The notes under the pieces: model-generated | Databases searched by the model: none | What the model was told of the DNA's origin: nothing | Seen by the model: only the letters and a program-made list of their open reading frames with translations | Part shown: one piece after another, positions 1 to 64,000 of the stretch | How positions within the stretch are numbered: the first letter of the stretch is position 1 | Layout of the letters: each line of letters starts with the position of its first letter | Origin: Caecitellus pseudoparvulus | Taxonomy: Eukaryota; Protista; Bigyra: Bicosoecida | DNA length: 64,000 bases | Assembly: GCA_965644315.1 (NCBI GenBank) | Contig: CBFFRQ010000030.1 | Coordinates: forward strand, 372,001 to 436,000 | Direction: 5' to 3' | Position numbers and translations under genes: made by a program

Positions 1-3000
1 CTGCCGCGTGCCAGCGGCCACCTGCGCACCGTTGGACAGCATGACTGCTGAATCCAACTGGATGGGGGTCGACCGAGAGTGCACAGAGCTTGCAGTGGCA
101 CTGGCTGCTCCAGCCCCTGTGCTGACTTGGACGGGAATGCTGTGCAACTCCTCAGCCCCCGTCACGAGATCGCGAGTGACGAGAGCTATCGTGCCGACAT
201 GGCTCCCAAGGTGAGGCAGGCTGTGCTGGTTGTAGTGCACTGTCACGTGCAACGCTGCCTGTGAGCCTGGCTGTGTTGCTCCCGAGTCAAGGAACGCCAC
301 CTCGCCCACACTCCGCGCCGCTTCGCTCTCCCAGAACAACCGCTGCTCAGCCACGCCCCCGCCCAAAGCTGGCACGGGCACACTGGAGATGCCAATGGAC
401 GCCCACTGAAGGGCACTGTGCTGGGAAGTCAAAGCTGCGAAGTCCGCACTGGCGTTGTGTGTTCCAGATGCACAGCTGGAGTTCTGACCTGGAGGTGTGA
501 GGCTGGCACTGTCCACATCCAGCACAGCTGCTCGCTGCACACGCATGGGCCCGGTGCCGAGGTTCGTCAAGTGCACGATGCCTTGGGCAAACACTGTCGG
601 CTGCGACGACGCCAGGCGGGGAGCTCGCAAGTCCTGAATGGACACGGAGCTGGGGCAGATGGACACCGTCGATACCAGCAGTCGCACAGGCACGGGGATC
701 ACCTCCCAGCTTGACGGCGCCCCAGCGACTTCCATGGCGATGGACACAGTGGCTGAGTGGAGCCCGGCTCGCAGCCCAGCCACCAATGCCTGCAGCTGCA
801 AGGTGCTGGTGCTGTGGGCGGGAACGGCAACCTGCACACAAGCATGGCCTGCCTGCATGGAAGTGGGCAAGACTTGAATGTTGGCAGAGCTGCAGGGCTG
901 TGCAGTTGCGGGTAGCGTGAGCCAACAGACATCGTGTGGAAGCAAGGCAAGCACCATGCCAGACCTGGCGCCAGTGTTGGACATTGTGATGCTCATGGTG
1001 CTCACGCCACCCGGCACAACTGAGCTGGGGCGCAGGAACTCAGTGATGGACTGAGGCGACAAGCTGAGCTTGGAAAGGCGCGCTTCGATTGTGATGGGGA
1101 TGGAATCAAGCGCAGTCCCAGCCTCATCGCCCACCCTTGATACCGAGAGGGCGAAAGAGAACACAGCAGACACAGGGTGCGACTCCAATACTGCTGGAAG
1201 CGACACTTGGGTTGTCAAGGCGACTTCATGCACCTCACCGTTCGTGCTCAGTAGCTCTGCGCTGCCGCCTGGTTGCACTGCCACACTCGGCAGCAAGGCG
1301 AGGGTCTCCGGTGCAATGCTGGTCAGTGCTGCCTGCACCTCGGACGGTGCCGAGGATGCACAGACTGGCGCTTCTGGGCTGCAGGAGAGGTACGCCTGGT
1401 CGATCACTGCGCTTCCAAGTAGGCGAAGGGAAGCAGTCCACCGGGCTGACGTTGCCCCGATGCGCAGAATGAGAGGCAGACTTGTGCTCGAGTTGGACAC
1501 ATCGTGAAGCTCAACCCGAGGAGGCTGGCGGGGCAGGAACAGTGCATGCCAGATGGTGTCGCTCTGGAGCTGCTCGCTCAATTGTGCTGTGCTGGTGCTG
1601 GGCAGGGCAGTTGGGGAAGCACTGCTTGTGGCCGCTGCAGATGTGGTGGGTGTGGCTGTGGCCTGAGAAGTGCTTGACTCGGTTGGAGAGGGGGTGGTGG
1701 ACAGTGTGGCAGATGTGCTTGGCGTTGGCAAGCTCGGTGAAGAGCTGGATGCCGTGGCCGATGCAGTGCCCGATGCCGATTGAGTCAAAGTGCCCGAGGC
1801 CGATGGCGACACAGTACCCGAGACCGATGGAGTCACAGTCCTCGGTGGTGTGATTGAAGCTGTCTGAGTAGGAGACACAGAAGCAGTGACTGAAGCAGAT
1901 GAGGAGACGGATGAAGTCTGAGTCGGTGTGTTTGGCGCTGATGGAGAAACTGATCTGTTTGGAGTGCTACTCGGAGTTGCGCTCGGAGATGGTGATGGAG
2001 TTGGCAAGAAATGCACCGAACCTGCAGTGTACGGGAGCTCGTCATCACCAATGCTGTTGGTGTTGCCGTACCCCAGCTGCCCAGTAACTCCGTAGCCCCA
2101 GCACGTCACATTACCGCTGCTCAGCACAGCACAAGTGTGAGATTGCCCTGCTGTCACCTGTGTGGCAGTCACACCAGCACCCAGATTCACAGTGCCTGCA
2201 GTGTACGGGAGCTCGTCATCACCTATGTCGTTGGTGCTGCCATAGCCAAGTTGGCCAAAGTCGCCATCTCCCCAGCACATAACATCACCACTTGCCAACA
2301 GTGCGCATGTGTGGTCGTTTCCAGCAGAGACCTGTGAGGCAGTGATACCGCTGCCAAGGCCCACAGTGCCTGCAGTGACAGGGTGCTCATTGTCGCCAAT
2401 ATGGTTGGTGTTGCCGTACCCAAGCTGCCCATCCGAGCCGAACCCCCAACACATTACACTTCCCCCGGTCAACAGGACACACGTATGCGCATTCCCAGCT
2501 GTCACCTGCACTGCAGTGATGCCACTGCCAAGGTTCACAGTACCAGCAGTGTATGGGTGCTCATCATCGCCGATATTAGAAGTGTGGCCATAGCCAAGCA
2601 CACCATAGTCACCTATTCCCCAGCACATGACATCACCGCTGGCCAACAGCGCACACGTGTGAGCGCCCCCAGCAGATAATTGAGTGACAGATACCCCACT
2701 TCCAAGGTCCACAGTGCCTGCAGAAGAAGGGTGCTCATCGTCTCCAATGTTGTTCATGTTGCCGTACCCAAGGCAACCATAAAATGCCTGTCCCCAGCAC
2801 ATAACGTCGCCGCTGGTCAGCAACGCGCAAGTGTGTGCCACCCCAGCTGTCACTTGCACGGCAGTAACGCCACTGCCAATATCAACAGCGCCAACCGCTG
2901 AAGGGTGTTCGTTGTCTCCAATATTTTCGGTGTTGCCGTAACCCAGACGTCCACCTGCTCCAGAGCCCCAGCACACAACAGCTCCAGTCTTGAGCAAACC

Positions 3001-3429
3001 GCAAGTATGATAAAAACCCGCCACAATCCATTCTGGGGTTCCAACAACCCCCACCTGGATTGCCCCCGCAGTGTAGGGTTCCTCGTCGTCGCCCACGTAG
3101 TTGATATTGCCGTATCCAAGGCGACCGAAGCTCCCAGCTCCCCAACATCGAAACTCACCTCCAAAGCAGGTGCAGGTGTGCTCCCGACCGGCAGAGACAT
3201 TGAAGCCTTGCGACCCAGCCCCTGATAACCGACGAACATGTCTACCATAAAATCCTCCCTCTCCGCCATCAACCAGCACTTGCTTGGCGCGAGCGTGGCA
3301 AATGCCCACCAAAGCGCAAGTCAAGGCGAACGCCAGATAACCAGTTCTGCCACCTGCATGCTGCTGTGGGCTGCCGCGCTTGGCAAGCGCAGCCTGACGT
3401 TCAAGGGCGCTGTCCCAAGGAGTTATCAT
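1..3429 (-). CDS. Secreted/surface RCC1(BLIP-II)-repeat beta-propeller protein with Ser/Thr/Pro-rich stalk; 3' end runs off the window start
   Basis: Minus-strand frame (codons start at positions divisible by 3), absent from the ORF track apparently because it has no stop in the window. Manual translation from ATG 3429 gives a hydrophobic stretch YLAFALTCALVGICHA, then HVRRLSG, then seven repeats of the form VTAGxxHTCALLxxGDVMCWGxGxxGQLGYGNTNxIGDDExP, then PTPSPSPSATPSSTP... (~1590-2010). I did not translate every codon between 1 and 1500. Confidence 0.85.
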   Translation of the reverse strand, partial: MITPWDSALERQAALAKRGSPQQHAGGRTGYLAFALTCALVGICHARAKQVLVDGGEGGFYGRHVRRLSGAGSQGFNVSAGREHTCTCFGGEFRCWGAGSFGRLGYGNINYVGDDEEPYTAGAIQVGVVGTPEWIVAGFYHTCGLLKTGAVVCWGSGAGGRLGYGNTENIGDNEHPSAVGAVDIGSGVTAVQVTAGVAHTCALLTSGDVMCWGQAFYGCLGYGNMNNIGDDEHPSSAGTVDLGSGVSVTQLSAGGAHTCALLASGDVMCWGIGDYGVLGYGHTSNIGDDEHPYTAGTVNLGSGITAVQVTAGNAHTCVLLTGGSVMCWGFGSDGQLGYGNTNHIGDNEHPVTAGTVGLGSGITASQVSAGNDHTCALLASGDVMCWGDGDFGQLGYGSTNDIGDDELPYTAGTVNLGAGVTATQVTAGQSHTCAVLSSGNVTCWGYGVTGQLGYGNTNSIGDDELPYTAGSVHFLPTPSPSPSATPSSTPNRSVSPSAPNTPTQTSSVSSSASVTASVSPTQTASITPPRTVTPSVSGTVSPSASGTLTQSASGTASATASSSSPSLPTPSTSATLSTTPSPTESSTSQATATPTTSAAATSSASPTALPSTSTAQLSEQLQSDTIWHALFLPRQPPRVELHDVSNSSTSLPLILRIGATSARWTASLRLLGSAVIDQAYLSCSPEAPVCASSAPSEVQAALTSIAPETLALLPSVAVQPGGSAELLSTNGEVHEVALTTQVSLPAVLESHPVSAVFSFALSVSRVGDEAGTALDSIPITIEARLSKLSLSPQSITEFLRPSSVVPGGVSTMSITMSNTGARSGMVLALLPHDVCWLTLPATAQPCSSANIQVLPTSMQAGHACVQVAVPAHSTSTLQLQALVAGLRAGLHSATVSIAMEVAGAPSSWEVIPVPVRLLVSTVSICPSSVSIQDLRAPRLASSQPTVFAQGIVHLTNLGTGPMRVQRAAVLDVDSASLTPPGQNSSCASGTHNASADFAALTSQHSALQWASIGISSVPVPALGGGVAEQRLFWESEAARSVGEVAFLDSGATQPGSQAALHVTVHYNQHSLPHLGSHVGTIALVTRDLVTGAEELHSIPVQVSTGAGAASATASSVHSRSTPIQLDSAVMLSNGAQVAAGTRQ
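2030..3200 (-). repeat. Seven coding tandem repeats of 174 nt (58 aa RCC1-like blades)
   Basis: The CCCCA of the CWG codons recurs at 2096, 2270, 2444, 2618, 2792, 2966 and 3140, an exact 174-nt period. Confidence 0.9.
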
Positions 3430-5215
3430 TGCAAGGTCAAGCCTGTTCGTGGTTCGCGTGGCTGCAAGCCCTCGCCCATGCGAGGAACGTGCGGTGCTAG
3501 TGCGAGCTGGTGTGATGCCGCAGCAACCTGCAGCGTGGCTGAGTTCCGTCGTGAGCTGCGAAATCCAATGTTGAGGGGCAAGCTGCTTCACCCTCAGTAT
3601 CCCCAGTACTACCTCTCCTCTATATCTGAAGCTCAGACTCGGGCACGCTACGCGCACGACAAACGCGTCCGACAAAAGACGCGGACGTGCGCAGCCCTCT
3701 CTCGCAGATGGCCACACCACTCAACCGGTGCACGCTGAGCAGGCAGCAAACAAAGCTCGCTGATAGCAATGCACGAGTCAAGTTTCATGTTTTCGCATTC
3801 GGGGCAGATGTAGAATTTGCGAGGGGTCCTTCGATGCGAGCATCAAGGGGCGCTCGCTTGGATGGTGCGTGTGGAGCCTGGCTGGTCGGCTGTCAGCCGC
3901 ACACTTCCTGCCACCCGGGCAAGACACGCAGCAAGGAGCACACCGAGCAAGTTTCAAAAACCAAAACAACGAGAGGGCTGCATCAAGCCCTCGTCCTTGT
4001 CTTGAATAGCTCTCCAAGGCATTGGCAAGCTGCAACGGAAGGATCATAGAGAGCAGGAGAACTGCGCCTCAACAGCTGATGTTCGCGCCACAGCGCAAAG
4101 GAGCCGCATGTTCACAGTGATCTTGCTTCGATCCTGGCCAGGCGTGAAGTCGGGGCGCTGTATACGGCCCAGGGGCAAGAATCCTCGAGACTCCCCTCGA
4201 CACGACTGATCCCACTGGCGTTGATCGAGGCGCACCGATCTCCGCCGCGAATGAAGCGTTCAAACACACTTCCGCAGCCGCCTGCCCTTCAGACGCCTCT
4301 TTCATCTTCCATGCGTCGCCCTCCCTTTCCCAAAATCACGGTGCGTCCTATGCTGCGCACAGCACCGCTGCACAATCTCGTCACCATACCAAAGCAATTT
4401 CCGCAGCGGGGCCGAAGCTCTCCACCTCGTTTCTTGGCCAACCAAGGCAAAAGCTACTTGATCGTGACCTCTGCGACTGAATTTCTCAGGTGTATACCAC
4501 CTGGCGTGTGTAATTACGTCATCAGTTGTGTTTTCTGCCACAAAGCGCGAAAATGAACAAGGAGACTATAAATCTGGCGAAGCGACAGCGTCCCCGACTC
4601 TGCGCAAAGACCGTTTTCAGCTACGTCTTTGAATCTTCACGCAGTGCATCAAACAACCGGCTATTCTTCGCGACGAAATGAGCACTGGAGCTTGCCGTGC
4701 GTAGATTTGGCTTCTTTGAGGCTGCATTCCCTCAATAAAAGGTTGCTCTCATAGCTCGCCTTGCGCGGACAGTGCCAGAACCTTATCGTAGGGTTCGCGA
4801 GAGTCTTCAAACTCGCCGCTGGCGAAGGCAAGGGCTTGGGTACCATCCTGAGGTACAAACGCGAGAAGTGTGAACCCTAGGCATGTCGAGGGGCCAACCT
4901 GTCTCAACAAACACGACACTAACAGACCCACATTGCCTGGCAAGAATCGCCACCAGCCCCCCACTCCGTCTCGGCCAACTCAAACATAAACCAGAAGGAG
5001 CGACCACTAACTTTGCAAGCGGACCATTCCATGCCATCCATCGCCAACTGCGCACCTCCAGTAAAGCTGTGGCATGCGTGACAAAGGTGTTTGACTCAAA
5101 ATGCGGCCCACAGCGACGCCGTTGAATGCGGAAGCAGCACAGTACATTACATAACAAATACGAGCACACCCAAGACACCTGTAGCTGAGGGCGGCAGCGG
5201 AGTCACGGGCCATGG

Positions 5216-6920
5216 TTACAGGCAGTCATCGAAAGACTCAGGCAACTCCTCGATCTGGGCGTGGTAGAAGTCTTCGATTTCGTGCAAGAAGTGGGCGTCC
5301 TGGTCTGTGATGAGGTTGATGGCGACACCCTTGCGGCCCCACCGCCCGGAGCGCCCGATGCGGTGGATGTAGCTCTCGTGTTTCATGGGCAGGTTGTAGT
5401 TGACGACGATGGACACCTGCTGCACGTCAATGCCGCGGGCCAGGAGGTCGGTGGTGATGAGGACGCGGGAGGCACCGGAGCGGAACTCCTGCATGACCGC
5501 CTCGCGGTCGCGCTGCTCCATCTCGCCGTGCGTGCAAGAGACGGTGAAGTCTTTGGACTCCATGCACCCGACCAGCCAGTCCACCTTCCGGCGGGTGTTG
5601 CAGTAGATGATGCTCTGGCTGATGGTCATGCTCTTGTACAGGTCGCACAGGGCGTCGAACTTGGCCGCCTCGCGGTCCACCTTGATGTAGAACTGCTTGA
5701 TGCCGTCCAGCGTCAGCTCCTGGCGCTTGACCAGAATGTAAGCTGTATCTCGCATGAACCTGTTGGTCAGCTCCAGGGCCTCAGGCGGCATGGTGGCGGA
5801 GAACAGGGCCACCTGCATATCCTTGGGCAGGCCAACACAAAAGATCTCGTAGATCTGCTCCTTGAAGCCGCGGTCCAGCATCTGGTCGGCCTCGTCCAGG
5901 ATGAGCAGCTTCAGGTGGGACACCTCTAGGGCATACTGGCGCATCATGTCAAGGACTCGGCCGGGGGTGCCCACCACCACCTGGACGCCGGAGCGCAAGG
6001 CAGCGATGTCGTCCGCCCGCGACGTGCCACCGATGCACGTGTGCACCTTGATGGACATGTACGAGCCGATGCTGGCGACGACCGTGGTGATCTGTTCCGC
6101 CAGCTCTCGGGAGGGGGCCAGGATGAGTGCTTGTGTGTGGGGTGACGCCTGGTCGATGCGCTGCAGCATGCCGATGGTGAAGGTGCCGGTTTTGCCAGTG
6201 CCAGATTGGGCCTGTGGTGGAGGGTGCATGTGTGAGCACAGTGAAGCGCTTGAGCGGTGGGAGGAGGTGGAGGTGCCCCAGCCTGCCGCCGCCGTGGCGA
6301 GGTGCCAGCAGCCAGCGCTGCCCAAACGCCGCCTCTTCTCTTCCTGCTCACATCCCGGCACAGCACGCACCTGTGCGACAGTGTCACGACCGGCAATGAT
6401 GGGCATGATTGCGCGCTGTTGGATGGGCGACGGCTTCTCGAAGCCGTGTGCTGTGTGGGGAGGGGGGGGTGGAAGGCGCCGTGCCGTTCCTGCTTCGCGA
6501 CAAGGCTACGTCCACCACCTCACGCACCGACGATGCCACGCTGTGGAGGGGGAGCAAGTGTGAGCACAGTGCAGTGAGAGCAGTTAGTTTTTCTGGCCAC
6601 CGCCCAGCACAGGGTGCTGCCACGAGCGTGGCCGGGGTGGGGATGGTCAGCGTGGCCTTCGCGGCAACAGTTGCGAGACACGACACGCCGGCGCCACGCT
6701 GGAGCCCCTGCAGCAGCGACGCGCCCACGCACTAGGAGGTCGTCCTTGAGACCCATGTCGTCAAAGGACTGCACGACTGTGACTTTATTGCTCTTCCCAC
6801 TGCCGCACTCGTTCACGGCAGGTGTGGCCTCTGCATGACCACGGGGTGGTGGTGGTGCGCTCACGCGCGAGGAAGGGTGCCGTTGCACGCACGGGTTTGG
6901 TGTGGCGCGGCGGCAGCCAT
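5216..6920 (-). CDS. EIF4A: Eukaryotic initiation factor 4A (DEAD-box RNA helicase), 5 exons including a 13-nt micro-exon
   Basis: Spliced translation: [12 protein letters not shown]|RGIVA|[14 protein letters not shown]...AQ|[48 protein letters not shown]. All introns are GT-AG. Confidence 0.95.
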
Positions 6921-7357
6921 GATTGGGAATGGGTGCTGGGGTTGGGGGTTGAAGTTGTGTGCTGAGATGGGCTTGAAGAGGGGGGTGAGACTTCGAATAC
7001 TGTGAAAAGGAACTGGCATTGAAATCTGGGGCGCTCTGGGCCAGTGAGTGGGGCGAGTGCAGGGGGGGGGGCGTGCCACCCCCCACTCCCATGGGACCCT
7101 TGGTTGGGAAGGCTTTGTTTTGAGTGCGCAGAAGACGGGCTGGGGGGTAGCGAGGAAGTGATGAGAGTGGAGCGAGGAGTGGTCAGGCGCTGCCAGGTAT
7201 GATTCGCAGCGGCGCACCCGCGGGCCAAACTCGAAATGCCACCAGTCACTGCCACGTGTTTTAAGATCCTCAGGCTTTCTCCCCTACGCCATCGTGTCCT
7301 TCGCACGAGTGCTTGTTGGAGGAATCCTGACGTCAGGCCAGGCAAGCGCAGCGAAGT

Positions 7358-7937
7358 ATGAGCCACTCTGAGTTTCTTGGCTCCTTCCGGGCCGTGAAGT
7401 TCACAGGGAACCGTTTCCTGGATGGCTACATCAAGGCTCGTGCCAGCTTATATCGTGGGCAAGGATGGAGGTACACGCAGCCATGGTTCTTGCGCCCAGA
7501 TGCCCGCCAGACAGCCGTGAGTGGCGTCCGCGTTGCACGCGAAACGCCGGGCGCCAGCCTTTCACCCCTCTCCCCGCTTGACTGGGTCGCAGATCGTGTT
7601 TGGTCTGGCAGGGAACCTTGCTCTGGTGTTTGTGGCCTTGCCCATGGCTGTGAACGCTGTTGTGGATTACAAGGCTGACGTAGCTGAGCAGAGCGAGTAC
7701 AGCCGTGCCCACGCGGCTGTCACGCGGGAAATGGTGCTCACGTTGCTGAACGAGCAGCGTGCAGAGGAGGGGCTGCCCCCTGCAACGCACCTCCTTTGTG
7801 ACGACACCGTGCATGATGACCACCACGACGCAGGTCGCTCCGCTCTCGCCGACTTTGATGCGATATGGTGCCAGGTGGAGGAGAGCATGGCCAGCCAGGC
7901 TGAAGCACCGCCTCACCCAGCAACCGGGGAGCGTTGA
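7358..7937 (+). CDS. Hypothetical single-pass membrane protein, ~167 aa, 2 exons (7358-7516, 7593-7937)
   Basis: A GTGAGT...CGCAG intron joins two ORF-track frames in phase. One hydrophobic segment (IVFGLAGNLALVFVALPMAVNAVV) follows a basic N-terminus. Confidence 0.6.
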
Positions 7938-8070
7938 CGCCCAGACACATGCGCAGTTCACTGCCCGAGACAGAGGACGACGGCCTTTCACACCCACATG
8001 GACGTATTTGCCAGTCAGCGCGCATCAGGGCGTTAGAAGTGGTTGCGTCAGCTGACGAGCAGCTGACTGC

Positions 8071-8910
8071 TCAGCCTTGCAGCATCCACGCAGCTCGTGC
8101 GAGCGACGGGGCAGGGTGTGAGGCGCCACCCTTCCTCTGGCCTGCACGGCGCCCTGTGCGCCGTGTGTGTCGTGAGCTGCTGGCCGAGCCCCCCCCCTCA
8201 GCTTGCTCAGGCGCGGTGGCCGTGCTCACTGCCTTGCCTTGCGGGGAGGATGCGGCGAAGGCGGGGGGCGCAGGCTCCGGCGAGCGGCTTGCTGTGGCCC
8301 TGGAAGCGGTGGGGGGTTGCATGGGGATAGGCGTGTGTGGCGCGCTGTCGTCGCCCCCCTCGCCCCGCACGGCCAGCAGTGGTGAGGGGGGGGACCAGCC
8401 AAAGGCGGAGGCTGCGCCGAGGGCCGGCCGGTCTGGAGACACCCCTCCGCTGGGAGTCGTGCGCAATGAAGACATGGAACTGAGGCCGCCAGTCACTGCT
8501 GCTTGATCAGGGCTGCCCGTGGTGGGGCGAGGGCTGCTGTCTTGCGCTGGCAGCATGCGTTGCACGAAAGCCACGGCCTGCACGATGTTGAAGTCGGAGA
8601 TGCCGAAGGTGCCCATGCTGCGCCCAGAACTGCCCATGATGTCCCGCATGCCCTGCACTTCCTCTTGCAAGAAGTGCTCCAGAGCATGAGCCACCGCTGG
8701 CGCCCCTGCTCGCTGCGTGCTGGCGCGGAGCGTGACGAGGGCCAGCTGCACGAATGCGTTCGGGGGAGGGGCACTCAGCAGGGCATCCAGCAGGTCAAGG
8801 GAGAGGTTTGCAGGCGAAAACTCAAAAGCGTCCTGTGCACACGCCGCGCTGAGCCCGGTGACGGAGCTCGCGTCGGCCTGAGCAGCCGACTTTGCTGGTG
8901 AAACGCTCAT
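8071..8910 (-). CDS. Hypothetical protein (helical N-terminal half, Ser/Pro-rich C-terminal half)
   Basis: Open frame 8071-9033. The ATG at 8910 (MSVSPAKS) is taken as start because the upstream ATGs overlap the stop of the preceding gene. Confidence 0.5.
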   Translation of the reverse strand: MSVSPAKSAAQADASSVTGLSAACAQDAFEFSPANLSLDLLDALLSAPPPNAFVQLALVTLRASTQRAGAPAVAHALEHFLQEEVQGMRDIMGSSGRSMGTFGISDFNIVQAVAFVQRMLPAQDSSPRPTTGSPDQAAVTGGLSSMSSLRTTPSGGVSPDRPALGAASAFGWSPPSPLLAVRGEGGDDSAPHTPIPMQPPTASRATASRSPEPAPPAFAASSPQGKAVSTATAPEQAEGGGSASSSRHTRRTGRRAGQRKGGASHPAPSLARAAWMLQG

Positions 8911-9029
8911 GAAACGGAGCCCGGTTGTGCCAAGCAATTTCGCGTTCAGGGCGTGAGGGTCAGTGGAAATCCAAACCACAGGGAGGAAGCCAAATCGCCC
9001 CACGCTGTGCTTCACGCTTTTGGTGTGCA

Positions 9030-10710
9030 TCATGATTTGCTTGCAGAAGTGGCCCCAGCGGCGGCTGGCCCTGCGTCTACAACGTCACCTGCGACTGAGT
9101 CCAGCCAGGCAGCAATGTCGGGCGACAGCCACTCATTCGTGTGCTCTGGTATGTGAGCCATGGTCCCAAGCAACGCCATTGCGAGGGCCGTCGCATCGCC
9201 AAGTGTCTCTGGGGCAGCGCTTCGCACTGGAACCCCTGGCGCGACCAGGGCTGGTGCTGTTGTCCGAAACGGGTGCACTTCCTCTGACCCACACCAGGAA
9301 CTGAGCACGCTCGCCAAGGATTCTGGTGCCGGCGCCCCTGCCAAAGTGGCGTGCAGGGCGGTTGTGGCTGTGCTCTGGAGGGCATGCACTGGCGAAGTGA
9401 AGATGCCGGCAAGTGACTTCGGCAGGCCTGCTGCAGCGCAGGGTGCATCACGGGTGTGTGCAAGGCGCAGCATGGCGCCAACCGCGGCAAGCCCGGGCAC
9501 GGTGGCTCGTCCAGGTTCGGCAGCCAGGCGAGTCAACGCTTGGCACTCCCGCTGCAGAGCTGCGACGCCTGCCTCGCCAGCTGCCAACAGTGACGATGTC
9601 GCGACTTCCCAGCCCTGCAGCGCAGCACTGCAAGGCTCTGGTAACGTGTCCAGTGCTATCAGTGCTGTCAGGCTGTGGGGTAGGCCTGCAGTTACACAGC
9701 GCAGGACCGCAGCCGTGGTGCAGTGCAGTAACTGCTCGTCAGCGGCGAGCAGCCCGCCAAGCTGTGGACGGGGGGAGTCAGCGCGCCAAATGTGCGGCAC
9801 TGGACACAACAGCGTTTGCAATTGCTGGTGTATGCGTTCATGCCAGGGAGGGGTCATGGGGGAGGCGAGTGGCTGCGTTGCCACCGTCCAAGTTGTGCGC
9901 TGCACCGCAGCAAGCAGTGCCGCGGCCCCCGTCGCACTCCAGGGGGTGACCCAGCACACGGACGGGCTTGCATGATTGGAAGCAGTGTGCTTTGTGCTCC
10001 GACTCGGCCGCTGCAGTGCCGACCAGAGGCAGGCTAGGACCAAGCTCAGCTCTCGTTGGCGGGCTGCCACTTGCAGCACATCTGTGCGAGTGCTCCAGCC
10101 ACCTGCCTGCTCCTCCACCGCAGCCAGAGCCCCTTCCAAGCGACGGAGCGGGAGGGACTGTGCACTGGACGTCGGTGGCCCTTTCGTTGACTGAGGTGTG
10201 GGCGCTGCCTGGCTATTCCACGAGAATCGCAGCAGGATGGCCAGCTGCGTGGCGGCCCACACGGCACCCAGCGCCTCCAAACTGCCCTCTACCTCTCCTC
10301 GTGGATTCAGCGCCATGCTGAGCACTGCATGCGGCGCAAGGGCACGGCGGTGGGAGCGTTGGCTTGGTGTTTGTTGCGGTCAGGGAAGCAGGTGCTGCAC
10401 GCACGGTATGTCACCATGGGGCGGCAGGTTCTGGGCTGGAGGATGGGGCCCCCTTTCGAGAGCCACGCCTTGAGAACTTCATGTCCTTCTTTCAATTGCT
10501 GGGGAGACGCGCCCGTCAGCACGGCTTTGTGCAGCTGCGCAGCACGGCGGCACAGGCAGGCAGGCGGTGGCCAGCCAGGCACTTGCCACGCAGAAGGCCC
10601 GCGAGTCGCACCTCCCGACACACGTCCTCAACAAATTGTCCCTCCGCTGATGCCACTTTGAGCTCCGCTGCTCCCTGGCATGCAGCCTCTGCAACCGTGG
10701 CAAACTGCAT
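9030..10710 (-). CDS. Hypothetical helical-solenoid-like protein, 3 exons
   Basis: MQFATVAE...VCRE | LHKAVLTG...MVTY | LLSMALNPRG... joined by two GTGCG...CAG introns. The last exon is the 431-aa ORF 9030-10325. Confidence 0.55.
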
Positions 10711-10991
10711 GGAAGTGTCTCCGCTGACATCGGGCAGACATCGAGCCGAAACGCCGCCGAAACGTGCAGACGCATCAGCATCTCCATCCACCTCCCTGCA
10801 CGCTGGGCAACGATGAACTTCCGCTTGGAGAATTTCAAGTTTGCCATTTATGTGGTTGGTGCGTCCGATTCCGAGCGGGGTTTCCCACGGGGGGGCCTGG
10901 CTGGTGCCTTTCTGACTGGCAGCGAAGTGACGTGTTTCGGCCGCTCCACCCTCCCCCCGCAGTGCCGGTGCTGACGGTCAGCATCTTCAGC

Positions 10992-11393
10992 ATGCCCATC
11001 GTGTACGAGACGATAATTCTTAACGTGCGTGCCGCGCCTCGGCCCTCCCTGCCGCATGCCGGGGACGCGCGCGTCTCTGCCGCCTCAGCGCCGGTACATC
11101 GTCTATCCAGCTGACCAGCCGCGGCTGACTGACGAGGAGGTGGACGTGTCGGAGATGACGCCCGAGAACCTGCAGGAGGCAGAGGTGGAGGAAGATGTGC
11201 TCAAGAGCCTGGACTCTGTCGTGCGTTCCGCGTGCCGGCGGTGCATTGTGCGGCGCAGCAACGAGCCACGCCCCCACCCCTGCGCCACGTGCAGCTTGAG
11301 CGCGGGCAGCAGGTCCGCCTTGCTCGCATTCGGCGCTTGGCTGAGGCGCAGAGCGAAGGGGGTGCCGAGGCAGGCGCGGGGAGCGGGCGGTGA
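10992..11393 (+). CDS. Small acidic hypothetical protein, 87 aa, 3 exons (10992-11024, 11089-11220, 11295-11393)
   Basis: Two phase-0 GTGCGT...CAG introns give MPIVYETIILNRRYIVYPADQPRLTDEEVDVSEMTPENLQEAEVEEDVLKSLDSVLERGQQVRLARIRRLAEAQSEGGAEAGAGSGR*. Confidence 0.65.
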
Positions 11394-11411
11394 CGCCGCG
11401 TGCACGCCCGT

Positions 11412-12329
11412 CTACTGCGTTACACGGTACTCCACGATGAGGTCCTGCCCCCGCCGCCACTGGGTTTTGAGGACGAACTCCAGGGTGTGTTCCTTGCCCA
11501 TGACGGGGGCGCCGTTGACGAGGAGCTGGATGGAGGAGGGCGGGACGGGGCAGGGGGTGGTGGTGAGGGCACCCCCCTGCCCCTCCACAGTCCTCACCAG
11601 GCGCTTGGCGATGAAGGTGCGCAGATCCTGCAGCTGCAGGGCGGCCAGAGTGCGCAGGAAGGGCCGTGGCAGCAGGGGCTGTGCGTCGTCTGCCCGGACC
11701 AGGTTGAGCACAATGTACTTGCACTGCTCGGCGGCGTCCGAGTTGATGGTCACGCGGCGGCGTGAGCGCATGAGGCTGTCCAGAGTCACTTCCACGGCCC
11801 CGCTGACTGTGGGCGAGGCGCTGGCTGTGGAGTCCTGTGCAGCCGGCGTCAGGGGCGTCGCAGACGGCGCCAGCTGAGGCTTGAGCTTGTTGATGAAGCC
11901 ACGCAAGGTCTGGTCCGGTCTGCAGCGCGGCGGGAGGGGACGCAGTGCGCATGAGGTGCAGCTGTGCACATCTGGTGCATGGTTGTGCTTGTGTTTACGC
12001 ACTTGATTTGCCCATTGGCCACGGGGTCGCCTTGCAGACTCATGTGGCAGGTTGGGCATTCAGTCCCGACGTCGATCAAATGCCGCATCAGGCACACCTT
12101 GCAAACTGCAGGGTGGGGGGCAGGGGGCGTGGGGAACGGGCTCCCACCACGATGACTAGCTACCAAGGCTCCCCCTGCCTGCTGCTCAGGGGCCTGGCCA
12201 CTCACAGGTGTGCAGGCATTCGCAAAAAGTGTGTGGGTCGCGAAGGTACCCGCTGCACAGCGCACAGGACAGCAGGGGGTTCAGCTCCGACAGGTCGGCA
12301 ACGCTGATAGATGTGCTGGACGCCGCCAT
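11412..12329 (-). CDS. Polycomb-group RING finger (PCGF/BMI1/DRIP-like) protein with RING and C-terminal RAWUL domain, 3 exons
   Basis: LSELNPLLSCALCSGYLRDPHTFCECLHT|xCKVCL...CPTC...IK|PDQTLRGFINKL matches the PCGF RING signature. The C-terminus FLRT...LRTFIAKRL...IQLLVNG..MGKEHTLEFVLKTQW..DLIVEYR is RAWUL-like. Confidence 0.88.
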
Positions 12330-12864
12330 GACTTGTGAAGTGCCTGCAGCACGCTCGCTCTGCAGAGCCTCCCACACGCCTGCACAGCTGCGCCTGTGAG
12401 CACGACTGCAGTGCGGAATTGGAGCCCAGCAGCTGACTTGCAGAGGCCGTCCGAACGGGCTGCAAGCCCGCTCACTTGCCTGGGGCGTGCTGCACCTAGC
12501 TCAGCTGGCACCGCTCAGCGTGCACTTTGTTTACGCGGCTGAGTTTTCCGTCGCAGCAAGTTTTGGAGCGTCGGCGCAGTTGGCGCTGCGTTCGCGGCGT
12601 GGGATCCCGGAAGCTGCCCGGCCAATCCAAAGTACAAGTCAAAAACAAACCCCTCAATCACAACTCACTCACCACTCTGAGCCGAGGGCTGCTCTCTGCA
12701 TTTGCTGCCTCACTCGGCTGCAAGCAGGGCACCACCAGCCAAGTTCCGCACCACCACCGCCACGCGGAGGTGTGCCAGCTGAGCTTGTACCTGCGCCACC
12801 CAGGAGCGGGTTACCGATCAAGAGGCCCTCTTTTGGTTCTCCTTGTTCTCGTGCCCTCATCGCC

Positions 12865-15800
12865 ATGGCGAGTTCTCAGTTCAAGTTCACGCTGCCGGCC
12901 CAGGCAATGCGCTTTGCTGACGGTGCGTGCCGCCGCAAACAGCCACCCGAACAGGCAGCGCAACGCACGCCCCAGCCCGCCCGCACGCCCGCAGACAACA
13001 TCACTGTCGGCAAGCACAGCACTGCGAAGGATGCGCTGCAGTGGTTCATGGGGCAGCGCCGCCTGAACAAGCAGTTCACGCCTGACCACGAGGCCCTCGC
13101 GTGCAAGTTTGTGGATTTGGCCGTGGACCTTCGCGACGCCTACGCCTCGAAGGACGGCCTGATCAACTTCAGGTACCTCACCCAGCAGGTACGTGCAAAG
13201 GGCTTACGCACAGACGCAGGCCGAGCGCCTCCCGGCGGCACGTGGCGGCCTGGCTGCCTGTTCCGCCCGGCGTCGTTTCGAGCTCTGGCGCTGTCTGCAC
13301 CGCCACGCCCTCTCCCCTCTCACAGCACAACCCTGCATCCCTGGACCGCGTCGTGCGCCGACTGATCGACCGGGCCCTGTCCACGGCACGCAGCAAGCGT
13401 GACGAGGCAGTGGGCCGTGTGGACCTGTCCAAGGTGGACGACCTGGATGCCGAGCAGACGCCCGAAGAGCTGCTCATGAGCAGCATGACCAGCGAAGGGG
13501 CAGCGGAGCGTGCCGAGCGGGAGCTCGTCGTGCCCTGGGTGCGCCACGCGTGGGACGTCTGCCGCAACACCCTGGACACACTGCGCAACATCCCCAAGCT
13601 GGAGGGCGCGTACCAGTTCGCGGCGTTCCAGGCCTTTGAGTTCTGCCAGGAGTTCGGGCGCACGACCGAATTCCGCAAGCTGTGCGAGAGCATGCGCAAG
13701 CACCTGAACCACTGGCGCAACGATTTCCAGAAGTGGGACCAGTCGGAGCCTGACGCCCGCTTCACGCTGGACAATCTGGAGAAGCACATGACCACGCGTT
13801 TCCGGCAGCTGCAGCATTGCGCGGAGCTGTCCATGTGGAGCGAGGGCTTCCGCACCGTGGACGACATTTACTCCCTCGTGCGCCTGGCGCCGGAGGAGCC
13901 CGATGCCAAGCTCATGGCCCAGTACTACGCCCAGGTGGCCAAGATTTTCTGGAAGTCAGACGACCTGCTCTTCCACGCCTACGCCACCCTGCAGCAGTTC
14001 AAGGTGGTGGCGGCCCAGCATGGCGTCGTGACGGCGGCGTCTGGCACTGGCGCGGGCACGGCTGCCGGCTCCGACGCGGCGCCCCCCGCCGTGACCGCCC
14101 TGGCGAACAAGCTCATCTGCGCTGCGCTGTGCGTGCCGCTGTTCGCGGACTCCGAGAGTGAGGACGAGCGCTTCTTCCACATCGACTTCGACAAGGACAA
14201 GAAGGACCGCCTGGCCAAGCTGCTGAACTTCGCAGACACGCCGTCCCGCCCCGAGTTGCTGGCGACGTTGGGGCACATGGGCGTGGCGCACCTGGCCAGC
14301 CCCGCCATCGGCGCTCTCCTGGCCACGCTGGAGTCGACGTTCCACCCCCTGGGCATCGTCAAGGCAGCCGAGCCAGCCCTCGTGGAAGTGAAGGCGGACG
14401 CCGAGCTGAGCGAGTATGCCCCCGCCCTGGAACGCCTGACCCTGTACCGCCTGCTGGCGCAGCTGACGCAGGTGTACTCCCACATCACCATGGAGTTCTT
14501 CGAGGAGCTCGTGGCGCCCCTGACCCTGTCGGGCGAGGAGCTGGAGCTGGAGGTGGCACGGGGGTGCAAGGCGGGCCTGCTGCAGGTGCGCCTGGACCAC
14601 TGCGGCCGCAGCATCCGCCTGGGGCAGGAGAGCATGGAGAGCGACCGCATGCGCTCCCAGCTCACCGCCCTGGCCACCGCCCTGGCTGACGTGCTGCCCA
14701 CGCTGCCCACTGAGAGCGGGGGCGTGAGCGACCTGCTCAGCGCCAAGCGCGAGCAGGTGTTCAAGCACGCCGCCGAGTCCGAGGACGGCGTCGTGACGGA
14801 GAACTTGGACCGCCTGGCGGAGATCGAGGCCCGGCGCAGGGAGCAGGCCCGCAAGGCAGAGATCAAGAAGCGACAGGTACGTGCCATCCCACCCGCCCTG
14901 CTGTGGCCCTGCCGGCAAGCTGCAGCTGTGCCCCAGCCCCACCATGCTGAGTGCACTTCCTTTCGTCTTGCCACATGAACTGCCGCCGTTTGAGGGAGGG
15001 GGGCTGCGCAGTGCCCCCCTCTCATAGAGTTCGCAAACACCCCCCTCACGAAGGACGTCCCTTCTCCCCCCCTCACAGGCTGACGCTGAAGCTGCTGCGC
15101 TGGCGAAGCGCCAGGCAGAGCACGAGGCGGCCCGCGTGGCTGCCGACGAGCTCCGCCGCAAGAACGAGAAGATCAAGAAGCTGGAGGAGGAGATGCACAT
15201 CGACGCCGTGTCAGCTGCGCTCGTGGAGGCGGGGCAGGACCCCAAGTCCAAGACGCACCAGGAACTCCTGGAGCTGACCGTGGAGCAGGTGGAGGCGGAG
15301 GCCCAGCGCAAGCTGGTCAAGTCCATGCAGGCGGCAGAGAAGCGCCGGGAGAAGCGCCGCCTGGAGCAAGGCTTCCTCGTCCGTGCCATGCGTGAGCGGG
15401 AGCAGGACGAGCTGGATGCGTGGGTGGCCGCGCACATGTCTGTGGACAGCGCCTACGCCGAGAAGCAGCAGGAGCTCATGCGCCTGCGTGCGGAGAAGCT
15501 GCACGAGCAGACACAGGTCGTCAAGCGCCGCCTGGCGCGCATGATGCCGTTCCTGGGCGACTTCGAGGACTCCATCTTCCAGCAGCGCAAGGAAGCCCAC
15601 GCGGCAGCATTGGTACGTGCCTGCCCCCGCCCCGCCCTGCGCCACGCCACCCATCATTGAGATCCCGCCCCTCCTGACCATGAGGAGGCGGGACATTGCA
15701 GATGGAACAGCAACTCAAAACTGCCAAAACGCGTGCGGGGGGCCCACAGTGGGCGGTGGCAGCCCTTGCCAGCCGCCCCCCCAGCCGGTCCCGACATCAC

Positions 15801-16332
15801 CTGCACTTCGCTGCACCCTTCACAGGTGGAGCGCCGACGCAAGGCGCGCGCAGACGCCATCCCGGGCAAGGTGGAGCGTGCCAGGAAGCTGAAGCAGGAG
15901 AAGGACCAGGAGGAGGCGCGCCTGCGGCAGGCTGAGCTGGATCGCCGCGCAGCCGAGGAACACAAGCGCGCCGAGGAGGACTGGCGACGTGCAGGGCCCT
16001 CCGCTGCCGTGTCCGCTCGCCCCCCACCGCGAGCCGAGAAGGATCTGGACTTCAGCAGCCTGCGCCGGGGGCCCAGCAGCACACCTGCCCCCGCTCCTGC
16101 GCCAAGGGATGACCTCGATTTCTCGGCTGTGCGCGGCGGCAGCGCGCCCAGGCCCTCGGATGCTGGCCCGCCCCCCCCTGTCAGCCACAACATCCGCGGT
16201 GGCAGGAGCAGCGAGAGCAGCTTCTCGCGCTGGAGCGGGTCGTCACAGTCTGGGGAGCGCCGCACCAGCAGTGGCGCCTTCGGCAGCGGGCCCAAGCCCA
16301 GCTCAGGCGGAGCTGGCGGCAAGTGGCGATGA
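12865..16332 (+). CDS. EIF3A: Eukaryotic translation initiation factor 3 subunit A, 5 exons
   Basis: Conserved eIF3a segments: ELLMSSM...ERELVVPWVRHAWDVCRNTLDTLRNIPKLE..Y...AFEFC...RTTEFRKLCESMRKHL; TRFRQL...LSMWSEGFRTVDDI; YYAQVAKIFWKSDDLLFHAYA. These are followed by a PCI region and a long charged helix. Confidence 0.95.
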
Positions 16333-16583
16333 GGAGTCCACTCTGGTGAGTGCGTGTGTCCCCCTCCCCGTGCCGAACTCGCCGGCCCTCGCATAGTACA
16401 CTCTGTGGCCCGGTGCACCCCCCACCGGGTTTCAATTTTTCACGATGCAAGATTCCTGCTGTGCCTGCAACAACGGCGGTGCTGCGCGCCCCCGCTGCAC
16501 CCCTGTACTCCACTGGTGAGCGCACATCCCCCCCCCCCTTCCTCTCAGGCACCACCGTCTGCGCCATCTGCTGCTGCCCTGTC

Positions 16584-16591
16584 AATGCATT
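16584..16591. promoter_or_regulatory. Palindromic AATGCATT, candidate 3'-end signal between eIF3a and Nup54
   Basis: Lies 12 nt beyond the Nup54 stop, in the convergent intergenic gap. Confidence 0.4.
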
Positions 16592-16602
16592 GCGAAGCTG
16601 TG

Positions 16603-18215
16603 CTAGTCCAGGCCAGACACGACAGAGTCCACCGCCGAGTGATTGGCGCGCCGCCCGCGCTTGCGCCGCAGCTCCCGCTTCATGATCTCCAAGTCGATCT
16701 GGTCCGCCTTGATGAGGTCCGCCAGCCCCCGGATGGTCACCTGCTGCCGCTCCAGGTGGGCTGTGATCTCCGGCAGGTGTCGCGCGAGGCGTGCCTCGTC
16801 CGAGGCAGACATGGCCCCTGCCCGCCCTGCACCTGTGTGCCCGGCCAGCTCCTGCTGCAGCAGAATCAGCTGCTGTGCCCGCGCCACGAGCCCCTTGCCG
16901 GGCTGGGCCAGCTGTGTGAGCAGGCCCTCCAGCTGCTGTGTTAGGCGAGCCTGGCCCGGGGCGCAGGAGGGGACGGTGGTGGGGGCCAGGGCGCAGTCCA
17001 CGAGCTGCATCACGCCCAGCAGGCGGCGGGACAGCTTCGCGTGCCGCCGCTTGAGCTCCTCCACCTTGCCAGCGTGGGACTTGAGCTTGGCCACGGTCTG
17101 TGTCGCAGCGTCCAGCACAGCCTGCGGCGAGGGGGGCAAGGGAGGGAATTGATTGGGTGAAGGCAGTGTAAGGTGCAATTGCAGCGCCCCCACGCACCGC
17201 TGCAGCTTCCACGAAGCTCTTGTTGGCCTTGTCCATGATTTTGGTGCGCTGCAGCAGGCCATGAAACCCCAGCACCACCGTGGGTTCCAGGGCGTCCTCG
17301 CGGCCGTGATCCAGAGGAAGCATGTCATGCTCGTCAGGACGAAGTAAAGCATGCTTGACATACCTCCTGTTGGGTCGGGCTCGGTCAAAGACGACCGCCT
17401 GCGCAGGAAACGGGCATCGCTGGTGTGCCACCGGCGTTACGCGGGTTCTGCCTCACTGCACGTACTCGAAGCTGCCCCTCGCGCGGGTCGTTGCTGTACG
17501 CTGCGCGCAGCTTGGTGAACGTAGCAAATTCAGGCTCGTTTGTAACTGTGCCCTGCAACAGCCCCCCGCCGGCTTGCTGCTGCAGGAAGCAGTCTGCTGG
17601 CTGCAGCTGCCACCCGCCGTACACCGGCATCATCTCCTCTGCCACCAACTGCCCGCTGCCTGCTGCCTGCTGCCCGCCAAGCAGCCCGCCACCGCGCTGT
17701 CCTCCCCCCAGCAACCCCCCTGTCGCTTGGCCGCCCCCCAGCAAGCCAGTGCCTCCCCCGCCAAGCAGCCCTCCGCTGCTCTGGCCGCCCAGCAGCCCGC
17801 CACTGGTTTGCCCGCCGCCCAGCAACCCTGTCCCACCGCCCAGCAGCCCGCCAGATGTCTGACCACCACCCAACAGACCAGTACCGCCCCCTCCGCCCAG
17901 CAGCCCGCCGCTGGTCTGCCCGCCGCCCAGCAGCCCAGTGCCGCCCCCACCACCCAGCAACCCACCTGTAGTCTGACCGCCACCCAGCAACCCGCCAGTG
18001 GTCTGGCCGCCACCCAGCAGCCCACCTGTGGTCTGGCCGCCACCCAGCAGGCCAGTTCCACCACCTCCGCCACCCAGCAGCCCGCCAGTGGTTTGCGCGC
18101 CGCCCAACAATCCGCCGCTGGCCTGGCCTCCGCCCAGCAAACCAGTGCCGCCACCTCCACCCAGCAGCCCGCCGCTGGCCTGGCCTCCGCCCAGTAAGCC
18201 TGTGCCTCCAAGCAT
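16603..18215 (-). CDS. NUP54: Nucleoporin Nup54/Nup57-like, with an N-terminal GLLG-repeat domain, 3 exons
   Basis: Gly-rich repeat N-terminus, then KLRAAYS...QLR|AVVFD and PTVVLGFHGLLQR (cf. the Nup54 PVxxxGFxxLxxR motif), coiled coil KRRHAKLSRRLLGVM, and the typical C-terminus ITAHLERQQVTIRGLADLIKADQIDLEIM. Confidence 0.85.
17670..18210 (-). repeat. Imperfect coding tandem repeat (~24-33 nt units) encoding 19 GLLG motifs
   Basis: CCCAGCAG/CCCAGCAA-type units on the + strand. Translation is (T/SG/TTG)GLLGGG(Q). Confidence 0.9.
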
Positions 18216-18530
18216 GATGCAGGCTAGTGAAATCTCAATCCCTACCGTGCGCCTGTACGGCGCGGCGAGTGCGTGGGATTGTGAATTGTGCCGAGCCGCG
18301 GAAATTGACGCAGGCCGTCTCGAAGACATTCAGACGACTGCGGCCAGCTCCTGGGGCACTGCCACCCTCGGCAAGCCTGAGCACTGCGCTGTGTTTTTAC
18401 ACTTGTCCAGCTGGCTGCAGCTCTGTTTAAACTCTGAGCCTGCACGAGCACGCCAGCCGTGCAAAGTGGAGAACCCAAATGGGAGCTGGCTCTCACCCTC
18501 ACCGCCACGCCCATCGCACACCCAGCACCC

Positions 18531-19478
18531 TCACGACTGGGGAGCAGACTGGGGAGCAGCACCTCCCGCCCGCAGCGCAGCCATCGTGCGCACTGTCATC
18601 TCCAGCATGTCTCCTGCAGCGTCCACCTCCGCCTCCCACAAAACGCTCTCCCGAGCCCGCAGCGCAACCTCTGCCGCCGCGGCTTCCTGCAGTGCCATGC
18701 GCTCGGAGCTGGGCAGGGCATCGAAGGCTTGCTGCAGTGCTGCCTCCGCCTCGGCCTGCGTGGAAGGGCGGCCCAGGGACTGGGCCTGTGCCGCCACCAC
18801 CGCCTTGCCGGCTGGGGACACTGCGAAGGACCGCAGGGCAGACTGGCCATGCTCGGGGCGGGGGCCCACCATGAGGCCCACAGTGCTGGTGCAGTCGGCT
18901 GGGATGCCCTGTGAGTGGCCCGCACGCCGTGAATGTGTGCAGGGCCAGCGAGGCGCCGGCAGGGGCAGGGAGGGACGCACACGTTTGAGGGCCTCGACGC
19001 CCTGGTTCACGTCAGAGTGGTACAGGGCATAGATGACGTTGGGCAGTGTGAGCAGCTCGGCGGTTTTGTCAGGAATGCGCAGGTCTGTGTGGCGACAGTG
19101 CGTGCGCTGTCTGGCGCTGCTGGCTGCTGCAACCCTGCGCAGTCACCCCGCACCTTCCTCCACGTGAGCGGGGTATTCACTTCTCGCATCCCCAGTCACT
19201 AGCGTCTCCCAAACCGCCTGCGCAGCGCTGCAGGGGGTGGACGGATGGGGTGAGCAGCTGCGGAAATTGCTCCCACCCTCCCCCACGCACCGCGGTGCCA
19301 GGTCGATGCCTTGCATTTTCAGGAGCACAGACACTTCAAAGAAGTCTATGGTTGGCTCCTTCAAGGGTGTCAGCACCAGCTGGTTGTCCATGTACGCTTG
19401 CACCGCCTTGGCCACAGCCAGCACCTGGACAGGCGTCACTTGCTGCTGCGCAGCCGAGGCGTCTGTTGACGACGCCAT
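18531..19478 (-). CDS. Hypothetical protein with a degenerate HMG-box-like C-terminal region, ~4 exons
   Basis: MASSTDASAAQQ... spliced to LRIPDKTAELL...ALKR and PRPEHGQSALRSFA...QAEAEAALQQAFDALPSSERMALQEAAAAE, whose spacing resembles HMG-box helices (SAxxxF...W/FxxLxxxE[KR]). Confidence 0.55.
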
Positions 19479-19622
19479 GTGCAGCTGATGGAGGCGGTGG
19501 CATGGCAGGGGCCAGCTTGCCATGCAGTGGCCCACCAAGCCCCACCGCGCACATGTTGCGGGGGGTCGTGTTATGCTGCGTGGCGTGTTCATCCGCTCCG
19601 CTCACTGCGGGTCCAGCCCTCG

Positions 19623-20610
19623 TCACCTCCGACTAGGTTTCGACGCCTGCCCAGACGAGGCCTGTGCATGGTGAGTCACCCCAAACTTCCGGGAGCCTGC
19701 CAGAGCCTTGGCCGTCTGCGCTTGTGCGGGGCAGGGGGGCTTGTGTGCAGCCGTGCATGGTTCGCCTCAGCCAGCGCAACGCACAGGGACTCGCGATGAC
19801 ACGTCGTAGCCCCGCTCAGAAGACAGCTGGCTCCGAGTCAGCCGTGCCTGTGTGCTGCTCTGCTTCTGCAGCACTCGCTTGCGATGCGAGCTCGCGCCCA
19901 CGACGTGCTGTGCGGGGTGCAGGGCGGGTGGGGTGAAGCGCCTGGTGTTGCCGCGGCATGCTGCCTGCAACGCACGGAGCTCATGTGACTCGTGGCCGCC
20001 TCCAGCTGTGCGCTGGCCACCTTGATTTCTTCGTCATGCGCCGCTTTGGACGCACGCAGGGGCTTCAGCTTGGCCTCCAGTGTGGCCAGTTGCTTCGCGA
20101 TTTGAGCCAGCTCGGCCCTGCGGCAGGTGAAGCAGGCGGCTGCAGGGCGCCAAGAGGCGGCAGCGGGCAACGCACGCAACGCACTCATCTGCAGCGATCT
20201 GTTCTCGGCGCTGCTTGGCTTGCTTCCGAGACATGGCCACGTCCTTGTCCAGGTTCGTCAGCTGCAGCAGGGCGCCAAAGTGTGGGTCGCACGAGGCGTG
20301 CCGACCCGTGCAGGGAACGGCAAGTACCCACCTGCTGCGTCACAAACTCGGGGGCCTTGCCCACTTCCTTCAGCTTCAAAAGCATGTCCTTGATCTCGGC
20401 CTGTGTGCGAGGGCAGGGGCGCCCGGGGGAAGTGGAGCTTAGGCGCCCCGCGAAACGACGGCGAAACGCGCGCACATTCTTGTCTGCCACTGTGACGTTG
20501 AAGTCATCTTCAGAGAAGCCAGGCCCCGAACTGGAGTGCATAGGCGGAGGACCACACTTTGACGGCCTTGCAATGCGCGTCTTCTTCTTGCCGGTGCGAA
20601 CGGCAGCCAT
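19623..20610 (-). CDS. Hypothetical basic coiled-coil protein, ~6 exons
   Basis: MAAVRTGKKK...ADKN|AEIKDMLLKLKE..QQ|LTNLDKDVAMSRKQAK..ADE|RAELAQIAKQLATLEAKL..|HVVGASS..RVP|TAKALAGSRKFG..RR*, joined by GT-AG introns. Confidence 0.6.
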
Positions 20611-21051
20611 AGCACCCGCAACGGCTTTCTGCAAGCGCGACAAGCTCTTGTGCGAGAGCTGTGAGCACAGCTGGAAGCTATGAGAGGCCAGAATGAGGCT
20701 GTACAGGTAGCGTGCAGCTTTGCACGTTCCTGCGCGGTGGATTTGATTTCCTGGCGTGTTTGACTGCAGTGCACAGGAATGAAAGACAGCCAAGACTGTG
20801 CTGGTGCAATACCTCACGGCATTCTCGTCAGCTGAACAATTCACACAGCCTGCACTTCCACCCAGCAGAGCGTTAATGACGAGCGTGGCCTCGGCTGCCA
20901 ATGGTTCTCCGGGCTCAGTGCTGTGCCTGCTTTATCCCCCAGTTGTATTGCGTTTCGCAAGCGTTTCAAACAAGCACGCACGTTGCACAGCCGACGTCCA
21001 GGGCACGCGTGTGGGAAGAAAAGGTGCTGCAGCAGTCCAAACTCCCTTGCA

Positions 21052-21684
21052 ATGGGTGTGGGTGCCATGCGCCCTGGGCATGTACAGATCAGTTCCCTTC
21101 CACTGGCGCTGGAAGTTCATGCGCCTGCGACAGTGGGCTTTCTTTTCCTCTGCGTTGCGGTGCTGGTGGGGCACCAGCTGGGGGTTGCCGACGCTCACCT
21201 GAAGCTCGGCCTCCTTCCCATGCACATGATGCGACTGCCTGACCTTCCTCGCTTCGTGGCGTATCCGCTGGCCCATACGTCCTGGAGTCACTTGGCGTCC
21301 AACTTCGCAACGCTGCTGCTGCTGGCGCCAGGGCTCGAGGCACGGTACGGCAGCCTGCCCCTCGTCGGCATCTTCTGCGGCACTGCAGCTGCAAGTGGAA
21401 TGGTATACAGCATGTTCGCGTCGAATTCCATGCTTGTGGGGTCTAGCGGCATCGTCTTTGCGTGCATTCTGCTGTCGGGCGGTTCCCGCCTGCAGCGTGT
21501 GCGCGGCGTGTGGCGTGTCCCTGTGTCCTACGCCGCCCTCGTCGGTCTTTGGACTGCGCAGGAGCTGGCAGTCATGCTGTCTTCAGGAAGCTCCCGTGTC
21601 TCCCACTTCTGCCACTTCTTGGGCGGTCTGTGTGGGCTTGGGTTTGCAGTGGCCTGGAGTCCGTCCCCGCCCTTGTGTCGTTGA
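21052..21684 (+). CDS. Rhomboid-family intramembrane serine protease
   Basis: RFVAYPLAHTSWSHLASN, catalytic GSSG, and HFCHFLGGLCG with the catalytic His. About six hydrophobic segments. The start could be 21052 or 21067. Confidence 0.88.
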   Translation: MGVGAMRPGHVQISSLPLALEVHAPATVGFLFLCVAVLVGHQLGVADAHLKLGLLPMHMMRLPDLPRFVAYPLAHTSWSHLASNFATLLLLAPGLEARYGSLPLVGIFCGTAAASGMVYSMFASNSMLVGSSGIVFACILLSGGSRLQRVRGVWRVPVSYAALVGLWTAQELAVMLSSGSSRVSHFCHFLGGLCGLGFAVAWSPSPPLCR

Positions 21685-21774
21685 CGACCAAGACGTATTA
21701 CGTGAATTGCTTCAAGCTCCAAGCGAGAGGCGCACTGGCGGCAAGCCAGCGGCCCCTGCCCCCCTGGGTCAAGG

Positions 21775-24700
21775 TCACAGGAAGAAGCCCCCCTCTGCGT
21801 CAGGGCCAGAGTGCACGTGCTGCCCAGCCCACTGCACCCACTCAGGGCTGCTCACCCCGATGGGCTTCAGCAGACCGCCGCCCGGCGTGTATGTGAGGCC
21901 CTGCACACCCTTGCGGCCCGGCGTGCGAGCGGGGGTGTTGGGGGCCGACAGCGCGCCCAGCGGCTTGCGCTGCTGCGGCGGGGCTGGCGGCGGCACGGCC
22001 TGCGCTTGCTGCGCCCAGGCCTTGGCCGCTCCCACGATGCGGTGCAGTGCAGCGGTGGCGGCGGGCACGGACATGCTGCTGGCGCTGGAGGGGCCGGCGC
22101 CGCCTGTCATGGCCGTCGCCCCGGACAAGGGCAGCTCCGCCAGTGGCGCACAGCCGTCGGCTGCCGCCTCTTGAATGGCTTGCAGGGCGGCAGGGAGGTC
22201 GGCGAGCTCTGTGCCGTGGGAGGTGCTGGTGCGGGAGGGGGAGGTGGCTGCAGCTGCAGCGGGTGAGGCAGGCACCGGGGAGCCTGGTGGAGCCCGCTCA
22301 GGCAGCCCCAGTGCCTGCACGGCACTCTGCACTGCCGCTGTGAGGGTGGTCACGTCGCCTTGCAGGCGCGCCACAGCCTGTTCCCGCTGACGGAGCTCAG
22401 TGGGCGGCGTCGACGGCGTCGGCACCGGGCGCCCTTCCGTCAGGGCAGCGATGGTGGCCTTGGCCTCGGCCAGCTTGGTCTTCAGCCGCACGGTGGCAGC
22501 AACTCTGCCACGGGCAGTGAGGGCCAGCTTGGCATCCTGCAGTTGTTCGGCCAGCACCAGGATGGCGGCAGACAGCTCGCCCACTGCGCTGCGAGCGGTG
22601 GACAGCTCAGCGGCGACGGCGGCGACGGCGGCGTGGGCGCCAGTGGCGGTCTGCTGGGAGCCTGCACCCGCTGTCGTGGCCGCGGCAGCTTCCGCCCGTG
22701 CCTCTCGCAGGGCACTTCGCAAGTCAGCCACCTCCCGCTCAGCAGCGGCTGCCTGGACCGTGGCGGCATCTCGCTCCCCTCGCAGGACACGCAAGGACGC
22801 CTGGGCCGCGCAGAGGGCCTGCCGGGTCTTCTCGCCCTCCACTTCCAGCTTGGCCACTCGCCCCGTGGCAGTGGCGTTCACGCTGGCCGTCGCCTGCGAC
22901 GTGGCCTGAGCTCGCGCCAGGGCCGCCTCAGCCTCACCAGCCCGCGCCAGGGCTGCCTCCAGCTTGGCGTTGCGCTGTGCCACCATGGCTTCCAGGCGCT
23001 CCACGAGGGAGGAGTGCTTGGCTTCGGAGCTGCTGGCCTCGGCGGCCCGGGTCGCCGTTTCTTCCAGCTGCGCCGTCAGCTCCTCCACTCGGGACGACGC
23101 GACACGCAGGTCCGCGCTGAGGGTCTCCACCTGCGCCTCCAGCGCAGCTTGCGTCGTGCTGGCCACGGCAGCCGCCTCGGCCGCCGCGTCCCGGGCTTCC
23201 TTCAAGTCCACTGTCAGCGTCCCAGTGGCGCTCTGTGCGTCCGCCAGCTGGCTCTGCGCCTGCACGAGGCTGGCACGGAGGCTGGCTGCGTCGCTGCGGG
23301 AGGCCAGCAGCGCGTCATCGCGCTGCTGCAAGAGGGCCAGCACCTCCCCCGCAGGGGTGTCGGCACCTGCTGTGCCGGCGGCATCACTCTCGGCAGCCGC
23401 CTCATCCACCGGCGTGCCAGGCGCCTCACCCTGCAGCGTCGCGCGGAGCTCGGCCAGCGCCTGCGCTTGTGGCTCCAACTCCGCGATGCGGCGCTGGGCT
23501 GCCTCCAGCTGCCCCTTCACCTCCTCCACCCGTGTCTTCGCCTCGGCCTGTGCCGCCTGGGCACGGCCAGTGGCAGCCGCCGCAGCCGCCTCCGCCTCCC
23601 GCTGGCCTGCCTCCGCCAGGGCTGCCCGCCCAGCGCCCTCCTCTGCCGCTGCTGCCGCCGCATCGGCCAATGCATCAGCTGCTGCAGCAGCCCCCTCTGC
23701 TGCATCTGCGCGTTCCTTTGCCGCAGCAGCATCCGCCGCGGCAGTGCTGGCGGCAGCGTCTGCCTCTGCCGCTCGCTTCTCAGCTGCTGCAGCCGCCACT
23801 TTGGCGCTCTCCAGGGCCTCCATGACCTCGCCCAGCTCCGCCTCGGACGCAGTGCGTGCCGCAGCAGCCTCTGCGCGCACCCGCTCTAGGTCAGTCCTTG
23901 CCGCGGCAGCCTCGGCATGGGCTGCACTCACAGTCCGCTCAGCGGCCTCGGCTCGGCCGCTGGCAGCCTTCAGGGCGCCTCGGGCTTCGATCAGGTTGGT
24001 GGTCAGCTCTGCAGCAGCCATCTCGGCCTCCTGCAGCTGTCGGTGCAGGTCAGCTGCCACCTGCTGCTCAGCAGCCAGCTCGCGACGCAGGGCGCTCGCT
24101 ACAGCTGCCTCCGCCTCAGCTGCCCCCTTGGACGCCGCCAGGTCTGCTTGCGCCTCCCGCAGCTCCTGCTGCACCCGCAGCGTGGCGGCGTGCGCCTCGT
24201 CTGCGCTGCTACTGGCTGTGGAGTCGGCCTCTGCCGCCGCACGCTTCGCCGCAGCAGCTTCTGCCTCTGCCGCCACGGCACGCTGGTCCGCTGCGGCGGC
24301 CTCAGCCTCTGCCTCGGACAGCTGGCGGCGCAGGTCGGCGCAGGTCGCCTGGAACTTGCGAGACGCCTCCATATTCGTCTCGGCGTCCTCCACGGCGCTC
24401 TCCAGCTGGAACGTTGCCCGCTGGGCCTTGTGCAGGGCTGCCTTGCGCCCCTTCTCCGCCTTGTCCAGCGCCGCGTGGGCGTCGGCCAGCAGGGCGGCTG
24501 AGCTCTTGGCCTCGCTCTCCGCCTCCTCCAAGGCGCCCTGCAGAGTGGACACCTCGTCCCGAGCCAGGTCCAGATCCCCCCGCACCGCCGCCAGGGCTGC
24601 CTCCGCCTCGGCACGCTCAGCATCGGCCCGCTCGGCAAGGCACGCCGCCTCCTCACCAGCGGCGTGTGCCTCGGACAGCTGCACCTGCAGAGCGGCCAGC

Positions 24701-27224
24701 TGACGAGACAGGTCTGCGATGCGTCCCTCGGAGACAAGCAGGGTCTCCTGGGCACTGCCCGCCTCCGCCTCCGCTGCAGCGGCGGTGTCCGCCTTCGCCT
24801 GGTGGGCCAGCCCCAGCTCCCGCCGCAGGCGAGCAATGGTCAAGTCCCCTGCATCCAGGCGCACGCTCGCTTCTGCCGCGGCGGCCTCCGCCTTTTCTGC
24901 GCGGGCTGTGGCTGCCTTGGCCTCGGCGGCCGCGGCCTCCGCCTGGGCGGTGGCGGCGGCCAGGCGCCCTGCGAAGTCCTGCTCCTCTCGCCACTGCTGC
25001 ATCTTGGCGCTGCGGGCTGCCTCTGCCTCTGCGCGGGCAGCCTCAGGGTTCTCCCACCCCACTTCATGCCGGGCGAGGGCAGCGCTGAGGGCAGCCCGCT
25101 CGCGCCGGAGGGCATCCAACTCGGCCAGTGCAGCGTCCATGCTGCCGGCCAGGGCGGCCTGAGGGGAGGCGCCCTCGTGGCGGGCTGCCCACAGGCGTGC
25201 CACGGCGGTGGGCGTGTACGTGAGGGTGGACGGCAGGGGCAGGGCTGACGTGCTCCGCACCACTGTGTCCTCCTCCTCGCCCTCCTCAGCTGTCGGCTCG
25301 GCCAGGGCGAGGGGGGCGTCCACCTCCGCCAAGTCGTCGATGAGCATGCGCAGGCGCACCGCCTCGGGGTTGCAGCACACCAGCTTCTGCAGGGCAGAGA
25401 TCTCCTCGGCAGCCTCTGGCGGGGTGAGGACCAGGTCCCCCCCCTGCCCCTGCGCCCGGGCCAGAGCAGCCTCACGCAGCTTCAGCCGCAGGTTTTGCGC
25501 CGCACGCACCTCCTCCAGGCGGTGCACCAGCTCGGAGTACTGCTCCAGTGCGGACGTCAGCTCCTGCACACGGGATTCAGAGGCGGCCGCCGCAGCAGAG
25601 GCCGCTGCCGCTGTTGCCCGTGCAGCAGCCAGCTCTGCCGCCGCACTGGCGGCCGCGGAGAGGGAGCCAAGCGGGGGCAGCCCCGTGTCTGTCGCATCGG
25701 CATGGGCCTTGGCCAGCAGCTCCAGAGCCAGGCCTGCTGGCAGCGACGTGTGGTCAGGGGAGGCACCCGCGTCCCCCGCCCCTGCCCGGCTGGCAGCACG
25801 GTGTGAAGCTGCCAGGGCTTGGAAGAGGGCTTCCATCTTGGCGAGGGAGGGCGCCACCGCCGCCACGGCCAGAGCAGCGGGGGTGCAGGCGCCCTGTGCG
25901 TGGGCTGTGCCGTCTGCTGCGGCTCCACCGGACGTGATGGCTGTGCGTGCCTCGGCCAGGGCGGCTTGGAGGCGGCGCACCTCCGCCTGCAGCAGGGCGA
26001 AGGAGCCGGCCGTGTCCTCATTCACGACGGCCTGGTTCTTCACGAGCTTGGCACGGGAGGCGAACTTGAGGGTGGAGAGGGTCTCCCCGAAGGCCTCCTC
26101 TGCAGGGGACACCGTGGCCACCAGGAACGTCTTGGAGTTGCCGCCCAGGCTGTCCCGCAGGAGAAACGTGAGCTTCGAATTGCGGTAGGGCACGTGCGCG
26201 ACGCTGCGCCCGCTGGACACCGCCGCCAGGGCCTGGATGACGTTGCCCAGCTCGGACAGGGACTTGTTGATGTTGGAGGCCTCCCGGAGGCGGGCGCCCT
26301 CGGCCCCCGTGCCCTTCTGGCGCTCTGAGCCAGCCAGGTCGATGAGGTTGAAGCGCGCGTGGCGCGTCTTGGTCAGACCACTGGCCTCTGTCTCGCGACA
26401 CTCAATGCGCAGGGTGAACACGGAGTGGGAGCGGGAGGAATGGCGGTTCATGGCGGTGGCGCCAATGTGGCGGTTGCGGGCGCCCCGCTTCATCAACGCC
26501 AGGGCGTCCTCAGGGCACGCCACCTCCTCCTCAGTCAGCCCGTCCACATACACACCCTTATCAGAGTCCTCCCGCAGAGCTGTGCAGGGGGGGCGGCGCG
26601 TCGTTCACGTGTGCCGCACGATGCCGTGTCAGCCACGTTGCCCGTCTTCCTGCGCACCTAGGTTGGTGCTGGCTGCGTCCAGCAGGTCGATGATGCGCTC
26701 ATTGTAAATCTCCAAGAAGGAGCACTTGGTCGTATACGACACCTTGGATCCCTTCTCAGCCTGGGAGAGGGAGGAACAGGCGCAGGGCGAGGTGCAGAAG
26801 TGAGCAGCGCGTCCGTTACCAGCTTCATTTTCCGCACCTGACCCGTTCGCTGGGAAGTCGTCGCGAAGAGGTGCCGCAGCACGCGAGGCAGGAGGCCAGC
26901 CTCGTCTCCATTCCCCTCTCCTAGAATTGTGTGTGTTTTCCCGCTGCCAGTCTGCCCGTACGCAAAGACAGTGCCGTGGAAGCCTGCCGCACATGCCTCT
27001 GTCAAGGGTCGTCCCACAGCCTCGAACAAGTCACTCTGAGCCGTGTCCGGGCCAAACACGCGGTCATAGGTGAAGTCCTTCACAGAAGCGCCCTTCAGTG
27101 CCACTGTGCGCGCGTCATCTTGCACTTCCAGCACGCTGGCGCTGCCTGCCTCGCGCTTGCTGAGCGGGCGCAGGCGACACACCACCTGGATGGTCTCCGC
27201 ACCTCCGCCGTCACTGGCAGACAT
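21775..27224 (-). CDS. Kinesin-12 (KIF15-like) N-terminal motor with very long Ala/Glu coiled-coil tail, 3 exons
   Basis: P-loop YGQTGSGKT, SFLEIYNE, NRHSSRSH, LIDLAGSER, HVPYRNSKLTFLLRDSLGGNSKT, and the neck ETLSTLKFASRAKLVKNQAVVNED typical of kinesin-12. Confidence 0.92.
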
Positions 27225-27370
27225 GGTGCCAGGTCGGCAAGTCGGCGTGAACTGCAGCGCTGGCGCCGCTATGCAGGGTGAGTGGCCGGCGATTTCGTGA
27301 TTTGTTGGAGGCTGCCATTACATTGCTGGCGCAACGTTGGCAGGTGAACATGCAGGGTCAAACGAGCAGG

Positions 27371-28584
27371 TCAGTGCTGCTTGGTTTTGAGCTGCATGGC
27401 GCCGCCTCCCGGCGGGCCCACCCCCTCCTCGTCGCTGTCTTCCCACGTCTCGTCCACCTTGACGCCGTCGTCGACGCCGATGATGTGCACGGGCAGCTTG
27501 CGAGCCATGCGAGCCAAGAAACGCGGGTTGGTGCCAAAGAGCCAATCCAGCAGGCCCAGCTCGGTGCCGTAGCACTCATAGGTCACCTCGTGGTGCCAGT
27601 CGTGTGCGTTGGGCTGTGGCAGCCAGGGGGACAGGTTGTACCCCGAGTGCACGACAGTCGTCTGCACGAGGCCATACGAAGTCCAGAGGCACTGCACCAG
27701 CGGGTGGCAGTTGAACAGCAGGGGGCCCAGCACGACAGGGCCCAGGTTTGACAGCAAGTGCTCCACGGGGTGGGCATACTTGGAGGTCAGGGCTGCCGGG
27801 GACTTGAACGTGTGGTGCATCTTGTGGATCCACTGCGGGCGGGAAGTGCGGATGGGCAGGTGACGTGGTGGCCGCGACGCTTGCTGTGCGAAACACGCAC
27901 CTTGTACAGGGGCGGCTGGTGCACCAGGCGGTGCGTGACGTAGAAGCCCGTCTCTTCAATCAACACCCAGAACAGCAAGCTGCCCACAGCCAGCATGGGT
28001 GAGGGCATGGTGTGGCAGGCGTCCTCTGTCCACGCACAGTGGCCAATGGCTGGCCAGACGAACTCGTAAATGGACCAGATGAGGAGCGGCTCGATGATGA
28101 AGGTGTTGAACCCCGTCACGAGGGCTGCCTGTGCATACTCTGCCACGGTGGGGCGAGGAGACGACTGCGCAGGGGGGGAGGGCGCTTCGCAGGGTGCTGC
28201 CGGCGCACGCTGTGCCGCCACGTCAACGCCACTTCAACGCACTGGCTGAACCTTGAGAGCCTTCACGGCTGGGTGGTTGTACAGGCACAGGTCCAACACG
28301 GCGAAGAAGGCGCTGTTGACGTAGTACACGATGTTGGGGACGACGATGACGAGAAACACCGTGGCAGCCTTGGGGCCGCCTGCGGAATTCGACAGGGCGC
28401 TCCACACATCACGCCCCACATCAGTGTCAAGGCATGCCGCTGCGGCCAGTGTGACAATGAAAAGGAACAGTTCCGACAGCGGCCTTGCGGGGGGGTCCAC
28501 AGACTTGACCCGCAGCGCCTTGCCAGTGCTGGGCGCCACTTCCTTCTTCGACCTGTGATGGATCGGACGCTCCACTGCTGTCAT
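27371..28584 (-). CDS. Fatty-acid hydroxylase/sterol desaturase superfamily protein (FAXDC2/methylsterol-oxidase-like), copy A; introns 28165-28242 and 27833-27900
   Basis: Di-iron His boxes HRLVH, HKMHH and HDWHH, plus YAHPVEH and HSGY. Confidence 0.9.
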
Positions 28585-29216
28585 CCTGCTTGCTGTGGCG
28601 GGCCGGGGCGCTTGCACAGGCTGCTTGCAAGCAAGCCAATCAATCGGTCACCAAGTGCGACGCAGGTTCTCACATCGGGTGGCATGTGCGCAAGTCCTGC
28701 GTGGCGTGGATTTGCTCGAAAGGTGGTGAATGGCCGTGAGCACTTCTCGGGCGTTTCTTGGACACTGCGCCTGCCTGAATCCGGGCCGTGGGCTCTTCCC
28801 AGACGCCCTGGGCGCACTGGCGGCTCCAACATGCTCATACAAGGGCATCGCACGCTCAGTGGGGCGTGCCATGATTTGCGCTGCGTTGGGCAGGGGAATC
28901 GTGCTGGCTGCGACGAGCACGTGTTGACTTACGTTTGCAGCAGGGCGGCCGACTGAATCCTGCCCATGACAGCCAACCAGGTGCCCGCACTGCTGCCCAG
29001 CCGGCTCCTTGGACCGTTGCCTTGATGTGTGTTCAGGCAGCTTCGCGAGTCGGAGCTTGGCGGGGAGGCTGCGGTTCAGTGCGCCGTGCCAAGCCACTTT
29101 CCTGCCTCACTGCAACCCCGCCACATGGAGGTGTCGCTCCCCATGGCCAAGGTCAAGGCTGCGAGATTCAATTCCGCTCAGGGCGCCGAGCTTCGCTTCT
29201 TTGACGCAGCATCAGG

Positions 29217-30386
29217 ATGGACCAGCGTCGCACGGGCAGCACAGCGGCAGGGGCCAAGACCATCCGCGTGAAAAGCGTGAACCCGCCTCCCAAGAGTGAC
29301 ACAGTATGGTCTGACCTGGCCATCTTCGGGACGGTGTTACTGTCCATGGCGCTGTTCTTACAGACGCCGTGGGCTGCATCGGCGTGGTCAGCCTTCCTCG
29401 CGTTGCCGGGCATTGACGGCGACGCTCGCTGGGGAAGCCTAGTCATGCTTTGGCTCCCGAACCTCCTGGTGTACTACCCGTACTCGGCGATGTACGCTGT
29501 CATTGATCTGTGCTTCCATGACGCCTTCAAGCACAAGAAGGTGCAGCCGGTGAGGGTTCAATTTCCGCTCGATCCCGCACGCTCCCTGCGCCGGCTTTCC
29601 CACCTCACTGGGCCCGCTCCCCGTGTGCAGACATCTCCAAGGCCAACTGTGGCTCAGTATGTGGATGCAGCTCTGGTCACTGGCATGAACACCTTCATCG
29701 TGGAGCCGTTTCTCATGTGCGTGACTGCGGCGTGTGCCGGGCAGCACAAAGTGCCTCACGCTGCGCGGTCCCACTCGCACAGGTTCCTTCTGTTCAAGTA
29801 CGGCTGGCCCGCGTGGGGGCACTGCGCATGGACGGAGGATGCCTGCCGCACCATGCCCTCCTTGCCATGGGCCCTGCTCAGCGTGGTCGTCTTTGTGCTA
29901 TGTTTTGAAGTGGGCTTCTACTCAACACATCGACTGGGGCACCAGCGCCCACTGTATGCGTGGATCCACAAGTTGCACCACACGTTCAAGTCCCCGGCGG
30001 CCCTGACGGCCAAGTACGCCCACCCCGTGGAGCACACCTTTTCCAACCTGATGCCCCTGCTGGCTGGGCCGCTGTTGATGGGTGCGCACCCCCTCCTCAC
30101 ACTTGCCTGGGTTTCTGCGGGGCTGTTCCAGACTTGCACTGGGCACTCCGGGTACTGGCTGTCCCCCACCCTGCCCACCTCCCACATGCACGACTGGCAC
30201 CACGAGGTCACGCACGAGTGCTACGGCACCATCGGCCTGCTGGACGGCATTCTCGGAACTGCCGCGCGGTTCACTGCCCGGCGGCAGGGCAAGCTGCCCG
30301 TGCACATCATCGGCGTTGACGACGGCGTCAAGGAGGACGAGACGTGGGAGGACAGCGACGGAGAGGGGCACAGCAAGACTGCTTAA
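29217..30386 (+). CDS. Fatty-acid hydroxylase/sterol desaturase superfamily protein, copy B; introns 29550-29630 and 29717-29782
   Basis: HRLGH, HKLHH, YAHPVEH, HSGY, HDWHH. The C-terminus KLPVHIIGVDDGVKxDETWEDSD is shared with copy A. Confidence 0.9.
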   Translation: MDQRRTGSTAAGAKTIRVKSVNPPPKSDTVWSDLAIFGTVLLSMALFLQTPWAASAWSAFLALPGIDGDARWGSLVMLWLPNLLVYYPYSAMYAVIDLCFHDAFKHKKVQPVRVQFPLDPARSLRRLSHLTGPAPRVQTSPRPTVAQYVDAALVTGMNTFIVEPFLMCVTAACAGQHKVPHAARSHSHRFLLFKYGWPAWGHCAWTEDACRTMPSLPWALLSVVVFVLCFEVGFYSTHRLGHQRPLYAWIHKLHHTFKSPAALTAKYAHPVEHTFSNLMPLLAGPLLMGAHPLLTLAWVSAGLFQTCTGHSGYWLSPTLPTSHMHDWHHEVTHECYGTIGLLDGILGTAARFTARRQGKLPVHIIGVDDGVKEDETWEDSDGEGHSKTA

Positions 30387-30392
30387 TGCATT
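30385..30392. promoter_or_regulatory. Palindromic AATGCATT, candidate 3'-end/polyadenylation signal between convergent genes
   Basis: Overlaps the copy-B TAA and lies 32 nt past the stop of the opposite gene. The same hexamer occurs at several other gene ends. Confidence 0.4.
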
Positions 30393-30423
30393 GTGCACGC
30401 GTGAGCCGTGCAGCGAGACCACT

Positions 30424-33400
30424 TCACCCCTGGACCTCTGGCTCAGTGGGTGGGGAGTCACTGTGTCCACCCGCAGCGCCGGCTGACCCCGCCCCATGCT
30501 CGGGAACCAACGCGTGCAAGCCCCATCCCGCCGCCAGCACCGCCAGCGCATGTGCTTGTACCATGCCTGGGGCTGCCGAGGGCAGCACCCGGGGAGATGC
30601 TTGGGCCAGCGCCCACACCCGTGCGCTGGCCCTGGCGGAGCGTGCGGCAGGGTCAGTGCACACTTCTGCTGCAGTCGCCCCCGGCCCATGCACTGGCAAG
30701 ATCAGCGTGGCAGGAAGGACGGCTGCGTTTGGGACAGACCGGCAGCTCAAGAGGCACGTGAGAATATGTGCAACCCGCACTGCCGTTTCCAGCGCCAGAA
30801 TGGCTGCGACGGGGTGCTGTGCGGCCCACGCGGCATGGGCTGCCGGGGCAGCAGCCCATGCCTGCACATGCCCCTGCAACCATTGAATCATGCGCGACAC
30901 GCCGCTTGTCGACTCATCGGGGGTGGGGGCCGGCTCACTGCCACCGGCAGTCGAGCATGGCCGCTCGATGTCGGGCAAAGTGACGCAGAGCACATCCAAC
31001 ACATCGTCCATGGCAACAATCAGCTGTAGGTCCACCGCACTGAGCAAGGGGGTGATGGAGGCAGCCAGCATCGAGCCTACGCCCACGAGGGAGCTCCACG
31101 CATCTTGCAGGCCTTGCAGGGAAGGCGGCATGTCTGGCTGGCCGACCGGCATGTCCGGTAGCGCCCCTGGCCAGGGGAAGCCGGACACGCCGTCTGCAGG
31201 CACCCTGCTCGCAGGGTCCTCGCCCAAGTAGGCTGTGTAGGCGCCTTCAGAGGCGGGGGAGGAACCCACGGAGTGGCCGCCTCCCAGCCAGTGGCGCATG
31301 CCGAACAACGACGAGCCAGCAGCCCCAGGTTGTGCGAAGCCTTCGCTGTCCCAGGACATTGCGCTGTCGTGCCCCGCACTTTCAACGCGCCCCAGTGCAG
31401 GGGGGGCGGTGCTTGGCTCCGGGAGTGGTGTGTGGCCGCCCTGGTCCAGCGCGCCCTCCACTGCCTCGTTCACGTCTGGCTGCAGCACTCCCATGAATGC
31501 CGCACAGCGCACAGTGCCCAGCTGCTCCAGGTGGCCCAGCTTTCGCAGGAGGTCTGCCACTGCTGCCACCATGTCAGGCCGGGCGGCAAGGCGAGGGGCC
31601 AGACATCGGTGCCACAGGGCACTCCGTCGCCACAGCTCCAGGCGTTGCAAGTACCGCCCCAGCGCATCCCGGGAGCCGCTGCCAGTGGCCCACTGCCCGA
31701 CGGATTCCTGCAGCGCAGCCAGGCTTCGAGGAACGCGCACGGGCCGACCAAGCACCTTTTCTGTCCGTGCCTGTGCCTCTTCTACGATGCGTGTGCCCAG
31801 CGGCGCCAGCACACCGCTCCACGACGCAAAGCCATCCTCCCCGGCCAGAGTCTCTGCCAACGGCAGGTGCAGCGTGAAGTCGCCCTCGCTGATGACCAGG
31901 CAGCACTCAAGGGGTGTTGCCGCCACAGCTCCAGCGAAGTTCGCGGCGTACACTGCTTCGCCATCTTGGGTGATGTGCCGTTGAGTGGAGGGAGCGCCCG
32001 CCACCTGCAGGATGACATGCTTGCACACGGCATCCAGCCAGGCCAAGGCTCGCCGAATGAACGGCAACAGGAGGGCTGGGCACTTCCTGTCCAAGCCCCA
32101 AGCTGCGCAGGCATGCGTGCATGTCGTGGTCTGCAGTGGCGGCACGCGCTGAGGGCGGCTTCCGTGCCCGAGGTTGAGCGTGGCAGCCGTGCCCGGCGCA
32201 GGCACCTCTGCCCCCACGCCAGCCGACACAGTCATGGCGGGAGAACCGACGATGCGATGCATGACTTGGGAGCTCTCAAAGACGTGCAGGGGGCTGGCAC
32301 CTGCCTCTGCCCAGGTGTCGCAGGCTGTCTGAGCGGCTTGCGACGCCTGCGTGACAGCCACGCCGCCCGAGTCAGGGCCGAGCTCAGCGACAGCGCTGTG
32401 CCCCATGCCAGGCCCAGACTGGTACACCGTGCGACGAGACCTGCTTGCTCGCCACTCCTCGTCGTACCGGCGCTCGTACGAGGTGGTGTGCCCCGTCTCG
32501 CTGTTCACTGACGGGCACGCTTCCCCTGCCGCGTACAGGCTGGGTGCGCCAGGCAGGGCTAGCGCACGGGCCGGGCCCCAAGTCATGTCGAAGGGGCTGA
32601 CACCCCACGCTGTGGCAGCCGTGTGGGCTGTGAGGCGCTGCTGCTCAGCGGGCAGGTGCGCGGTGAGGTCGCTGCCTGCGCGCCTGTGCTGCCCCGGCTC
32701 CACCGCCACAGGACCCTGCTGCACCCCCCGCAGGCAGGGCACGACGAAAGACAGGAGGAAATGCCACACCACCAGAAGGACGTCCATCCAGAACGGCGGG
32801 GTGGACTCTTCATACGCTGCGAAAGGCTGGGCGGGGGTGTGCCGTGCCGCTTGAGCTCTGGGGGTGGGCGACGAGCCGCCGCCGCGCAGATGGGCAGCAT
32901 GTACACGATCGGGAGCAGTGTCTTCGCTTTCTGACCTTGAGAACGAGGTTGATGCAGGGGTTGGGGGCTTCCAGGAACCTGCGGAATACAGACCGGCCAC
33001 AAACGACCCCGCTCGCTCACGAACCGGGCTCTGAGTGGTGCCGCTCTGCACGGGGTGGGAGAAGTGCAGGCACCGTGCCACAGGCGCCATGGTGCCTGCC
33101 CACACGAGGGAGTGGTAATGGCCGAGTGTGGCAGGGCTGGACCCCAGCAGGGCCGTGGCAGCCTGCAGGCGCCGCCACACCCCCGCGGCGTACCCCTTCA
33201 CATCCCAGAGCTGCTCCACAGGCTCCTCACCCACGGGGTACGCAGTGGGCTGCGGGTCACAATCCACCCCTTGATCAGTGATTTCGTCTCTCCCCGCCCG
33301 TGGGCGCTCTGCCAGCTGCTGCAGGCTGGGTGGCAGGGCAGGGCCCATGCGGCGCGCAGGCGCCAGCACCGCACGCAAACAAGCCACAAACGTATGCAGC

Positions 33401-35955
33401 GTGCGCATGCGTCCTTGCAACACAGCGAGATCTGGCAACAGCGTCAGAGCCGTGCTGCGGTATGTCGAGCTGGACCTATCACGGGCCAGGCCCCCCAGCA
33501 TAGCCACAGCCCCACCGGAAGCGGCTTCTGCCGTCGCGTTTGCGAGGAATCGCCGGGCCCACAGGGCAGTGTACTCACGCAAGTTGAAAGCCGCAGTGCC
33601 ATCAATGGCAGAGGCCACTCCGATGGCTGAACGCGGGTGCTGCAGCGCGAGCCTGCAGGCTTCTGCGTGCAGCATGCTGCTGGTCAAGTGCCCCGCGTAC
33701 ATCGCACTGAGGGGTGTCATTCCCTTGCTTGCACCACTGCTGGTGGCGCCAACGGCTTGCCGCATGGCGGCGAGCCACACCTCGCTATTTCCTGCGATGC
33801 TGCTTTCGGCCGCAGCGGCTGCAGCAAGCAGCACCCGCTGCGATACCGCCACGTCCAGGAACAGGGAGCCACGGTGCGCCTCTGAGGAGGCAAAGGCGAT
33901 GGGGAGTACACCCTGCGCTGCGCCAGGACTGCCACCTTCCGCATCTGCGAGGGTTGTGCCCAGGAGCCGGGCCACAGCCAGCGTGTGTCGTGACGCCAGG
34001 GCATTGGGGAGCGGCAACACCCCCCAAGCCACGTTTCGCGCGGCGGCAGTGATTTCCACCTGCACATGTGTCAGGTCCACACCTGCCCAAGAGGGAGTGG
34101 TCAGACGAGCGGGGCCAAAGACCACGCCCCAGCGCAGGAATTGTTGCTGTGCGGCGTGCGTGAGAACGTGGTTCACCACCTCCAAGTGCCCCAGCGTGCG
34201 GTCTGCGACGGCCAGGCCTGCCTCTGCCATCCACAGCAAGTCAAGTCCGACGTCAATGCTGCCCAGACTCTGGTGCATCCACGCGAGCCAGCTGGCCACG
34301 TACCGTGGGTGGTCGTGAGAGGCCGAGGCAGCGGGTGGCTCGGAACGCCCTGTTCCGGCCGTTTCCTGCAATGGCAAGGCCTGAGCCACCCTCGCAGCGA
34401 TGTCCCCCACGCCACGCAAGGCCTGATTAACCCCACCTAGCTCCAATGCGGCGCTGAACACTTCCGCCGCTTGTCCCAGGACTGGCGGCAGCAGCAGCTG
34501 CACTTGGGTGGGGGTCGCGGAAACTGTGCCAGCTGGCATGTTCGCTTCCTCGGCGGCAGTTCCAGCTAGCTGTGTGCCGAGCACGTCCAGCACATTGCCG
34601 ACAAGGTGGCGGAGGTCGTATGTGCTCAGCGCATCCTCCACGGGCAGGGGCGGACTTGCAGCGCTCGGGGCGGTCGTTGGGTCAGGTGCAGCTGTTGTTG
34701 GGGGTGCGGGGTGGGCTTGCTGCCTTGCCTCGAACACCACGTGCAGGGAGCCCATGACAGCCGGCAGCTTCAGCACTGCGAGGCGAATGGCATCGTGCAG
34801 CACCAGCGCACAGTGCATGGCACAGTACAGCAGCACCAGCCCGGTTGTGGCGCGAACTGCCAAGGCCGAGCCGCCCCAGTCTTGCCGCCTAACGTGCACA
34901 GAAATGGCTGACGGAGTCTGCCCCTGATATAGGGCGGACAGTGAAGCGCTCAGTTCGTGCCCGACAGCCTCAACTTGCACCCACACCGCGCTGAAGGCGA
35001 GCGTCTGCAGCAGCCAGAACGCAGCGACAAAGGTGGCTGCCCGTGACAGCGAGCTGCGCGATGCACCCTCCCTGCGTGTCGTGCCTTCCTCAGAGGCATG
35101 GACTGGCATAGACTGGCGGGCTGCAGTCAAGAAACGCGGCCTGATGGCTGCGAGCAGGCGCTGGTTGTCCGCCAGCTGAGCGGCCGCCGCAGCACACAGC
35201 ATCGGCAGCGCAATGCACTGCACGGCCAGCACAGAAAAGCGCAGCGGCAGACCGATGTGCGTGCCACTGCTGTACAGCACCTTGGCCAGGACAAACACTG
35301 GGTGGCCCCACCGGGTGAGACTCGCTGCTCGCGTCACATAGGCAGCTGCCGTCGCGCCACCTGCCGCAACAGCAGCAAAGCAGTAAGTGCGGCGCCCCCC
35401 CCTGACGAGGGGTGTCACACACCGCATGTGGGCGCCCAGAAACACTGCCCAGGCAAAAAACGCTGCAAAGTACACCATGGCGGCATCTAGCCACTCCCAG
35501 TCTTGTGCGGCCAGAGCGGAAGCGGGGGTGGGCGGCGCGTCCACCACGCTGTGCAGCACATCGCAGGCGAACTCGCGTGCGACCCGCCGACCGACCAACC
35601 AGACGTCTTGCGACCAGGCAGCCACGTCCGTGGACTGCCCTGGGCCCGGCGTGGTCGGTGTGCCGCACGCTGTAGCTTGCCACGACAGCCACGCCGTCGT
35701 CTGGGCTCGGGCGACGCCCCACAGCATCCAGTTCAGCAATGCAGCGTAGCCCACGGCGACCCAGCTGCGAAGGTGCGTCAGCAGCATGGCTGAGATGTCC
35801 TGTGCCAGCAGCACCGCCAGCTTGCCGCGCAGTGCGCTGCGCAGCGAACGCTCGAGGAGGGTTCCCACGCCTGCCATGACCACTGTTGGCAAGACCAGGT
35901 TCAGGCAGCTGCCCAGCGTCAGCGCCACGCCCAAGAAGAAGCCATGAAATACCAT
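30424..35955 (-). CDS. Large (~1,840 aa) hypothetical protein with a multi-pass membrane N-terminal region
   Basis: Uninterrupted 5.5-kb ORF with many hydrophobic segments in the first ~410 aa. No motif recognised. Confidence 0.7.
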   Translation of the reverse strand: MVFHGFFLGVALTLGSCLNLVLPTVVMAGVGTLLERSLRSALRGKLAVLLAQDISAMLLTHLRSWVAVGYAALLNWMLWGVARAQTTAWLSWQATACGTPTTPGPGQSTDVAAWSQDVWLVGRRVAREFACDVLHSVVDAPPTPASALAAQDWEWLDAAMVYFAAFFAWAVFLGAHMRCVTPLVRGGRRTYCFAAVAAGGATAAAYVTRAASLTRWGHPVFVLAKVLYSSGTHIGLPLRFSVLAVQCIALPMLCAAAAAQLADNQRLLAAIRPRFLTAARQSMPVHASEEGTTRREGASRSSLSRAATFVAAFWLLQTLAFSAVWVQVEAVGHELSASLSALYQGQTPSAISVHVRRQDWGGSALAVRATTGLVLLYCAMHCALVLHDAIRLAVLKLPAVMGSLHVVFEARQQAHPAPPTTAAPDPTTAPSAASPPLPVEDALSTYDLRHLVGNVLDVLGTQLAGTAAEEANMPAGTVSATPTQVQLLLPPVLGQAAEVFSAALELGGVNQALRGVGDIAARVAQALPLQETAGTGRSEPPAASASHDHPRYVASWLAWMHQSLGSIDVGLDLLWMAEAGLAVADRTLGHLEVVNHVLTHAAQQQFLRWGVVFGPARLTTPSWAGVDLTHVQVEITAAARNVAWGVLPLPNALASRHTLAVARLLGTTLADAEGGSPGAAQGVLPIAFASSEAHRGSLFLDVAVSQRVLLAAAAAAESSIAGNSEVWLAAMRQAVGATSSGASKGMTPLSAMYAGHLTSSMLHAEACRLALQHPRSAIGVASAIDGTAAFNLREYTALWARRFLANATAEAASGGAVAMLGGLARDRSSSTYRSTALTLLPDLAVLQGRMRTLHTFVACLRAVLAPARRMGPALPPSLQQLAERPRAGRDEITDQGVDCDPQPTAYPVGEEPVEQLWDVKGYAAGVWRRLQAATALLGSSPATLGHYHSLVWAGTMAPVARCLHFSHPVQSGTTQSPVRERAGSFVAGLYSAGSWKPPTPASTSFSRSESEDTAPDRVHAAHLRGGGSSPTPRAQAARHTPAQPFAAYEESTPPFWMDVLLVVWHFLLSFVVPCLRGVQQGPVAVEPGQHRRAGSDLTAHLPAEQQRLTAHTAATAWGVSPFDMTWGPARALALPGAPSLYAAGEACPSVNSETGHTTSYERRYDEEWRASRSRRTVYQSGPGMGHSAVAELGPDSGGVAVTQASQAAQTACDTWAEAGASPLHVFESSQVMHRIVGSPAMTVSAGVGAEVPAPGTAATLNLGHGSRPQRVPPLQTTTCTHACAAWGLDRKCPALLLPFIRRALAWLDAVCKHVILQVAGAPSTQRHITQDGEAVYAANFAGAVAATPLECCLVISEGDFTLHLPLAETLAGEDGFASWSGVLAPLGTRIVEEAQARTEKVLGRPVRVPRSLAALQESVGQWATGSGSRDALGRYLQRLELWRRSALWHRCLAPRLAARPDMVAAVADLLRKLGHLEQLGTVRCAAFMGVLQPDVNEAVEGALDQGGHTPLPEPSTAPPALGRVESAGHDSAMSWDSEGFAQPGAAGSSLFGMRHWLGGGHSVGSSPASEGAYTAYLGEDPASRVPADGVSGFPWPGALPDMPVGQPDMPPSLQGLQDAWSSLVGVGSMLAASITPLLSAVDLQLIVAMDDVLDVLCVTLPDIERPCSTAGGSEPAPTPDESTSGVSRMIQWLQGHVQAWAAAPAAHAAWAAQHPVAAILALETAVRVAHILTCLLSCRSVPNAAVLPATLILPVHGPGATAAEVCTDPAARSARASARVWALAQASPRVLPSAAPGMVQAHALAVLAAGWGLHALVPEHGAGSAGAAGGHSDSPPTEPEVQG

Positions 35956-36252
35956 GACGAGAGTGTTTCCTAGAGATTCCACCCACACACGGCGCGCAGC
36001 GACTCGGGGGTCAAGGTGAGGGACACTGTGCGCGCTTTTCGCGTGGCGTGCCGAGCGTGCCTCCTCTCGGCAGAGCTGCTGGCAACTAGGATTCCTGCAC
36101 GATTGCGGCCAAATTGCAGCGCCCCCAGATGACTGTGGGGCACTTGCACGCAGGGATGCTCAGGAAGGTATCCCCGGTTTTGCCCGGCCACCTTGATCTG
36201 GGCGGGGGTGGCGTTGCGCAGGTGTTGCGGCGTTTCGGCAGCGTTTTGAGGC

Positions 36253-37737
36253 ATGGCAGCTCCCTTCGTGCCGAACCTGGAGCTGCTGTCCGAGGTGTCT
36301 GGCCTGCTCAAGGCATCGTCATCAGGGCGCATTCCTAAATATGGTCCCAGGTCGGGCGATATTCGTGCAGGGGCACAAGCTGCGTCTGTTGCAGGCCGCA
36401 GCGTAGCTCCGCCTGGCGTTGAGCTCGCACCTGGCCGTTGCTACGCCTTCCTCTCTCGGCTGGAGCGCCCAGCGCACCACTTCTTGGCGGTGTTTGATGT
36501 GCCCACTGTGATGCCTGGTGCAGCTCAGGGCGACGACGCCAGCCAGGGTGCTGCAGAAGACCGCGCTTGGCACGACGAAGCGACCCACATTGAGCTGGTC
36601 CGATGCCGCCAACACTTTTACGCCACGGCGCAGGGTGAGGGCAGCGCCACGGCCATGGGCCCCCTCAAACGCGGCGTGGCGGTGTTCAGGGCGCCATGGC
36701 GCGCGACGGGGCTCCCTGCGTCGCCCACCACGCCACCTCCTGCGCATGTCGCCACCCCACTCGCGTCAGTCCGTGCCGCTGTGCTCAAGGCTCGGCCGGA
36801 TGCGCAGAACGTGCAGGTGGCGTACAGGGGCCTCTTTGCACGGGTGAACGTCAGCACTCTGCTGCTGCCGCTGGGCGCAGCGGAGGACCCTCGTGTCAGC
36901 CTCTTGCAAGCCTTGCCCCAGCTGCCCCAGTCCCCAGCAGCCCGGAGTGAGGCAGACCACGTGGAACAGGGCCGACCACGGGAGGGGGGGGCGGAGGCAG
37001 CAACGCCCCCCACTGCACCTGGCGACGGCCAAGCACTTCCCCCGATCCCGCCGCCTTCCTCCCCCCCCTCCAGTTCCTTGTCGGGGGGTCTCCCGCCACT
37101 GCCAGGGGTAGGAGGCAGGCCCCCCCTCGCCACCCCCATTGGCGCTGTGCGCCGGGGGCCTCCCACGTTGTCAGCCGCAGATGCCTCCGTGCTGGAGGGA
37201 CTGGTGGGGTCCACCTCGCCCCCCACGCCCTCATCGCTGCCCGTGTACACCACACAGCAAGTGGAGGATGCGTGCATGCGGGAGCTGCTGCAGCGCAGTC
37301 TGGCCGTCGCGCCAGCCCAGTCGTCCGCCGCCTCATCCGGCGTGGCGGTGGTAAAAACGCACCACCTCTTCCTGGCGCCCGATGGGACCCTGGTGGGCAC
37401 ACCAGCAGCACCAGAGCAGCAGCCTGATGCGCAGGTGCTCGTGCCAGGCTCCCCACTTGGAGGCGTTGCTGTGGCGGGAGGAGTCACAGCAACGCCAGCA
37501 CTGGGCAGCGACTGCGGCCAAGCAGTGGTGACGCAGGTGGAGTTCTTGGGCGTATCGCAGCAGACGACATGGCTGCCAGGCTTGGACCCCAGCGCAGGAC
37601 GTGCCCTGCCAGAGCTGCCCCTGCCTCAACTTACCGCGTGCAGCGCGTTGACTCTTGGCCCTGACCAACTGGCTGAGGCGTGTGCCTTGGCTCGCGAGAA
37701 GTGGGCCCAGGCGTCGGCAGCTAGAGAAGAGAAGTAA
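36253..37737 (+). CDS. Hypothetical 494-aa protein with a Pro-rich centre
   Basis: Single ORF with a GGCATGG start context and a TAA stop followed by AATGCA, filling the space between neighbouring genes. Confidence 0.65.
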   Translation: MAAPFVPNLELLSEVSGLLKASSSGRIPKYGPRSGDIRAGAQAASVAGRSVAPPGVELAPGRCYAFLSRLERPAHHFLAVFDVPTVMPGAAQGDDASQGAAEDRAWHDEATHIELVRCRQHFYATAQGEGSATAMGPLKRGVAVFRAPWRATGLPASPTTPPPAHVATPLASVRAAVLKARPDAQNVQVAYRGLFARVNVSTLLLPLGAAEDPRVSLLQALPQLPQSPAARSEADHVEQGRPREGGAEAATPPTAPGDGQALPPIPPPSSPPSSSLSGGLPPLPGVGGRPPLATPIGAVRRGPPTLSAADASVLEGLVGSTSPPTPSSLPVYTTQQVEDACMRELLQRSLAVAPAQSSAASSGVAVVKTHHLFLAPDGTLVGTPAAPEQQPDAQVLVPGSPLGGVAVAGGVTATPALGSDCGQAVVTQVEFLGVSQQTTWLPGLDPSAGRALPELPLPQLTACSALTLGPDQLAEACALAREKWAQASAAREEK

Positions 37738-37871
37738 AATGCACCAACATTCAAAGGTTGAACAGACTAATTGACGCGTTCTGGGAACGCTTACACGTGC
37801 CACCCTGCCCGTGCCGCTGCACTGTCCTTTCCTTTGCGCGGAGCTTGGCGCCGTCGCTGCGACTGCCTGCC

Positions 37872-40800
37872 ATGGCCGCAAGGGGCCGCGCTTCCCGGGC
37901 GCAGCAGAGCGAGAGTGCCACTCGCCGCAAGCAGGCGTTGGGATTGGTGGAAAAGGTACGAGAGTGTGGCACTTGCAGTGCGAGGGCTTTGCGGCCGACT
38001 TGGCGGAGCCCACCGGTGACCAGGGCGTTTCACGTCACAGCACTCTGTGCTGCACACGCGCTGCACAGGCCAAGGCGGAGCTGCATGCGGGGCGGAACTT
38101 CGAAGAAGTGCTGGAACTGTACAATGAAGCCTGCAGCCTCATGCCGACTGTGTCCCGGTACTTCTTCCTGCGGGGCAACCTGCACAAGGCCATGGGCCGC
38201 TGGCTGCTGGCTCACTTTGACTACGCCGAGGCCATCAAGCAGAGCAAGTCCCGGCGCACAGCGGCAGGGGTGGACCCGGACTACTACTGTGCGCGAGGCC
38301 TGTGCTTCCGCAAGATGGGCAGTCTGCGGGAGGCGCTGGGGGACCTGAACAACGCCATTCACTTGAAGCACGACAACGGCACGTACTACTTCCAGCGGGG
38401 ACTGGTGCACTTCCAGGCAGGCGACTACGCTGCCGCCGAGAAGGACTTCACGTCTTCCATCAAGTACCACTCCCAGACGTACCGGGCGTACTTCAACAGA
38501 GCAAACTGCCGGCGGAAGCTGGGTGACCCGGCAGGCGCCATCGACGACTTGCGGCAGGCCACGACCGTGGACCCCACTGCCCCCGCCGCGCACAATGCGT
38601 TGGGGCTGGCCCTGTGCGAGCAAGGAGACTACTTTGGCGCCCTGGCTTCCGTCAGCCTTGCCTGCAGCAACGCGCCCTCCAACGCAACGTACCTGTGCAA
38701 CCGAGGCTTGGTGCACTACCACCTGGGCAACCTGTCCGAGGCGCTGGCAGACTACGGGGCGGCAGTGGCGGCATCGGAGGGGGGGCAGCCTGATGCCACC
38801 ATTCTCTTCCACCGTGGCAACGCCCTACTGGCGGCAGGGAAGGCACGCGAGGCGCTGGCTGACTTGACCATGGCGGCCCACCTGACTCTCCAGGCCATGC
38901 GCGATCCGACATCGGGAGACCACGGCAGCACCAGTGCTGGCAGCGCCAGCGACTCCCGCTCCAGCACCTCCCTGCTGCACAGCCTGCAGCAGGCTCGGCG
39001 GGGGGCCGCCTCCAAGGCTTCCTTGGGGGGCTCCAGCTCAGCAGGAGGGGGGGCCGCTGCGCGACGGGTGGGTGCCCTGCAAGCCGGGACGTCAGTGGAC
39101 AACCTGCCCGTGCTGGAGGGTGGCGCCAATGCGCGTGTCGTGGCGGGGCAGGAGAAGGTGGTGGCGGGGGATGGCGGTGCCCTGGACCCGGTCCGGGCAG
39201 GGGAGGGCCAGGTGGGCGCCACCGTCACCACGGGGCTGGGCCTGTCCCTGTACTCCAAGGTGCCCCCTGCGCCTGCCCAGGAGCAGGGGGCTGGGGGGGA
39301 AGGTCAGGATGGCTCCAGCGAGGGGGGGGCCGTGATGAGTCAGGGCCAGGCCAGCGAGGCCCGCCGGCGGGCCATGGTGGCTGCCAAGGCTGCCGCCGCC
39401 GACCACCAGGGCCTGACGCTGAACATTGGCCTGCCACCTGTGCAGGACATCACTGTGAACGCGATGGAGGAGGGCGCTGCGGGCGGCACGGGGGCTGTCG
39501 GGGTGCATAGGTGGGGCGCTGCGGGAGGGGGGGGCGGGCCCGCAGGGGGGGGCGCTGCCTCTGGCCACGAGGACGACATCGACCTGCCCCGGGTGCTGCC
39601 GACGGAAGACGACATTGAAGTGCTGCGCCGCACGGGGGAGATTGTCGTGCAGGCGACCAAGGGCGAGGGGGGGCGGCTGGGAGGCGGAGGGGGGGTCATG
39701 GGCGTCTCCTCCCTCGCCCTCATTGCAGCGAGGCAGCAGCACTCCCTGGGCCTGGCCTTCCAAGCCCTGCGCAAGTACGACGCGGCTCTGGAACACTTCC
39801 AGCTGGCCCTGGCCCTGTGGGGGGGGCATGCGCCCAGTCGGTACCACGCAGCCCTCATGCTGCACGCGCTCGGCGACCACGACCAGGCTGAGGCGGAGCT
39901 GGGAACACTGCTGGCGCGGGAGGCTGACTCCCAGCGCGTGCTGGAGGCCCGTGGCCTGGCTCGACAGGCCATGGGGCGGCATCGGGAGGCTGTGGAAGAT
40001 TTCACGGCGGCCCTGGCGGTGGAGGAGCGAGGTGAGACGCTGTACCATCGAGGAGTCAGCCACCTGGCCACAAAGCCACGGCCAGATGTGCAGGCAGCCT
40101 TACGGGACTTGAGGGCTGCGCGCAAGGCAGGGTTCAAACGGGGGGAGGTGTACGACAAGGTGGCCACGGCGTTCCTGCTGCAAGCGGACGTTCCGTCTGC
40201 CATCGCTGCGTACACTGCCGCCCTGGAGCTGGACCCCACGAACCTGTCGTACTTGGCCCGCCGCTCACAGTGCCACCGGGAAATCGGGGACTCTGCAGAG
40301 GCCGAAGCCGACCTGTCCATCGCGCTGTCCATGCCGCATGCTGACGCGTCACTGTTGTACCTGCGCGGGCTCGCACGCTACGACCAGGACAAGTTCGACG
40401 AGGCCGTGGAAGACTTGCACGCCGCCCTGGCCGCAGGGGTGGACCCAGCCACACTGCCAGATGTGTACTATACGATTGGCCTGGCCCATGCGAACTCGGA
40501 CACGCACGACGCTGCAGAAGAGGCGTTTTCCGCGGCGCTGGCGGTGAACCCGCCGCCCCCCCGAAAGCTGCGCTTGCTGTACCTGCACGAGCGCGCAAAG
40601 TCCAGGCAGATGATTGCCATGCACGAGGAAGCTGTGGAAGACTTCACCGAGGTCATTGCTTTGAACGCCTGCAACGCGCATGCGTACTTTCGGCGGGCCT
40701 TCTCCCACAAGGCGTTGAAGCAGTACGAGCAGGCGGCCAGCGACTTTGAAACTGCCCGCATGCTGCAGCCGAAAAACCCACACCTGGTCGTGAACTACTC

Positions 40801-41041
40801 TGCACTGCACGAAATGGACACCATCATTCTGTGCGCTGCTGGCGAGGAGCCTGCCTTCGACGACGAGCGTTTTCCTGAGCTGGCAGCGGAGGAAGTTGGC
40901 GAAGCGCGGGAGGCCGGCATCGAGCACCTGCGCGACAAGCTGGCACGGCAGGCTTCGCTGCAAGCAGGTGGCCGCAGTGGCATGGCGGGAGACTTGCTGC
41001 GTGAGGAGCACGCCAGTCGCCACATTCCAGGACACAAGTGA
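37872..41041 (+). CDS. Multi-TPR protein (~1,018 aa), 2 exons (37872-37955, 38069-41041)
   Basis: Numerous TPR motifs (YYFQRGLVHFQAGDYAAAEKDFTSSI; AYFNRANCRRKLGD..GAIDDL; AYFRRAFSHKALKQYEQAASDFE). GTACGA...CACAG intron in phase 0. Confidence 0.9.
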
Positions 41042-41297
41042 CCATGTGTGGAGCCTGTGTCACGGGTGCTTGCTTGGCAGCGGCATGGGCCTGGGAAGCA
41101 ACACGTGGGGGGTGGTGGCACGCTTCATGACATACGGCACAGCAACCTGCACAGTACAGCTTCCCCCATGACTGCAGCAACGCGCGTCGTGGCACCCGCT
41201 GCGCAATTGTGCAGCGGTCTCAATACACGCACCATCTCCTGTCATCCACAACCCTGGTAGTGCTTCGCTGCCTGTGTTCCCAGTTCCATTCCACACC

Positions 41298-42364
41298 ATG
41301 GAAGGCTTCAAAGCCAGCTTGCAGGCATGGCTGGCCGACCCTGCGGGCCGCTACGAGGCCCTGGCCATGGACTTTGACTGGCAGCGCACGCCGTTCACTA
41401 CTTGGCACACGCCTGCAGCTATCTGCGCCGTCTACCTGGTGGTAGTGGCCCTGCTGACGCCGCGAGCCCAGGCCATGTCGAAGGAATTCAAGGAGCTGCG
41501 CAAGCAGGGCAAGGCGCGCCCTGTCACGCTCATGACGCACGTCTTCGCCATGCACAACTTGGGCGTGTGCCTGCTGTCGGCAGCCATGTTTGTGGGAGGG
41601 GCTTGGGAGGTGTACCGCCGTGTGTCTGGGGCTGTGACGTATGGGAGCAGCGTGCAGTACGGCGGCGGCGATCAGCTGCACTGGCAGTTCTTGTTCTGCG
41701 AGGACACGTCCATGCAGAGCAAGGGGCCTGTCTTTCTGTGGGTGCGTGCGGAATTTGCGCCCGCTGGAACCCGCCGACACCACGCCAAGCGCGTGGAGCC
41801 ACGAGGGTGCGAGGTTTGGCACACGGAATGCGTGAACCCCCACAGTCTTACATCTACGCTCTGTCCAAGATCCCTGAGCTCCTGGACACCGTGTACGCGC
41901 TGATCCGCGGGACGTGCGTGCCGACAGCGATGTTGCAAGTGACGTGGCCCGCCGCACGTCCCCACCTCGCCCTCCGCAGCATCCCGCCCTCCTACACCCT
42001 GCACGTGTTCCACCACGCCGTGGTGCTGTTCATGGTCTACTTTTGGATGGACCAGCAGCAGTCTCTGCAGTTCATTGGCCTGCTCTTCAACACCGCCGTG
42101 CACGTGGTCATGTACTGCTACTACACAATGCGGGCGTACGGCATCACGCCCTGGTGGAAGAACTACATCACCCGCATGCAGATCGTGCAGTTCATGACGT
42201 CCTTCGCGTCGCTGTGCGTCGCGCTGTGGCTACGGTTCACGCCCGCCGGCCCGTCCGCCTGTGCTGGGGAGGGCGCTGTGTTGTTCAACGCAGCCTTCAA
42301 CCTCATCCTGCTGTCAGGCTTCGTGGGGGTGCTGTTCCGGAACACCAAGACCAAGACTGCCTGA
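41298..42364 (+). CDS. GNS1/SUR4 (ELO/ELOVL) fatty-acid elongase, 3 exons
   Basis: HNLGVCLLS, SKIPELLDT, LHVFHH, NTAVHVVMYCYY and TRMQIVQF motifs, plus a C-terminal KTKTA dilysine-like ER signal. Confidence 0.93.
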
Positions 42365-42385
42365 GCAATGCACGTCGCCGCACCG

Positions 42386-43647
42386 TCACGGCAGGGCCTT
42401 GCCGCTCAGCAGCGCCAGCAGCGCCATGCGGGCGTACAGGCCGTTTTCCATCTGCCGGAAGTACGCTGCACGGCCCTTGGGGTCGCTGTCCACGTCCGTG
42501 GAGATCTCGTCCACTCGAGGCAGGGGGTGCATCACCACCATGCGGTCTTTGGCGTCGGCCAGCGTTGCGGCGTTGATGACAAAAACGCCCTTCACGGCTT
42601 CAAACGCCTCGCGCGTCTCGAAGCGTTCAGCCTGGATGCGGGTCACGTACAGGACGTCGGAGGCTGCGACGAGGTCAGGCGTCAGGTGCGTGTGCTGTGC
42701 GACGTCCACGCCGCGCGCTTCCAGCTCTGCCACAATGCCAGGCGGCGTGCTCAGCTGTTCAGGCGCGACGAAGACGAGCTTGACGTTGAAGAGAGCCAGC
42801 ACCTTTGCCAGGCTGTGGACAGTGCGCCCGTGCTTCAAATCGCCTGCGCGTGGGTGTCGTGCAGGGCCTGCGTGCTGCGTTGCGGCAGGCGGCAACGCGG
42901 CGGCTGAGACACCCACCAACCATGGTCACAGTCAGCCCGTCAATCGTGCCCAGCTCAGAGTGGATAGTGAAGGCATCCAACAGCGCCTGCGTGGGGTGCT
43001 CGCCCGTCCCATCCCCCGCGTTGATGACTGGCTTGCTCGCCGCGTCGGCTGCCTCCTGCGCAGCGCCCGCCTTGGGGTGCCGCAGCACGAGCAAGTCAGC
43101 GTAGCACTCCAAGCACCGAATGGTGTCGCTGAGGGTCTCGCCTTTCTTAACAGATGAAGACGACTGTGCAGGAGGTGGGGGGAGGCCAGCGTGCGAAGGG
43201 CTTTGGCTGACTTGGCTGTGGCCTCTACCGTTCAGTTTCCGCACCTCATTGATTTGCAGGACTGTGCCGCCCAAACGCTGCATGGCAGCGGCAAACGAAC
43301 AGCTTGTTCGGGTGCTCGGCTCATAGAAGATGTTGGCCAGGATCTGTGTAGGTGGGGCGAGTTCCGCTCAGTCCAGGGGGCGCGGGATTCTGGCACCGCA
43401 TCTTGCCTTTCGCTTCAGCAGGTCCACCCCGCCGTCGGCTTTGACTGCGTCCTTCATCCCAGCGGCTTGAGTAAAGAAGTACCTGCGCAGGCAAGGGCAT
43501 GTCATGCACAACTGCTGCACTTGTACCCGAAACACGCGCGCCTCACTCCAGCGCAGGGCGGTCAAACTGGCGGGCAGAGGTGACAGAGGTGCCTTCCCAC
43601 CCGCTGTCGCCAGAGATGGCGCTGGGGACGCGGCTTTGCGCGGCCAT
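42386..43647 (-). CDS. pyrB: Aspartate carbamoyltransferase, stand-alone, 5 exons
   Basis: [78 protein letters not shown]. Confidence 0.95.
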
Positions 43648-43813
43648 GGTGACACAGAGGAAGGTAATGGGCTAATTTTCACACGACGCAAACTTCGCTA
43701 CGTGGGCATAGTTGCATAGTCAGAGTTTTAAGTTGAGACGCTCCTCGTTCGCTCGGCCCAAAGCCTCATTTTGGCGCCGACTGCGAAAGCAGGCGCAAAA
43801 CGCCGGCGAAACG

Positions 43814-44432
43814 ATGTCAGCTCTCTGCCGCCGATGGCAGCGCGCCACCGCCATGCTGCCCCAACTTCGGCCACAGCCAGTGTGCCACATCGCCACAGGT
43901 GATATTGCAGGCCGCCTGCACCTGTACGAGGAGCTGCAGGCGGCTTCCATTCTGGATGCGCGCAAGGCTCGGGCGATGGCTCGCAGTGTGGGAGCCGTGC
44001 AACCCGAGCAGCGCTCCGCCCTCGTGCAGCGCGCGCGGCAGCGGGAGAAGGACCGCAAGCGCGCCGCGAAAGCAAAAGCAGCCAAGGCCCTTGAGCAGGC
44101 CAAGCGTGCAGCTGCCAACCCTGGCATGGCGGTGCGTGGCGAGCAGACCTGGGTCGGCGAAACGAACCGCTGTACGCCCCCACCACTTCGCGCGCCCACA
44201 GGCTTTCTTGGACTTTGAGCGCTCGCAAATGAAGAAGAAGCAGCGCCAGCAGGCGGCAGGCACGGTGCCCCTGCCGTCGGCAAAGGCGCGCAAACCCGCC
44301 CCGGCCCAGCGGCCCGAAGAGCCCGACCCCGCCTCCTGCTGTGGCAACGACTGCCAGCGCTGTGTGTGGATTGTGTACTGGGAGGAGCTGCAGGCGTGGG
44401 AGGATCGCATGGCCAAGGCGGCCACGGCGTGA
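43814..44432 (+). CDS. Oxidoreductase-like domain-containing protein (OXLD1-like), probably mitochondrial, 2 exons
   Basis: C-terminal PEEPDPASCCGNDCQRCVWIVYWEEL matches the Oxidored-like CCGxxCxxCVW motif. The Arg-rich N-terminus resembles a presequence. Confidence 0.8.
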
Positions 44433-44433
44433 G

Positions 44434-45782
44434 TCAACCCAGGATGTCCGCCAACGCAGCATCCAGGTCATCGTCACCCAACGAGTCAGGCCCGGCCCCC
44501 GGCGCCGCACCGCCCTCCGTGTCAGGTGCTGGTGCAGGCAGCACTGCGCCTGCCCGAGGCGGCTTGACAAAGACGCCGCCGCCGAAGCCGGCCTCCGTCA
44601 CGTAGCCGTGCTTGGAGGGTGTGTAGGGGTCCATGAGGAAGGCAGAGTATGCCAGCAGGCGCGCCAGGCCACGCACCTCGGCGGTGACGATGGGCATGTG
44701 CACGATGTGAAAGTCCTCGCCGTACAGGACATCTACTTGCGCCAAGTACTTGTCCTGCATGCGGTTGCGCGCGCAGCACAGCTGGCAGTCGGCGTGGTCG
44801 CCGGGGCCGCCTTCTGGGAACAGCACCTGGTTCACGACGATGTTGTGCAGGTCGATGCCGAGGTCTGTGAGCTCCTGCACCAGGCGCTCCGTCTCGAACA
44901 CGGACAGGAACTCAGGAATGCACACGGGGACAAAGGTCGTGAGGTCTGGGTTGGTGAACTGCTCCTGCACGCTGGTGAAGGTGGCACGCAAGGAGTCCAG
45001 CATGCCGCCCATGCCGCCCTGCCCGCCAGCGCCGCCGCCCAGCATGTTCATGGCCATGCTGAGCAGGCCCCCCGAGCCGCTCAGCTTGTCCAGCAGGCGC
45101 AGAGCCGTGGAGGGCAGTGATAGCAGGCGCAGGGTGTGCCCGGTGGGTGCCGTGTCAAAGACGATGACGTCGTAGTCGTATGAGCTGAGAGTGCGCACGA
45201 GGGCGCCGAGGCCCATGAGCTCGTCGATGCCGGGCATCTGCATCATGCCCTCTGCGAGGCCAGAACCACCCAGCGCACTCTGCAGCGCAGCAGCCTGTGG
45301 GTTGGACGCCGCACTGGCATTGGCCTGCACTTCAGATGGGTCCATCTCCATGCAGGCAAGTCGACTCAATCCATGCACAGGTGTGGGCTCCGTGGAGAAC
45401 TTCTGGGCGAAGGCATCACTGCGAGGCGCGGCGGGAAGCTGCAGCGTGCTGCGGAAATTGCGGGGCACCCCCCTGTGAAAACTGCGCGCACCTGAGGTTG
45501 TGAGCGGGGTCCGTGGACACGATGAGCACCTTCTTGCCCCTTTCCGCGAGCTGCAACGGAGCAATGTGATGGTGAGGGTGTCTGGCTCGCATCGCTGGCG
45601 CGACGGAGCCGGCGCACCTGCACGCCGAGGCTGCAGGACACGGTGGTCTTGCCCACGCCCCCCTTGCCTCCTACGAAGATCCACTTGAGGGAGTCTTGCT
45701 CCACCAGGTTCATGAGGCTGGGTTCGCAGAAGATGTCCTCTTCTCCGAAGCCGGCCAGCCCAGAGGGGCTGTCGCTGGCCAT
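44434..45782 (-). CDS. GET3: GET3/ASNA1/TRC40 ATPase (tail-anchored protein targeting), 3 exons
   Basis: [65 protein letters not shown], CxxC. Confidence 0.95.
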
Positions 45783-45979
45783 GGCGGTTGCGCCGTGCGC
45801 CAGACAGCCTGTACCCGGCGCTGGGCAGTAGCCCCTGCCCTGCTGGTGAGGGCAGCCCGTCCTGCGTGGTTCTTTTCTGCATTTGCTTGTGTTGTGGGCC
45901 TGGGAGCCGCTCGCCTCACCTGCCAACGACGCAGGCAGGGGTGTCAAGGGGGGGTGCGCGGCCCCAGGACACCCGCACC

Positions 45980-46945
45980 TTACGAGCCCTTCTGGGCCTT
46001 GAGTGTGCGCACAGCGGCGCCCAGGCGGTGCTGCGCCCGGTTGGCGATGTCGATGGTGGGGTCGATAGCCAGCACCTTGCGGATGTCTGCCAGCGCGATG
46101 CGGTAGCGCTCCTTGGCCTCCAGCGCCAGTGCGCGGCGAATGAGCGCCTTCACGTTGTTGGGCTGCACCTCCAGCACGGCCGTCGTGTCGTCGATGACGG
46201 CGGAGAAGTTGGACAGCTGCTGGTTGCACGCGGCACGGTTGTTCATGATGCTGCAGGCGAGGTCGGAGGTCTTGTCGGTGACAGCCTTCAGCGCGGCGGT
46301 GTACTTGGGGATGGCGCGCTCGAAGTCCGCCGCCTTGAACAGCTCGTTGCCCTCCTCCTTGAGCTTCTCGGGGCCCTGCAGGCCAGCCTTGCGTGCAGCC
46401 TCCACCTCAGTGTACCGCCCCCGCACCTGTGCCAGCAAGTGCTGCAGGTCCTCGTTGTCCGGGAAGTGCATGAGACCCTTCTCCACCAGCGCCACGCCGT
46501 CCTTCAAATTGGCGGAGCCGTCCAGGTGCATGAGCGCGTTGCCGGCGCGGTGGTAGCCCTTCAGGAACTTGGGGTTCAGCGTCACGCACTGCCTGCCATC
46601 CGCAGCAGCCTGCAGAGGGGGCGGCGAGCGAGGGGCAAGTGGTTGGCACCAGCGCCGAGCCTGCGCAGGGCACGCCACGCACAGCCTCGTAGTTGCCAGC
46701 GGCGAAGTGGGCCATGGAGCGGTTGCTGTAGTAGACATGGTTGGTGTCGTCCAGAGCAATGGCCTCAGTGTAGCAGTCCACCGCCTTGGCGTAGTCGCCC
46801 GCCTTGTAGAACTCGTTGCCCTCCCTGCGCAGGGTTGGGTTGGAGGTGTGGAAGACGCCGGCAACACCTGCGCTCCGGCGTGGCAGTCCACCGCCGTGCA
46901 GCGTGCGCGAGGGACTCACGCCTTCTTTGCGTCACCAGCGCTCAT
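45980..46945 (-). CDS. Two-clamp TPR co-chaperone (STI1/HOP/TOM34-like), 3 exons
   Basis: [31 protein letters not shown]...YYSNRS and [26 protein letters not shown]...[10 protein letters not shown]...KALIRRA, both carboxylate-clamp TPR domains. Confidence 0.85.
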
Positions 46946-47192
46946 GGTGGCGAGGGTGTGGAACGTGGAAAGGGGGGTCTACGGAGGGGCAAGGAACGCG
47001 TCAGTTGCAAGGTGCGGTTTTTGCCACGCACCGCCGCCGAACTCACTCAAACAGTGCGCACGTGCGGCACTTGCAAGGGGCTGAACACCGACGGTGGAGG
47101 GGTTCATGCAGAATGGGAAAGTGTGCCTGGAGTCTGCATTGCCACGGGCCGCGCGCTTGCCATATCGCCGACCTCACGCCTCGCGCAGCATT

Positions 47193-48397
47193 CTACGACG
47201 ACACTGGTGCGGTGGGGGGCGGCGGCATGCCCGGCATGGGGGGCGGCGCCGGCATGCCCACACCTGCCATGGACGGTGGTACCCGTGAGCCAGCGGCAGG
47301 TGCCACGCCTGCTGCCATCCATGCCGGGATGGGGGGTGGTCGAGGGGGGGGCGCGCCGCTTGGCAGGGGCGGCGGCATCATCCCATACGGCATGCCGGCC
47401 TGGGGCGGGAACTGCTGGTGGGGCGGTGGGACAGGGGGCAAGTACCCTCCAGTCATGCCCCCGTACATGCCCGGCATGGGGGGGGGTCGCGGCGCAGCGG
47501 AGGGGGGCGGCCTGGACCCCACCATGCGGGCGTTGGACCGGACCACGGTGACCTCCCCTGGCGCTGCTGCGAACATGGTGTGCGGCTGCAGCTTGGTGCC
47601 GCCCATGATGTCTCCGCGGGGTGTGGGCCCACCGCCCTCCGCTGCTGCCTTGGCAGCTAGAATGCGCTCAGCCTGGGAGCCGTGACGCTCCCCAGGCGCG
47701 TCCTTCCGGTACGCGTACTGCACGACAATGGGGCGGTTGGCCAGGAACTGCCCGTTCATACACTCGATGGCGAGGTCGGAGGCCTCGAAGGAGTCGTACT
47801 TGACGAAGCCGAAGCCTTTCGTGCCGCCCGTGTCCAAGTCGCGCACGATGTGCGGCGTGTCGATGATGCCGCCAAAGGCACAGAAAGTGTCGTACAGCAT
47901 CTTCTCATCCACGTCTTCTCCCAGGCCGCCGATGAACAAGTTCGCGCCGACGTCCAGGTTGCGCTTGTCTGCTGCGGATTTTGACAGGCGCAAACTGCGC
48001 CCGTACACCTTCACCATGTTCAGCACCTTGATGGCGTACTCTGCATCCAGCTCGCCACGGAACTCCACGAAGCCGAATCCTCGGTGTCGTGAGGAGACAG
48101 GGTCCTTGGGCATGGACACGGACACCACTGGGCCCACCTGCACCATGAGCTCCCACAGCAGCTCCTCGTCCACCTGCGCCGCAGGGAATCGGGGGGGGGG
48201 GTGCCAGCGGGGCGGAGCAAGGCCGCCGGCTGCAGCACCACGCACCTGATCATCAAGGCCACCTACGTACAGCGTCGCTTCTTGGTTGCGCTGCGCAGGG
48301 AAGGGGTAGGGGCCGGTGGGTGCAGCACAGCGCGCTTGCCTGCACCAGCTCCTCCTCGCACCTGCTGCACGGTGGATTGTGACGGGATAGCAGCCAT
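47193..48397 (-). CDS. SF3B4: Splicing factor 3B subunit 4 (SAP49/Hsh49), 3 exons
   Basis: [12 protein letters not shown]|[15 protein letters not shown]|[17 protein letters not shown]; two RRMs; [16 protein letters not shown]; [10 protein letters not shown]; [13 protein letters not shown]; Pro-rich tail. Confidence 0.95.
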
Positions 48398-49123
48398 GAC
48401 CGGCACAAGCGCAGGAGTGGAACGGAATGAGCTTCACTATTGGTGTGTGCCCCACTTGCCCCTGCCTGCTCCAAGGCTCAGCGCGGCTGGAGGAGCCGGG
48501 CAAAGTGCTGTGGCCCTTGCTCGATTTCCGCAGGCCGCGTGCAGTCAGACGCCCCACGCGCTGCAGGATTGAAAGTAGGGGCGATGTCCGCAAGAAATCT
48601 TGGACAAGTGCTGTGTCAGACAGCATTTTTGTGGATTGTGGCTCACCTGATGGCCTGCACTGTTGTTCGGTGTCAGGGGGTGCTGGACCGTGCTGTTTGC
48701 CTCGGTGATTGGGCAGGCGGCAGGGACTCAGGACGAGAAAGGCTCCAGCGGTTTGCGAGGACAAAGGCAGCATCGCGATGTTTCCATCACTGTTATCGTC
48801 TTCTTGACAGTTTGCAGTGGCTCTGTGCGCGGAACCTCTCACTCCGCAGCTGCTCCAGCCCATTTTACCCTGCGCACTGCTGAGCCTTGCGATTCACACC
48901 ACCAACAATTTCCAACAAGCCATGCCCACATGCGACGCGAGTTCCTCTGCGCCGCACGGTGCGTGGAAAAGCCCCACCCACTGCAGGTGGCGTGGACCAG
49001 CACAGTCGCAGGCCACGTCGCTGCGACACACGTGCTCTCCCTCTGGCCTCTGCGGCCGGTTAGCCTGTCCACGTGGGCTGAGCAGCCGTGGGCCTGAACC
49101 AGCAGTCACTTACTGTGCTTGAC

Positions 49124-52100
49124 ATGGGCCTGTCTCACTCACACCGTGCACCCCTACCGTTCAAGGAGCGGGTGCTGCGGGAGTATGTGAGCGGTGCTCC
49201 CTCGTACCGTTTCTTGAGCGAAGTTGTGCGGCTGTACTTGGAAGCCATCAAGGCGCGCGGACCCCTGTTGACGGAGGAATCCTTTGTGCACGTCTTCTCC
49301 TCTGTGTTGAGGGTAAGTGATGGGCTCAGCAGTGCCAGCCCACGCGTCGGCGAGCCTGGCTCACCAACGGCGCCTGCGCCCCTCCTTCCACGCAGACAGA
49401 CGCAGCGGCCCACTTCAACGCCATCTGGGACCGACCCCGCCCTCGAGGGCTGGTGGACGCACGGGAGACCTTCGGCGCTCTCGTGGCCCTCGCAGCTATC
49501 ACGGCTCTGGACCTGAAGCCGGTGGGGGCGGAGGGGGGCCCAGGGGAGGGCTACATCGCCCCCGGCGCCACTGGCTCAGCGTCAGGAGCTGAGGCGGTGA
49601 AGGCGGTGCGCCGCCGGGCCAAGGCCGCTCAGACCGCCCCCGGCTCCACTGTCACCCTGGCCAAAGACGTCATGTCCGTACCCTCCCTGCGCCAGCGAGC
49701 CAGCCTCCTCTTCGACCTGTTCACACAGGCCAGCCTGCCAGCCTCGGCGGGGGCCGTGACCACCGCCGCCACCCGAGCAGCGGCAGACTCCGAGGCTGGC
49801 CTGGTGGCAGAGGACGAAGAGAGTGACGCAGCGCTGCCGCCTGCCGAGCAAGCGGCCCGGGCTCGCGCCCGAGGGTCCAAGCGCCACACGGCACGGGAGC
49901 CGGGCATTCACTACCGCAAAGTGGTGCATTTGCTGGGGACAGTGGCCGTCGGCCTGAGCAAGCTCACAGGCACAGCGGTGCCCAGCACGCGGGAGCTGTA
50001 CGACGTCGCGGACAGGGCCTTCGGGCTGTCCTGGGATGCTGCTGCCGAGTCAGCGGCCGGGGCGTCGGGCAGCAGCCCCAGCAAGGTGAAGCCAGGCAGT
50101 GCCCACGGCGACGAAGCTGCGCCAGAGGGCGCCTGTTTCGACCCCTCTGCACCGGACGCAGATGCCGCGGCAGCGGGTGCCCGTGGCGCCAGCAGTGACC
50201 GGCGGGCGTCTGCGTTGCTTGCGCTGACTCGGCGGACTTTTGCGGAGTTTATCTCCACCGACGTGGGTATCCTCGGCTTCCTCTCTGGCCTGCGCAGCTC
50301 TGTGCGAGAAGCCACCCAGACGGCCCAGGACCTCAAGAACATGTTCTCCAGCTCGCTCCTGTTCCGAGACGGCTCTGAAGGCAGCTCCACTCGCCGTGAG
50401 GCTCTGCTGGCTGCACAGGAGGCCGCCGACAAAGAGCAGAGCCTGTGGACGCAGGCTGACGCCCTGTACGGCCAGGCGGGCGCCGCCAAGGGTGGCTCTG
50501 CCTCGCTGCGTCGCTTCCGGGCGCAGCGCATTGCCAAGCAGCTGGCACAGGAGGAAGCTGTCGCGGCAGGGGGCAGCTCGCCCCATGGAGGGGGCTTCGG
50601 ATTCAGCCCCACCCCCCCCCGTGCCGGCGGCAGTGGCGTGCACGCACGCGACACGCAGCAACGCAGTGGCAGCTCCAGTGTTGTGGCGGCGCACGCGGCA
50701 GCTCGGGCGGGAAGTACCTCCGGCTCAGCCTCCACGGTGGTGCTGGGTTCGCAGCAAGTTCACTCCCACAAGGTCGCAGCCCAGCTTCGCGCACACCCCT
50801 TGGACAAGCAGGCTGCCCTGCGCGCCGCAGTGGGCAGCGAGTACGAAGGGGACCGCAGCCTCCTGGCCGCCGAGCAGCGCCGTCCCTTCGCCGTCCGCAG
50901 CGGCAAGAGTGGCAAGCACGGCCACGCTGTGCGGCGGGGCGTGGGTGTGGGGGGGGACCTGCAAGACGCGCTGCTGGAGATGCCCATCCAGGTGCTGGGC
51001 TCCATCGGCCGCAGCTGGTACACCCACCCCCTGCAGCGTCTCACCTCCCGCGATGACGTGGCGTGGGCGCTGCAGGTGCTGGCGCAGGCCAGCCTCCCAG
51101 ACCCCGATGTCGTGCCTGGCACTACGAAGTCCCTGGCGCAGTTGTTCCAAGAACAGGCGGTGCACCTGGGCACCACCCGGCGTCTGCGAGGCTTGGAGGA
51201 CCAGGCCTACCGCAGTTCCTTCTGGGGGTCGGGAGCAGGGCACAGCCAGGCAGGGAGCAGCGGCGGCACCGGCAGTGGGACGACCCCCCTCACGCCAGGC
51301 ACCAAGGCTCAGCTGACCCAGCTCCGAACTGAAGCTGGCCTGTCTGGCGGCCCAGCCTCCCCGAAAGCCGCACTGCCGCCGGAAGCTGAGAACACCCCGC
51401 TGCTGTTCCGGTCAGTCCCTGTCGAGGCGCCCTTCCGAGGGCACAGCACCCCCCTGCACAGCCTCTTCTTCACTTGGCAAGCCAGCCTCGCCCGTGTGCT
51501 GCAGAGCGCGTACCTGATGGCGCCACACATCCCGGGCGGGCACCTGCCCCGCTCTGTGCCCCTGCCCCCTGCCACGCCCCTGCACGTGCTCCTGGGCGGG
51601 AAGGGTGGGCCCACCATCCCGCCTGGCCCCCTGGTATCCAACGAGGCTGTGCCCGGCACACTGGCGACCTGGCCCCTGCCACATCAGGCTTGGGGCGTGA
51701 TGGGGCGTGGCGAGGGGCCCTCGGTGTCTGTCTTTGGGCCAACCCCCCCTCACGACAGCACCCACGCGGGGCCCTCTGGACTGCCTGTCCTGCGGCACGC
51801 AGCTGCCGGGGCCCTCCTCGTCCTCTTGCATGCGCTGCAGCACTCTGCCGATCGGCACGGTGCCTCGCGCAAAGAAGGCGGGGGCTGGGCGGCAGCCGCA
51901 GCGAGCGAGCCAGCCCTTGCATTTGCATCCAGTGTGACAGCCCTGCTCAGCAGCGTGGCAGGGGGGGGAGGGGCGCAGCACCACGCAGCTATGCAGGCCG
52001 CTGTTCGGGCAGCCGCTGTACTGCAGATGACGCTGGCCCACAAGCGGTACGCTGCGGAGTATTTGGAGGGTATGCGTGGGCCCACCGCCTCCCATGTCGC

Positions 52101-55100
52101 CCCAGGCGCACCCCCTGACTCGCCGGAGGCGTTTGAGGCGCCAAGCGTCGCGTTTGCACGTCGAGTCAGTGGTGGGCCCACCTCTGACTCAACTGAAGGC
52201 AAGGAATCGCGCCGCCTCACCTTCTCCCCAGGTACAGGGGGGGGCGGGGCGGCCCCCTCCGGCACGGCGGCTCACGCTGCCATGCTGTCCCCCCTGGCCC
52301 GCCTGAAGGCACGTCGGGAGGCAGCCAAGGCGGCAGCTGCAGCAGCACCCCAGGCAGGGGAACACTACCCTGCTCCCGCCCTGCACTCTGCCCTGTTGGA
52401 GCTGGTGTCGGCACTGGAGTCCGTGGGGCTGGTGGAGCGCCGGGAGGAGGGTGCTGAGACCAAAGCAGCTCAGGCCGACGCACTGGCGGCTCTGTACCCG
52501 TCCCGACCCTCCGCTTCGGCGTCCCAGGCAGAGGGCCCGGAGGGGGGTGGTGGCAAGGATTCCGAAGAGGAGGCAGGGGGGGGTCCGCCTGAGGGGTATG
52601 GGGACTTGGGCGGCCCGCCCCCTGCCATTCCCGGCGCCGCGCGTGCCTCCGCATCGGGGATGTTTCGCCGCCTGCCCCCCCCTAACAATGGTGTGCCGTT
52701 CCAGCCCGCGTGGGGAGATGGCGTGCTCGACACGCTGAAGCGGCGGCGAGGACGAGGTCCCCCCGCCCTCTTGGGCCCAGGCGGTTTCCGGTACGCCCAG
52801 TCCGCCGACCCAGCCGATGCCCTGCTGTCCAACGAAGACACAACTGAGACACGCAACTTCGTGCACCGCCGGGTGAAGGCGGAGGAGGGTGGCGCCAGCC
52901 CCACACACGGACGGCGGGGGTCCAAGGTATTGCTGGACAGCGAGCTGTCTGGTGGAGCTGGGGGTGGCCGCCGGTCCATCGCCCAGCGAGCCGACTCTGC
53001 GCTGTCCACCGATGCCACGCATGCTAAGGGCGCCCGCACGACGGTGGACATGGCCTACCGCCTCGTGGGGTCCGGCGTCCCCCCTGCCGTGGCACTGGTG
53101 CCGCGCTACGCCGCCGTGTTCGACCCCCGCGGGGCTCACTCCCTGCACTCCCTCTTCTCCATCAAGACTGCCTCGGGCGTCTTCTCTGCCGCCGCACTCA
53201 AGGCAGCCACCGCCCAGGCCCCGGCCGAGGCAGGCTCCAGCGGGGGACCGGGCTCCCCCTCGACGCCGCAGGCGGACACGCTGCTGGAGGAGGTGGGCCT
53301 GGGGGCGCCCGACAAGCCTGTGAAGACCAGTCGAGCAGCGCCACAGGGCGCCTGCATGGGCATCCTGGACCACCACCGCCTGTTCCGTGTTCTCATGGGC
53401 TCCTTCATGTCCGCCCTGACGCAGCACGCAGTCAGGCGCGAGGCTGTGCTGGGCGCGGCGCGGGAGCGGGCGGCGGCGAAGGCTGCGCTGCGGCGCCGGC
53501 GGGTGGAGCGCGAGTTAAAATCGCGTGTTCTGGACATGGACGACAAGCGCAAGCGCAAGAAACGGCGCAGGGGCGGCCGAGCCTCCATGACGGGGGCAGG
53601 CCGAAGCAGACGCGGCAGCGCGTCCAAGGCGGCCCCCGAAGTGGACACTGCTGTGGAGACGCTGGTGACGCACACCAGCGGATGGACCCTGGACGAGGCA
53701 GGCGTCGTGTACGATGTGTCATCGGATGACATGGTGCACCCTGACAGCGGGCACCTGCCGCCCTCAGCATACCGCACAGCTGCGCTGGAGGGGCTGGGGG
53801 GGTCAGGGGGGCGTCGAGGGGGGGGCAGTGCCTCCTCTCGCCGCAGATCTCGAGGGAGCACCTCCAGAGGCACGCCTGGCACGTTTCAGGCGGAAACCAC
53901 CAATGCCATGGGCTGGGGCGACTCGGACTCAGAAGAGGAAGGGCGGGGGCGGGGTGACGTGGCCCGCCTGCTCAAGGGCAAGAGCGGCAGCATGGCCCCC
54001 TCGCCACCCCCCCAAGGCTCTCCCCCTGGGGCCAACACCCCGAAGAAGTCCCCCCATGCAAGCGACGTGAGTCTGCATGCCGCACTGGCCCATTTGACCG
54101 GGGGCGGCGGCAGCGGCGGGGGAGGACGAGTGGACCCTGTGTTCGCACCCCCCCCTGTGGGGGCCGTCGGGCCCACAAAGCTGCCTGCGCTGCAAGTTGA
54201 CCCAGAGGAGGTGCGGAGCAAGGTGGGAGACCGCCTGGACTGTGCACCGCCCGGGATGGTGGGCCCGCCTCCCGGTGTCCCGGGGACGGAGTTGCCGCCT
54301 CCAGGGGGCAACTCTGCCCCCGGTGGCGTGGCAGGCACCCTGGCCCGCATCCTGACTGTGCGAGGGGACGGTGCCGGCAGCCACGCGGAGCGCCGTCGAC
54401 GGACCAAGGCCTCCTCCCTGCGCCGCCTGTTGCTGTCCAGTCCCATCGTCACGACGTCCATGGCGGGCCTGGGCGTGTCGGGTCTCGGGCATGAGGAGGG
54501 CGAGGAGGAGGTGCCTCCGGGAACAGAGGCCTTTGGCGGAGCCCCTGACGGCAGTGTGGGAGACGGCACGCTCACCGTGCACCTGGGAGGCACCTACTTC
54601 GACACTGGCGTCCACTCCACCTTTGACACGCCGCCAGGCGGGTCTCTCTGGTACACCGCGCAGGATGCCGCCTGGGCTGCGGCACAGGCAGCCACAGCAG
54701 CTGCTGGGGTAGGTGCCGAGGGTGCTGGGGAGGGGGGGGACACCGTCCCCACTACGGGTCCATACGATGCTGTGTACGACCCCCTCCTGCCGTACATTGG
54801 GGGGGTGCAGCACAAGCACTGGCCGGAGCTGCAGCGCGCAGCGGCGGTGGCAGCCACCACCACCACCGCCCTAGCGCCCTGGCTCACTGCCGCTGCACAG
54901 CACGAGAAGGACATCGCGGCGGTGGGGGAGGCGTCCCCTCTGCGAGCCCGCCGGGCGGCGTCCATCCTCATGAACTCCCGCCAAGGCACGGTGCCGCCAC
55001 ACATCCTGGCGGTGACTCGGACACGACCTGGGGTCGTGGTGGTCGCAGTGCCCCCCCGTGCCGGACGCCGATTCGTCTTCCTGGATGCCGCCACCTTCAA

Positions 55101-58100
55101 CCGGGGAGGGGGGGGCTTCACCACCGTATCTCCACCCCCCATCCCCGGCTGGGGCGGTGGACCCATCGCTCCACCGCCGGTCTCCCGCACGGCATCCCCG
55201 TCGCGCCCGGTGCGCACGCCTCAGCAAGGCACGCCCCCCACCCCCGGCACAGCTTCCGACGGCGAACTGCGCAGTGCACGCAGCACCTCCACGCGGTCCA
55301 TGTTCCAGGCCAAGGTCCGGGCCATGGTCATCGCTGGCCGCCTGGGCTCCCCCTCAGTCGGCGCAATCCCGACGGGCGCAGGGGTGGACACACCTCTGCC
55401 AGACCCGGGCGCCGGCATCGCGCCGCCTGGCACCACCATCGGCGTCGTGCAGGCGGTGTATGGGCCCAGTGTCTCCGCGCGCCTGCCACCCCTCCCGCCG
55501 TCCCTCGGCTCAGGCCTCCTGCGGGGCGACTCGGTGAAGACTCTCGTGCATGGCGCCGCCTTGACTCCCCCCGCGGCAGCAACGGGTGTCCTACGGGGAA
55601 TGGTGACCACAATGGCGGGGGCCACAACCGGCCCTGCAGCAGTGGCAGGCGCCGCCACAACGGATGCTGTTTCCTCCGCCCTCGCCGCGGCCTCCTCGGC
55701 GGGCTTGGCGCTGCCCCTGCCAGCGCATGACCCAGCCTGGCACGCTGCAGCACCGGTGTTCCAGGCACCTGCGTGGGCCACGTTTGGCGCCCAGGCCGGC
55801 GTCGTCTGGTCCAGCACATACGCCCCACTGCTGTCCAGTGTGACGGAGGCACAACTTGTGACCCTTCTGGGGGTGATCGGGAGGACGTGGAGTAGCACTC
55901 CCCTGGGACGGGTCATGAACACTGGCTGGTCGGGCGTCTTTGTCCCCCCCGAGTCCCTGCCGGCAGCCCGCAAGTACCACCAGCAGCAGGAGCTCAACTT
56001 GCGCGCCGTCGTGCAGCTCATGCGCGAGAAGGGACAGGAGCTGGCCGAGGCGGAGGCTGCCGCTGCGCGGGAGGCGGAGGCCGCTCGCCAAAGAGACGCA
56101 TTCGGGCACAGGCTGGCACCCCACGAGTCGTCCAAGCGAAGTGAGGCGAGTGACAGTGCCGACTCCGCAGAGGAGCTGCCGTCCTCGCCGCCGGTGCTGG
56201 GTCACACTGCGACGCAGGCAGCGAGCAGCGTCGCCACCGACGCGCAGGCTGCCATCCACTCCGCCTCGTCGCACATGACGAAGTACCTCGCAGCCCTCGG
56301 CCTGCGGGAGGTGCATGACGTGCACGTGTCGCAGACTGGCGCCTCCATCGCCAAGGCCAGCCTGGACACGGGACGGGCGTTCATGGCAACCCTGGCGGCA
56401 GCAGCAGCCCACGCCGGCGCTGGAGCCAGCCTGGCCCGCCTGGCAGCAGCCGTCCGGGCAGCCATGGACGACGCCCTGCTGAGCCCCCGCCCCACCTCCT
56501 CCACCGCCTTCACGCAGCACAAGCTGGTGCTGCTGCAGGCGGCAGCGGGCCGCATGGCTGAAGTGGACTTGCTCCTCTCCCCCACACCCTTCCCGCTGAG
56601 TGTGTACCCCCTTCTCGCGGGTCCCGGGCGCCAGTTGGCGGCCTCCCTCGCCCCCATCCGCATTCCCGCGGCGGTGCTGGACCACCTCCCCGCCGCACTC
56701 GGCGCCCAGCGCCTGGAGACCAGCGCCGCAGAAGACGATGGGGAGGCACAGTCGCCTACCTCTCCCACGTCTGGCAAGTCTCGCCGCCGGGCTGGTTCGT
56801 CCCTAGCCCACCGGGGGCCAGTGCTGGGCGTGCCGCCACCGCACGGCACGTTGCAGGCGTTCGCAGTGGTGCCTCCCCCCCATCCCCTCAAGACCGGCGC
56901 CTACCACCCCTTCACATCTGCTCCCCTGGAGGACTTGGTGGCCCCCCCCTTCCAAGGCAACACCGGCGATCGGCCGGCTGTCGTCACGGAGGGGGTTCAC
57001 GCCAACGCCAGCACGCAGGCGCCCCACGGCGCATTAGGATTCCCCCAGCACACGCCGCTGTACGTGGACCAGAGCCTGCATGCCCTGGCACACATGCTGA
57101 CCACAGCTGGACCCGCCGTTGCCGTGGCTCAGGACGCCTCCTCCCAGCCGCACGACATCGCCGCCATCGCAGACCAATTCCAGTTCCTCCGGTACGTGGC
57201 AGAGGACCCGTACGCCATCCTGCTCCGCGCCATGGACTGCACGGTGGAGGAGGCCGCCCTGGAGAGCATCAGCATGCCAGTGCAGCCGGCACCACGCCCA
57301 CGAGGACGGGGCCCTGTCCTCGGTGCTGATATTCTCCGCGCGGCCGGGGTGGAGCTGGAGCCGCCCTCTTCTCCCCGCAGCAGCCACCGCCGCCGCCGCA
57401 AGGGCAGCAGCAGCAGCAGCGGGTCATTTCGTGGCGCACACCGTGCCAGTCATGGCAAGGGCTCGGCTAGGGGGCATACCGAAGGCGCCGTGCAGGGCCA
57501 GGTGTGCGGACACGGGGCGCAACCCGCGTGGGACGCTGAAGTGCGGGATGCATGTGCAGAGGGTGCCGGTGCCCGAGTCGTGCGAGTGAATGTGGACACG
57601 CCTCTCCTGGAGGCCTTCATGCTGCTGTATGAGCGCGGGGCGGAGGCTGCTGCAGTGGTGGCCACGCCGGGCCAGATCCTGCAGGGCGGCGCACAGGTGC
57701 TGGCACAGCGAGCTGCTGCCTGGGGCGTGACAAAGGAGTACCTGGAGCATGTCTGGGGACTGCACGGGGCGGCGGGCGCCGGCAGCATGGAGGCGGCTAT
57801 GGCTGCCGCCGCCGCTTCGTCTGCGGAGCCTCTCGACAGCAGTGCCAGTCCACGAAGCGCAGGGTCAACGTCAGACCGAGCCGCCTCGCCTCGCACGCCC
57901 TCCCGGCAAGGCAGCAGCCGCGGCAAGAGCAAGGGCAAGAGCAAGGGCAAGAGCAAGGGGCGGCGCAAGAAGAAGGCACAAGTGGGGGGTGTGGGCGGCG
58001 GGGCAGAGGGCAGTGCGACGGGGGCCACAGTGACAGCCCCTGCTTGTCTGCCGCCATCGTGGGACGGCATCCCCTCCCTGACGTCCCTGACGAGCGGCGG

Positions 58101-59934
58101 CATCCTGGTGGGCGTCCTGCGCGTGACCTTCATCAGCCACCTGCTGCCCTTCCTGCCCAACAACCTCGCCGCACCCATGGCGTGGACTGTGGGGCAGTTC
58201 CTGGGCCTCACCACCGCCCCGCCCCTACCCAACCCCAGTGCTGAGGCTGCCGCGGCTGTGACCGCCTCGGGGGGGCTCTCCCGTATACTGCATGACACTG
58301 CTGTGGCGACGGGACTGGCTGTCGGGCACCCGACGCTGGGCTCTCCTCTCCGGGTGGGCGCCGGGGGCGGTGGCTCCCTGTCAGCGCCAGAGGATACACC
58401 GTCTGCCTCTCGCAGTGGGCGGTCGGGGCACTCCCGCTCCAGGCGTCGCAAGGGCAAGACCAGCAAGGGTGACAAGGAAGCATCCCCTGCCCGTCCCACC
58501 CTGGACGTGACCCGGGGCAAGGCCGACAGTGGCGGTGAGACGTCGCCCAGCAAGTCTCCCTCTTTGGCACAGCTGGGCAAGAGCAAGTCTGGAGTGTCCC
58601 TCATGTCCTCCAGACGGGACAGCCTCGGAGCGGGGCGCAGTGGGTTGGGTGCGACGCCAGAGGCAGACAGCGAAGCTGTCCGCCGAGCCCTACAAGGGCG
58701 TCCCAGCATGGAGGCAGCGCAGGACGACGAAGCTGCACCCCACCAGCTACCTGCGCCGGCCATGCCGCCCCTGTGCCCGCCGCCCCACACCATCGCCGTC
58801 ACTCGCTCCAGCACGGTGGGGGAGGTCATCTCCCAGATGGTCAGGCACCAAGTGCCTGAAGTGTTCGTCGTTGCAGAGCCCTCGGAAACCACGCTGCCCG
58901 TGCCGCTGGAACACCCCTCCGTGTTCGCGGCTCGAGCAGCGGAGAAGGCTGGCGAAGCCGCGGCAGAGGCGGCAAGCTTAGAGAGCTACATGGGAGCGGT
59001 TGGGGGAGAGTTGCACCACCCGCACGCGCTTAGTGGCAAGGCACCAGCACCTCGTCGCCGTAGCACGACTCAGAAGGCAGCCCCACCCTCGTCGCCTGCT
59101 GAGTCAGAGAAGGCGGAGCATTCCATTGGCTCTCGACCAGCAGACGGCGGCGACGAGAATGTGCCCCTCAGCCAACCTGCAGGGTGCCTTGGTGGAGAAG
59201 TTCTGGGCATGATTACCATGACAGACCTCATTCGGTACGTCCTCTGGGTGTGGACACAGCGGTACGTGGCTGCGAACCCAGACATGGAAGTGGTGGCCCC
59301 GGAACAGCCTGCACCCGCCGCCAAGACACCCAAGTCATCCCCAAGCAAAGCAGACAGCAGAGCCGAGCGAGGAAAAATGCCCCCTTCCTTTGCCCAAGGC
59401 AAGGGCCAAGCCACAGTGGAGGCGGCCCACACAGTCCTCGTTGCAGCTGATGTGGAGCGCCAGCGCCGAGGCATCGTGCGCGACCACGCAGTGACCTCCT
59501 CCCTCACCACCGACATGGCGGCCAAGAGCAGAGCTGCTGCTGCTGTTCACGCCGCTGAAGCTGCTGGGGCTGCAGCAGCAAATCCCGAGCTTGTCAACCT
59601 CCTCGTCTCCAAGTCAACCGCCGACGGAGACAGCATGCAGCAAGCTGCTCAACGGGCCCGTGCCGCAGGGGACCAGGAGGGGGAAGGAGGGGGCTCGTCT
59701 TCCTTACTCTCACGCATTCTCCAGCGGTCCAGCAGTTCGCGGCAGGTCAGCGGTGCGGACGGGGCGGGCGGCGAACGCCAAAGTTTGTCGCCGGACATTA
59801 TTGCAACTGCCGGCTTTCATTCCTCAGTGGACAGCGTGTCTGCCGCCGCAGCAGGCATGAGAGCTGCAGCTGCCATCAAGCGCCGGGCATCCTCGGTCAT
59901 TTCTGCAGCTAGCAGTGACACCGGTGATAAGTAA
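49124..59934 (+). CDS. Giant (~3,575 aa) protein: N-myristoylation motif, degenerate EF-hand (NCS/calcineurin-B-like) module and four CBS-like motifs interrupted by low-complexity inserts; exons 49124-49312, 49396-59934
   Basis: A GTAAGT...CGCAG phase-0 intron links MGLSHS... to the 3,493-aa ORF. The CBS-like segments are listed in the findings. Confidence 0.8.
57922..57957 (+). repeat. 12-nt coding tandem repeat x3 (GKSK) followed by GRRKKK
   Basis: GGCAAGAGCAAG repeated three times. Confidence 0.8.
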
Positions 59935-60915
59935 TGCATGCTGAGCCATGCCTGGGTGCGCCGACGCACTCTGACGGGCTGTGGGGCCACCCCCCCACGC
60001 GGCCTGTACGCACGCACCACAAGCCCTCTTGCAAGGACGGAAGCACCCTCTCGAACCTTGTGTGTTCTTGTATATCGTCTTGCAAGCATGGAATGCCGAG
60101 CCTCGGCGAGAGCGAGCAAGCTTTCCGTGTAAGGGTGCGTCTCACGAAAACCGCCCTCTCTCTCGCGATACGTTTGCTGTGAGCGAGAGCAAATCTTCCT
60201 GCAAAAGGCTCGTGCGCCTGCTACAACCTCAAACCCATGTCTTGTCTTTCACGCCACCTTTCAACTTCTTTTCAAGTGTATTCATGATGAAGGGGCCAGC
60301 ATGATTGGCACGTCGCTGGCGACCGAGCAACCGAAGCACGGTGGCAGTAAGCGCTCGCAAACAAAACAAATCCGGAAATAGGTAAGCTTCCTGCCAAGCC
60401 CACGTCATCCAGCTAGCAAACATCACCAACCTTGCCCTGCAGGCTTGCTGTGTGCTGGGCAGCAGGCGCCAGCTACGTGCTCGTGCACGACCTCCATTGC
60501 CACGCCACGCGCCAAACCCGAAGTCTGCACGCCCCCCAGTGCCTAAGCACCCGTACCAGGGGACCAAAGCTGGCACGATAGCCTCATGGGGCCTGATGGT
60601 CTGCACACTTCCTCGAGGAAGGAACTCACCTTCCAAGGGGAAGCTGAAGAAGGTGCGGCAGCGGCGCCCCTTTCCCCTCCGCATCTTGCCCTTGGACAGC
60701 AGCGCTTCGTTTCGTCGCGTGTCCCTGTGCGACGCTCGCCTTGAGCATGTTCCCTATGCTCAGAGCACCCATCGTATGCTTCAGAGGGCCCTGTTTGGTG
60801 TCAAGAAGCTTGTGCACGCTGGGAGCCTCATCGCGCGGACTGGCTTCCTCGCTCCGCGTTGGCTTGCGTCACCAGCGCTCTGGATTCACACCAATGCTCC
60901 CCAATCCTTGCAGGC

Positions 60916-63900
60916 ATGCAAGAACACAGGACTGCAGCCGGGGGATCCTCAGATAGGAGCGGCATCTTCGGCTCCGGAGATGACCAGGGAGCTCACAAGC
61001 TGTCCCTCACTCTGTTCAAGGTGAGCACCCAGCGCACGGCGTTTCGCCTGCACTGTGCCCAACGCTGAGCGTGTCCTCTCGTGGCACTCAATCAAGTGCG
61101 AAGAAGAGGACGCACCATGTGACACGATCACGTGTGTCAATTGTGCATGCCGAGCCTACCCTTTGCTGTTGGACTCCGACATGGCGTTGCAGCGTCGCTG
61201 AAGCTCGCGGCCCAAGCCCCGCATCGATGATGCATGCTTCGTTCACCCTGTCAAGCACTACATCCACCCAACCTCCACGCCCTACACAGGTGTTCCAACT
61301 CATGACGGACAAGCTCAGGAAGCGAACTCTAGCAGATAAGCACACAGCCAGGCTGCTTGGGTACTGCTTCTTGACCATCGACTTTGCCCAGCAACTTGGG
61401 GTACGTGGCGGCGAATTAACGCCAGTCAACTCAAAAGTTGACAACCCATCTCTAGTTTCCAGCAGCAGCCTACGAAGATACTCGCGTTGTGCATGTGGGG
61501 CCCAAGAAATCTATACTGCTCACAACGTGCCTGCCGAACCCCCGTCCGCAGCTGCTCCTGTCCACTGCCAACGCCTGGCCCGACGCCGCCTTCGCGTGGG
61601 CACGCTTCTTCAACATCTCCACGTACGCGCACCCCACCGCCACGACCACCACGCACACCCCCCCCCTACACACACCCTGACCCCCGCCCTGCCCACCCAG
61701 GTACATCATCCCCACCCAAGACGCCGCCGTGTTCAACGCCGGCTTCATCCTCTGTGCCCTCCTCATCGTCGGGTCCATGGCCAACACTGCCTACGTCGCC
61801 CGTGCCGCATGGGTGGGCCAGTACGACCTGCTGTGGCCCCTGCAGTCACTGCGCACACTGGTGGCGCTCATCGTCACGGCGGGCCTCATCCCCATCACAC
61901 GTGTCCTCTTCATCACCCTGCGATGTGACCAGCTGGCGGCGTACTTGGGCGGCGACGTAGCGGGGTCTGGGTGCTGGGAGGTGCCATACCTGGCCTATGC
62001 CCTGGTGTCCCTGGTGTGTCTGGTGTTCTTGGTGCCCTTTGCCGTCGCGACCCAAGCAGTGTACTACGATGACCACCCCGACAGCGGGGACCCAGTGGCC
62101 AAGCCATGGGGGCGGGTGGAAGCGGCAGGTGCAGTGGCCCGCATGCTGCTGCCGGCACTGCTGGTGTTTGTGGACAGCGTGCCGGCACGGGGCGTCGTGC
62201 AGGTGCTGGTGTTTGGCGGCATGGCGTGTGGTGTGGCGTGGAAGCTGCCGTACTACGCCAACAGCACCAACACCCTGCGTGTCGTGCAGTACACCCTGGT
62301 GGCGTACCTGTCAGGGTGTGCTGTGGTGCTGCACAGCAGCGCTGTGACAGGCGATGCAGCTGTGCACATGTCGGTGGGACTGCTCGTGGGCAGCCTCGTG
62401 CCCATGTGTCTGGCGGGGGTGGGGGTGGCGTGGCGCCGTGCAGTGCTGCTGCGCCTGGCGCAGGGCTTCCCGGCAGCTGCCACGGGGAGCAGTGGCGGGC
62501 TGCCCATGCTGCAGGAGGCAGGTGGCAGCTCACACAGTGTGGGCGATGAGCAGCTGTCGCCCCAGGTGGCGTACCTTCGTGGCATCGTCCTGGACCACTG
62601 GCTCTTCCCTGATGACGTGGAGGTCATGGCACGCCTGCTGCTGCAGGGCATCTCACGCGCCACGCCCACGCGGCAGGTGCGCAGTGTGGCGCAGCGTGTG
62701 GATGCGCTGTACTGTGCAGCGCTGTCTGAGGAGGTGTTTGGGTCGGCCTGTGTGCCCCTGCGGCTGGCCTTCGCGGGCTTCCTGACACAGCACGGGCAGG
62801 ACCCCTTCCGTGCGCTGCAGGTGCTGCGGGAGGCGTCCCGTGTCCCCGCTGCACCCGACCTGTCCTTCCTGGTGTTCCGCAAGCTGCAGGACTGGCACCA
62901 TGCCCGCCAGCGTGACAGCGTGGGCACAGATGCCGTGGACTCCCTGGCCATGATCCAGTTCCGCAAGTACCACGCTGACGCACAGCGGCACCACCATGCT
63001 GCTGTGAGTGTGCTGAATACGCTGTTTGGGCAGCTGGCGGGGAAGGGTGCGGGTGCCGCGGCGGCGAGTGTGGGCGGCGGGGGGGGCAGTGCTGCCCACA
63101 CTCGCAGCTCCCTGCACGCTGCCGTGATGCAGACGGTGACGGCTTTCGCCCGTGAGCGGCGCCTTGCGACGGAGGCGTACCAGCGTGCGCTGTCGAAGTT
63201 CCCCACCAGCCAACAGCTGCTGCGTCACTACGCGTTGTTCCTGCAGCATGTGGTGAACGACTACCCTGCGGCTGTGGCGGTGCGTCAGCGTGTGATGGAG
63301 TTGGCGGAGCTGGCAGACGAGGCTCGGAGCTTTCGTGACGAGTCACAAGCTACTCCAACCGTGACGGATGCAGGTTCGAAAGTCAGTAGCCTCGGTAGCG
63401 ATTCGCAGCGCAGCGACACCTTGTTTCGACTGTCTACACAACGTGCGTCCATGGTTCAACGCCGTGAGCTTTCTCAGGCTCATCGCATCATGTGGTGGTT
63501 CCGCCTGGCGACCCTTGCCATAGTCATTCTGTCTGTTGGCATGTACGTGATCACCCGATTGGTTTTAGGGTCATTCGCGGCTTCCCTTTTTACCATGGAC
63601 TTTGCTGGCCTTCGACGGAAGCTTACGTCCAGCAGCTACTACTACGCTCGTGGCTTGCAGCTTGCCGCCCTCGCAGGTGACAACACCACCCTCGCATCAC
63701 TCCAGACCGGCATGCTCAAGGAGATGCAGAAGCTCTCCGACATCCATGCAGACCTGTACTACAACGGCCAGAGCTTCAGTGCCATTGAGGAGCTGTACTC
63801 CGAGCCCAGTGTGCGGGTGCAGGAGCTGTTACCGGGGAGTGGTCAGGTGCAGAACAGCAGCTTGGGGCTGTGGGACCTGGGAAACTTTCTGGTCTCGAAT

Positions 63901-64000
63901 GCTCGCCAGGTTGTGCAAATACCTGCAGATCATCTTATGGCTGCTGGCTCGCAGCCAGCGTGGTGGTTCATTTACGCCAACTCGAGGACAGCGGTGCTGC
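60916..64000 (+). CDS. TmcB/TmcC (tiny-macrocyst)-like multi-pass membrane signalling protein; 3' end runs off the window
   Basis: MQEHRT...LSLTLFK|VFQLM...TIDFAQQLG|LLLSTANAWP...|...WPLQSLRTLVALIVTAGLIPI...LRCD; DDVEVMAR; PDLSFLVFRK; AYQRALSKFPTSQQLLRHYALFLQHVVND, which is characteristic of TmcB-type TPR-like segments. The last exon is open to the window end. Confidence 0.8.

Follow-up and report, generated by a model that had tools for sequence, protein, structure and literature searches.

Must the barrier of the nuclear pore be built with phenylalanine? FG motifs are treated as universal in this role; they hold the barrier together and they bind transport receptors, and the two roles are hard to separate. 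The locus described here lies in a 64,000-nucleotide stretch of DNA (hereafter the window, meaning the whole stretch that was analysed) and raises this question directly. The orthologue of Nup54 encoded there is the only one in its genome, that of a marine stramenopile flagellate; the assignment is established below together with the structure and transcription of the gene. The N-terminal repeats of this nucleoporin are GLLG.

Gene structure and transcription

The gene is composed of the following features, in window coordinates.

17670-18215, reverse strand: Nup54 repeats, 182 aa with 19 GLLG and without Phe; spacers of Gly/Thr/Gln/Ser
17466-17669, reverse strand: rest of exon 1; linker with the clade-conserved MxPxYGGWxL motif and first helix of the folded part
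17399-17465, reverse strand: intron 1 (67 nt, GT-AG); joint seen in RNA contigs X5 and X16, same position in relatives
17198-17398, reverse strand: exon 2 (67 aa), presumed to hold the alpha/beta region and the first part of the coiled coil
17122-17197, reverse strand: intron 2 (76 nt, GT-AG); joint seen in RNA contigs X7 and X16, spliced in model P0003
16603-17121, reverse strand: exon 3 (172 aa, then TAG), with the Nup54 domain followed by coiled coils at the C-terminus

Together the three exons (250, 67 and 172 codons) specify a protein of 489 residues. Exon 1 (18215-17466) begins with the repeats and continues in frame into the folded part. A preliminary description of the locus had the repeats joined to the body by splicing, which held only in part: the repeats and the beginning of the folded domain lie together in exon 1, and splicing adds only what follows. 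RNA contigs cover the repeats (17925-18226 and 18066-18269, with 0-1 letters different from the DNA) as well as both introns; record 2 of X16 spans 17637 to 16580 across both joints, and X5 and X7 contain one joint each. None of the RNA contigs bridges 17638-17889, between repeats and body, so the evidence that the two are linked is the uninterrupted reading frame. Two other samples have the same frame intact, with 19 GLLG motifs, and strain differences in exon 1 amount to 16 synonymous and 3 non-synonymous codons, none of them in a motif.

Two alternative gene models were considered and rejected. An in-frame GC-AG intron after the repeats is incompatible with record 2 of X16, a spliced contig in which 17637-17465 is retained, and the same stretch is conserved as protein in relatives, which argues that it is coding. 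Could an upstream exon supply FG motifs instead? The neighbouring reading frame ends at 18531, and a contig from the RNA library is unspliced up to 18269, against such an exon. The 38 in-frame codons upstream of the Nup54 ATG contain no Phe.

Two ordinary neighbours are a Rhomboid-family gene (window 20926-21684, forward strand; Pfam E 4.5e-16) and a gene at window 21775-26553 (reverse strand) that by eye encodes a kinesin whose coiled-coil tail is long. The neighbourhood of Nup54, eIF3a and a RAWUL-domain gene (window 11400-17100) is kept in L065, a relative at 41% identity. Separately, the NCBI proteins P0003, P0015 and P0016 belong to the same organism and are filed under Symbiodinium sp. 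KB8, which suggests a contaminated assembly.

Assignment to Nup54

Searches for Nup54 were run exon by exon, not with the joined 489-residue protein. Exon 3 alone matches Pfam PF13874 (E 1.8e-6) with 28.5 bits, just below the 30.5 cut-off, and the match covers model positions 69-136 only, the domain being split by an intron; the Nup54 domain has a single match in the genome, and PF13874 is matched by four of the five clade members. When a five-sequence profile of exon 3 is compared with the PDB, Xenopus Nup54 is the top match (E 3.9e-7), followed by human Nup54 (6.9e-7), and Chaetomium Nup57 is also found (E 0.008). The structure model of exon 3 is all-helical (pLDDT 61), and a Foldseek search with it returned generic helical bundles only. 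The claim of a Nup54-type body was thus upheld by PF13874 and the PDB profile matches, both resting on exon 3. For the alpha/beta part that was also claimed, exon 2 shows conservation within the clade, at 48-75% identity in three relatives; by itself it matches nothing in Pfam or the PDB, and this part is a presumption. The overall layout is that of known Nup54 and Nup57 proteins, i.e. a single-copy gene with N-terminal low-complexity uncharged repeats, a Nup54 domain and C-terminal coiled coils. What sets the protein apart from the Nup54/Nup57 of the Nup62-Nup58-Nup54 trimer is its motif, which is GLLG; FG dipeptides are absent from all exons, and judged strictly by its sequence this Nup54 does not count as an FG-repeat protein.

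A repeat domain without phenylalanine

The 182 residues of the repeat domain include 98 Gly, 39 Leu, 19 Thr, 13 Gln and 7 Ser, with no Trp or Tyr. The preliminary description had counted 19 GLLG motifs and no Phe in an N-terminus of about 185 residues, and both counts held; its uncharged G/Q/T/S spacers held nearly, a lone Arg being the single charged residue (0.5%). The motif is not a by-product of composition: in 20,000 shuffles that preserve composition, GLLG occurs 2.4 times on average and never more than 9 times, as against the 19 observed, and elsewhere in the window only 4 occur in all six frames. With one motif per about 9-10 residues (median spacing 10), the domain meets the criterion of low-complexity uncharged spacers between regular hydrophobic motifs (PMC4283134). 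We consider it likely that the domain works like an FG domain, its cohesion and receptor binding being inferred.

Conservation in relatives

How old is this trait? A large protein search with the last exon of Nup54 reached four relatives, all members of the clade, at 63, 43, 41 and 36% identity; it reached no named stramenopile Nup54, leaving Cafeteria, oomycetes and diatoms uncounted. In the most distant of the four (L066, exon 3 at 36% identity) the N-terminus is complete: its repeats comprise 14 GLLG and one SLLG and are free of Phe, and the linker motif and both introns are shared with the flagellate's gene. In the relative at 43% identity (L063, from a Tara sample) three GLLG are visible up to the point where the contig breaks off, and the contigs of the other two stop short of the repeats. 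GLLG is therefore conserved in the Nup54 of distant relatives, as is shown for the two whose repeats are covered, and its presence in proteins only 36-43% identical implies that the trait is clade-wide and older than the deep splits of the clade. Word searches found no useful relatives (one fungal match for Nup62, only its own cluster for Nup54), and metagenome scans and Atlas look-ups gave no yield.

Other nucleoporins

The other loci that bear on the barrier repeats are listed here.

L004:1399-7404, reverse strand: Nup98-96 (2002-aa frame), repeats plus autoprotease and Nup96 domains
L029:3588-5460 = G000:C65:146087-147959, forward strand: probable Nup58, LLG repeats at both ends
L032:3988-8313 = G000:C68:826487-830812, reverse strand: lamin-tail-domain protein (1442-aa frame), C-terminal SLLG/SLFG array
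L033:1410-5123 = G000:C40:183409-187122, forward strand: ankyrin-repeat protein, 14 GLLG near the C-terminus
L034:338-7621, forward strand: ECM29 proteasome adaptor, short patch with three GLFG at residues about 1916-1981
G000:C43:662576-662970, reverse strand: GLMG array, about 17 motifs

Nup98-96 (contig C20), identified by its autoprotease and Nup96 domains, carries 30 GLMG and 18 GLLG motifs and not one FG in its repeat region, of which 2.5% is charged. Nup62 (contig C13), identified by Nsp1_C, has 15 SLLG and 6 GLLG, with one SLFG at its start. The protein on contig C65 has 21 LLG motifs split between the two ends of a helical middle part; it has no Pfam or PDB match, and we regard it as the likely Nup58 on the strength of its layout and a weak trimer model only. 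In that model, the helical parts of Nup54, Nup62 and the C65 protein score 0.57 as three chains (best control, 0.00), with at least 74% of contacts shared between runs and partner pLDDT of at least 63. Of 78 solved complexes, 51 attained the score mark used, as did 2 of 108 mismatches, and scores of 0.60 or below are wrong more often than right unless the guess was likely beforehand. A Nup62-Nup58-Nup54 trimer is thus a possibility with weak support, predicted by a model that may be remembering the solved complex. As an aside, Nup98-96 retains a GLEBS-like segment and an HFS cleavage site, and residues about 860-930, between the repeats and the autoprotease, look ubiquitin-like by eye, where Pfam reports no domain.

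Where, then, are FG motifs still found? The Pfam FG-repeat model PF13634 matches four loci in the genome: an ArfGAP with DPF repeats, ECM29, the ankyrin-repeat protein, and the lamin-tail-domain protein, in which 10 SLLG alternate with 9 SLFG. The last is possibly a basket-like nucleoporin, and it is the main remaining source of FG that was found. The ankyrin-repeat protein, whose GLLG repeats are set in acidic His/Val/Asp spacers, could conceivably be pore-associated. In ECM29, which is not a nucleoporin, the patch consists of true FG motifs. Closely spaced LFG pairs, sought with a DNA pattern, gave 22 scattered matches genome-wide, as against 43 for the control, and a second pattern admitting GLFG, GLLG or GLMG pairs found arrays only at Nup98, Nup54 and the C43 GLMG array; matches on contig C32 contain no LLG or LMG arrays. 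In other words, neither PF13634 nor the two DNA patterns found a canonical FG array in the genome. Both patterns are limited to short spacings, so this genome-wide search gives a lower bound on FG content.

Phe has been lost from the repeats of Nup54, Nup62 (one SLFG left), Nup98 and the probable Nup58. The preliminary description had inferred that part of the pore barrier may be built from Leu-based repeats; this is supported and was understated. The count of FG against LG motifs that it proposed for Nup62, Nup58, Nup98 and the Nup54 of relatives comes out in favour of Leu and Met, with one SLFG, in Nup62. The altered phase behaviour or karyopherin binding that it drew from this is still inference.

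Genetic code and selection on the motif

The nuclear genetic code is standard. When importin-beta is aligned to that of Tribonema, CTG codons fall on Leu (23), with Phe not among the common matches, and TTC falls on Phe. At the Phe site of the Nup54 motifs, 17 of 19 codons are CTG or TTG, and C-to-U editing is excluded for this gene because neither can become a Phe codon by such a change. Phe makes up 2.4-4.8% of folded proteins of the same genome and is retained in the DPF repeats of the ArfGAP, and the Phe site is occupied by five different Leu codons in the L066 relative and by ATG in Nup98. This variety of codons, with Phe normal elsewhere, points to selection on the amino acid. The genome is 30.6 Mb, and GC is about 65% in the window. 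The 18S gene is 1697 nt long. A mitochondrial contig (G000:C213, L068-L071; 41,713 bp, 21% GC) uses code 4; on it nad11 appears as two separate frames, and tRNA-Ala and tRNA-Gly are present in the mitochondrial genome. From these data we infer a stramenopile flagellate, probably close to the bicosoecids. Halocafeteria (46.8% GC) does not fit, nor does Cafileria, in whose mitochondrion the two tRNAs are missing, and Cafeteria burkhardae has a higher GC of roughly 70%.

Spacing, hydrophobicity and cohesion

The same Phe-to-Leu exchange has been made by design. Engineered 12-mers changed from GLFG to GLLG do not phase-separate (PMC9918544, PMC8938434); one extra Leu restores a phase that excludes mCherry, and it also excludes importin-beta, transportin and Xpo1 and cuts the entry of NTF2 50-fold (PMC9918544, PMC8938434). 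A Phe-free Leu phase can therefore act as a barrier (PMC8938434), provided that hydrophobicity is kept, as the pair GLLG52x12 and GLLG//L52x12 illustrates (PMC8938434, PMC9918544). The compensation would differ: an extra spacer Leu in the artificial GLLG//L52x12, shorter spacers in the flagellate. The native repeat domains have one motif per 8-10 residues, where 666 Nup98 FG domains average one per 12.5 +/- 0.7 (PMC4283134), and FILVM residues make up 22-25% of the Nup54 and Nup98 repeats, where the surveyed Nup98 FG domains have 13-17% (PMC4283134). Hydrophobic side-chain carbons per residue number 0.81-0.98 in the Nup54, Nup58-like and Nup98 repeats and a lower 0.55 in those of Nup62; among the engineered references, GLLG52x12, which is non-cohesive, has 0.67, and GLFG 14- to 12-mers, which phase-separate, have 0.79-0.92 (PMC9918544). 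This count is a crude proxy devised here that ignores spacers, which are about half Gly. As the saturation concentration falls 3-5 fold per spacer residue removed (PMC9918544), tighter spacing may restore cohesion, a possibility inferred from the carbon proxy in the absence of cohesion data.

The GLFG domains of Nup98, Nup100 and Nup116 (PMC4283134) share with the flagellate repeats the GLxG form, the G/T/S/Q/A spacers and the avoidance of charge, and motif number is similar (48 in Nup98 here, median 43 +/- 6 in the surveyed domains; PMC4283134); the differences are that x is Leu or Met here and that Gly reaches about 50%. The closest natural parallel, a departure from FG across several nucleoporins of one lineage, is the NIFN repeat of micronuclear Nup98 and Nup214 in Tetrahymena (PMC5450191), which keeps Phe, changes Gly and is confined to one type of nucleus, whereas the flagellate has lost Phe from the central-channel set. 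No natural Phe-free nucleoporin repeats were found in the open-access literature that we searched, most subscription journals lying outside the search.

Transport receptors

The engineered Leu phases exclude natural receptors, whereas a living flagellate must pass its own; from the exclusion of importin-beta by engineered GLLG phases it follows that the lineage probably has adapted receptors. Is there any trace of such adaptation? Human importin-beta contacts the motif in two ways: F217 and Y255 stack on its Phe, and E214 forms a bond with its Gly (PMC2172684). By alignment only, the flagellate protein (gene at L051, G000:C94:92500-99000) has Gln, Ile and His in place of E214, F217 and Y255, and P0009, a relative at 42% identity for which there is no evidence of LG repeats, has Gln, Ile and Ser. 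The yeast, Chaetomium and Tribonema proteins retain Glu at 214 and Tyr at 255; position 217 is Met in Tribonema, so F217 is lost there too. The changes may be incidental, since the whole protein is strongly diverged: the closest named importin-beta, that of Tribonema, is about 22% identical, and the best PDB match of importin-beta scores 85 bits, as compared with 192 for transportin and 716 for exportin-1. The loss of both FG-stacking aromatics is thus merely suggestive of receptor adaptation, a possibility that is weak and without binding data. NTF2 (PF02136) has no match in the genome, where short exons may hide it, and the RanBP1 domain has one (C43:63639-63809), a low count that may also reflect short exons.

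A proposed explanation and its rivals

Our favoured explanation, which we hold to be likely with its functional part inferred from DNA and RNA sequence only, is that this lineage exchanged Phe for Leu or Met in the repeats of most barrier nucleoporins, giving a native sieve with adapted receptors. In this view, Nup54 would be anchored by its coiled coil in the inner ring, as part of the trimer with Nup62 and Nup58, and its GLLG domain would fill the channel. The GLLG domain of Nup54 and the GLMG/GLLG domain of Nup98 would form a cohesive sieve through aliphatic rather than aromatic contacts, with shorter spacers (about 9 residues per motif in place of 12.5) offsetting the smaller side chain. 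Transport receptors would cross by way of surfaces adapted to Leu and Met, not Phe-stacking pockets, and the few SLFG motifs of the basket-like protein may be left as docking sites. A bolder reading, towards which we lean by a small margin, is that a whole clade of free-living flagellates has an essentially aromatic-free Leu/Met phase in the central channel, with retuned receptors, i.e. a second chemistry of the pore barrier.

The rival that survives best accepts the Leu/Met phase as real and holds that receptors need no adaptation, ordinary hydrophobic and arginine contacts being sufficient and the importin-beta changes reflecting general divergence. This is possible but not likely. Cation-pi contacts are not needed for Arg-rich and engineered probes to enter the GLLG//L phase (PMC9918544), exportin-1 is conserved overall (its pockets were not compared), and Tribonema too lacks F217; against it, the E214 and Y255 equivalents are changed here and in P0009 and kept in the proteins of yeast, Chaetomium and Tribonema.

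Could the pore of this small cell instead be leakier, with Leu/Met repeats as weakly cohesive or non-cohesive fillers and selectivity arising from SLFG motifs, FG proteins not yet found or receptor crowding? In favour are the non-cohesive engineered GLLG52x12 (PMC9918544, PMC8938434), the low hydrophobic-carbon value of the Nup62 repeats, and the nine SLFG of the lamin-tail-domain protein together with the incomplete searches for FG arrays. We judge this unlikely, however: Nup98, the main barrier former (PMC4283134), has 48 motifs with tighter spacing and little charge, the motifs are kept in relatives at 36% identity, and nine SLFG on one protein compare poorly with more than 5000 FG per vertebrate pore (PMC4283134).

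Neutral drift, in which GC-biased mutation turned Phe codons into Leu codons that repeat homogenisation then spread, is very unlikely as an explanation. The genome is about 65% GC, TTC to CTC is a single transition and the repeats are clearly homogenised; yet Phe is at normal levels in folded proteins and kept in the DPF repeats, the Phe site is mostly CTG, TTG or ATG and not CTC, and at least four unlinked genes have changed, one of them largely to Met. Drift as sole cause is largely refuted, and the first mutations may still stem from it.

Finally, a hidden Phe, through a changed code, C-to-U editing or a faulty gene model, would gain from the uncovered 17638-17889 and from the tendency of contigs to drop rare variants, but is all but excluded by the codon assignments against Tribonema, the 17 of 19 inconvertible codons, the agreement of the repeat contigs with the DNA and the frame intact in other samples and relatives.

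Outlook

What is new here is the gene structure of this Nup54, the conservation of its repeats in distant relatives and a candidate compensation through spacer shortening. Surveys that count FG overlook such nucleoporins. If our favoured reading is true, a natural Leu/Met pore would offer repeats and receptors that match each other and have evolved in the absence of Phe. Combining them with GLFG phases and standard receptors would separate the contribution of Phe pockets from that of hydrophobic partitioning, and would tell whether a native condensate can do without aromatic stickers.
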